Source of the DNA: Adineta vaga
Taxonomy: Eukaryota > Animalia > Rotifera
Assembly: GCA_021613535.1 (NCBI GenBank)
Contig: CP075494.1
Location: 7,378,001-7,442,000 of the forward strand
Length of the DNA stretch: 64,000 nucleotides
Reading direction: 5' to 3'
Position numbers and translations under genes: made by a program. Positions 1 to 64,000 of this stretch are shown one piece after another. The notes beneath the pieces were generated by a model. It saw only the letters and a program-made list of their open reading frames with translations. It was not told the DNA's origin and made no database searches. Position 1 is the stretch's first letter, and each line of letters opens with the position of its first letter.

Positions 1-6
1 ATAAAT

Positions 7-3000
7 ATGCCTGATCCATTAACAAACGATGATAATAATAATCAACATTCGGATGTAACAAATGATAAGAAGAAAAAAGAGAAGAATTTGATTGAACAAG
101 GAAAGAAAAAACGTAAGGATCAAAAGAAATCCAAACGTGAAACTAAGGAAGAAGAACAAGTACGAACTAAAGCGAAAGGAAACACAGTACAAACAAGTGA
201 GGAAACCGATGATGAACGTGACGAAAGTGAACAAGAATTAGTGAATGCAAAACAACAAACTGCTGAAACTTCATCGAAAGCTCGTAAACGTAATAAAAAT
301 AAGACATCGACAACTCAAATAGAAACAAATGTTAAAAATACAACAATATCAACTCGAGCTCCACCTGTAACTCATCCAAAATCAACAACTAAAGATGAAG
401 TTGAAACAACAAAACAACAAACAAAAGCTCAAAATAAATCATCCGTTCAGACAACAAACAACAAACCAACAACAACACCAACCACCACTGCAAACAAAAA
501 ATCTACAGAAGTCGTAGAAGATTATGAACCATTTACAATTGTTGGTGGCAATCGACATAAATCAACAGCGCTACCATTACAGCAACAACAACAACAACAA
601 AATAAATCTGTATGTTTAAAGATTATTTTCTCAAAATAATTTACCTACTCGCTTTTTTTCTTCCTAAAGCAAGCAACACCAACTGTGGCTCCTGTGCAAC
701 AATCATCTCCAGCTCCAGTTCAACGTCAACAACCTACACAAAAGCAACCAACAACTCAAGTCAATACTTCCGCGACAACTTCACAACCAGTTCAGAAACA
801 GACAACAACGCAAGTGAATCCTTCCGCAACAACTTCACAACCTTCCAAACAACAGCAGTCAACCAAAGTCACATCTACAGTTGCCGATCTCATCAAAGGT
901 AAAATATTTTTATTTTATTCCAATTTTTAACTTTATAAATTGTTCTCTCAGTTCTTCCATCTTCCCAACTTGTCGTTACAGAATTAATGTCTGCACTTGA
1001 TGCATATCCATTATCAACTGATGAATTAGATATAATCATGCAAAAGATTGCAAATAAACAATTTCTTGTCAAACAAGATTGGAGTAAAGTAAGAAGAATA
1101 AATGAAAAGAAAACTTGATTATTCTAATATTCCTATTTTAGTTACAAATGGGTCAAAAAATTGATCCTCAAACTCATATTGGTCAAGTTTTAGATGAATC
1201 AGCTAAAGCTTATGCTGATGGTATTTATTCTTTATTGAACAAAATTTTATTCTATTTTTTTCTTCTTCTCCTCCTCCTCCTAAAGATATGAAAACCAATT
1301 CGATGAAACGTATCAAAGAATTGGCTGATGAACTTAATGCAGAAAAACGTCGTAATCATGATCTATCCAAAGAAAAAACCGAAAAAGAACGTGAAAATCA
1401 AATTCTTCATGCTCAATTAGATTCCGTTCAACATAAATCGCAATCAACACAAGCAACTTCTCAACCTCAACAACAAAAACTTCAAACACTTGAAATGCAA
1501 TTAAAGCGTTTAACTGAAGAAAACACTCATTTACAACAACAATTAACTACACCTAATACCGGAGATTCATCGAATTTGAAATTCCAATTATTAAGTGAGC
1601 AAGTGAAAAAATTATCTATGGATAATGCTAATTGGGAAAAGAAAGCTCATAGTAATGAATTATTAGCCAAAGAAGCCCAAAAAGAAAAAGACGATTTAAT
1701 TCGGTAAGAATTTTCCGTATAACTCAAACGATTGATTCAATCGAATCTTCTAACTTTTAGTTACAATGAACAATTAACTCAATCACTTCAAAATGCTGAA
1801 AAAGAATTAAAATCAATCGAAGAAAAACATCATCATCAAACAAATGAAAGACAAACATCAGATGTAAATGAACTCAAACGTCGTATTGAACAACTTGAAA
1901 CTGAAAATGAACAATTACGACGTGAAGATATTGTTCATGTTGAACCATCATCACCTACACATATTCAAACACTTACCGTAAACAATGAAGAACGTGAAGA
2001 ATTTGAAAAAGAAATTAATCAATTAAAAGAAAAGGAACGAGAATATGAAAATTTCAAACAAAAATTAACTCAAGAAATTCAAGAACAGAAAAAGACAGTT
2101 GATGATTTAAAAGTAAACGTCACTCTCAAAGTATTTGTTCATTAATCGTTTTTTCCCCTATTTTCAAGAATCAACATCAAACTCAAGAGAATGAATTACG
2201 ACAAGAAATTGACCGATTAAAACAAGTAAAATTGAAAATATATGTATCATAAACTTAATTTAACATTTGATTTTCGTTTAGGAAAAAACGAACGCTCAAC
2301 AACACGCTAATGAGTAAGAATAAAACTATCTTGTTTCCTTTCCAAGAAATAAGATTTTCTTTTTACGCTAAAGATCTCATCACCATGACGTCAATATTTT
2401 ACGAAGTGAAGTTGATCAACTTAAAGTAAGTTCAAACTAATAATTCATCTTTTTATGTTTAACGTCTTGATTAATTAAGTTAACAATTTCCAAATCAGAA
2501 GAACATCTTCGTGAAGAACGTCAAAAACAACGAGAAACTCTCACTAATCTTCTCAATGAAGATCTTCGACATCAATTACCTCATGACAAACAAGTAATTG
2601 ATCATTCTCCGCAAACAAATAATTCATCAATCGTATTGAAATGTTACTCTGTTTTAGGATTCCGATCAATGGCTTGAATCATATCGACAATTATTCGAAA
2701 CGAATAAGGTATATATCTCATAAGGATTCAATATTTTCATTGCCTTACATACACAATCACACCGCATTTGTTTTTATTTCAGCAACATGTCCATGAAGAA
2801 TCTGCTTCATTAAAACACGAAAATGATCAACTTCGCAAAAATATGAATGAGATTGTTAGTGAATTGTAATCCTTCTATTTCATTTTATTCTTCAATTCTT
2901 TGTTAGGAAAATCAATTGAAAGAAATTGAAAAAACTGTACAAAGTAAAGAAGATTCCCTACTCTCCGAATTAAAAAGTGTAAGTCTTTGATAAATGAATT

Positions 3001-3728
3001 TTTTCATTGAGTAAATTTCATTTTTTTTTCTTTCTTTTAGAAAGACTCAACCGTTGAAGCAATTCGTAATGAGAATGAACAATTAACTGGTGAAATTCAA
3101 CGTCTTCGTAATGAAATTCATCAATTACAATCGATGCATGATACATCAAACAATGAAGTTCGTGAATTAAAACATCAGCTTGACGAAAAATTTCTGCTTG
3201 CTACAAATAGTCCAGCAGTGATTGCTGTAAGGACCTTCTTCAGATTATAAGTTGCATGTTGAGGATATAGAAAATAACTTCTTCTGCTTTGCTTAGCTTA
3301 GCTTCTTTAATTTACACATTAATATCTAGTCCTTTCTTTGACTACTAATTCATCTAGGATGAATCATTTGAACTTGTTAAACAACCATCACCATCATTAT
3401 CACCGATCGTTATTGATATTCGTGCTGAACAGTTGAATGAGTTGATTCGATCAAGTAAAGAAGCACTCGAAAATCAAGATTCAATCACACAACAACTCGA
3501 TAAACATTTGAATGATATACATCCTAGTGGCCATGAAGAGGTACACTGCAAGAATGAAAAAAATTAATTCCGAGATGTTTTTGAATAGATACACTAAAAC
3601 CTAACACCGCATGCTTGCTCATCACTTTTCGAATTATTTTGTTTTTTCGAATGAAACTTATACTTTCTTTTGAATCTTTTTAGAATACAACATCAACAGT
3701 ATCTTCCACTTCCAATGAGCAATCTTAA
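7..3728 (+). CDS. RRBP1/kinectin-like ER coiled-coil protein, multi-exon, possibly 5'-incomplete
   Basis: Lys-rich then Thr/Gln-rich N-terminal region and long heptad coiled-coil exons (1288-1707, 1761-2112 and others) joined by short GT-AG introns. The segment LVVTELMSALDAYPLSTDELDIIMQKIANKQ..W resembles the conserved pre-coil segment of RRBP1/KTN1. Last exon 3684-3728 ends SNEQS*. No N-terminal TM helix lies inside the window. Confidence 0.5.
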
Positions 3729-4037
3729 TTTGTAGGCAATAGCCTTGCAATCTGTTTTCTTTTCGTCATATTTATTGCTAGATTATATTCCTTTATTATC
3801 AAGAGAAAAAAAAGAAAAAATTCTTTTGTTTTTTTTTATTGGTGCTGTTTCATTTTTTTCAACTAATGTGGTTCTGGTTTATTTATATTCTGTTTTTTTT
3901 CTTCTTCTTGTTTGCAGTCGCTTTTTACTCTTGTTGTTGATGTTATTATTGTTATTTTAAGCAAAAAAATACATCTATACTGATGATTTTCATCCGATAT
4001 AAACAAAAAAAAAACAACAACGAAAGTTTTTTGATTT

Positions 4038-4397
4038 CTAAAGTTCTTGATGTTCGGCTCCGTACCATTTGGCGACTGTTATTTTTGATTCATTATGAAG
4101 ATGAACATAACCATTATGTTGTAATTCAATATATCTATCAATTAGAGGTTCTGCTGTACGTAAGATATGCATACGAAATAATGATGAACCAAATCGACGC
4201 CAATGTTCTTCACGTGATGGACATACTTGGTGATAATCGGATGATTGAATTAATGATATTGGAAAGATATTTTCTTCCACAGAAACATCAACACATGTAT
4301 TCCAAAGATTAACAAATATAACTGAATTTACCGATACTGTTAGAAGAAACAAGCAATAAATAACAAATAATGTTCGAATTTGAGAATTGAAGTGCAT
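4038..4397 (-). CDS. Small (119 aa) single-exon secretory-pathway protein with C-terminal HQEL (KDEL-like ER retention signal)
   Basis: Signal-peptide-like N-terminus (RTLFVIYCLFLLTVSVNS/V), a globular-looking body with two Cys, and C-terminal HQEL matching [KRHQSA]-[DENQ]-E-L. Confidence 0.7.
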   Translation of the reverse strand: MHFNSQIRTLFVIYCLFLLTVSVNSVIFVNLWNTCVDVSVEENIFPISLIQSSDYHQVCPSREEHWRRFGSSLFRMHILRTAEPLIDRYIELQHNGYVHLHNESKITVAKWYGAEHQEL

Positions 4398-5482
4398 ATT
4401 TTATTTTATGTAAATGAAAGGACTCTTTCGAGTATGTATGACAATGAAAGAATAACAAATCATGCGTAACTGAACACGTACACACGAGAAAAAAAAGGAG
4501 ACGAGTCAGCAATTTACCCAATCAATGTCATGTTTTCTTACTTCGAGAGACACGTTATACTTAATGAAAGTTCGTTGATATCTTATCGTGATATGAGACG
4601 ATTTTATTTAAACTGATTAGATTGAACATTTGTCTATACTTTCGACAATTATTCTTGACAGAATTTTTACATCGGTTGCGTATTTGATTTGTATATTTTC
4701 TTCGTTCGATGAGTCATTTGATACTTTGTAATGTCTCGTCTACAATACTCGATAATAAAATAAACAGAAGTATAATACACGATGAGAAGTATTGATGATG
4801 TTTATAAATATTCTCAAGGTAAAGTGTTCAACAATAATAATTCGAATGTATGAATTTCGTTAAGAAAACAAAATTTAATGCTTTTTTTGTCAGCATAACA
4901 AAAAAAACCATGAAAAATTAATTCTACGCATAAGACATAAAACCTTCGAAGACAGTCCTTAAATAACATATTAGTCTGAATGATTTGACTCGTCTCCTAA
5001 CCATTCTGTCCTTTTCAATAAGGACAAAGATAAATCCATAAAAAAATGAACTTAATTCATATTAATAGCTTTCAAGGAAATGTACTAATGATGTGATAGA
5101 GACGATTCATAGGTATCACAATACATCTTCCAAACAATAGTATTACATCATATATGTCTATCATTTGATTGTAGAGCAAGTAGAATGAAGACATAAGATT
5201 AAGTTATAGACAAAACTACTTGAATTACTTGTCTCAACTGATAAACTAAATTGAAGATTAAAATAAATGCATCTTTTTTCATAGACACAAACAACATTAT
5301 ATTTCGTTTTAATCAATGACAAAAAACATAATTAACTTAATTCAACAAAAACTTTCTTCTCGTTCGTATAGAAATTAAAATAAAAATATCGACTAAATAT
5401 TTATGTATATATGTATATATCTGACTTCATTCCGTTGTCGATGATTTTACTGTTCATTGAAATAAATTCAATAAAGAATGAA

Positions 5483-6474
5483 TTAAACACGTGTTATATC
5501 AATAAAACTAGTCGGTCGTGATTCATCAATATACGGAATATCGTCAAGATTATCGTAATAAAATGGTCCAATTGGAATTTTTTCATTTATAGTCATTGAA
5601 GATGAAGGCACATTAGATTTCCCAGAAAATTGAGATGTTTTCGTAGGTTTAGGTTTTTTCTTTTCAGACTAGAATTTAACAAAAAGAAAAATTCAAATAG
5701 AAGCAAAATACAAATCTTACAGAAGTCGTTCGAGAGATTTTCTCCGATTGTTCAGGTATGAGAAGATGATCTTGTTTTCTATGACGTTTAGAATTTCGAC
5801 GTCTAAAAAAAAATAATCAAATCTAATTAGCAATTCTAATCACTTTCATAATAACTTTTTAGGTTTCGATATAACTACGTAAGATTTCATCGATTTCCTT
5901 TTGAAAAAAGAATTCTTTCATTAAATAAACAAACAAGCAATAGATTGCTTCTTCATTGACTCATTTCCATAAACCAACGGAATATTTATAAATAATGCCC
6001 AGAGGAAAATGCATGTTTTTTTGGTTCAACAATCAACTGATTTTTGTTCTCGAGAATCATTCTTTGATATAAACAATACGTTTCTATAGTCAACGCAACA
6101 TATGTGCATCATATTTTTGAATGCGTGATAAAAATCGGTATAGTATGTCTTCTCATACAATGATAAAATTTCGTTTAGTATGAAAACAAATATATATATA
6201 TATATATATGAATTCTTTATACATACCGGTTAAGACAAATGAAAATAAACAAAACCGTTGATATTGTAATACAAACAAGAACAATTATGATCGCAATTGT
6301 AAGAAGTAATAATCGTAGAGCTTCATTATTCGCTTCCGAATTTTGATTAAATGATAACATTAAAGTGTTATTTATTGTGACATTAGAAGCAGACAGAGTT
6401 TGATCAATGATTCCATCACCTGCCGGTAAATTGTAAGATCCATCCAAACCCATATTCTCCGTTAAATCATTCAT
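5483..6474 (-). CDS. Single-pass membrane protein of about 185 aa, 4 exons, with a PDZ-ligand C-terminus
   Basis: Exons 6474-6227, 5897-5856, 5802-5721 and 5668-5483 splice in frame with GT-AG ends. TM LLLLTIAIIIVLVCITISTVLFIFICL, polybasic juxtamembrane region, ends YDNLDDIPYIDESRPTSFIDITRV*. Confidence 0.75.
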
Positions 6475-9234
6475 AATTTATTCCGGAATATAAACTATCA
6501 AGTGTAACAAAAGTAAAAGACGTTGATCGGTAGTGTGTGTATGTATGTAGTATATATATATATATATATCTGTAGACAAGAAGAAAAAAAAGGCATAGAC
6601 TACAGTCAATATATATATATTACAAGAGGAGAAAAAAAAGAACTGATTGAATTACTAAAATATCAAGAAGAGAAAAAAAAATGGTGACCTTCAGATAACA
6701 AATGGATTGAAATTTAGCTTGCATATTGACGCATTACTAATATATCGAAATCCTTTCTTTCTTATTGTAAAAGCTCATAATTTTAATTCATATGAAGAGA
6801 AAAAAACATGGTTGTGAATTTTAATTTACTTTTCAAGGTAAATTAATGTGAACAGATGGTAGAGACGAAAGTTCGTTATAGACTACTCTATACCTTCAAT
6901 AATGATAATGATTTTTTTTTCTTTCTTTCTATTCAACAGTTTCTATTCTTGCCTTGAGGAAACGACCATGTTAATGAGCGTAATGTTGTCGCTATTTCTA
7001 TCCGTTCCAATGACGTCGAACATCAACAAGAAAAAGAAAAAAATATATAAATATGTATACACATTCGATTCTTCACATTTACACACACACAATTCATATT
7101 TACTTGGTAAAGATAGAAAAAAAACGCAGATGAGATAATGCCAAAACATCATTTTCTAAGAAGAGATAATGAAAGCTATTTCTTCTTTTTTTTCTCTTTC
7201 TATTCTTCTTCTTCTTTTTTAGGCTCATTGATGAAGTCTTCTATTGACACAATTGATGATGACATTCAGTTCAAGAATACAGGGAAAAAAAAAACTTAAT
7301 CTGATCTTCGAAGCTTTCTTCTAATAATTTAATATCAATGTTCATTGTTCACTATTTGAAAGAATAGTAACATTATAGAAACGAACATATGTTCTTCAGG
7401 TCGAAAGAGAACAATTCTATGTAAGTAATAGATGTAAAAATCTAATGACAATCGAAGACTAGACATTGGTCATTTTAACGATGAGTGCATAAAACGATGA
7501 AATGTTTTCTTTTAATTCAAAAAATTGACATAGAACAGGTACAAACGTTTACGCTTACTAAAAGAAAAATCTTTGTAGTACAAACGCATGTAAATAGTAT
7601 GATTGATTAACAAGAAAATCTCTCAGTCGAGGTTGAATATATATATATATATATTCAGTCAATTGGTACATAATCTAGGGACTTTCATATGTAATAATAG
7701 GAATATTACTACAAAGCAAAAAAAGAGAAAAGAAATGAAAGACATCAGTAACAACCAAACGCAAGAAAAATATGTCTTTATCTTTCTTTGTTTTTTCTTC
7801 TTGAAATTCGACGCTCATTCGACTTACTTTAATTATCCTCGTATTATATGTAGATATGGATACTTAATTATCGACTTTATTATTAATTCTTCTTCTTTAT
7901 TTAGTCGGTATACATTTCTTTCTTCTTTGTTCTATGTTTTTCACAAATCACAAGTTAATCTCAGCATGCACTCTATTATTATCTTATTTCCGTTCAATTG
8001 AAAACTTTACGTACGATAGTCACTCACTTTCATTGTTAATTGTTCCAAAGACGTGCATGCTATGTGACGTCTGTCTCTTCCTTTCTTTCAGACATGATTA
8101 GACTCATCGAAAAAATCGAAAGATAGACGCATCGGGAAACATCTAATGCAGACAAATCTGAAGACATACTTCAATTAGTCATCATCATTGTCATCGAAGC
8201 TAGAGACATAAGGTGTCATGAACAGACGAGAGAAAGAAAGAGAGAGAGAGAGAATGTTCATTCATCAATGTCGTTAATACAATAGGACTTGTTGCTTGGC
8301 TGCGATCGATCAAATAAATATGGTCATAGTGTAGATGTAGAAAGAGAATCTCAGACAAATGACACACACGACATATATATTAACGACGAGAGAGCGACAA
8401 GTGAATAAATTTCTTGGCAAGACGAAAAAGAAAAAAGGGCCACATTTTTGTATGAAACAAAAAAGATCGACTCAATGGAAGTTAATGTTTTTCAAGGGGT
8501 TGTTGTTTTTATTCATGACGAAAAAATTGTTTTTCACCTTGAAAACCTTCCATCATCTTTTTCGTTACTTACTTACACATAATAATCTATTAGTGAATTT
8601 TTTTTTTCGAGTACAACAATTTTTCTCTGTTGATCGTTAATCTATGCTCAATTCATTCACTATTTAGTATTGCATATAAAAAGAAAGTTATTTCCTCTTC
8701 TCTTTCGAAAGACAATGTCTATATCGGAAGTCTTTTTCAATAATTAATCATCAATTCATTTATAATTTTCTTCGGCAAAGCTAAATCGTCAATATTATTG
8801 AAATAGAAAAAGAAAGAAAGACATTTCTCACGAGATTTACCGTTATGTTATTAACTCGACATCACTGTCTAAATCTTTCAACTATTTTATTTTTACATAA
8901 AAATCAAATGAGATGTTTTTTGACATAATGGAATACGTCTTCTATTATTCTTTGTCTTGTTATTGCTTGATTTTGTATCGTGAGACAAGACGATTGCCTG
9001 TCATCATTCGTTTTCAATACGCTTGATGAAAACAAAGTAGTGTTTGTTATCTATATTTAACGAAGTAGAAGAAGAAAAAATATAATGCTATATAGTTTTC
9101 TCGTAGTTTTTGTTTATTAGCAGAGAATCTTTGTTCGAGACATGCAAAAAGATAATAAGAAAAAGCTAAACAATTAAGTATATTGTAGAATTGTGTTTTC
9201 AGATCTAGTCGAATCGACAACAACGAATTGAGCT

Positions 9235-11105
9235 TTATAATTCCGTAAAACTGTAATCACGATTTATTCCTAGAGCACGAAATGCTAATGGACATGTAAA
9301 AGCAATATTAAATCCAATTATAAAATAAGTTAGATAATAGTAGGGCATTTCAATCTTGGCATAACGTTTAGAATCGGGATTTTTCCAATCAAGACCATAG
9401 AAAGTACATGCATAACGTAATACAATTGTTTTAACTATTTGTCTTGTTGTAGCAACAATTAATAAACCGATAATTGTACGTAAGCACCAAAGACCTAGAT
9501 CTGGTTCAAGAATAGCATAAATCGGTGGCATAATTGGTCTTTCAAGTAAACCCAATTTATTCATAACTGTTGTTGCTGATAGAAAACCAAATGTACTTCC
9601 TAAAATAATAGTTGTATCCGAACGAGCAGTTGACCATTGTTTTACACTTGGATAACATTTTATCAGAAATATTCCAAGTAAAAAGCCAAGTATCGGTGAT
9701 GAACTATAATCTAATACAAAATTATCAATTGTATCAACATGAGAAAACGTTAGAAATACTAATATCAATGCGTATATCGTACCACCAATGATATCCTAGA
9801 AGAAAAGAAATCTATGTGAAATAAAATTTTTAAGGGAAAAATTCGTATGGAGAGATAGTTAGAATGCTGACATATCACAATATTCTCCATAGTACAGTTA
9901 TGTAAATTCAAAAACGTTACATTTTCATCGATTTGATGTGTTTGATTAAGCCGATCTATTTCAATCCATGATCAACGAACAATTTGTCTACCTTCATCAT
10001 CGTGTAACAAGAGATGTGTAGCACTTCAGTTATAAAAAAAAGTACATATTTCCTCTAGCAAGGCAAGCTGTGACCTTCTATCAAGTGTATACACTAGTAA
10101 AATGAGACGATTCTTTTTTTTGCAGATACTTGAAAGGAAAAGAAAGCGTTTTTTATTGACTCATATCAAAAGGTAATGAGGTGACGATCTTTTGATAAAA
10201 ACTTACAAGAAATGAATGCATGCCAAGATATATTCGACTGAGACAAACCCATAGACATATAATTGATGCACAGATTAATCCAATCGTTAGATCAAACTGA
10301 AGCAAATCAATAAAGATATTTTTATTCAATTCTATTGATTGATATTACCTCATATCGTTGATAAGATAGAAAAACAAGTGAGAATGGAATGCCAGCTGCA
10401 AACATTGCATGTGTTGAAGGAAATCCATACTCTTCAACATAACTAAATATATCCGAAAAAGAAATACGAATAATTAATGTTCGAAAAAGAGAAACTTCTT
10501 TCTACCGTTTTTCTAATTGTAATACTGGAGGTGATGATGGTCGTGGTATCTGTAAAATATCTTTTGATGCTTGACCAATATACATAAAAAATGCCCAAAG
10601 TATTGAAACTTTTCTCGCCACACATCCATCGACATTCCATATCCTACATCGAAAGCAACTATAAACGGCCATTTTTTGTCCTTAAAATTTGAACTAACCA
10701 TGTCGGAAAAAATAAAATGTAGAAAATTTCATTTCCTAATGCAGATCCAAGTTGAAAAAAATAATACCAAAACCACGATGTTACTTTATAATCTACATCT
10801 GTTGAGTTAGGATTTTCGGTTTTATTTTGATTATTACTATGTTCGATTTCTTGAAGACATTCATCGAGAACATTTTTGTCATAAGTTACTTTTCTTTCAT
10901 GATGTCGATTGTATAAACCATTGAGTATTTGAGCAGTAGTATTATTATTACTATTTTTTTCATTAATATTCTTTTTCTTTTCAATTTTGGGAATCAGATC
11001 TGGTTGACGATTAGCAAGTGGTCGAATACCAAAATAATGTTGAAATCGTGCAACATGTTCAGCTTCATTAAGCCAAAAAATAAACGAACGAATTGGATTC
11101 AACAT
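9235..11105 (-). CDS. SGPP1: Sphingosine-1-phosphate phosphatase (PAP2 family), 5 coding exons
   Basis: Motifs VARFQ, LGNEIFYILFFP, YIGQASKDI..PRPSSPP, EYGFPSTHA, LSRIYLGMHSFLDIIGG and WSTARSDTTIILG. The likely ATG is at 11105. SGPP1 versus SGPP2 cannot be resolved. Confidence 0.92.
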
Positions 11106-11669
11106 TAATCTATCTAAAATATAAGATTCATTTGATAGAGAAACGAAAGATAATAGCATGATTGTTTGAAGTAAAAAGGTGTAATTATACAGGTTGAATA
11201 ACAAAACATGTTTTTATGCTTCTTCTAGGTTTGAATCGTAAGACAATTTATTGATTGATTGATGAGTCACTGTTAACTTTTCTAATTCTTTTGGAAAAAA
11301 AGCTATTGGATGTCAATTAAGAAGACGTCTAGCGCCATTGTCGTTTATATATCAAAGAAATAGACGATAATGAACATTAATATTCACTTTTAAATGAACT
11401 TCAACTATATTAGTATGATAAAAAGTTTATTCGTTGATTTTTATCACCATAGTAACAGTTGCGGATGATGGCGACATTAGGTAAATATACAGTCGTCAAA
11501 TCAATTGCTGGAAGTTATTTGATTCAAATTTTTCAAAATGTTGAATCGTATAACACTGACAATAAAAGTAAGGTGGATCGATGATAGAGGACGTACACAA
11601 ATCTATTTTTCAAACACACGATAACAGTCATTGAACTTTGTTGATGGCTTTTCATTTAGATAATAACAT

Positions 11670-12074
11670 ATGTCATTTCGTAGTTCATTTGCAGTTCGAA
11701 GAACTAAACCTCGAAAAGCCGTCTCTCGTTCACCACTGAAATTACCAGCTGAAGAACTTGCACGTGAACTTGGACCACGATATCAAACAATTGATGCACG
11801 TATTGGAAATCAACGACTAGTTTATGATATATTACAAGGTGTTTGGACATCTGGTAGGTATTCTTTCATGAATTGATTTGTATAGCAACGATTTATTTTT
11901 TATTATTTAGGTGGAAATGTTGGTACACCAGTTACTTCACGAGGATTGATGAAATTAGAAAAAACGAAAAAAGAATTGGAAGAAGATAATCAAACTTTAC
12001 GTACTAAAATTGAGACGTTATTAGAAATGTTAGCTGAAGTCACTGCTGAATATGATGTTCGACGTGGTGCTTAA
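11670..12074 (+). CDS. CBY1: Chibby family protein (basal body, beta-catenin antagonist), 2 exons: 11670-11853 and 11911-12074
   Basis: F..R...RKA.S N-terminus, ELG.Y, G.W, and the C-terminal coil LEEDNQTLRTKIETLLEMLAEVTAE, which resembles Chibby LEEENNLLRLKVDILLDMLSESTAE. Confidence 0.88.
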
Positions 12075-12772
12075 AGATTAGTTATTTTGTATTTTTGTTT
12101 GTAAAAAATTGATAGAAAAGAAGAAACTATTAGGTAGAATTAGATAACGTTCTTATTCAAATGAAATCAAAATCTTCTAATAAAACTGGCAATCATCCAT
12201 TGGAATTGTTCTCGTTATTTTAGAGAACTCTAAATTGAATCTGATCAGATCATTACAAGAAACATCATTGCACCATCAGCTTTTCTTAGTTAATAAAAGA
12301 TATTATACTAAATAAATATTTGACAATATGAATTTTTCAAAGTCACTTCTCGACGAATTGTTCTTTCTCATATTGGTTTAATTATTTGTGTACATTTTCT
12401 AATATCAGATACATATTAAATAATAGACATCTTATGAAGTATGAGAATGCTTACAATCGCTTAATGGTATCTATAGTTAATTACTTTGCTTGTACAATGC
12501 TATTTCTCTAGGTTTTTATTTTATACAAACTGCTATCATACAAATGCACATAGTATATGCTCTGTATTGAGACTTAGAAGAATAGATTTTTTATAGATAA
12601 ATTTAGTAATGACGATTTAAATTTTATTTCCATAAATGTAAAATATATTCAACACATCCTTTAAAGAAATCGATAAAAAAAAGAACAGCATAATTTACTG
12701 GTAGATATGTTAAGAGAAAATCGAAAATTCAAAAGAAATAAGAAAGCAGTTCGAGAAAATTACTGGAAATAA

Positions 12773-13303
12773 TCATTTGTGTTCAACCCAAACCTTAGCA
12801 TCTTCCCAGTGCCCTGTTGGTTTGCCTGATTTGCAGCAAACACCTAAACAGCAGCATATGCAAAGTAAAAACAAAATACCGATAACAATACCAGCGATAG
12901 CACCACCAGACAATGTACTATCTGAACTTGTAGTCGAATAGGTGTTAGCCGCTCTACCAATAATACTAACACCAGCTCTTCCTAAAATCAATCCATATGA
13001 GACTGTTGAATTCGGTATGTATGTGATGTTATTTGTCACGCTGACAGCGTAGTGGTATTCGTTGTAGCAACAGCAGATGTTTCGTCAACTATGATTTGTT
13101 GTGGTGTTGTTTTGGATAAAGTCGATGATTCCAACTCAGTCACTTCGTTGCTAACTGTGATAAGAGTTGGAACTGCATTAACTGAAACTGCCAAGAGAAA
13201 ACCTAAACATATCAACGTTCATATATTTTTGTGTTATTATTTTCTACTCACCTAAGAAAATGATGACTGTTTGTAATCCACCGATTGAATAAATGAAATG
13301 CAT
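12773..13303 (-). pseudogene. Small mucin-like type I membrane protein with a 1-nt frameshift near 13041 (pseudogene or assembly error)
   Basis: Exon 1 13303-13252, 49-nt intron, exon 2 from 13202. Signal peptide MHFIYSIGGLQTVIIFLGFLLAVSVNA and a Thr/Ser-rich stalk stop at TGA 13038-13036. The rest (VTNNITYIPNST...LSGGAIAGIVIGILFLLCICCCLGVCCK) is in another frame. TATAAAA lies about 60 nt upstream. Confidence 0.7.
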
Positions 13304-15169
13304 AGTTGTGTGTACGTATAGAGTGATTGTTTAAGTGATGAATGCTTGGTTTTAATCCGCTTTTTATAGCATAAGACATTGTTGTGGTAACCGTTGTTTA
13401 AGGGAAAAACCAAGATGTATTGTTTTATAGAGACAAAAGTTTTACACCATGTACTTGTGTAATGTTTGTGGATGATTCGAAAATCACACGAATTGCGCCG
13501 TTAAAGCGTGACTGGAAGCAATGAAAAGTATTATTTTATGATTTAAAACGAATTCGTCGAAACTTCCCCAGCAAAATTTCGTAGAGAAAGAACTGAATTG
13601 GAAAAAAAACATCACCATAACGTACAAATCTTTTTCTTTCTAAGAAAATAAAAAAGACTTCAACTTTATTTTGTCAGTTTCATACTATGCAGACTTGAGT
13701 CAAGTTGGTAGATTCTGTTATGAATGACATTCATGATGACAAGATGCACTGGTCATTCATTGATATTTAAATCTTATTTTTCATATTAAAGAGACTTCAC
13801 CATGTTAAATTGTAATTCCATAGGTAAGAGTCGGCAAAATGTTATTATTGTGCGAATGAACTCAGTTTTGATTGCGTTATGAGTGAGAAAAGGATTCTAT
13901 ACTATTCCTTGGAATGGTACCACAGTATTATTGTTCTAACACAGTAGAAAATTATAAGATATACAGAAAAAACTAACATGTGGAAAAGAAAAATATAATT
14001 GTTTAATAAAAAATTCCGAAACCAACAACATTTGCTGCACTAGAAATATCTATTCTATCATCAACATTCGACTGTTCTAGAATCTTTTGGTGAATTCAGA
14101 AGTAAAACTTGAAACCGCCTCGACGACAACCAGTAGAAATAGATTCATAAAGAACAAAAAAAACCTTTTCCAAGACACATTCATTTATAATCGTGATCTG
14201 TAACTCACTAAAAGAGATATAGTGAGCATCATCAAGATTGTGTATCAAATCAAACTAATCGTAGCTTTAGAATAACTTAGTATGACAAGCTCACGTTGAA
14301 TCTCAGGTTTGGTCGTACAGAAACTATTGGTTCAATATTGGTTTCCAGCAAATGTGTCACTCGGAAAGTTTCTTTTCTTATTTTTCATATTTAATGAAAT
14401 GTAATGCAAAAACAGAAATTTTCATAGAAATCAGGGGACTCAGTAATGTAAATATTCTTCTGAGGACGTTTTCGATTCTCAGAAATTTCAATAGTCTGAT
14501 GGTTACAAAGAGGAAAAAACGCTGTAAGTTGAAAAACAATCTTCACTTAAATTTATGTTTTTGTTGAGTCATGACACCTGATTCAGTAAAAAGTAACAGA
14601 GTATTTATTATTTTTTGCCTTATTCTAATATTTAAATTTCTACATAGCTAATGAATAATAAGTAAATCAATAACATGAAAGAAGTTCCGAATCAATCAAT
14701 AAACTCATCAGACGCAAAACTAGAAAAAGAATATGCTTCTTTCTCCATAGATTGATATTATAATAGCTATTTGCTTGATTTATGAATATTAAAAGGTTTT
14801 CGAAAATAAATACACAAACACATGTCTATCAATAAAATAAACCAAGGTTTGCAGAAAAAAAGGGTACAATACGACCTATTTAATAAAAAGCAATCGAGTA
14901 GTTGATAAACTAATATCTCACAGAGACTTCAAAATCGTATTTGCGCACAATATATTCGACAATACAGTTCAATATGGATGTTCATTTAAAATTTGTACTT
15001 CACATTTATGACTGTGATTAATCTTTGTCCAAAGATATTAAGCAGAGAGCATTTCAAATTTGTGAAACTGATTTGAAAACTTCGTTAGTAATTAAAAATC
15101 TGCGTTATTGTATGTATAGAACTAGCGATGTTGAACAATTATAGAAGATTTAAAATCATATAATAGAAC

Positions 15170-15530
15170 TTAGATAGCAATTCCAGCAATGGTACTGCTA
15201 GAATATCCATCTCCATCTGCGACTGTTGAATCTGGTATGAATGCGATATCATTTGTCACCCTTGATACTCTAATGATATTAATTATATAAGCAGATATTT
15301 TATTAGATCTTCCATCGGTCACTGTATGCTGCAGTGTCGATTGGAACGAAGTGAGTGCTTCCAACTTAGTCACTTTGTTGCTGACTGTGGTAGGATGCGG
15401 AGCTGCATTCACTAACACTATCAAGTAAACATCTACATACAAGTGAAATGTTTGAACAATCATTCACCTTTTCTGGTCATCTCAACTCACTTAAAAGAGT
15501 GATGATAATTCATAATCGCACGAATAGAAT
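15170..15530 (-). pseudogene. Degenerate tandem paralogue of the 12773-13303 gene
   Basis: LVNAAPHPTTVSNKVTKLE matches SVNAVPTLITVSNEVTELE, VTNDIAFIPDSTV matches VTNNITYIPNSTV, and SSSTIAGIAI* matches SGGAIAGIVIG. It stops at the start of the TM helix. A homologous exon 1 and GTGAGT donor lie near 15490 with no matching ATG. Confidence 0.75.
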
Positions 15531-17689
15531 GCGTAATTTTGTCCAAATGTAGAATAATCGTAAATACCAGGAATAACTGATTTTCGTGCTCTTTTTATAA
15601 TGTGAGACATTGTTGTAGTAATCGTTGAAATTGGTGAAGAGTTTTTCGACATTTTTACAGAGAAAACATTTATGAGGTATTTCCTATGATAGAATGAATG
15701 ATCAATTGGGAATATACACAAGATCAACACTCGTAATACATTCTTTTAGAAATGCCATAAACATTGTAGAATGAGCGAGTTTCCAAGAAAGTAATATTTG
15801 TTGAGAAAATGTTGATTGAACTTTATTCATTTCTTACAACGAGAAATCAGATACTGTGGACTTTCTCTTTCTCATCGATTTAATTATTCAGTTATGATTA
15901 AATTTTGGGGAAATACCAAGAACTATGACACATATTTACACAGCAGTCAAAATTCTAAAAAAAATAACATTACTATATTAAAAACTTGTTCTCAGAATTC
16001 TGATGTGTGTGATGGATCGTTTGTAACAATCGAAATAGTGATATCTTTGTTTAAGATTAATCAAATACGAAGAGATTATCATTCTGTAGATCTAGTTAAC
16101 TATTAATAAGATTTTAATTTTAAATTTTATCGTTCCTTTAGAATATATTCAAACTTTGAACAGAGATAATAGTATTTGATAACTTTCTGTATGTCAAGAT
16201 ACGATTGCAAATTTTGATGAAGTAAGAAAGAAGAAGTCTATTGAATCATTTTTAATGCATGAGAATTCTTTCTCGGAAGAAACTTATATTCATTTGTTGA
16301 CTCTTTGTAAATGTTGGAAAAACAGTCCATAGTTAAACTAGTATTGATATTGATCAAATATAATATTACATCATATTACTTTCTCCTATGAAAAAATATA
16401 CTTTGCTATTGATTTTGTGGAATCAGACAATATGATAATAAATATAGATGTAAAAACCGTTTCATTGTATGTGAGTTTATTGTGTTAATATTACTTCAAG
16501 TAATACAAGTCATAGATATCGTTATTTGAACGGTTTAAATGTGTACAATTCATGAACTTTGCCCGGCTTATGAGTATATTGTTGTAGAATGAGCAGCACT
16601 TTTAGCTGAGTTTCCATTTGAAAATTAATTTAATAATCGTTCGCAGTGACATGAAACAATTGTCAAAACGCAAACGTTTTGTGTTCTTTTTCCTCAAGCG
16701 TTCATACTACGTCCTTTTAAATTTTCTGAAACACTGTTTCCTGAAATATTTTATATTAAAATACTATTATAAACTCTCACATAATGAGAAAAATATTAAC
16801 AACAAGTGTAAAATCTTTACTCATTTCTAATTACATCGTAAAGATTATAATAGATGTATATACTTTTATGTCTTGATTCTTTTGCTAATAAATTCCTGGG
16901 TTCTATCTTTCAATAAAAGCTTTACAGTTAGACAGTCTCTATACTCTTTGACCGTGATATTTCTTTGTTTAGTTTATCCTAATCTTGTAAATATTGATCT
17001 AAATGAAGGAACTTATACCAAACAAGGCAAATTAGTTGCAAAGCAATAGACGCGAAATAATATAGATTCAAATTACTATTTTTATATCTAGATCTTTCGA
17101 GTTTTATTCGAATTGATGTATATAATCATAGAGAGAGAGAAAGGACACAAGGTTTTTTTTTCATCTATTTTAATGAATATATTTTAAAAGAATTAAGTAG
17201 AACTGTCATAGTAAATATTCATTTCTTTTTCAATTAAATGGAATGAAATTGCACTCTTGTTTATTCAGAATATAATCATAATAATAGAAGCACTAGATAA
17301 AATATTCTGATAAGGAGACAATGACGATGATGTTCGGATTCATATCGTCTTACATCTATATGTGAAACATCTTCCTTCCTCTTTTCCGATTGAGATTTAT
17401 AAGGTCACATGATATGACTAAATGTATAATTTTGGATTAACAATTTAGACATATGATTTAACGTTCTACACCTTTATTTTTTCTTCTTCGAAATGATATG
17501 TTACATATTGAGTATACTTAACGATTCTTCTGCTTGTATTATGTTAGTTAGATTTGAAAGTCTCAATTATAAGCACATCCGTCTCTTTCGACATCTATAT
17601 AACGATATAAATACAATAGTTTTGTCCTTACAGTCTACACGTAAGAGCAAAAGAACGACTCGAAAGGCAATAGAGTCTATTATCTTTGC

Positions 17690-18700
17690 AGCACCATCGC
17701 CTTCATCACATCTGTTTCCATTCGCGCGCACGCGCGCACGCTCTTACATGTTCGGCTACTGCAACGGCAAAATTCTCTCATTCCACACACACATACACAT
17801 CTCTTTTTCTCTTCTTTCTTGTTGTGAAGATGAAACACAGAAAAAAATAGGCTCGATGTTTCTCCGTTTTTTCCTCCTTCTACTAGTAGTAAGTAAATTC
17901 TTCTACTCAAGTTAGACATTATACACTAAAAAAGCTTTCAGTTTCTTGTGCATATTAATTTTTTTCATACTAGTATTTGAAAAGAGGATTTATGTTAATA
18001 AAATTTTTGTATGACGATAGAAAATTTAATAGAGTTTTACAAAGGTTTCTCATTATGATATGCCTTTGTATATTTTTTTTGGGTAGAAAGTGTTTATATT
18101 CTTCTCTTTTTTTCTCTCTCATTCTCTTTTTCTCTATGATTCTTGGCTGTCTAATGAGCGCACATATAAATAGAGAAAGAGCAAGAGAGAGAGAAAGAAA
18201 GCAATGGCGTCGTTATCCAGATTCGTACTCGTGCGCTCGTTCGATAGCTTATTTGACATTCTCTCATTTTTCTCCTCTCGCTCTCCCTTATTCATAAGTG
18301 AATAATAGATAGAAGTAAACCGACGACGATTACAACCACTGCAGGCTTGAAATACTATATATCTCGTATGCATTGGTCGTCGTTAAAAAGGAGAGAGAAA
18401 AAAGTCGTGTATGCTTGCGCATACATACGCGATAGGCAAAAAGAATAGAAGAAAAACGCGTCCGTTTGCTTACTTGCTCGCTCGCTCTCTTATCGTATGT
18501 GTCTGTGTGTGTGTGTGTGTGTGCGCGCGCGCGATTCATTTTTTACGAACAAGCGTGCGAGCACAAATGGTCATGTACGTATCATGATGGTATGCAAGAT
18601 GTATTAAGAAGGAGAAAAGGTTGGAAGGGGAAAGAGGGAGAGCGAAAGCGAAAGCGAGAAGAGTAGAGAAAACACAAGCAAAACGATCGCGTCATTTGAA
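17690..18700. promoter_or_regulatory. CpG/GC-enriched non-coding island upstream of EPC (probable promoter or enhancer) with (GT)n(GC)n and GA-rich tracts
   Basis: CGCGCGCACGCGCGCACGC near 17723, (TG)n followed by (CG)n at about 18504-18532, ATGGCG at 18204. No credible ORF. Confidence 0.4.
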
Positions 18701-19887
18701 GTCTTCTATCTGTTGTTGTCGATGATCATCAACAATACAGTGAAAAAAGGAAACAAAGAAAAAGATTGAAAACTGTTAGCACATTATATAGAACTATTAC
18801 TATAGTAGTCTTTTTTTGATAGAGAACAGCAGGACGTCAATTAATGCTTTAATATATACCTTAACACACTTTTACTCTCTCTCTCTCTCTCGCTTTCTCC
18901 TTCTTCCTTCTCACTTTATATTTAATAGCATTCACTCTATGGCATGAAACGACATAGTAACTAAATAAATGACCAGGGGTTAAAATAAACTTTTCAAAAA
19001 ATTGACAGTACAAATCTCAATTCGATTATTTAAGAAAACGAATATAAAAGAAAAGGCGACCTTTCATGTACTGTCTATACTGTATCTTTCTATTATATAA
19101 GAAAAGAAGTATCGGCACATTGACCTTGTTAGATGTCATAAATAGACTTACGATAGCTCACACCTATAAAAGATCAACAGTCGTTGTTGTTGTTTTTATT
19201 GAATTCTTCTTCAGAAGATTGTTCATCATGTGATATTTAATATTTTGTAAAAACAACTCTCATCTCTCTCTTTCTTCTTTATTGTAATAAATATTCATGG
19301 TATGATGTATAATGGGAGAAAAAAGAGCATATACATGTTTCTTTTATTAGTATTTTATACTACGGGCTAAAATTCAACTGCAAAAAACGCTTTATTTAAT
19401 GTACTTAGATTAGATTACCTTTTAGAGACTTTTTACTTCTCGTTTTTTTCTTCACTTTTCTTGTATTTCTAAGATGTCCTTCAGCGATATAGTTTCGGTT
19501 TATTTCTCCCCTGGATAAATTGATTTTATTTCTTCTTTCTATCTATCTATGAGAAAACAAAACAACGTAACAAGCACGAAAGGGAAAAGAAAAATCTTCA
19601 TCACCACGTGAATCTTTCGTCGCCTAAATGTATACATACAGAATGAAAAAAAAGAGGAAAAAGTAATCGGGGTAGTTCATTCATTCATCGTCCAAATTCG
19701 GCCGAGCAAATTTTCGATGTACATGTTGATTTTCAGTCAGTCAGTCATCTTCTAGTAGTAGTTAATCATAGTATGTGTGTGTATGTATATATACGTAAGC
19801 GAATGCATTTCTCTTTTTTTCTATCTTTGAAATTTTGCAAAAGGAAAGAAAAAAGAAAATCTGGACGTTTTTATGTTTCTAGATTCG

Positions 19888-22800
19888 ATGAATCGACCTC
19901 TTTTTCGAGCACGAAATCTTGATCCGAGTAAACGTATCCGATTGCTCGTCGACCAACATGATGATAATAATAATGATCTTAAAAATTCATCAACACAGTC
20001 AACTTCTAGTAACAATCTTCTTGTTTCTCTTGCATCCACAACCACAGCTCAACAGTCAACCGCATCGGCTCCTCAATTGCCACAACGATGTGCACCTCAA
20101 ATGCCTTTTGTGTCAGGAATGGAACGAGAAGAAGAAGCGGTAGATACTTGTTTTATTTCTATATTCAATGATGACATATGAAAGTCAGCTGGTTTATATG
20201 ATCTCAGAACAAATATTGACTTTTCGTACTATGTGCTGATTCATTCAGAATATAATTTAAAATCAGGATCAAACGAATTCGATAGAAAATTGAGTTTGTT
20301 TGTTTTTCGTGAGAAAAGAAAAATCGTTCATCGTCATCGATACTAACAAACTAGAGCGTTTTCTTCTAGGAATATCATCTTCAAAGTGCTCTCGATGCTC
20401 AACGTCGTCTTGGTTCAGCTAAAATTCGTGCTGTTCCAATTCCAAATCTTTATCAAGATCCAAATAGTCAGTCGATATATCCAGCTAATGTTGAATTACC
20501 TAAACAACTTATTCGTCTACAACGTATAGAATTATTCTCTTCATAGATTGTTTCTATTTTGTCAATATATTCTATTGTTTTGCTAGCTTTACAACTTGAA
20601 TCTGATGAACCTGAATATGATATGGATGAAATTGACCAGACATGGTTCACGAAATCAGCACGAACGACATGTCCAGAACTAACCTTTTTGGAATACGAAA
20701 GTATTATTGATAAACTTGAGAATGCAAGTACGCGAACACTTGTTTCGTTGGATGAAGCACGAACATTGTTTGCATCAGCAATTCCATCTCTTACCAATGA
20801 TTTACATATAAAAACTGTCTATAATTTTTGGCATGAACGACGAACAATACGGGTACATTTTCCTAAGTATAAATTATCTTTAAAAGAACATCGAGATCTC
20901 CAACACATTAAAATATTTGTTAATGTGTTTGAAAATAGTGTATCATATTTTAGCGTTTGTTTTTTTGTTCTTCTTTTCTCAAACATAATTAGGACAAACG
21001 ATTGAAACCACGTTTACTCACAGAACGTGATATCAAAGAAGAAAAAGGCAAACATCATCCATATGTTGCTTTTCGACGGCGTGTAGAAAAAATGACTACA
21101 CGAAAAGTAAAAAAATCCACATCTAGAATAGAACAACTCTATTATTAATTGATATTTATCTTCTTCATAGAATCGAAAGAATGATGAGCAAGCCTATCTG
21201 TCTATGCTCAAATTAAAAGCTAATTTCGAAGCCGTCGTGTAAGTTAATTTCATTATTTAATACAAAATTTTTATGAATTTTCCTTCTCTATGAAATGAAT
21301 AGGAAGTTAACAAATATGATCAAACTACGTGAAACAACCAAAGCATCGTGGCTGGAATGTGCACTATCAATTTTCCAAGCACGGTACGCTGTCTGTCCAC
21401 CCATCGTCGGTGGCAACCGGAGAGTCTCGCTTAGGGAACTCTGTGTGTTGTCTGCCTTTTTATTCTATGCTCGTCCAGATGTGAATCGAAATCGGATGAT
21501 GAAACAACATCACCTTCATCGTTGTCGAACAATTCAGATCGATCTCATCATCATCATCATGCTCGTTCCCATTTGAAAACATCCTTATTGATGAATAGTA
21601 ATCAGAATTTGACGTCTGCTCAACATCAACAATTACTAGCACAATTGATTCGTATTGAAAATCATAAAAAGAATCATTTGTCGACATCATCATTAGCTAG
21701 TCTACTACGCCTATTCAATCACGATCATTATCCATTGATCCTAATGATTCATTACAACAGAAAATTAAACGTTTTAAAACTTCACATAAAAAGACTAATC
21801 ATGTAAGTTTATCTCAAATATTTACTGATGATTTGTATTTTGATGAATATTATTCTTTAGACCGATAAATTGACACAATTGTTGTCATCACCAACAACAT
21901 CAAATATATATCATATGGGATCACAGTCATCCTCTATCATACCACAATCACTTCTCGAACGATTGTCACCATCAAATGTTGTTTATTCACCGACACAACA
22001 ACAACAACAACAAAGTGGTCGACGTCGTCTAAAAAATTCTCTCCAAGGGACAATTAAACCAGGAAAAACTCATCGAAATCTAACGTCAACTGATTTGTGG
22101 TCCCTAGCAGAGAGTACACCAGGAGGTGCAGTCTTGCTTAAAGCTCAACTTCTTGAAGCAGCAAGAAAATGGCAACAAAAAGAAGTATGTTTAAATTCTC
22201 ATAATGAAATACATTTTCTATCGATGAGTTCTTTTAGGAGCTTGAAAATAGCACGAATCGACGTGTTCTATTGCAAGATGGTTCATCTGTATTATCGAAT
22301 ACAAATGAAAGTTTAAGTAGTAGACTGGATGGAATAGGAACGAGTATTGATGATGATGATGATGAACAAGAAGCAACAACTGATCCTTGGCAATTTCGAC
22401 CTAAACTTGGATGCAGATATCTGAAGGTAGATACTTATTTATTAATGATCTATCGAAATATTCATTTTCTTTTCTAGCCAATTGATCAGGATCAACAACA
22501 GCGTGTTTCATCTCAACGTTCCAGTTTTTCATCATATCACTCTGTCGCTTGTTCTAATGGTATTCATTATGGCAAGCGACGCGTACGAATTGGTCGGGGC
22601 GGAAGGTATGAATATTATCCTTTTTTTTTCTCGATCAGATATAATATGTATTGAATATTGAAAAAAAAAATTGTAATTTAGATTGCTCTATGATCGACGC
22701 ATTGAACAAGAAAATAATGATTCGATCGATGAAACTATACCTTCCTTATCAACAGTCAAATCACATTTTACAGACAAGTATGTTTTGATATTCAAGGTAA

Positions 22801-23525
22801 GTATGTTATGACATTTAAACTGTTTTTCTTTTTTCTTTAGATCTGTGCTATGGCAACTATCATCACAACCAGCATTAACTGAATCCTATACTTTACATTC
22901 ACATTTAAACGTTCAAAATCATACGATATCATTAGCACATCATTATCAATCGAAATCAACAACATCAAATGCGATTCATTTGAACAATTCATTCGATCAT
23001 GTAAATAATTTGAATTCATTAATAGAATCCAATACAGATGGTAAACATAAACCATCAACATCGATCGAACTTGATCATTCATATTCATGTTCATCTCGTC
23101 ATGTTAATCAAGCACTATTGACACTCGTTGAACCAGAACCACCATCACCTTCAACTTCACCACTACCACCTCTGTTATTACCTTCAACAACTGCTATATC
23201 AACACCTCAACAGATCATGCTAATATCAACACCACCTACCCCACCATCATCATCTTCATCGTTGATGATACATAATAATGATATAGAAAGTTCGCAACAA
23301 CAACAACAACAACAACCATTTTATAACAAATCATCATCCACATCATATGTTTTATCTCAGTCAACACCATATTTTCCATCACATATCGTTCCATCTACAC
23401 CACCACCTTCATCACCATCATCATCATGTGCTCTGGTTCAATTTGTTCAACTTCATCGTATACTTCCAACGACTAAAACCCATAGTTTTGCATCATCAAA
23501 ACCGGTGACTACCTCCGATTCTTGA
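19888..23525 (+). CDS. EPC1: Enhancer of polycomb homologue (NuA4/TIP60 subunit), multi-exon, with an apparent 1-nt frameshift near 21700
   Basis: FRARNLD, PQMP..SGMEREEEAEYHLQ, LPKQLIR, PEYDMDE.D..W, HPYVAFRRRVEKMTTRKNRKNDE, and the EPcB motif RRVRIGRGGRLLYDR. EPC1 versus EPC2 cannot be resolved. Confidence 0.93.
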
Positions 23526-24531
23526 TACATATATGTATACATATATCTGTCTGGTTGGTTTTTATTATTATTCTGGATTCACATATTCTTTTCTTTTCAT
23601 GTGTATGCGCGCATGCGCGTGTGTATATTTATTCTTGTGTTTTTCCCGCTCGCGAGTTTGGTTTGTTTGTTTGTTGTTTCATTTTTTTCTGCTCATCATG
23701 ATCATCTTCTTTTTTATGTACGTTCTTTTGTGTGTATGTGTGTCGATTATTTGTTCTTCATTTAAGATCGAGTAGTAGAGATGCTCGATATTATTTCGAA
23801 TAAGAAAATAGATTGATCACACATACAAAAAAAAGAAAGAAAGAAAGAAAGACCCATGAAAACTTGAAAGCGATTCATTCAAGGATCAATATTTAACGAG
23901 CGAATTTGAAAAATTTCTTCAAATGTTACTTATAATTTAAGGTTATAACCTTCAATCAGAGTTATTTTCACAAGTACGTATGTATTGAACAAGTCATTAG
24001 TGTAAGAACCATTATCGTTCTGTCCTAAGACATTGCAAATGAAAAGATCATTGAATAATGATTCGAATAAGAACTGAGATTCTTCTACTAAAATTAGTTT
24101 GTTAATAAGAGTGAAGAGAAAAAAAAACCCTTGTATATTATTAATCATGCATACTATTTCCTATTTCTTCGTTCGATTGATAACCGTAAAAAAAGCTCGT
24201 TAATTACTATTGTGAAAATATTTTTTAACATGAAAAAAATGGACTTGAAGAAGAATATACATTACTGCATATGTATCTTATCCAGCAAGGTCAAATTGAG
24301 GATATGAAAATTGATATACAATAAATCATAAACAAATAGAAAATTTAGCCTTCTTAAAAGATCTCCTGATTGAAAGAGATTTTACTTTTCATCGATAATT
24401 TCGTGCTTTTCTTTTTAATAACTATAATGTATGTATATATGGCAAAACATTTTAAATAAAGAGAAGAAATAATATCGTATGTATAATATGTACGTAAAAA
24501 AAGGAGAAAAAAAAACGAAACGAAAAAATCT

Positions 24532-24996
24532 TTATGAGATATAAGTAAAATCTTCAATGGATGTATTGTCCGATTCTTGTGCTTGACCAAATTGAAATAA
24601 TTTGTGTTTCGATGGATTTCGATGAATATTATCATGTGAATATCTCACAAATTGTTCGTATTGTTCATTACGTTTATTAGCTAATAATTGTTCATACTGT
24701 TCACGTATGGATTTATCTTGTTCACGTAAAAGACGAGCACACATTTGAGCAGTTTGAATGTAAGTAAACATTGGTTTATCATCGGCCGTTGTTGATGATG
24801 ATGATTTGATTGCTTGTTTGTTCGTAGGTGAGGATGTAAATATAGATGATTGCTTCGAAGGTGATGATGGAGTGTTGTTTAATGTAAATGGCGTTGTTGT
24901 TGTTGTTGGTAATTTCAACTCGGCTCGTTTACGTTTAACACCCTGTTCAACAGGATCAAATTCGAGAGAACGTTTGAGTGATGCAACTGCCAACAT
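24532..24996 (-). CDS. AKIRIN: Akirin, single exon
   Basis: ASLKRSLEFDP..KRKR N-terminus; KPMFT..Q...MCARLLREQDKSIREQYEQLL..K.NEQYEQFVRYSHD.I; C-terminal TYIS corresponding to SYVS. Confidence 0.92.
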   Translation of the reverse strand: MLAVASLKRSLEFDPVEQGVKRKRAELKLPTTTTTPFTLNNTPSSPSKQSSIFTSSPTNKQAIKSSSSTTADDKPMFTYIQTAQMCARLLREQDKSIREQYEQLLANKRNEQYEQFVRYSHDNIHRNPSKHKLFQFGQAQESDNTSIEDFTYIS

Positions 24997-25420
24997 GGTA
25001 GAGGTTCAATTGAAAAACAATATTGAAAATACTATAATGAAAAATAATATGATATATACGACTAACTCTTATTTCGAACGAGCGAACGGGGGTTATATAT
25101 ATACAAAACAGAGTCATGTCTTTGTCTCATGTTCATCAACCAATCAGAATGTAAAGTGGTTTCGAGAAAGAGATTACACATGACATAATAATTTTGAAAA
25201 AATTCTAATTTTATCATTTAGACAAGAAAGATTGAGAAGTTTTGGAAGAGTTGTTTCAAATTGCTCAAATAATAGATGGCAGCTTTTAGTTATCGAATTT
25301 TGATTGGTTATGACACATGTATATCTAATTTTATTGGAATTCTCTCATCTTCCAACTTACTTAATTACGAAAAGTAAAAATCCCAACTAATTTTGCTCTA
25401 TTATTTTAGATCTGTATCAG
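24997..25420. promoter_or_regulatory. Compact bidirectional promoter between Akirin and UTP25
   Basis: Head-to-head starts about 425 nt apart. TATA-like run near 25093-25102, CCAATCAG at 25141 and an inverted CCAAT (TGATTGG) at 25301. Confidence 0.55.
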
Positions 25421-27300
25421 ATGGAAACAGCGAATAAAGAAGATCCATTTCTTTCACATTTTGAAACATTAATTGAAGAAGCACAAATCAATAAAAAGTC
25501 ACCAAAAACAACCATAGAACTATCGTCTGCATCACTTGGTTCTTGTCAATTTTCATCGACTTCCGCAGATAAATCTCCTGTTCTTCCATGTCCAGTATCT
25601 ACTGTTGATTCATTTGCAATAAAAAAATCTCTCTTGTCAAATATTGAAAACTCAGGTAGTCAATTAACACCATTACAATTAGATTTCTTTTCATTAATTC
25701 ATAACTACTATGATGTTTACTATCCCAATCGAACGAACACAAATGATGTTGGTGAACAATTACGATTTGTTATTTGTTTACATTTAATCAATCATGTTTT
25801 AAAAACTCGTTCACATATATTATCTCATAATGCTAAATTAAAAGAAAATCCTGATCTTAATTATCATGACCAAGGTTTTACTCGACCAAAAGTACTTATT
25901 ATTGTTCCATTTCGTGAAAGTGTACGACGAATAATAAATTGTTTTGAAAATCTTCTTCTCACAAATGACGATAGTGAAAAAAATGATCAATTACAAATTA
26001 GTCATCGAAAACGATTTAAAGAAGAATATGGTGGTGGTGAAATGGATACACCAAATAATGATGGTAAATTTCAACGAACATCCGATGAATATAATGAAAT
26101 ATTTGCTGGAAATATTGATGATCATTTTCGATTAGGTAAGAATGCGATTTATTCAATAAAATATGAGTTTCTATATGTTGTTATACTTAAGGTATATCTG
26201 TAACAAAGAAATCATTGAAATTTTTTCAATCCGTCTATAAATCTGATTTTCTTATTGTTTCACCAGTTGGTCTGCGAACATTACTTGAAAAACGTCGTCA
26301 AAAACGGAAACATAATCAATCGTCTGATAATTCAGAATCAGATGATGATGATAATGGTCATGAACAAAAATCTTCAGCGGATCAATCTGCAACAATTGCT
26401 GATTTTCTATCGTCTATTGAATGTGTTTATATCGATCAATTAGATATATTATCCATGCAAAATCTTGATCATTTATTCTATATCTTAGAAAATCTTAATT
26501 CAATTCCACAAGAAGCAACATCATCAACAGATTTTTCTCGCATACGTCATTGGTCATTAAATGGTTGGGCACATTTCTATCGTCAATTAATTGTTCTTTC
26601 ATCATTTACTAGTCCATTATTTCTTAGTTTATTTCATCGTTTTGCAACTAACTATGCTGGTAAATGTTTAATTCAACCATATTTTCCGTTAAATGGATAT
26701 ATACGTCCATTATCAACATTTAATCAATTATTTCAACGTATTCCTGTTTGTGATCCAACTTTAAGATTTAATTATTTCATTGAACATGTTCTTCCACGTT
26801 TTGATACATCCACCTATGATCATACATTAATTTATCTTTCATCCTATTTTGATTTTGTTCGTTTAAGAAATTATATGCGTACAGAAAAACATAAACAATT
26901 CAATTATTTAACCTTAAGTGAATATTCAACGAAGAAACAAGTTCTTCTTGCAAGAAATATTTTCTACCATCGTGAAGTTCGATTCTTATTAATGACGGAA
27001 CGATTTCATTTCTACCATCGATATAAAATTAAAGGTATTCGACATATTCTATTCTATGATTTACCATCCTATGGACATTTCTATCCTGAAATTGTACATT
27101 TTCTAACATTACCACATGTGGAAGAAAAAAAGAAAACAACATTAACAACAACAAGAAACCATCAAGCTGATGAACCAAGTACATGTACAGCATTATATGC
27201 AAAAGAAGATGCACTGAAATTAGCATATATATTAGGACAACAAGCTGTCACTGATTTGTTAAGTTCAGACAAAAATATACATTTGTTTACGAATAAATAA
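25421..27300 (+). CDS. UTP25: U3 snoRNA-associated protein 25 (DIEXF/Def), 2 exons: 25421-26135 and 26192-27300
   Basis: DPF..H, HLINHVLKTR, DQGFTRPKVLIIVPFR, FAGNIDDHFRLGI, SPVGLR, DFLSSIE, MQN.DH, DFSRIR.W, SYFDFVRLRNY, TERFHFYHRYKIKGI. Confidence 0.95.
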
Positions 27301-27947
27301 AAGATCAAGAATTACATAAAAGAAATAAAGAATAAACATTTGTTTCTGCCAATATCACAAGTCGGTTGTTCTCTAAGTCTTCGATGTGTGTTCAACAAAC
27401 CGAACTATAAGATATGGCATAACTCCGCCGTTATGTCCAGCTCCTGATTTGTAGTATTGTTGATCTATAATCATAAAAAAGATGGTTTATAATATTGTAC
27501 ACGGCAGTCTGAGAACTTCATATATTTTATTTTGGCACAAAGAAATTGTTGTTGTTCGGAAACATGGAAAAACTAACGTTTGGACTCTCTACAGCAGTGC
27601 ATTTTGTTATACAATATTGTTTCCTCACTATAATGAGTGATACTGCTAATTCAGTACTTTTGTAGAGATAAACAGAGTTCATCTGCATGCGCGTAGTTAC
27701 ATATATTCTCTATTGAAGAGTTTTCTCTCTGATCCAAAGAACCAAAACAAATATTAATTATAACTTTCTGTTTAAAATGTTTGACGTTTTTTTTCTTTAA
27801 ATATTTGAAGATGAGGATGGCGTGAACGTAATGAATGTTGTGCAATTTGTTCAGTACGCTCAACGTATGTAAAGGCTTTGGAACATACCCAGATCGAATG
27901 ATGCGGTCCGTTCTGAATCCATACAGTAACCTTTTGTCATGGTTTAC

Positions 27948-29200
27948 TCAGAATATTGAGGAGACAGTTTTTTCATAGAATCGAATTGCCTCTTGATATT
28001 TTCCTTGACGGTTTTTAATCGAACCGAGTTGATGATATTTTGTTGCTTTTTCGCTTTCCATTGTCGTTTGAGCAAGAAGCATTTCATAAATCTCTTCAAC
28101 CTGGTTATTTTGACCCATGTCTTTTAGTACTAAACTCAATCTGTATCATCCCTCTTTGTATAAAAAACTCACCTCTCATGTGTGATCAGTTAGTGTATTT
28201 AATCCTATATCATTATCACTGGTAAGTGTTAGGCTTACTTCGAAGGGTTCGTTATTTTCACTCATTTGTTTCATACGGTGAATTTGAAAGACAATGTGCA
28301 TTGAAAAAAGCACTAAGAATTCGAATTATAGCAAATACTGTTGTTGATTGTTTTATTAGATCAATTGCCATCTCGAACAAAATTATCACCAAATCTGGAT
28401 TACTTCTATTTTCCTTTGCAGAACGAAGTGACACATCTTTATCCTTGTTGATGGACAAAAAAGTATTAAATGATATTAGTCCACTTTTAGTTTGCTTCAG
28501 TTGTTCGACATCTACGATTGATAAAGAGGATCTTTCGTATCATAATAGCATCATTTATTTCTCTTAATGCACAATTGAGCATGCCGTTTTAAAAACCATG
28601 ATAAATCTACCACCATATATTGGTTCTTTCTGATGATATTCGTGCTCCAACAGTTTCACATTTTCTAATTCTTGACTATTGTTGACGAAAATTTCACGAC
28701 AGTAGTTCACAAAATCTTGAATGCATGTATAATCAAATTTGTTGGACAATAAAATTTCTTTTAAGATTTATATATACATAAAAGAAGGATCTAGTTAATC
28801 CACCTTTCTATCAGATGCCACAAAAATGATGGAAACAGCATTTTGTTCATATTTTTGTGCTGCTTGTTTGACAACTTCACAGATAGATTTGATTTGCGAG
28901 AAGGCTCCTTTGATCTTTGATTGTTTCGATGAATTGAATGCATTGGTCACCATCTATATGGGTATTGAGGTCGATGACAACGCGCCGAAGTTGTGCCATT
29001 GTATTTCGACAATTTTTAATATTATCATTGATGTTATCATCTAACTAGATGAGCAAAATACTTTGGATTCGTTGAGTGTTAAGACACGACGTTCACATGT
29101 TTCTTTTGATGCTTCATTTATTTGCTGAATTGTTTTAGCACTTGTTAATTTGTTCTTATGTATAGTGTTAATATAGTGAATTTCATTTGCTTGAAATGTT
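27948..29200 (-). pseudogene. Decayed bdelloid-type ADP-ribosyltransferase + TPR gene
   Basis: Collinear fragments in shifting frames with stops: KSICEVVKQAAQKYEQNAVSI, LDPSFMY...KEILL...FVNYCRE..ELENVKLLEHEYHQKEPI, GLISFNTFLSINKDKDVS...VIILFEMAID, and the TPR YHQLGSIKNRQGKYQEAIRFYEK. Confidence 0.8.
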
Positions 29201-30559
29201 ACCAGTAATTGGCGAGTGAAAATTTGTTTATTGTATAGGTCTCTATTGTTTTCATAGATGTTCTTTTTTGTTTATTTTAAGAAAAAGATTCTTCTAGAAT
29301 GTTTTTAATTGCTTGCATCTTCATCATTGATACTTTTGTTCGAGAATCGAAAGTTGGAAAAAATATTCATAATTCGCATCGATTCATAATTTTAATAAGA
29401 ATTATGAGATTAAAATTGGATCCATCATCGTAGTTATTTATTTTTGTTTGAATAAGATTAGTTCATTGGAAGAGAGAGAGAGAATAAACTGACAGTGAAG
29501 ATGATGTGTCTACAAAAATTGCACATTTACCATGAATAATAAGTGTTATCATCTTTTGTTCTTGTTCAAAAAACATTTAGATATAAAAATAAACAGTTAA
29601 AGTTCCTTCACATCTTCCTTTAAAAAGAAAATCTTGTTTTTTTTATTCACTTTTAACAGTAAACGAAAGAAGGTATTTGGTTACTGATCGTATATCAAAA
29701 GTATTTGTCACGATATTGAGAGAGTATAAGAGAAAAGATGTTTCTTTTTCATCAGTAATCGGATTTTTCACCCGTTGTAGGATACACACTATAAATCGTA
29801 GACGTCATCAGGTATACTCATTGAGTAAAAACAGTTTTGATGTGATGACAATCGATACATGATATGAAATATGGTGGAAAATATATCTTCACTACATCTC
29901 TGTTCTTTGTACATATAAAATCTTTCTGCAAACGAAGTTCCTCGAGTTAATAAGAAGGTTAACAGTATAGGTTTGTTTGATTTCTTCAGAAAGTGTATGT
30001 GACAAAGAATGTTGCGAGATTATGATGAAAAGAATTCGACTTATTGAGTAAGAGGTAAAAATGTATTTCTTTGAAGCAAGAACAATATTAATCGAAAGAT
30101 TAATCATGTATCCTTCTAATGATGAGTTATTTCTTTGACATATTTTAATTTTTTTCTCTCTATATATATACATATATCCTTGGATCAATAAATATGAAGC
30201 GTATTTTATTGAAATGTCTAATCATCATCGATTTTTCTCTATAACTGTGTTTTCAAATCAATCAAGGTCTACTGCTTGATTCTATTTTTAACAAAGAATT
30301 AACTATTAAACAACGCCATCTATGCCTATAACTGTGTCATTCGACTTTATTGAAGACGAAGAAGATCTTGTTTGTCTCCTTTCTTTTTTCGTTTCGTTTC
30401 GTTATCTTTTCACGTTTGTTTTTGTTTTTCCAATCAACATTTATCATCAGTCGTTCGAAAAAAGACTTTTTTCTTTTCTTCTTTTGTATGAATAGCTCCT
30501 ACTTTCATTATCTCGGCAGTTAAAATAGTTTCCTTTTATTATTCTTATTCAAAATAAAG

Positions 30560-33500
30560 ATGTCATCGTCCAACAATGAGATTTCTCCTCGTCAAACAAA
30601 TAATCGACGTCCACTTGTGTCTCATTTGATTTTACCAACAAATTCAGAGATTTCTTCGAAATCAGCACCACCTGTTGTAACAGTATCGAAATTTTTTAAT
30701 CCTAATCCAGAGAATCAACTTGTTCCAGATCTTCTGGATATATTCAACATACCAGAAGATAATGCAACAAATTTTTCATGTCGAAATTCGCCAAGTAGTG
30801 ATAATCTAATTGATGTAAGCAATCCTAATGATTTATCGTTTTTTGATATATTCGATCCATTGAAACAAACAGCATCAGTGACATCAAATATTGCTCAAGT
30901 GAGCACTTCTGCACTGTTACCTTCTTCATCATATCCATATCCAATTAAATTACGATTAAAACTAACATCATGTATTGAAATGAAACCATTCAATCAACTT
31001 GTCGAACAGATTCGCAATGAATGTCAAACTAAACAGGTAAACGAATTGTTTGTCGATAGAAAGACATCAACTTTCTCTGAAATTTAGACTTCCATCGACG
31101 ATATCTGTTATTGTAAACACATTCAACGTTTAACTTCTCAACATATCGAACAAACTCAACAATCTGTTACCCTTCATATTTTCAATTCTGACGCTAAAGA
31201 ACCGCTCCGTCTAACCAACATAAATTTACAGTCAACAGTTGATGATATTTTACGCCAATTACTAGAAATGATTTCGTTTGATGTTGATCAATCGATACTT
31301 AAATTACGTTCCTATGAAGAATATTTACATAATGATGATGTTTTATCGAATATTGAATATGTGTACAATTGTCTTCATTCTCTAAAACCAATTCAATTTG
31401 TACTTGTTCAAAAACCAGTTTCAATAACTAAACAACAAAATCAAATTAGTTTCGAACAATTCTGTTTAAATCAACAAGAGAAATATTTTCAAACGATGAA
31501 ACAAACCAAGTAAACTGATAGTTTTCTAATTATCTTTATTGTTCTTGTCGTTTAGACCATTGAAATCATTGAATAAAACTAAACAATCAATATCTTCATA
31601 TCCAACACGTTCATTCGATTCACAATGGTTAGAAGAATTTCGACAAAAGATTAATCGAACACTGGAACAAATTGAACAATGTATCAATCGTTTGATTGAT
31701 CCAAATTCCATGATAGTCTCAATCGAAGAACAAATCAAATCGATTCAAGAATTAATAAACTATATGAAAGGAATTCAATTAACATGTTCAGATATTCAAT
31801 CATCAAAGATTCTTGAAAAACATAAGGAATTGAGAAATTATAATATTGAATTAATGAAACATTCTTCTAGTGGAAAGAAAGAACATCTATCTCGATTGCT
31901 ATTTGATCTACTTTCTACGCTTAAGGAATATATTCAAACATATTGTCAAGCATTTTTATTACCGTATGAAGTAGAAATTTACAATAATGGGAATCAAACA
32001 ATTGACATTGAACAATATACATCTCCGGTAAACTATCAAAGTATAATTTTTAATAGACGTTTGTTTTTGTTTTCTAATTAGTTGATCACATCGATACCAT
32101 CGACTACATGTTCAATTACAGAATTATCTGATGTATTTACTGTTCATATCGATAGTCTTTTTTCGTTGCCATCAAATGTGAAAACAGTTCGTGTGATAGC
32201 TCGTCTTTGTTATGGTAATACAACACGAGTAAAACAAATGACACGTTTAATGTCATTCGTACGGAATACTTCACAAGAAAATTTCTCACAAGTTCGTTTT
32301 GATCAACGTCTTTCTTTTAATGATGCATACCTATGTGAATTACAACGTGAAACATTGATTTTATTTGAAATTTATGCAAGTTTTATTGATGAAAATGATT
32401 CATCGTTAGTTTCTGAAGTATTCGATGGAATATCAATGCGTTTGATTGGTTGGTGTTCACAAACATTATTCGATTCGGAACATCGTCTTATTACTGGTGA
32501 ACGATATCTCGGTGTTATTGATAGTACAATTGCAAATCGAACCGGTTTTTATTCATTAAGAAACGTATCGGATCGTGATTGTTCAATATTAACTGTATCG
32601 TTTGATAATCAACTAGTTTTTTGGCCCGATGTACAAGCAAGAAAGGATATGAAAGTAAAAAATATCACAGAAATAAGTCAAGAAAAACAAGAAGAACTTT
32701 ATCAATTACTCGATCGCAGTGTATTATTAACAAATGAATCATTTGTAGAGAATCGAAAACAACCACAATTATCTGCGAATGTTTTCGATGAAGGTTCGTA
32801 GATACGATTTTGCTTTCCTTTATACTCATAGATTTCTGTTTCTAGCTGCCTATATCCGAAATTTAGCACGTGAGTATTCTGATGATGAACGTTATGAACT
32901 CTGGTCTCATCGTCATTATCTGATACATAGACCATATGCTTTGCCAAAACTCCTCAAATCTCGTAATGTTTGGGATTATCCCAGTTTAATTGATATGTAT
33001 GGTCTTGTTAATGAAATCATTCATCAGCGTACTATCGATGAAATTGAATCATTCGAACTTCTTCTACCTTCTTTTCCCGACATGTATATACGTTCATGTG
33101 CGTATCGATCATTAATATCCCAAATAAGTTCCTATGATCTTATATTCTATCTTCCACAACTTTTACAAATTATTAAATTTGATTATGATTATTCTTCGCC
33201 GATTATTGAATATCTTCTTAAACAATGTCAACAAAATTATCGTCTTGCACACAAATTCTCTTGGTATCTACGACAATTAGTTTTAACAGAAAATATTCAT
33301 TGCATCCGGTATTATTATATATTTCTCGCATTATTATATGTGATGAATGATGATTTCCGTATAGAATTACAAAATGAATATGATTTATGTGTAAATTTGA
33401 ACAGAATTGGTTCCGAAATTAAAACAAATAAATTTAATCGTGGATATTATCTATCTGAACAATTGAAAGAATTAAATAAAGATTTCTTTCAATCAGGTCA

Positions 33501-35642
33501 ACGATCATGTCGTTTACCATGTCAATTTAGTTTTAAAACAAATAATATTGATTCAGATGTTTGTTCAATATTTACTTCTTTAACATTACCAATGAGGATT
33601 GTATTTAATTCAAGTAGTTTACCTTTAGAAAAATATCAAGCATTGTACAAAATCGGTGATGATTTACGTGTAAGTTTTGTATTGGATTTGAAAAGATAAA
33701 CAAAATTGTTTCTAATCTTTGTAGCAAGATCAAATTGTTCTACAATTATTAACATGTATGGACAAAATCTGGCAAGCGAATAATTTTGATTTTCATTTAA
33801 GTCTATTCAATGTTGTACAAACTCAAGAATGTTGTGGTTTTATTGAAATGATTACAGATAGTGAAACATTATTAGACATAGAAAAACCTTTGGGTACACT
33901 TAAAGGTTCATTTGGTGAATCGGCATTGTACGATTGGCTACGTAAACATAATGCAACTGAGCGAGATCTTCAAATTGCCATTGATAATCTGACTTATTCA
34001 TGTGCAGGTTATTGTGTTGCGACATATATATTAGGTATTGGTGATCGTCATAATGAAAATATTATGGTGAAGAAATCAGGACATTTATTTCATATTGATT
34101 TTGGAAAATATCTTGGAGATACACAAAAATTTGGTTGGTTTAATCGGTGAGTATTCTAATGTATGATTTTTATCATCTTTAGATTGATCGTTTCTTTAGT
34201 GATCGTGCACCCTTCGTCTTTACGAAACAAATGTTATATGCCATGTCTTATGGTGGTACATCGAATGATGCTATGCATCAATTTATTGATTTATGTTGTG
34301 ATGCATTCACCACATTACGTCAACATTCAACTCTACTTCTACTTCTTCTTTCTCATCTTTGTTCATCAAATGTACCGAATTTGAATTATGATGCTGTTCG
34401 TTTTGTTTACGAACGTTTAGTCCCATCGAAAAATTATGCGGATAGTATTACATATTTCACTGATCTTGTAGTGAATAGTCTCAATTCAACATGGACAAGA
34501 TTGAATGGTTTTATACATAAAATGGCACAACCATTGAGTTCAACGAATTCCATACCGAATGGAAACATAACATCGTTTGTTCCAAGTACATATACAATTA
34601 CTCATGATGGTAAAATTCGATCGGCTCAAATTATTGATTTTGAAAAACGAACTGAACCATCCAAACATTATTTATATAAATTTAAAGTTGAACGTTCAAG
34701 AATTACATATCATTACCGTACATATAATGAATTTTATGAATTTTATGAATGTTTAGTTAAACAGTATCCATCAATTAGTTTTGATTTGAAATCTTCACAA
34801 CAAACAGAGACGAGAATGATTGCACAAAAACGTCTAAATGATATCGATGAATTTCTAAAACATTTATTCGGTTTAACTAATGAAATTATTGAAGTAAATT
34901 ACAAAAAGAAAAAAAATGAAGATAGATTCGAGCTTTCTATTCCTCTTGATTTAGTCTGATATTGTTTCCACATTTTTTCAAACAATTCAACGTGATCAGC
35001 AATTAAATGATCCGAAAGATGGTAAATCGTTTATCTATTTCGATGATTTTTCATTCGCCTTCTTTCAAATAAGATCGTACTTCAAATGATCCATTGGGAA
35101 ATAATCAACCAAAAATTCGTTTACGATTGAAATATGATAATAAAAAACTGTTCGTTATGGTCCGACATGCTAGTAATTTGGTAGGATTATCGCTATCCTA
35201 TTATTTAAAACATGCAAACTTTTCTCTTTTGAATTAGCCATTACCAAATGGAAATGAACCGAGACCTTATTGTAAATGTTATCTATTTCCCGATGAATCC
35301 AAATCGACAAAACGAAAAGGAACTATAATGAATTCACGAAATCCAATATTTAATGAAACAGTACGAATCATATTTTAGTCTTTAATTTTATTTACCTTAT
35401 TTTCTCGTTTAGTTTACTTATGAAATGGATTTAACCGAGATTCAAAAGTATACAAATCTACATTATTCTCTCACATATATTTCTATTGGTTTTTCTTTAG
35501 ACGAGTGTTACGTGTAAGCGTTTGGAATAGTACATTAAATATGACTAAATATGTCCTAGGTGAAGTGAATATAGTTTTATCTCAAATTGATTGGTCAAAA
35601 GAAAATGCAAGCAATTATACATTAACAATACTTAATATTTAA
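30560..35642 (+). CDS. PIK3C2A: Class II phosphoinositide 3-kinase (RBD, C2, helical, kinase, PX, C2), multi-exon
   Basis: YLPQLLQ, KIGDDLRQD, SCAGYCVATYILGIGDRHNENIM, HIDFGKYLG, RDRAPFVFT, PX (FEKRTEPSKHYLY..YRTYNEFYEF) and C-terminal C2 (LFVMVRHASNL..PYCKCYLFPD..KSTKRK). Stop at 35640-35642. The paralogue name is nominal. Confidence 0.95.
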
Positions 35643-35743
35643 ATTTTAGTGATAAAAAATTATTTTTAAAATCCATTTATTTTATTTTGTATGAAGAAAT
35701 GAAATTGAGAAAAATAGAAATGTATTTTGTTTTCAGATATATC

Positions 35744-38700
35744 ATGTCATCCAATAGATATACACATAAAACAGCCGATGTACTTAGTTTACGTTTTAAT
35801 CAAGATTCAAGTAAGTTTTAATTGAGATTATCTGATCTTCCAATAAGGATAAATAGGTTGTTTTATTTGTGCGACATGTGATGGTATTCGTGTTTTTAAT
35901 GTTGAACCGTTAGCTCAAAAATGTTATCTTGGTAATGAATACTGTGGATAGAAAGTTCAATTTTGAATCAGATTTTATTCAGATGTTGGACACGTAATCT
36001 ATGCCGAAATGCTCGATCGAACGAATTTAATTGCTTATGTTCCAGCAGATTATGTCACAGGTTTAGCATCGAATGTTGGTAGGAGAAAAAGACATTTTCT
36101 CAGAGTTTATTTTTCATCAGTAAAATAAGAATATTTTAGTGAACGTTTATGATGATCAATGTAAAACACATGTACTTGAACTTTGTTTTAATACATCAGT
36201 AATGTCTATAAGAATGTCACGAACAAGGTCCGAATGATTTCTTTCTTAATTGAATTAAGATGTTCTTTTCTCGTCTGTAGACTTTTAGTTGTACTTATGA
36301 ATAAAATTCATATCTTTTCTTTTCCAAATCAATGTCGACTTTTACATACAATTGAAACCAAAGACAATCCAAAAGGTATGCGCAAATAAAATGTATAATC
36401 ATATTTACATTTATCGTATTAGGTCTATGTGAATTATCGAATAATGATGGATCACTTATTGCCTTTCCTTATAATACAAAATCAAAAGGTGGTTTTATTC
36501 AATTATTAGTAAGTAGAGTAATACCTCTCATAAGCGTTTCTTATTCTTATTTGAAGTTGATTGATTGATTGATTGATTGACAAGAGTACACTTTTTTTGT
36601 ATCATAACGCGTGTGCATACTGACTTTTAATATATGTATGTATGCAGAGGTGTCATATAGCGTGCGCATACTTTTTAATGCTAATATTCATTGAAAAAGA
36701 ATGGTCATAGAAAGAGAGGTGGAAGATTTTTCTTCTATTCGGTACGATAATGACCGCATCAAATAACTTGCACTTGATTCTGTATACTTTAGTGATTAGT
36801 GAAAAAGAATGAATTAAATTCGTTCTTTTCTTGCACATTATGATTATCAATTAGTTGACATCGTCTATTCATAATATGCGTGTCATCTTTCTGTCTTCAT
36901 ACTAATGACAAAATACAGCAGGTAGCTGAGAAAGAAAGAAGGTAACCAGATGCGCAACGGATGAAATAACATAATTAGCAAAATGATTATATGTTATTGG
37001 AAACATCCGAGATGATCATTAGCGCATCACTGCTTTTCTTAAGTTAAAAAAAATTGCTTTTTTCTTCATTATTGTACCATATACTAATTCACTATGCACT
37101 TTTTTTCATCAAAGAGAAAAATGAACATTGTGGCAATGCGTTTCTTCTTTATTAACAGACTAGAAACAACAATGAATGAGAGAGAGAGAGATAGAGAGCG
37201 AAAGAGATTCGTTTTTTTGTACGATAATTAATGATGAATATATGAAGGATTATTTGATGGTATTGGTTGATTTGTTGATGAAGACGTCGTTGCGAATAAT
37301 CCGTGAGAGTATACTGATCCAGCAGCAAAATATGCAGCTTGATTGAGCAATGATGTCTGAAGATCTTGTCTATTAATTAAAAAAAAACAATTGACATTTT
37401 TCAAATGATAAAAGTGCAAAGTGGTGAGGTTGTAAATGTGTCATGACTACTAGGATATGAACATAAGATGGATAATGTTCAGGATAAGTGGCAATTTTTT
37501 TTCTCTCTACGAAAGGGCATAACTTACGTTCGCGGTGTACGATCTCTTTGTCGTCGATTTTTAAACCAATTACTAACTTGTGTTAATGTTAGACCTGTTT
37601 TTTTTGCTAATAAACGTTTTTCATCTGGTGTTGGGTAACGATTTTGTCGATAACATTCTTTTAATGCTTGACGAGATTTTTCTTTAAAACAATAGATTGT
37701 TTCTTCACCATCCCAAATCGATTTGGGTAGAGGATATTTTCTTCGTATACGATATTTATCAACAGCTCCTAATGGTCTTCCACGAATTTTTTGTGCTTCC
37801 ATGTAATGTGCTTTGTACCAAAGCTGTTGTAATTCGGGATGATGATGATTATCAAATGAATGCGTTTCTAATAAACAATATAATTCACGAAATTTTGATT
37901 GATGATAATAGATTATTGCACGTGCTTTTAAAATACTATCATGTTGATGAATTAATACGGCATCAGGTGATGAAGATTTCACTGGTAATAATTGAAGAAG
38001 TTTGATTAATTTATCAATTTTACCACTTTGTTGAATAGCTTCGCAAACGCATGCTAAATGATCGATGGTTAATGTAAGCGTTTGTTCAATGTTATTTGTA
38101 TTTGGCAATTTAAGTATTATTGGATTTTGTATGAGAGGAACATTGGTTGTTGATGGTGTTAAATCGGAATTCGATGAATCATCATTTTCAATTTTTGTTG
38201 AAATATTCGATTGAGATATATAATGATTAGGATAATACGTTGGATAGAGATTCGATGATGTTGCAGAAAAATTGTGATTGTGATGATGATGATAATCGTA
38301 TGTTGAATGGTGATAAGAAGAACTTGTTGTACTCGATTTCATCATATTTAGAGAGATCTGAGATGGTGATATATAGACTGATATTCTCGCCTTTCACGCA
38401 CTCGAGTAATATGATCAAATGTATTGTATACTTTCTCTCTTTCGTTGATAAAACGAGAAAGAAAAATAATGATTGGTCAAAAAAGCTTATTGGTTGAAGA
38501 GAAGAATAACGAGAAAAAAAAATGATATTGTTCTGACGACAGGTTTTTTTTTCTTCTTCTCTCCTCTTCCTCTTTCGCTATAATGAATGATTAAGTATGT
38601 TCTCGTCTGAGATGAAAGAGAACTTGTAATTTTCCACTTCGAATCGACTATTTTGTAGTTGAAAAAATTTCAAAGTTATGGGAAAATTGGAGTATGCGTA

Positions 38701-39566
38701 TGGTCATAGATGAAGTGCATAGATTTTCTTTTTTTGTTAACGAGATCAAATTCTAATTTGACAAGTATTCATGTTCAGCATTTTAAAACAGAAAATTTCA
38801 TAATCAATTCTATTCAGATAATAAGAATCTGTTAAGACGTTGTGTTTAATCTTGCTAGTTGATACTCTCTCATTTTATATTCAATTATATAGATATTCGA
38901 TCTAAGATGAAAATTAAGGCAATGCAGTTTAATTTTGTTTCTAATTAAAAAGATATTCTCTATTTTTATATATTAGAATATGAATGGATTCGATAATGAG
39001 ATGTCCTACAATCCACGTATTATTCAAGCTCATACAAATGAATTAGCTGAAATTGCACTTAGTTTTACTGGTAATCTCATAGCAACTGCTTCCAAACGAG
39101 TATATAAATATATATCTAATTAAATTAATAAAAGATTGCTATTATGGGTTATTTTAAATAGGGTACTCTAATACGAATCTTTCTAACAACAGGTTTATGT
39201 GAAAAAATTGTCGAATTTCGACGTGGTTCCGATACAGCTGATATTTATAGTATTGCCTTTAGTTTTGATTCAAGTTTTCTATGTGTATCCAGTGATAAAG
39301 GTACAATGCATATCTATGGTATTCGTGATCCAAAATCCAATCGAATGGTTGCTTTACCACATGCTTTAAATGATGCATTCGGAGATTTATGTAATTTTAA
39401 AGTTGATAATGAATGGGCATGCATTTGTGCATTTTCTGATCCAAATCATGTGGTTACTGCAAGTATAAATGGAACATTTCATAAACATATATTTACATCC
39501 GACGGTAAATGTAATCGTGAAGAATATGAACTTTATTTAGATGGCATTGATGGATGTGATTTTTGA
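35744..39566 (+). CDS. WDR45: WD-repeat PROPPIN, WIPI4/WDR45-like, 8 exons with a 2468-nt intron (36509-38976)
   Basis: [99 protein letters not shown]. Confidence 0.92.
37228..38345 (-). CDS. SIX4: SIX-class homeobox protein, Six4/5 subfamily, nested antisense in the WDR45 intron (exons 38345-37528 and 37369-37228)
   Basis: SIX domain ([12 protein letters not shown]..., [32 protein letters not shown]) and homeodomain [43 protein letters not shown]. The ETIY tetrapeptide matches the Six4/5 type (ETVY). Confidence 0.95.
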
Positions 39567-40076
39567 AAAGAGAAAAATTATGTATTGTGAATTTTTTGTT
39601 GTTGTTTTTGTGTGCATATGTATAGATATATGTTTTCTTTCGTTTCTTTTATTATGATTATCAGATAAACAGTAACATTTATAAAAAATAAATCAAAGAT
39701 TTGTGATGTTTTATTCAAGAATATATTTGGTGTGTCAATAATGATTATTTTTCTGTTTTCATGAATTGAGATTTGCCTATCGGTGACCTCTTTCGATTCT
39801 TTTTTCATCTTTTCTCGTCGTATTCAATCGTCATAGTAAATTATCCGAACCAAATTTCGAAAATTGTACTTGAAAAGAAGTAAATAAATACTGAAAGTGC
39901 AAAAACAACATCTCCAAAGTCGATAATTCCATTACCCACATGAAAACAGAAATGAATTTTGGATTGCTTATCGTGAAAGAGAACACATTCTCACAGACAC
40001 ATCGATCAACATCGTTTTGTGTCTGAATTTTTCTTCTTTTCTTCTTATTTTTTGGGAGTTACAAAACGAGTCATTG

Positions 40077-43000
40077 ATGATGAAACATATACCCAGAAAA
40101 GTTAAAGATAAATATGAAATTCTTGGTGTAATTGGTGAAGGTAGGATATTTTGAAGATTTTGATATGGATTTTACATAATTATTCAGGTGCTTATGGAGT
40201 TGTACTCAAAGCTCAAGCAAAAGTATGATATTATAGAATAAAAAACAGCTAGAATCATTGTACTAACATTATTTAGGAGTCAGATCAAGTTGTAGCGATT
40301 AAATATTTCAAGCAAACGCCTGGTCTGCATGCTTGAGGTTTTTTGTATAAATATGTCTATTTTTTTGTATGTTTTAGGATATAATAGTGATAGTGATGTC
40401 ATTGAACGTGAATTGAAGATTCTTCAATCACTTCGATTTGAAAATGTTGTTGAATTAATTGAATGGTTTGGTGATAAGAAACGATGTTTTCTAATTTTTG
40501 AATATGTTGATTCGGTTTGTTTTTATACTTGAATTCTAATGAGAAATAAACATTTGGTTTTCAGAATATGTTAGCAGTTCTACAGGATCATCCGAAAGGT
40601 TTACCACTTGATGAAGTACGTCAATTATCATATCAACTATTTAGTGCTATACATTGGTGTCATACACATGATATTATTCATCGTGATATTAAGCCAGAAA
40701 ATTTACTTATTTCGAAAAATTTCATTTTGAAATTATGCGATTTTGGTTTTGCTAGATTTTGTAATACACAAACATCAGCTGATTATTATACGAATTATGT
40801 AAGAGATTAACAGAGCCGATGTAGATTTGTTTCTTTTTTGTCATACATAGGTTGCAACACGATGGTATCGATCACCGGAATTACTTATCGGGTAATGATC
40901 TCCTTCACACATATGAACTGAATAATAATAATCGAAAATTCGATTTAGTAAGATTCATTTTTCTATCATTTTAGGTCTGCTTATGGTAAGCCAGTTGATA
41001 TATGGGCATGTGGATGTAAGTAATGATATATACTTCTCGTTGTTTAAAGAAAAGTTGACCACCTTTTCCTTAGGTATTATGGCAGAGTTTGCAACTGGTC
41101 AGGCATTATTTGGTATAAATATATTTTTTTGTTTTGAGTTACATTATAGTTATAGTAAATATTTGTTTCAGCTGGTGAAAGTGATATTGATCAATTATAT
41201 CGTATACAAAAAAATTTAGGATCATTACCGATGAAATATTTGGAAGATATGATAAGAAATCCAAAATTTGAAGGCTTAAAGGTAGTTTGAAAAGATTTCT
41301 TATTCATTGAATTATTCTAAATTTTAGTTTCCTGTTATTAATCATATCGAACCTTTAGAATCTCAATTTAATCAAATATTTCCTGCAGATATGTTACATT
41401 TATTTAAAGTAATTAATACATACTTTAGTATCTTTCATATAATCTTGTTTTTTTATTTATCAAAAGAATACTTTAAAATTATGTGCAGCAGATCGTTTTA
41501 CAGCTGAACAATGTATTCAACATGATTCATTTTATTACTTAAATCAAAAGCGTTCTCAACTACGAACGTATTGATCTTACTAATCACTTTTAATTCATTT
41601 CTATATTCTCTATATTTAGAAAAACAGCTCTCAATATATCTCAATCTCAAAGCGATATACTTTCACAAGCTGAAAAACGTTTGAGTAGATCGTAAGAATA
41701 AAATTAAATCTATAAATATTTAATCTTCTTTATATATCTTTCAGATATGATGAGACCAATCTCATTCCTACGCGACAACGTTCTTCATCAACAAATAATA
41801 AGACTAATGTTGATGATAATTCTGATTTATCCTTTGCTTCAACATCGTTTACTGCTGAGAAACCAAATTATCGTAGTAGTAATGCATTACCGAATCGATC
41901 CGTATCATTTACACAACACCGACCTAAAATAATTCGAACACGAACAAAAACATATTCATCATTCAAAGATGAAGAAGATAAATCATCATTATTCGTTTCT
42001 GGACCATCGAATGATAATATCGAAGGTAATACAAATCTTTTACGAAAGACTTATCTTCAAAATCATCAATCTACATCATCCATTCGTGAACAATCATCTT
42101 CCACTTTAAGACATGCTTCAAATGAAGTTTTATTACGACCCAAATTACAACAACAAACTTTAACAAATCTGACTCAATCATTATCAAAAGATAGTACTAA
42201 ACGATTAAGTTTAGATCAATATCAATTAACATCCAATAATCCAAATCAAACAGATGAATCATATGTTTATCGATCATCCATGATTATTGTACCTGAACCA
42301 ACGCGAGAAGAACCAGTTAATGATAGCCATCTATCACTTTCAAAGGTAAACGAAATTTTATATAAAACGTTTACACGACATGGAATTTTTGTTTCTAGAT
42401 TCGTGAAAATAAACGAGATCTATTTCGTAGTCACTCTGTTCATCATCATTCATCATCGAATACAAAACCGAATTTTTCACGAACATCTTCACGACAAACT
42501 GTAATTATATAAATTTACGTTGTAATCTTTCAATCACTTTGTTTTTTAAGCGTTATCAAACAGTTTGTGACTTGGTCGATGATGTCGATACTGATTCTGC
42601 AGGTTTATCCTCAGTTCTCCTATAAATGGTTGCATAAATGTCTTAAATCTTGTATTTATATTTAGTTTCACTATCATATCAGGGCAATCGTAGTTTCGAA
42701 CAACAACCAAACAATATATATTCACGGTAAATACGGAGACATAGAGAACATTTTCATGAAAATTTTCGTTTTTATAGAAACTCCGAACAACGCCGACGTA
42801 TCTATGGTAGTGACAGTCATTTAACAAATTCAAGTGGATATAATTCATCGTTTAATCGATCATCTGTATGTTTTCATTAAGTAAAAAATCTTTATCAATC
42901 ATCGAAAACAATCTTCTACATAGCTTTCATCAATGAAAAATGATTATATTCATATTAATAAAAATACGGTCATTCCGCAACAGGTAAATCACTGATTCAA

Positions 43001-43318
43001 TTCTATGTTATAGTTATTCTCTCTAAAAATAAACAGGATTTAAATTCATCAATGAAATTATCAACAAAATCGAATTCAATTGTTCAACCAAAAACATCCA
43101 ATGAATCCAATCGAGTAAATAAAAACAATAGTTTTTATCTATTTTATAATTAATTCGATCCTTAATAGAGACAAGAATCCAATAATGGTATTTTTGGTGT
43201 TTATCCACTTGCTCGAACTGCAATGAAACATGTTACTAGTGCATTGCTATCATCTTCTCACTCTCGATCAACATCATTACGAAATTCAAATAGAAAATCT
43301 CAAACAGATGATGTTTAG
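40077..43318 (+). CDS. CDKL5: Cyclin-dependent kinase-like kinase, CDKL5-like, many small exons
   Basis: YEILGVIGEGAYGVVLK, VAIK, AIHWCH..DIIHRDIKPENLL, LKLCDFGFAR, YTNYVATRWYRSPELL, GESDIDQL, NPKFEGLKFP, then a long Ser-rich tail ending QTDDV*. The tail exon boundaries are less certain. Confidence 0.9.
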
Positions 43319-43474
43319 AAATAATCATTCATTTTGTATATTATATTGTATTATACATCAATCAACAATCGCTCTTCTAATCATCAGTAGTATATAGTAA
43401 TGGATTGATCGATAAAAAGCTAAATTTTCATTTATAGTAGATCTAGATTTGAAATAGCGATAACTGATATTCAT

Positions 43475-44542
43475 TTATTTGATTAAATCATTGAGTAAAT
43501 TTCGATAAGCTTTAGTTTCATTATTTAGATTATGATATTTCTTCACATATTTTTCTCCTTGTTCAATTAATAAATGTTTTAATTTTGTATTTCTATCCAA
43601 TTCTAAGATATATTCAGCTGCTTGTTCAGTTGTATCAAAAATCAAGCCTGTTTTTTCATGTTTAACAATACTAGTATTTCCAATATTTCGACGTGCAACT
43701 ACAGGTATACCTAATGTCATTGCTTCGAGTATTGCTAAACACATTCCTTCATTCAACGATGTATTTATATAAACAAACGAAGTTCGCATGAGTGTATGAA
43801 CAAAACTCTGTGATTGACCACCAAGTAAAGTCAAATTCGATGGCGAAGAAGAACGAATATGTTCAGTTAAGATTTGATCATTTTCATAACCAACAAGAAA
43901 TAGATGATATTCATTTTGATTTAAATATGATAGAATTTTGCAAGCAAATAATGGATCTTTCACTACACGAATTTCTCCAATCCAAAGAATCGTTTTTTTA
44001 TTTGTTATTAATGGTAATTGTTCGAAATTGAATGTTGTTAAACGAACAGTTTGTGGAATAATTGTTATTTTACAAGATAAAACATTTCTATATGTTATTT
44101 CAACATATTTTTTCCATTCACTACTAAAACAAACTACTCCACTTGCATACGGAATTATATATTCTAATGTTGAAATCCATTTCGATTCACATGAATGTAA
44201 TTCTGTACCAGCAAAAATAAGAATCAATGGTGGAAGATCACTTTGTTGATCTTTATAAATTGATTTTAGAACATTTCCTGCTCGATAAACATGTAAAGCT
44301 AGAATAGCTGCATATCGATGAATCGATGTTAAAATAGAATCAGATTCTGTTTGGGGAGTATCTGTCGATATACAATCAACAGTAAATTTTCCTGTCGATT
44401 CTAATTCATGAGTGATACGTGCAGCAGTTGCAGCATTACCACTACCAGAACGTAGTGAAGAAAGGAGAAGAATATGTTTAGATTGATTGAATGCTGGTTG
44501 AAATCGTCGAAATAAACTTGTTAATGAATATTTCGAGAACAT
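43475..44542 (-). CDS. GLT1D1: GT-B (GT4-like) glycosyltransferase, GLT1D1-like, single exon
   Basis: LR..SGNAATAARI, LALHVYRAG, IFAGTE, IPQ, IRVVKDPLF, NTSLNEGMCLAILEAM.LG.PVVAR.NIGN (E-x7-E motif). Confidence 0.85.
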   Translation of the reverse strand: MFSKYSLTSLFRRFQPAFNQSKHILLLSSLRSGSGNAATAARITHELESTGKFTVDCISTDTPQTESDSILTSIHRYAAILALHVYRAGNVLKSIYKDQQSDLPPLILIFAGTELHSCESKWISTLEYIIPYASGVVCFSSEWKKYVEITYRNVLSCKITIIPQTVRLTTFNFEQLPLITNKKTILWIGEIRVVKDPLFACKILSYLNQNEYHLFLVGYENDQILTEHIRSSSPSNLTLLGGQSQSFVHTLMRTSFVYINTSLNEGMCLAILEAMTLGIPVVARRNIGNTSIVKHEKTGLIFDTTEQAAEYILELDRNTKLKHLLIEQGEKYVKKYHNLNNETKAYRNLLNDLIK

Positions 44543-44757
44543 TTACTGTTAAGAAACGAATAAATGCGGGTATTTCTTGTAAATATAAGTATTCATTATT
44601 TTTATATTTGGTTTCAATTGTAATCGAAAGAGAAAAATGTAATTGTGTCATACATGTGTTTTTTTCTGGAAAGAAAAAGACATTTTTTCGAATTTTTCTT
44701 ATGTTTATTTCTTCACGTTGACGGTCGATAGAGAATAGAGGTATTATTTGTGAAATA

Positions 44758-46951
44758 ATGCAAAAAGTGATTGAATGTGTACCGAATTTTTCTGAAGGTC
44801 AACGGAAAGAAGTAGACGATCCATTTTTAAGGATTTAGTTACAAAATTTTCTTTTCATTTGAAGGTTATTGATGCAATTGCACGTGCGATTGCAAGTATA
44901 GAAGGAATATCTTTACTTGATATTGATCCAGGTATATCAACCAATCGAACAATTTATAGTAAAAAATCTAAACATTGATAAGTATAATATTTTGTATTTT
45001 TTCTAGCATTTGTGGGACATCCAGATGGAGTTATTGAAGCAGCACTTGCTGCTGCTCGAGTAGCACATAATCTTATTCATATGACAAAACATGTTGGTGA
45101 GCATCCTCGAATCGGTGTTCTAGTAAAGATGAGATTTTTAAAAGACAATACAATGTTTTATTCGTTGTAAAATGAAATTTTAGGATGTAGTACCATTTGT
45201 ACCTGTACGGAATGCGACAATGTTGGATTGTATTGCTATAGCACGTGAATTTGCAGATCGATTAGCATTAGAATTACACATTCCGGTTTATTTATATGGT
45301 GAAGCACAAGAAAAAGAATATCGAAAAGATTTAGCACAGATCCGTGAAGGAGAATATGAAGGACTACACAATAAAGTAGGAGAATAAAGATAGTTAACGA
45401 ACAACGCTGAAATTTGTTTATAGATTCAAAAGAAAGAATGGCAACCGGATTTCGGTAAGAATTTTATTGAATTAGAAAATTTTAGTTGTTTAAGTTTTGT
45501 AAACAAGGACCAAGTGAATTTGTTCCTTCATGGGGAGCTACGTGCGTCGGCGCAAGGAAGGTTTTGATTGCTTATAATATTAATTTATTTGGTACGAAAG
45601 AACAAGCACATCGTATTGCATTGAATATTCGTGAAGAAGGACGAAATACAAATGAAGTAAAACGAAATAAGAAAGAAGATCGAATTTTTTAGATCATTTC
45701 TGATATTATTTTAGCCTGGAAAATTAAAATGCGTTCGTGGTCTTGGTTCGTGGCGTCAAGAAAGTAATTTAGCACAAGTTTCATTGAATTTACTCGATTT
45801 TGACGTGACAAATATTCATACAGCTTATGAGCAATGTTTAAAAGAAGCTGAAATACTTAATCTTGGTATATGTGGTTCTCAAATCATCGGTATTGTACCT
45901 TTAGAATCTTTATTAATTGCTGCAGATTATTTCATTCAAAAAGAAAAGTTACTTATTCTTGAAGAAGATCAAAAGATTCGTTTAGTTATTCAACGATTAG
46001 GTTTAAATTCGATCACACCATTCAATCCCAAAGAACGCATTATCGAATATATCATTCGTGATCGTGAAGGGCAAGACAATAGTATAATTTCAATGGAATT
46101 AAAAGATTTAATTAAACACATTGGTGCACGAACTTTAATTCCCGGTGGTGGTTGTGTTACTTCACTTGTAGCAACATTCGGTACAGCACTGGGCACGATG
46201 TGTGCATCGTTAACTTATGGAATGAGAAAAGTACGAGTGATGAAATCAAAGATTTCCTTAATTATTTCTTTTAAAATATTTAGTGGGAATCATTAGAAAA
46301 CGAAATACGCGTAATTATTGTTCCATTACATACAGCTATGGGAACATTAATGAAAGCTTTAGATGAAGATACAGAGGCGTTTAATTCATATTTAATGGTA
46401 CAAAATATGTTGGAAACGACTGTGGAAGAAAAACGATTGTCAGTTGAGTTATAATTCTGTGAATTTAATCAACATGAAGTTTTATTTTAGTAAACGATTA
46501 ACAGAAAAACATTGTTTGCACAATTGTCTCGATATTTCACTTGGTGTAGCTCAACAAATCAATCAACTATGGGAATTATTAAGACGATTATCATTGATAT
46601 TTAATATACAAGCCAAAGCTGATTTTCTTGTATGAACAAAAAACCACTCAATTTGAAATCTTAAAATGAAAGTCCTTTCTCTTTAGGTTGGGATTAAATG
46701 TCTTGAAACAGCAGTCTATGGTGCCTGCAAACGTATCGAATTTTTATCTTCATCACTATCAGATAATAATAAGGATGATAGTGATTTACGAATAATGGTA
46801 ACTGTTAGGTTCTGTTTTTGATTAAATGTAAGTTTTTTGTTTTATTTAGACAATAGAAAATACTTATTTGGAAACATCGAAAAAATTACTCGACAATGCT
46901 CAGAAAGAAACACAAATTATTTTAGCATTAGTTGAAGAAAGAAATTCATAA
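44758..46951 (+). CDS. FTCD: Formimidoyltransferase-cyclodeaminase, multi-exon
   Basis: [91 protein letters not shown]. Ends EERNS*. Confidence 0.95.
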
Positions 46952-47019
46952 ATATGAAATGACTTTTCATATGTGAATAATCAAAAACGTTTGAAATTTT
47001 TTATTAAATCATCGTGTTT

Positions 47020-48052
47020 TTAAAAATCAAGAGGACGAACACGTACAATAAAATCGGATTTATTAATTTTGCCTGTACCTTTGACACTAAAATAAAAATT
47101 CTTGGAATCGGCTGGTACAAATGTTGTATATGTTTTTTTGCCATTAATAGCCGTTCGAGGTGTAATACTTCTTGATGTATATGATGTGGGCTTTTTGTTT
47201 TTAGTTGATGTATAGACTATAGCCTGGAATGAATGAAAGAAAAAAATGAATTCGAATATTTCAATGTAAGAACACACATACTTGTCCTTCACGATTATCA
47301 AATTCGATTTCAAAAAATGCGTTTTTCTTTACTGTGTGCATTTTAAAATATCGACTTGAATTGCTTGATACTTCAACGTTAACTTTGGTATTTGGTATAA
47401 CAAATGCAGGAAATTCACACATCCTTTCTGTAATTGCATTAGTAACACGAGCTAAATCAAGGTATGAATCAATATTCATTACATAATCCGAATCACCGGC
47501 TATTCCTAATAGTTCTGCATCACCATCTGGACCAATATTTCCAATACCAACAGCAAATATTGTTCCTTCAATTGGACTTGCACGTATTGCTTGAGCAACT
47601 GGAATCGGTGCTCTTCCGGTATTACTATGACCATCAGTAAATATTGCAAAAACTCTTGGAATAGCACGGTCGGTTTGCCGACATCGAGCTTCACAATAAG
47701 ATTTTGCTAAAGCTAAAGCTTCACCAGTCGCTGTATTTGTGGCTAATCGTGGTAGAGCAGCGATTTGTTGAAGTAATTCCGTTCGATCAAATTCATAAAC
47801 ATCAGTGATTGCACTAAGCGATACGTTTGTTGCAAAATTAAGAAGAGCGACACCAGCTTTCTCAACACCAACATTTAAACGACTAACAAGATCGAGTAAA
47901 GCATTTTTGCCTTGTTCAAAATGATCTTCAGGTACACTATTCGATGAATCAATAATCAACGTTAGATCAATAAAAGCTTCACATTGATTTGCACCGTGAA
48001 CATGACCAATGATAGTCAAAACATAAACGATCAATAAACTGATTGATAACAT
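47020..48052 (-). CDS. Secreted von Willebrand factor A domain protein, 2 exons: 48052-47282 and 47224-47020
   Basis: Signal peptide, MIDAS elements DSSNS, TATGEAL and FTDGHS, IFAVGIG, followed by a basic beta-rich C-terminal domain. Confidence 0.9.
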
Positions 48053-48682
48053 TATCGTTTGTATCGGAAAATATGCTTAGATCTAATCATTGTTTCATTG
48101 TCTTTTATACGATTAGAAGTGATATTGATACTTAACCTGTTTTTCTTTTTCGCAATCCCCATGCAATTAAAATGTATTTGATGACGTTTCAGATTATAGA
48201 TACCTATTTTCGGTTCCTTTTCTTTTATAATTTGAAAATGATACAATACCTACGCATACATTGGAGATAAATAAGATTGTCATGTTTCGTAGGAAGAAAA
48301 CACCTGAAGGATATTAGATTGATTTACTTCCGATGAGAGGAATTAAAATGGCTTTTTCTTCGTTTTTTTTTGTTGAGAAAAGTACATAATCATTTGTTAA
48401 AAGAATACCGAAGTTTGGCAGTTGTATTAAAGTATTTCATATTCTAGTTTTGATTGTATTGTTCATGTTCATGAATTCATTTTTTTTCTTCGTTAATTCA
48501 CATGAAAAAGAAATAAACCAACAAGACAACAAAGAAAAAAGAACCAAACGAAACAAAAATAGATGCTCAGAAGATTTAAGAAAGACCTTCTCATCAATCG
48601 GTCTATTTATAAAAAAAGAAACTGAATACGTAATTGAAATTGAGCAACCATATGTAAAAGTAAAACAAAAAACTTTATTTTT

Positions 48683-51600
48683 TCATTTTTCGAGATTCGT
48701 TTTATATCCACTGCCACTTCCATGTTTCCAATTTTCACTTGGATGAAGATGTACAATAGTCAAATTTGTCGTTGCAGTTAATTTTTTCGATGGAGTCGTT
48801 GGTCGTGTTCGACTTGTTGTTACTGATTGTCGTGGCGGTATATCAACACAAGTATCTTCGCAAATACTAACCGACTGAGCACGACGCATACCGACATTTT
48901 CGTGACTTGTCTAGACAAAAACACAAACCAAAAGACTGACAATACAACTAGTCTTTATATAGAATCTTACTAATCGTTGTACGACCGTATTCATTTTGGA
49001 CGATGAAGCAGAATTTTGTACTGTTCCTGGGATAGATTCACATCCGTCTTCTAATTGATAATTCCTAAATAGGAGAAGAAGAAGAAGAAAAAAAACAAGC
49101 GGAAATTGAAGTTTTGAGGATGAATTGATTAGGTACCTTGATGAAACTTGTTTTTGTTCATTGGATTTCAATGAGATTTTTGAAGCCACACTTGCTGATC
49201 GTAAACGTACACGAACATGTGGATCCATTTCATCTTCTTCATCACTTGGAATCATACCCGATAGTTCACATTGACGTTCTTGTAATTTAATCAATAATTC
49301 ACGAAATTCTCGTCGTAATTCTTCTAATTTTGTTGTAATAATTAAGCGTTGTGTTTGACTCGATGGATCAGTCGTATCAACGTTTTCGAATTGACTTTTC
49401 AATGAAAGTAATTCCTGTTGTAATGTTGACATTTTCGATTGAATCTATAAATTAACAAATCTTTATGTAATCAATTGTTTTTCGAATGATTTTACTTCTT
49501 CAATAGTTAAATCCTCGGACATATCGGATATACTACTGATACTTCTTTTGGGTAGCGGAAATTTTGGTGGTCGAGTTATACGACGAATTTCACCAGGAAT
49601 TCTTCGATGTGCAAGAAGGTCATAAACAAGATTCAACTAAAATAAATCAATCATCTAAATATACAAGATTATCTTCGTTTTTACTTGTTGATTAAAACAT
49701 TCAGTAAAAAATTGCGGATTAGGTACAAGATTTGAATCACAAATAACAGCAAGACGGATTTCATCAGCATAGGATGTGACACAAAAATTAATACTATGTG
49801 TTCCATTACTTGGATTAAGGCATATTAAACTTCGAACTTCTTGATTACATAAGGACATTGATGCTAATGCTGTACTGCTTCCAGCAGCTATTGATGTTAA
49901 CCATAAACTAGCATTATTATAAATACGAGACATCAATCGATTAGCTAAAACGAATACAATTAGTTAAAAGATTTACAAAAAAAAACGTTCTGTAATTTAC
50001 CAATACTAATAGGAAATAGAAGATAAGAAATATAATTAAATAAATACATGGTTGCATAATCAGCATTTTGTTTCATTCGTTTTGTATTATCATTAAATGA
50101 CCACAATGTTGGAATATTTCCCTCAATATGCATAGGTAATTTTAGTGATATATGTGCAAGATGATTTCCCATAGTAATATTCGGTGTATTAGACCGTAAA
50201 TCGCATGGTATGATACAATTAATATTTTCCGCATTAGCCAAACTGATATGAATAAAAAAGGAAAAAAAATTATTTCTTTGTTCAAGATGAAAAAAGATGC
50301 AAATAATTTGATCCACTTCAATAATTTTCAAATCAATATTCCCTAATGAAATCTTTCATTGAAATTCTTTATTGATCATTGTAAATTAGAATAAATCTCA
50401 ATGGATATAGGCATATCAAATGTCATCCAGGGCAATAGTATTTTTTTCCAAATAAAACGAGAGAGAGAGAGAGCGAGAGAGATAGAGAAAAACTAGACGT
50501 ATCAAAATTGCTCTTTTTTTCTTCTTCTAATGTTTTTTTTTGACATTGATCTATTAACATCATTTGCGTTTCTTTTTCAGTCAAATTCGACAACATCATT
50601 GTCATACAAATAATATGATTATTCAAAAGAAGAATTGTGAAAATCTCTGGAGAACAAAACTTTTGTTCGAAAAGATCAAAGCAAAAAAAGAAAAAGAGGT
50701 TAAATCTTACCCATGTGCTTCTAAATATAATTTAACACATGAAATAACAACAGTTGAAAGCAGATCATTCATACGCGTTCGTGTAACAAGTTTCATTCGA
50801 TTGGCTTGAGTTAAACTAAATGGTGTTGACCAAAGAACAATTCGTTGACGTTGATTTAAATTAATTATTACTGGCGGATTTGAAGAAACGATTCGCTTGA
50901 GAAAATTATCTCGTGATGAATTAAATAAAATTTTACTAAATAATAACATATGTCCAAATAAATACGCTTTGAAATAATCAAATATATGTTCACCATGACG
51001 ACCAGCAAAACGTGGTTTTAAATCAAGTTGAGTTGTACGATTATCAACGACATGTTTTAATAGAATACGTATCAATGAAATACCATCGGACAGAACAGGA
51101 TGATAGAGAAAAATAACTATACTATCATGTGGACGTATCGATGAACGATTTTTATAATAGATGTGCCATAATGGTCGAGTAAATGGTAATTCATTAGAGA
51201 CAAGTGTCGAAACATATGTTTGAAGTTCTTCATCATTTTGAATATTTCGTGGTATTTCATGAACATGTTCATCAATGGAAAATGCAGCATAATCCATCCA
51301 CATGGCACCAGAAAAATGTGAAAGAATTAATTGAGAAAAACGTGGAAATAATTTCTGTCCTGTTGTTGAACCACGTCGAGATGTATTTGTAATTATACGA
51401 TTGATCAGAAGTTTTTTCAATGCATTTTCATTGATCATTCCTAAAAACAATGAATTCATTCGAATAAAGAAACTAAATCAAATCAATTGCTTACCATCAA
51501 GAAAAAAAATAGCAGCTGCTGTTGGTGCATTTGGTTGAGAATTTAATTTAGTTGTTTCTTCATTTTTACTTCGATTGATAGATGTTTTACTATTATATAA

Positions 51601-52152
51601 CCAAAATAGATCACTCGCAGATAAATAATCACATGTACATGGTGTTACAGTACAATGGTATCGACAAGTTAATCGAATAAATGTTCGTAATAACAATGAG
51701 ATTGGTAAAATCAATGTAATCATTATGACACATGGAATTGAAACGAATATAATAAAAAAAAATTTTGATAGACGTTGAAGAAGTATAACAAAAGATGATC
51801 GATCAGCAGGATGTGTTATATGTTTAATAGGTATAGTTTTTATAAATGAAGGTTTTCCATGTTGATCATCAGCCATAGCTGATTGAATATAACCAGTTTT
51901 ATTACGATTTTGTATTTGATGTTGTTGATGTTGTTGTTGTGTACGAGGCATATCAACTGGTTCGACACGTTGCGGAGGAAAAACACTTGATGTAATTACT
52001 GATGGTTGTAGTGAAGGTGTAACAGGTGATGAACGATTAGGAATGACAGATATTTGATTGTCAAGATTAGATGATGTTTGATGATTAATGTCAAATGGAA
52101 CAGAACCTGAATTAGCCACGACTGGTTCAGCCCATCGACTGTCCACTTGCAT
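48683..52152 (-). CDS. Wax-ester synthase/DGAT (condensation-fold) homologue, about 8 exons, with a degenerate active-site motif
   Basis: N-terminal TM, LSASDLFW, FPRFSQ, W.....FSIDEHV, LPFTRPLWHIY, HPVLSDG, TRMNDLL, DLRS..MGNH..LKLP, SYADEIRLAV..D...VPNP, and a C-terminal coiled-coil extension. Confidence 0.85.
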
Positions 52153-55100
52153 GATCTGTTAAATAGATTGACATTTTATTCCAAGTAGGAATAAAAGAAA
52201 AAGAAGAAAAGAAGTTAATATTATCAAATTGTCTACGTAAATTCCTTTTTCTCCTCTCTCGCTCTCCTCTAAATACATTCTCAGTTAAAACATGAAAATG
52301 TCTGTTTCCTGTTGACAATATTTTTTTTCTATTCAACTAAATTTCACCAGTATTTAAAAAAGATCAATATCGGAAATAAATTAGATAGGGACTCGTTTTA
52401 TTTGCAATAGGAAAATACATATTAGTCACATCTGCAAAGTTCTTTTTATTAGTCTTACCTTGAATAAAGTTCACCGTTACGTTCATCGATAGATAACATC
52501 GGTCATGAAAAATTCTCGGCAAGGAAGACATATTGTTAGATGTAATTCTCGTTCTTGACAGTTCATCATTGACATTCTAGGATAGTTATTAATAACATTC
52601 TGAAAAAGAAAGTGAACAAATCTAAATTTGAATTCAATTTTCTCTATTGAATACATTGTCAGTCGAATTATAACGATACTTGAACGAAAGAAAATCAAAA
52701 AAATAAGCATACAATTGTCAAGAATTAGAGATAAAGGAATAGAAAAATAATTGTTAAATAATACAACAAGAAAAGTTTGATTTGATCAAGGACATTGTAA
52801 CAAGATAAGGATCTTGGACGATGTGATGACGCTTTACAAGAGTATATAAGAATGAATGCGTACGCGCACAATGTTTAAGACGGATAGACAGTCAGATGCA
52901 TGGAATTTGTCGTCATCGAAGGAAATCAAAGAGCATGAATTGTGATAGGAAGGAAGAAACAGAGCAAAAGACATACTCATAAATGAAGAAAATGTGACTT
53001 TGCTCGATGTTTTTTATCTGTCATTTCTCATTCTTTTGTTTTTAGAAAATAGAACTTATCAATCATCAACGAAAGCTTTTCTCATTTTTCTATTGATCTA
53101 CTCTCACATTCAGTTTGTTCGAGGATATTTATTTAGTAATAAATATTTCATAAAAACAAATCTTTCTCTATGCGATTTAGAATATAAATGAACGTATTTG
53201 TTTGCCAATTTTTACCTCATCTAATTTTTATAGCAAAGACTCTTTATCAAATCGAAAGACTTCGTTGCTAGGAATGAAAAGCAAACAATCTTTGCTTCTG
53301 TCTCTCTTTTCCTTATTTTTCTCTTTATAACTCTATTCAAGTGAGAAAAAGTAACCGGAGATGTGTATGTCTTCTCAATTGATAGTCGAATTGTTGGAAG
53401 TTGTTCTACACAATTAAACTAGCAACACTACCGTCATAGTATTATCAGCGCATTTGACGTCGATATAAACTCTTTTCATTTATTTTCTCTCGCTTTTTTT
53501 GCTTCTTTCTCTCTCTCTCTCTCTATCACCCTTCAAGCTCCAGCTGCTTGCTGTCTACTCATCACTAAATAATAATAGTCGAATGACGCATTCGTCGGTG
53601 TGCGAAGATACATCAGCATCTCGCTTTTCATTCTGAGCTTTAGTTAGGAACATGTCTATATATGAAAAAAAAGAAAGGAAGAAAAACGAAGAACTTCATC
53701 TTTTTCTCTCGTTCTTACTTCCTTGAAAACAATTCCCTGAACAACACGCTATATAGAACGATAACAGAACTTATTCCATCCGAGAAACATTACCAAGAAC
53801 AACAATAAAAAGAAAATTGCAAGACTGAATAAGAGAAAAACAAGATAGATAGATAGAGAGGAGAAAGTTAACATTATTCCTTTTATTTATAATCTTATCC
53901 GTTTTGTTAACTGATCGCATCTCTTCTTCTTCTTCCTTATTTTTAAAAAAAAACTCAAATCATCTTTGTCTTCTGGAAAGGAAACTATTATTTCAAATAG
54001 CTCTTAATAAAAGAAAACTAAGCGTTATTTTATATATTAAGTAGATACCTAGATTTAATCTCTTCATTTGAATAAGAAAAGTTCACATAGTAATATAATT
54101 CTATCAAAAGATACAAATTGATTTATTGGAAACAAAAGGGTTGACGTACTCTACTATACTCCAATTTGTGACAATTTACCAAATACAAAATTCTCCATCT
54201 GGATTATCAAAAAAATAAATAATTCAGACATCTTCTCTATATCTTATTTTATTAAATAAACATCGTTTTATATTTCAGAAGAAAAGAAAATATATGAGAT
54301 TTAATCCAATAAGAGTGTTTGATTTCAGATGAGACATGCGTATTTGCCAGAACATACCAAGCAACAACTTCGACTGCTCTATCAGATATTAATTAATACA
54401 CAAAAAAATGGAAAGAGAAGTTATCTATCTATATATATATATTAATTGAACGCATATTCTGTAGACGAGAGAAATTCCCTCGAGTAACAGATTAGCTTGT
54501 GATGTATCCTGATAAAAACAAAGTTTAATCATTACGGATTGATTTATGTTATACCATTAGAACAAAAATTTTCAAAATAGAAATAAAATTCTTTTGTAGA
54601 TAATAAATCTTTCAACGAAATAGAGGAGATAATTATCGACGATGATAGATGATTTAGAAAACATCTGATTTTACTATGATAAGATTTGATCAAAAGCGTA
54701 AATTTATCTTTTAATTTTCTTCGAGAAGATAACTTAGTTGCCTTTGTTAAATGAAGAATCAATAAGTTTTTGTCATATCTCTGAATGAAAAAAAAAGAAA
54801 TTATCTGTTTGATAAGTTAAATACTTCAGAATCTAGAACATGCGTTTTTCCCTTCAACATGAAAATCCTTACCTTTATGATGTTCTTGGATAATCCTTTT
54901 GATAGATGTGTTTATATATATTTTTCTTATTATATGAACGCATCGCAAATTCATCAATGGATAATTAATATGTTATAGACTCTTTTAGACAAGATATAAT
55001 TCATTATTAGAACGGATATTCATAGAATATGAAAATCTTTTCAATCAATAGTTCATCAACATATATATGTATTCAAAAAATGGAATGTATTATGTAGTTA

Positions 55101-55414
55101 TAGTTAATCAGTAACATTCTTTTAGTGCAATTAGTTAGACTTATGTATGTTCATTACTCCATGATAGAAGGACATCTTCAGGAACAAAAAATCGACTAAT
55201 TATGATGTCTAAGATTCTTTCAAAAGTGATAATCTTCAGTAAATCAACTGATTCTATTGTCTTCATTAGATTTTTAACTGTTGCCTAAGAAAATCATTGG
55301 TGTTCGAAATACCTATAACTATCAATGTCGATATCAACGTGGCGATGGGTATCCTTGTAAGTTGAGTTATCTTCTCTTCTCTTCTCTTGTCTTGCATCGT
55401 ACAATCAATAATCA

Positions 55415-56613
55415 ATGACTAGTGAAGCAAGTACTCCAGCTTCGGCTACAATGAATGACGATAAATTATCAGATCAATTGATTATTAAAGCTCAATTAGG
55501 TGATGATATCCGTAAAATGATGATCCATAATGAAGATTTAACATTGAATGGTAAAGATTCATATACACAGGATTAACGTAAGAGAAAGAATTCTTTGTTT
55601 TGTTTAGAACTTGTTTTAATGATGGAGCGCATCTTTACTGGTAAAATATCGAATTCAGATGAATTAACAATCAAATATTTAGATGATGATGGAGATAAAG
55701 TTACTCTTTTGAATGATAGTGATTTGACTGTAGCTTTAAATTTTCATAAAGTACTTCGTTTATTTGTAAATGTCAATGGTACTGAACAAAACAAGATAAA
55801 TTCAGCGAAAGATTCAAATCAGAGTGGAGATTTTATTGATGAAAAAACATTTCGTAGTGAATTACAATCAATTCGTAATTCAGTACAAACAATTCTTGAT
55901 CGTCTTCAATTATCAACAAATGATGTGTTAGATGCTAAAATAACAACACATGAAATTGAGCCACACAAACAATCATCTGCTGCAGCAGAGACTTCTCAAT
56001 TAAACACAAATCATTTTGCTAACCATGAACCTTATACAGGTAAATTAAAAATTTTCTCTTCAATAATCAAATTGAACTTTTTTCCAAATTAGTCAATGCA
56101 ACACAAGTACAACCAACTGATACGAATAAAATTCCTCAAACACAAGTGCCAACTTCCCATTTTGTACCAACAGCATTCAAAAATGAACAAGATGCAAGAA
56201 CAAATACATTTGGTCCTCCACCCACAACTTTTCCTAATGTGCCACCTTTACCCAATAGTACAGTGCCAAGATTTCCTCCTGCATCAAATCCAACCAGTAA
56301 TGCACCGCCAACGAACTATTCACCCAATATGCCACCAACGCCAGCCAATGGTCAACAACCAGCAGCTGTATCTCCTCCTCTACCTCCACAACAAGGTGGA
56401 TTTTATGGTCACCAACAAAATTTATATCAACAAAGACCATCATATCCAAACTATCCGATAAATAATGTATATCCTCCACAGCAACCAACAACAAACAATG
56501 TATCATTTCCTCATTCTTCACCTCCACCACAAACAGCTGCTCAACAGTCATATGGAGCTTATCCTGCGCAAACTTCCTACTACAATCCTGGTCAACAGTA
56601 TCCTCAATCATAA
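55415..56613 (+). CDS. TFG: Protein TFG (PB1, coiled coil, P/Q-rich tail), exons 55415-55550, 55608-56039 and 56093-56613
   Basis: LIIKAQLGDDIR...IHNEDLT..ELVLMM.RIF.GK...DELTIKY.D.DGD.VT...SDL, then RSELQSIRNSVQTILDRL and a Pro/Gln/Tyr-rich C-terminus. Confidence 0.95.
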
Positions 56614-57151
56614 TAGTTCTTTTTTTAAATCTTTATCCTTCTACTCTGATTACTTTGCATGATATTATCCGTTTGTTGTGACGTGTAATGTTTAGTTTGA
56701 AAATAATGGGTATTGCTATGTTTTTTTTAAAATATGAACAAACAAATAAATACGAATGAGCAATGTTTAACTTTCCTGATACTGATTAGATAACGGATGA
56801 TAATGTGGAATGATATAAAAATATGATGAAGAACAAATAACTTCTTACTTACTAAAGGAAAACTTTCGATTACGTTTATCTTTCTGTCGTTGTCAAAGAA
56901 TACACACGAAATTTGTGTTCTGTAATGAAGTTACGTGTATCGTACTACTCGTTATATTTCTTTTTCCTTTCTTTTTCTTTTTCTTCTTTTTTCTTTCATT
57001 CTGTGTCGTACATTAAACCAACGCACATTCGCATACACATACATAGACACCCTTTCTCTTAAGAACGAACAGAGTGGGTCAAAGTACAACGATTCGAAGA
57101 GAAACTTCAACTGCAAACATTTCTATTTCCATTTGATCGTTGAATTCAATC

Positions 57152-60100
57152 ATGGCCGAGGCACATGAAGCTGTTGCATTTTCATTTACAGTTGGTCCTG
57201 AAGGTACATTTTAGATAAATAAATATATAGATATAGATATATTAACATTCTTTATTTATTTTTATTCTTTCGTTTTATGTAGGATTCAATGTTGATGTAA
57301 GTTATGACGTTTTTAAAGCACTTCTCTATGCTGCTTTACGTTCATGGAAACTTCGTTGTCGTCGAACATTAAATTCTCTTTATAATACATTATATCCTGG
57401 TCATCCACTTCGTGGTATTGCTTGTTGTGGAATTATATCAACTCTGTATTTTAAAGGTTATGATCCATCATTTAACTCAATCGATTGGTTAGATGAACAT
57501 ATTTTTCGACGTTATCTTGCACCAAAAAATTCTAAAATTATTGCTTGTATTACATTCGGTGCTGGTGTTTATATTGTTCTTATACAAGTTCGACAATATA
57601 CATTAAAAAAACTATTTTCCTATCATGGATGGATGTATCAAGAACATGGCAAAGAGTTTGGCTTAGTGCCAAAAGTTTGGATGGGTTTAGTTAAACTATG
57701 TATTGGTCGTAATCCATCATTATATTCATGTCAACATCTTTTACCAACATTACCATTACCAAGTTTAGATGATACATTACGTCGTTATTTAAGATCAGTT
57801 CGACCACTGTATGATGATACGGAATATCAACGTATGGAAAAATTAGCGGAAGAATTTAAGCAAACAATTGCTAAAAAATTACAAAGATATTTATGGCTTA
57901 AATGGCTTATTTCATCAAATTATGTAAAGGATAATTTGAATGTATATATGTACATTTGATTATTTAGGTTTCTGATTGGTGGGAGAAATTTATTTATTTA
58001 CGTGGCCGATCAGCGATTATGGTTAATAGTAATTTCTATGGTCTTGTATGTATTCAATCGATTAATAGACCGAATTTAAACTAGTTTCGTTTTTTCCAGG
58101 ATGTACTCTACGTTCGACCAACCACTATTCAAACAGCACGAGCAGCAAATTTAACATGTGCAGCTTTTCGATATCGTACCGAACTTGATCATGAAAATAT
58201 TAAACCTGTATGTAATTCTTTATAATAATAATAATAATATCGAGTTTTGTTTTTGTTATATACGTATCTATCGTAGTTAATGGTACAAAAATTAATACCA
58301 TTATGTTCAAGTCAATATGAAAGACAATTTAATACTGTACGCATACCTGGCAAAGAAACAGGTTATTTGTTTTTTTTTCCAATCGATGAATGAATATTTC
58401 TATGATGAATTTTCTTTAGACCGCATTGTTCACTACTCAGATAGTCGTCATATTGTCGTTTATAATAAAGGTCGTTGGTATAAAGTATTCATGTTTTATA
58501 AAGATAATCTTCTGGAACCATCTGAGCTTCAACTGTACGTTAATTGAATCGATAGATATGATCATTTTGTTTTGTATATTAGTCAATTAGATGAAATTAT
58601 TCGGGATACTACACCACCTGATAATGGTGAAGAACATTTAGGTGCTTTAACAGCTGGTGAACGAACAGCTTGGGCAGAAGCTCGTGAAACTTATTTTCGT
58701 TCTGGTATCAATCGTTCTTCATTGGAAGCAATTGAAAAATCAGCATTCGTACTTATTTTGGATGATGAAGATTTTGAAATTGGAACCGTAAGTTAATCAT
58801 CTTATCTCATCTTTTTTCCTTTAATTCTGAAATTCAATGTACAAAATTTTCCTTGAATCAGCATGATAAAAATGCACCGACATCAGTGAACGATCAAGGG
58901 GTAATTCATATCAATATCTAATTCGTTTTATAGCTAAATATTACACTAATGTCTTCTGTCTAATGGTGGTTTGTTAGTATCTAACAAATAATACGTTTTT
59001 TTAAAAAGATTTTAGTATATAAAATGAATAATATTCTTGATATTTTTAGAATATGACTGGAAAATTCGATGCGTACGCTCATGCAATTCTTCATGGTAAA
59101 GGATACGATCGATGGTTTGATAAATCATTTACTTTTATCGTTAGCAAAAATGGTGTGGTATGTGAGAGAAAAGAAAAGAATGTGAGAAATGTTCTATTGT
59201 CAATCATGTTCGCTTTTTATTTTAGTTTGGTTTTAATGTCGAACATAGTTGGGTAAAACAAATGAAAGTTTTAAATATTTGTAGATTGTGTTGATTTTCA
59301 TTTAGGCCGATGCTCCTATTTCTGGTCACATGGTAGAATATGTCCTTTCAGAAGATGTTATGTTTTATGGGTAAGTTGAATATGTAGACATAATTACTAA
59401 CGATGACTGTTGTGTCATTTTTAGTTATGATGAACTTGGTAATACACGTGGTGCACCTCGTTTTACTGCACTGAAACCAATTAAACTTAGATGGAATGTT
59501 TCGGAAAATGTAAAAATAATAGATTGAATTCTATTTAAATACTATTCAATCTAATTTTTAGTGTCATATTTTGATCGAAAAAAGTCTTGCTCAAGCAAAG
59601 AAAATCTATAATGATGTTGATCTTCATGTTTATGTTCAAGATGCATATGGCAAAGGTTTTATGAAGAAATGCAAACTTTCACCCGATGCTTATATTCAAA
59701 TGGCACTTCAATTAGCTCATTATCGTGTACGTTATTTCTATGGTTAAATATTTTTATGATTATTCTTTTTTTCACGTAATTTAGGATTCCGGTCATTTTA
59801 ATTTAACATATGAAGCATCAATGACTCGACTCTTTCGTGATGGTCGTACTGAAACTGTTCGTTCATGTTCAATTGAATCAAGTCAATGGGTAAAAGCAAT
59901 GGAAGATCCAACTGTTACTGTAAGAAAAATCAACTATTCTGCATTGAATTCGTTTGTATATAATTCATTTTTAGAAAGCTGAACGTATCAAGTTACTTCG
60001 CTTAGCTTGTGATTATCATCAACAACAGTATCGTGATGCAATGACAGGCAACGGCATTGATCGACATTTATTTTGTTTATATGTTGTAGCAAAATTTCTT

Positions 60101-61210
60101 GGTCTTGATTCACCATTTCTTCAACAAGTTCTTCAAGAACCATGGAAATTATCGACAAGTCAGGTAAGTGAAAAATCTTCTTATTAAAAGAGAATAATCT
60201 TGAGATAAAGATAATTTTTTTGAATTAAATATCTAAATCTATATAAGACCCAGACCATGTATGATGATAAGCGTTTATCAAAATTGATTGCTCAAAAACC
60301 AGAGATGGCTGAAAAAATTGGTTGGTCAAAATTTAAAGGCGTCGTAGGAGCTGGCGGCGGTTTCGGACCTGTGAGAAGAATAGACTATTTTTCACTAACC
60401 CTTTCTTGATTTTTGATCTTGTTATAACTGCATGGTTGCACTTTCTCTTTTGTTTTTTTTCACATATCTAACAGACACCTGCTTCTTATGAAGAACGCTA
60501 TACTAATGATGAGCGAGCAAAGAAAGCAATTATGGTTGGTGGTGGTTTCGGACCTGTGAGTTTTTATATTTCTCGCTGAAACACATCGATCGTTTGTGAT
60601 TATCTAGTTGATTTAATTTTGTTTAGTTGAATCTTTTCATATCGTACAATAGAAATTTCTTACAGTCATGCCAAGGGGACAACATTTAGTTTCTAGAGTA
60701 GACACAATGATTACATTTCCTAGGCTTTCTCAAGAAAATACTTCTCAATCTTGACTAATATTAAAGAAACTATTTTTTGCATGAATCACTCTTGCATATC
60801 ACTGCTTCAGTTTGTTATAAATAATTGCTTATTTTATTTTTGCATGTTATTGCTTGCTATTAATTTCATTCATGAGAAATAATATTATTTTTTACAAGGA
60901 ACATTTTCTTTTTATAGGTGGCTACTGATGGTTACGGAGTTAGTTATATCATAGCTTCGGAAGATCTTACCTTTTTCCATATTTCATCGAACAAATCTTC
61001 ATCTGAAACCGTAAGAATTTCAATGAATTTGTCTAAAGATCAGTTTTTTTTCTTATTGTATGGTAGGATTCAAAACGATTTGGTGAACGCATTCATCAAG
61101 CTATGGCAGACATGCGAGATTTATTAGCTGATGAAATAAGTACGACTAGTGCAAGAAAAACGTCAACGAAATTGCCAACAGTTGCACCAACAACTGATTC
61201 ATCCGCATAA
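57152..61210 (+). CDS. CPT1: Carnitine O-palmitoyltransferase 1, multi-exon with alternative exons
   Basis: [65 protein letters not shown] (catalytic His), [49 protein letters not shown]. Confidence 0.97.
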
Positions 61211-61479
61211 ATTAAATTTTTAATTTCTTTTTATTAATTGATTTCAGTTCCATATGGTTATTTAAAAACCTCATTATGTATCGCGTATTTTATATATTAT
61301 GAACGCGCATAACGTTTTTTTTTCATTGAAATATGTGTGATGTTAGAAGAAGAAAGAAATAATATCAAAATCATATGCCATTTTGAAGTTCTTTTTGTTT
61401 GTATAAGATGATCAGATACAAAAGCATGGTTAATATGATGCGAAAATGAAAGAAAAAAACAGTTATATTCATTGATAAT

Positions 61480-62942
61480 TTACAATTTAGACGGTAATTG
61501 TTTATCAGTAATATTGATCGCGTTAAGATAGGAAGAAAGTAAACGTGTTGCATCAACAGCAGTACCCCACGAAAGTGAAATACCATTGCCACCATGACCG
61601 TAGTTATGAACGACCTGAAAGAATATGATATATTTGAAAATAAAAGCAACAGTTTTTGTTTTACTAAAAGCTGTTTGTTTTCATGTTTTATTGTTTCTGT
61701 TTCTACACGAATTGGTTCTCGATTTGGTCGAAGTCCAGCCTACAATCACAATATATTACGATAGGAAATATTGATTAATTTAACTTACCCAATGCCAAAG
61801 AATTTCTGCTTTCTAATGGAAAATAAAAGATTAAGTTCATTTGTAATTGAATATATATTCAATCTAACTCACTTCTAAACTGGGACATAATCGAAGACAA
61901 CGTTGCCAAATACCATCTTTGTCGTTCAAATCAACTTGTGCATTATCATTATCGAATTGACGTGTACCACCTAGTACAATTGTATCATAACTAGAAATAA
62001 AATTCGAAAAACATTCTTTATTTGTTAATTAAATTACTTCGGAATCATATAACAATTATCATCTGTATAATAGAAATGTTTAATCCATGGTGCTCGAACA
62101 CGTATCATTTGTCCACGTATGGGATGCATGAGATCATCATGACATAATTCTTTCGCTCCAAAACCAGTACAATTCACGACAATATCATAACTATCAGCTA
62201 ACTAAAGAAGAAAAAAACAAGTTTATAAATGAAACAGCAAGAAATTTTCCTACTTCTTCTAACGATTGAATCTTCTTTTGAATAAATGTTACCTGTTTTT
62301 CCATTAATCTAAACAGATTGGAATTTTAATTCAATCATTAACGTAGTTCTAAAACATACAATTTCGTTAGATATTTCATATATTTACGTGTATCAATATA
62401 CACAGTCGTTGCGAAATATCCATATCTTAAAATAAGAATCGTTTTTTCAACTTTTGTATTTCTCTTGGAAAAAAAAACGTTCATAGTTACTTGTAATGAT
62501 CAGGAAATATGGCTAATTCGTTTTTAGTTAAATAACGAAAATTATAGATTATATCTTGATAAGATGGATCTGGACGTGGATCATTGAATAATTGATAACC
62601 AGATACTTGAGAAATACCAGCATCAGCAGCAATATTGGAAAAAATGATATTATTGAAATGATCGAATGATGTTTGACACCATTTTCTTTAATTTTTTCGA
62701 AAAAGAATACAATCATCGTAAATGAAATAGTTCAACATTTCGAAATACCTTAGAGTTGATGGATCAACACCGACAATAAATCGTTGATCTGGTCGAAAAA
62801 GACCGCCAGCACCATCGCTAGTTGTATCTTCAAGAAAACGATCAGCAATAACTGTTATAGATAATGATGGATGTTGTGTTCTGATACATAGAGCAGTTGA
62901 TAAACCAACCACTCCGGCTCCAATTACAGCTACACGAGTCAT
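61480..62942 (-). CDS. DDO: D-aspartate/D-amino-acid oxidase, peroxisomal (C-terminal SKL), multi-exon
   Basis: [50 protein letters not shown] (DDO-type), [19 protein letters not shown]. Ends LPSKL*. Confidence 0.9.
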
Positions 62943-63323
62943 ATCACGAGTAGATGCTATATGTTTTGTCCTTTTTATTTATTATCTTTTTCTTTTAAGT
63001 GTGCAGTGCATAGAGTTAAATTACAGAACAGAACAAATAAAACTAAGTAAAACATGGAACACGTAATTATTTCTGTTCTTTTGTGAAAATGGCTGCTATA
63101 TGCGGCGCTACAGTCATGCTCGACTCGCATTCATACAAACAGAGAAATGTTATAACACTATGGCATGTTTGTGAATTTAAACTAAATTATCATACAGATT
63201 CCGTACATGAGTATCAATTTTTAAATAGAACAAGATAATATCATATCATGAATTATACTGCGTACGAAAAACACATCAAATCAATTTGTAATTTATTCGA
63301 AAAAGAAAATAGAGAAAAGGCTT

Positions 63324-64000
63324 TTAACATGTTCGTAATTGTTGCAATTTATCAATGGATGCCGTCCAATGCGATCGATATCGATCAAGTTCAGTTAATA
63401 TCAAAGAACAATGACTTTCAATATCGGATAATGTTTGCATGAATGCTGCTTTATATCGCTGCAATTCAAGAAATAAGTTTCTTTTAAAATACAAAAAGAA
63501 AAATATTCATACAAACCTTATAAACTTTATCACGCTGTGTAATTGTTTCCATTTGTGGTAACGTTGTCTTTTGTGTAACAACAGAAGCTGACATTTTTTG
63601 TCGTGAATTTCCTCCAACTGACCGTTTTTTTGTTGATACTGGTGGTCGATTGAATTGATCATCAAGTAAAGGTACACCTGTTCGGAAACGAGAAAAAAAA
63701 AGTCATTATTTGATTTGTCAATTTTTATGAACGCTGAATCTGAAACAACATACCTGACCAATGACCTTGTTTTCGTTCGAGAATTTGTTTTGGTTCTCTA
63801 TTTTCCAATGGTCTTCCCGATTGTTGTCGTCGTAATAATTCACTCAGTGGTTGTTTTGGTTCCGGTAATTCTTAATAAATATAATTCTATTACTTTCTTG
63901 AAGAAAAATCATGTCTCTCATACTTGTTTTAATAATTTCATCCGCAGTTAATATATCATCGAACATAATTAATAAACGTTCAGCATTTGTTGCCAATGTA
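63324..64000 (-). CDS. CCDC180: 3' end of CCDC180 (CFAP76)-like ciliary coiled-coil protein, partial
   Basis: LLIMFDDILTADEI..PKQPLSELLRRQQSG...ILER..GHWSG...SVVTQKTTL......RDKVYKRY...W..SI..LQ resembles the CCDC180 C-terminus. Spliced last exon 63458-63324. Confidence 0.8.

Follow-up and report, generated by a model that had tools for sequence, protein, structure and literature searches.

CPT1 governs fatty-acid entry into mitochondria and sets the rate of mitochondrial fatty-acid oxidation, and variation in its kinetics is relevant to the physiology of fasting and stress. The enzyme has a specific insertion between the STS motif and GGGFGP, to which, to our knowledge, no role has been assigned so far. 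In the window analyzed here, a stretch of 64,000 nucleotides of the Adineta vaga genome (C5:7378001-7442000; the assembly searched comprised 100.8 Mb in six pieces), a CPT1 gene carries two small neighboring exons, A and B, either of which could encode this loop. The locus therefore raises the question of whether the two are used as alternatives to each other, and of where such an arrangement came from. From the comparison of bdelloid loci presented below we favor, with a probability of roughly 0.55, the reading that A and B are regulated mutually exclusive exons with A as the default.

The CPT1 gene and its two loop exons

The gene was identified by searches run exon by exon or with database proteins. 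Four exons matched the Pfam family PF00755 (Carn_acyltransf) above the cut-off, at profile positions 1-51, 275-299, 411-453 and 456-520, and a fifth, at positions 534-561, scored 21 bits, slightly below the cut-off of 22.3. Additionally, exon 2 (57285-57923) used as a query gave 808 matches, with full-length proteins that contain CPT1-type STSQ..GGGFGP loops. In the orthologous loci of other bdelloids Carn_acyltransf ORFs were also found, and PF16484 (CPT_N) was called in L007-L014. The parts of the gene that matter here are the following, in positions of the window:

57152 to 61210, + strand: CPT1 gene, C5 copy, from the ATG at 57152 to the stop at 61208-61210, as supported by PF00755 matches, CPT1 representatives and orthologous loci
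59306 to 59370, + strand: exon for the segment after the catalytic His, single, matching the insect alternative exon pair
59975 to 60163, + strand: constitutive upstream exon of 63 codons (Pfam 456-520), whose 3' end is the STS motif plus Q, followed by GTAAGT
60164 to 60247, + strand: intron 5' of exon A, 84 nt
60248 to 60370, + strand: exon A, 41 codons, phase 0, with AAG before and GTGAGA after it; the bdelloid-typical long loop
60371 to 60474, + strand: A-B intron, 104 nt, with CTAAC-type motifs starting at 60395 and 60468
60429 to 60434, + strand: UGCAUG hexamer, 46 nt 5' of exon B
60475 to 60555, + strand: exon B, 27 codons, phase 0, with CAG before and GTGAGT after it; the short loop
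60556 to 60917, + strand: intron 3' of exon B, 362 nt
60778 to 60783, + strand: UGCAUG hexamer 3' of exon B
60841 to 60846, + strand: second downstream UGCAUG hexamer, 3' of exon B
60918 to 61010, + strand: constitutive downstream exon (Pfam 534-561), which begins with the strand after GGGFGP in all relatives

The catalytic His motif EHSW lies immediately 5' of 59306, and STSQ ends at 60163. Exons A and B are each a multiple of three in length, have AG/GT borders and an open frame, and terminate in GGGFGP. A repeat search returned their common 3' end as a 24-nt direct repeat that is 92 % identical, with the final 17 nt identical. Exon B is preceded by a strong pyrimidine tract and a CTAACAG acceptor, and the intron that follows it is 362 nt long, versus 44-79 nt for three other measured introns of the C5 gene. 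The earlier note on this DNA had described two phase-0 exons of 41 and 27 amino acids after STSQ with identical 3' ends, and the translations, borders and terminal 17 nt bear this out. Its statement that CPT1 has a single GGGFGP also stands, because all full-length CPT1 representatives matching the motif pattern have one such motif per protein. Furthermore, since the flanking exons map to positions 456-520 and 534-561 of the 574 in the Pfam profile, the family has one slot for A and B, and A alone or B alone leaves exactly one GGGFGP in C5 CPT1.

Judged by phase, borders and the shared end, A and B are adjacent homologous exons for the same protein segment, as would result from tandem exon duplication. 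Such a duplication would have produced two versions of the loop that runs from the carnitine-binding STS motif to GGGFGP. The GGGFGP stretch lines the acyl pocket, and the two enzyme forms, which the gene can probably make, would differ beside both substrate sites and possibly in their kinetics.

The surroundings of the gene were also compared. A DAO-type (FAD oxidoreductase) gene, in tail-to-tail orientation to CPT1, was read by eye at 61500-62000 on the - strand, and Pfam DAO ORFs flank CPT1 in the loci of a metagenomic bdelloid (lineage X, below), Rotaria sp. Silwood1 and Rotaria socialis; this common neighbor supports the orthology of the CPT1 genes. On the 5' side, a gene with a Pro/Gln-rich tail occupies 55500-56615, and an ORF at the equivalent place of a related metagenome contig gives a weak PB1 match.

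Conservation of the pair and decay of exon B

The pair, with A of 41 codons and B of 27, open and with intact splice sites, was also found in lineage X (L007-L012), lineage Y (L013-L017) and Rotaria sp. Silwood1 (L026). Lineages X and Y are bdelloids from metagenomes (one lineage Y contig, L018, ends 5' of exon A), and the contigs that carry the pair are syntenic or clearly orthologous with the window. The recurrence of an open pair of equal length in three other bdelloid lineages puts it beyond chance. The introns around A and B vary in length across lineages and mostly do not align; 3' of B, the intron lengths outside the window's lineage are 111 nt, 156 nt and 1284 nt. Among lineages, the codons for GGGFGP in B show only synonymous differences, and when neutral substitution was simulated at the observed divergence, B remained open with GGGFGP retained in 0.6-1.4 % of runs per lineage. 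At the nucleotide level B is 73-78 % conserved between lineages, compared with 64-74 % for A. Exon B has no third-position excess, and its dN/dS between lineages, calculated on very few sites, is about 0.5-1.7. Low divergence without third-position bias is a common pattern in alternative exons, and by itself the divergence pattern of B does not prove protein-level selection on its middle part. Apart from GGGFGP, B is best conserved over its first few residues, which are like the starts of A-type exons adjoining STSQ, and this fits B being joined directly to STSQ.

Two copies of B have decayed. The homologue in Rotaria socialis (L027:3488-3567) is 80 nt long and frameshifted, with a broken motif. 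The second relic belongs to the other CPT1 gene of the A. vaga genome, on C2, which is the ohnologue of the C5 gene. It consists of 71 nt (L002:1141-1211 on the - strand, which is C2:12241904-12241974) in the intron after the A-type exon, and has lost its acceptor and its motif and acquired an in-frame stop; aligned to the B exons, it beats all 300 shuffles for four of the five queries. Copy type (C5 or C2) was assigned by the downstream DAO gene and diagnostic residues, a tree of the 63-residue upstream exon having given no resolution. Because a decayed B lies in the C2 copy, the A/B pair predates the C5/C2 ohnologue split, and the distribution of intact pairs and relics places it before the split of Adineta-like and Rotaria lineages as well. 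The pair would have arisen in the bdelloid stem and been kept in the C5-type gene, with B decaying twice independently, in the C2-type gene and in Rotaria socialis. Having been lost twice, B is dispensable. Four lineages keep both exons, however, and this retention, set against the two decayed copies, points to long-term constraint on A as well as on B. The intron that follows the 41-codon exon in a further bdelloid (L006:1736-1972) is at least 237 nt long and has an acceptor-like site, CACTAACAG, about 75 nt in, with no open B exon; it may represent a third decayed B.

Transcripts were searched with the upstream exon, an exon alignment and the spliced contig L023. No C5-type transcript was among the matches listed in these word searches, and the matches listed in the protein searches were genomic ORFs, C2-type transcripts and Rotaria gene models only. 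In addition, a junction-pattern scan of the JGI contigs returned one C2-type bdelloid transcript and no C5-type one. Among the gene models, which are predictions, that of Rotaria socialis at NCBI uses A alone, and three from Rotaria sp. Silwood1 (L026:5179-5515; P0281, P0399 and P0401) join A to B and contain two GGGFGP motifs. We know of no RNA support for these A+B models, and the joining is probably an annotation error arising from in-frame tandem exons.

The models bear on the possibility that B is a cassette exon, or that A and B are both constitutive, in which case transcripts would carry A alone or A then B, and the joined form would have a 68-residue loop with the second GGGFGP as the working one. 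The two exons are in frame together, the intron between them is long enough for splicing and the three Silwood1 models do join them, but the Rotaria socialis model has A alone and, the Silwood1 models excepted, no screened CPT1 protein has two GGGFGP motifs. Moreover, an exon B that always followed A would not be expected to conserve its STSQ-proximal start, and we regard this reading as unlikely. With mutually exclusive use, which we prefer, each mRNA would most likely take one of the two exons and leave out the other.

A slimmer chance is given to B being out of use in the window's species, as an intact relic heading for decay. The two independent losses, a dN/dS near 1 (on few sites) and the lack of any transcript with B among the protein matches listed and the JGI contigs scanned would all agree with this. 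Nevertheless, the B of the window keeps its frame, both splice sites, its motif and UGCAUG both upstream and downstream, the motif codons have changed only synonymously between lineages, and B is intact in three other lineages, another family included, all of which speaks against a relic.

The long loop and the comparison with insect CPT1

The C2 copy of CPT1 has a single 41-codon exon of type A, and exons of this length and type are also present in L004, L006, P0168 and P0164, fragments of many environmental bdelloids being of the same type. Three spliced JGI contigs (L023 = P0278, P0279 and P0403), all C2-type, run from STSQ through one 41-residue loop into the downstream strand; because they carry this loop alone, it is a working form in mature mRNA. 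One of these C2-type transcript contigs opens with an unspliced intron end (L023:1-111) and is seemingly a partly processed pre-mRNA. In L022 (- strand) and P0168, the C2-type gene has lost the intron after STSQ and has one of about 54 nt behind the loop exon, hence there is no trace of B.

The loops of CPT1 representatives are mostly of 25-35 residues (one has 47) and almost always begin x-Pro-x-x-Gln. A single loop of about 26 residues is present in ORFs from arthropods, vertebrates and other animals, as well as in L031, a nearer relative outside the bdelloids. Exons of type A retain the core seen in ordinary animal loops, which resembles Lys-x-Pro-Glu, and add an insertion, and exon B starts like A-type exons and is without the middle 14 residues. 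In both bdelloid exons Tyr replaces the near-invariant Gln at loop position 5. On this comparison, the 41-residue A loop is the norm of the lineage and B a derived short form. The earlier note had correctly observed that A lacks the Pro of SQTP and is longer by 14 amino acids, but its suggestion that A gives an unusual isoform has to be turned around, the 41-residue loop being the bdelloid norm; the replacement of this Pro by Gln is confined to the window's lineage, and TP is kept in the A exons of other C5-type loci. Exon A would thus supply the bdelloid-standard 41-residue loop and is probably the default choice, and B would supply a 27-residue loop without the middle part.

Regarding structure, AlphaFold predicts three short helices, with moderate confidence, for the 41-residue loop of the Rotaria socialis orthologue. 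Relative to CrAT, about 28 residues are inserted, and these make up the entire loop stretch. A PDB search with the Rotaria orthologue returned, as relatives of its catalytic domain, only CrAT, CrOT, ChAT and CPT2, with CPT1 itself not among them.

Alternative exons in CPT1 are known from insects. At the CPT1 locus of the beetle Rhamnusium bicolor, a tandem pair of homologous exons, 66 and 63 nt long (L028:4310-4375 and L028:4526-4588), comes after the EHSW exon and encodes two versions of the approximately 21 residues that follow the catalytic His (EHSW, then ADA..), and the STSQ-to-GGGFGP stretch lies within one uninterrupted exon (L028:6054-6401). The abstract of Price et al. 2010 reportedly describes a region of 21 residues across all insects, and together with the beetle locus this would place the fly exons 6A and 6B after the catalytic His. 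The earlier note had assigned them to the STS-GGGFGP region, which is contradicted by the beetle gene, where the pair follows the catalytic His and the loop is uninterrupted. The alternative pairs of the beetle and of the window encode different segments. We found no second copy of the corresponding window exon (59306-59370), which is single and has flanking introns too short to conceal one. The beetle gene model P0384 wrongly includes both alternative exons in tandem, the kind of error suspected in the Rotaria sp. Silwood1 models, and it is also divergent in the TYEA..GRTET region.

Since the segment differs and the window's counterpart of the insect exons is single, the bdelloid pair is independent of the insect one, a separate invention within CPT1 that concerns a different element of the active site. 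Between the two origins suggested earlier, an ancient protostome switch and convergence, the one loop of about 26 residues in other animals and in L031 argues against the first, and the position of the insect pair at another segment agrees with the second. In Drosophila, CPT1 (whd) uses exon 6A or 6B, the two forms differing in activity, and the choice is regulated by nutrition and SR proteins and shifted by starvation, 9G8 and PKA (PMC10879661). Homology of A/B with this switch, as an ancient protostome splicing module, is barely credible, for although both groups have tandem alternative exons in CPT1 and the fly switch and its nutritional regulation are documented (PMC10879661), the alternative exons of the beetle cover another segment, which lies about 210 residues upstream, arthropods encode the STSQ-GGGFGP loop within one larger exon, a single loop is present in the nearer non-bdelloid L031, and both bdelloid exons carry lineage-specific features such as Tyr for Gln at loop position 5.

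Splicing signals and known systems

The introns around B contain a possible basis for regulation. TGCATG occurs 28 times in the entire window on both strands, against 27.9 expected, which is chance level, and three sense-strand copies are found within the 466 nt of intron flanking B. In five of five loci the B-flanking introns hold two to six sense-strand TGCATG per locus, versus 0-2 in the rest of the locus, and one UGCAUG is located at -46 to -74 from B in each of the four lineages whose B is intact; none was found 5' of the decayed B in Rotaria socialis. The C2 copy retains one TGCATG, 48 nt past its A-type exon, despite its dead B. UGCAUG is the element of Rbfox proteins in C. elegans (see below), and a motif-pattern search of the genome returned two Rbfox-type genes, at C1:3912900-3912929 (L029) and C4:9958900-9958929 (L030), the best PDB matches of the RNP2 exon being RBFOX1/2 and C. 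elegans ASD-1 (E about 1e-7). These two genes, known from the first RRM exon alone, are possibly ohnologues. Pfam Fox-1_C gave no match in the own genome, where the control was equally silent.

Choice of B is probably regulated through these conserved intronic UGCAUG elements, which an Rbfox-type protein would read; because they flank B on both sides, the direction of an Rbfox effect cannot be predicted. The full scenario, in which an Rbfox-steered exclusive loop switch has been kept in bdelloids since before the genome duplication, with the C2-type gene fixed on the long loop and the C5-type gene switching, is put forward tentatively, at somewhat less than even odds.

The splice sites were compared as well. 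The donor of exon A is weak, GTGAGA across five lineages (GTGAGG in Rotaria socialis), and the acceptor of exon B is CTAACAG in four lineages and CTGACAG in one. A branch-like motif, followed by a long pyrimidine tract, is present 27-40 nt past the A donor, far from the B acceptor, in four of the five lineages, and is absent in Rotaria sp. Silwood1. This motif and the CTAAC acceptor recall steric exclusion or a site for a STAR protein, possibilities to which we attach little weight. The C5 gene has a 44-nt intron at 57924-57967, an indication of how short a spliceable bdelloid intron can be that bears on steric exclusion. Steric exclusion is given little weight because C5 CPT1 also splices this intron, and in its simple form it is not evident, since the A-B intron (104 nt) exceeds the working 44-nt one.

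Other means of enforcing exclusive use were considered. Incompatibility between U12 and U2 sites was ruled out, all sites being U2-type GT-AG, and nonsense-mediated decay was ruled out as an enforcer because double inclusion or double skipping stays in frame. As for docking/selector RNA pairing, the window contains two complements of the upstream donor region, but other lineages conserve nothing comparable beyond A-rich/T-rich pairing, and it was dropped as evidence.

Two natural versions of the loop in one gene, conserved for very long, offer a direct handle on its role, and the bdelloid pair, if mutually exclusive as we propose, would be a natural experiment on this CPT1-specific element. 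Exon-level isoform switching in CPT1 would then have arisen at least twice, in insects and in bdelloids, and the enzyme would have gained isoform diversity through exon swapping repeatedly and independently. The C5 and C2 genes would also provide an example of ohnologues dividing an ancestral splicing switch, and the pair flags public gene models that wrongly contain both exons.

Several known systems resemble the one proposed here. In C. elegans, exons 5A and 5B of egl-15 form a mutually exclusive pair steered by UGCAUG through ASD-1 and FOX-1, of the Rbfox family, and exons 9 and 10 of let-2 one steered by CUAAC through ASD-2, of the STAR family. As in these genes, UGCAUG and CTAAC motifs are conserved around the bdelloid exon B, and Rbfox genes are encoded; unlike in egl-15 and let-2, the bdelloid elements lie on both sides of B and are candidates predicted from sequence. 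In alpha-tropomyosin, exons 2 and 3 are kept apart by steric exclusion via a branch point close to the upstream donor. The branch-like motif 27-40 nt past the A donor in four of five bdelloid lineages is reminiscent of this arrangement, but it is missing in Rotaria sp. Silwood1 and, with a 44-nt intron spliced in C5 CPT1, a distance of 27-40 nt may not be prohibitive. The insect 6A/6B exons are, like bdelloid A and B, small tandem homologous exons for an active-site-proximal segment of CPT1, but theirs is the segment after the catalytic His instead of the STS-to-GGGFGP loop, with a separate origin. Lastly, vertebrates obtain kinetic diversity by whole-gene duplication, as CPT1A, CPT1B and CPT1C. 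Vertebrates and bdelloids both diversify CPT1 within one organism, and bdelloids, unlike vertebrates, would do so by both routes, with the ohnologues on C5 and C2 and, in one of them, the exon pair.
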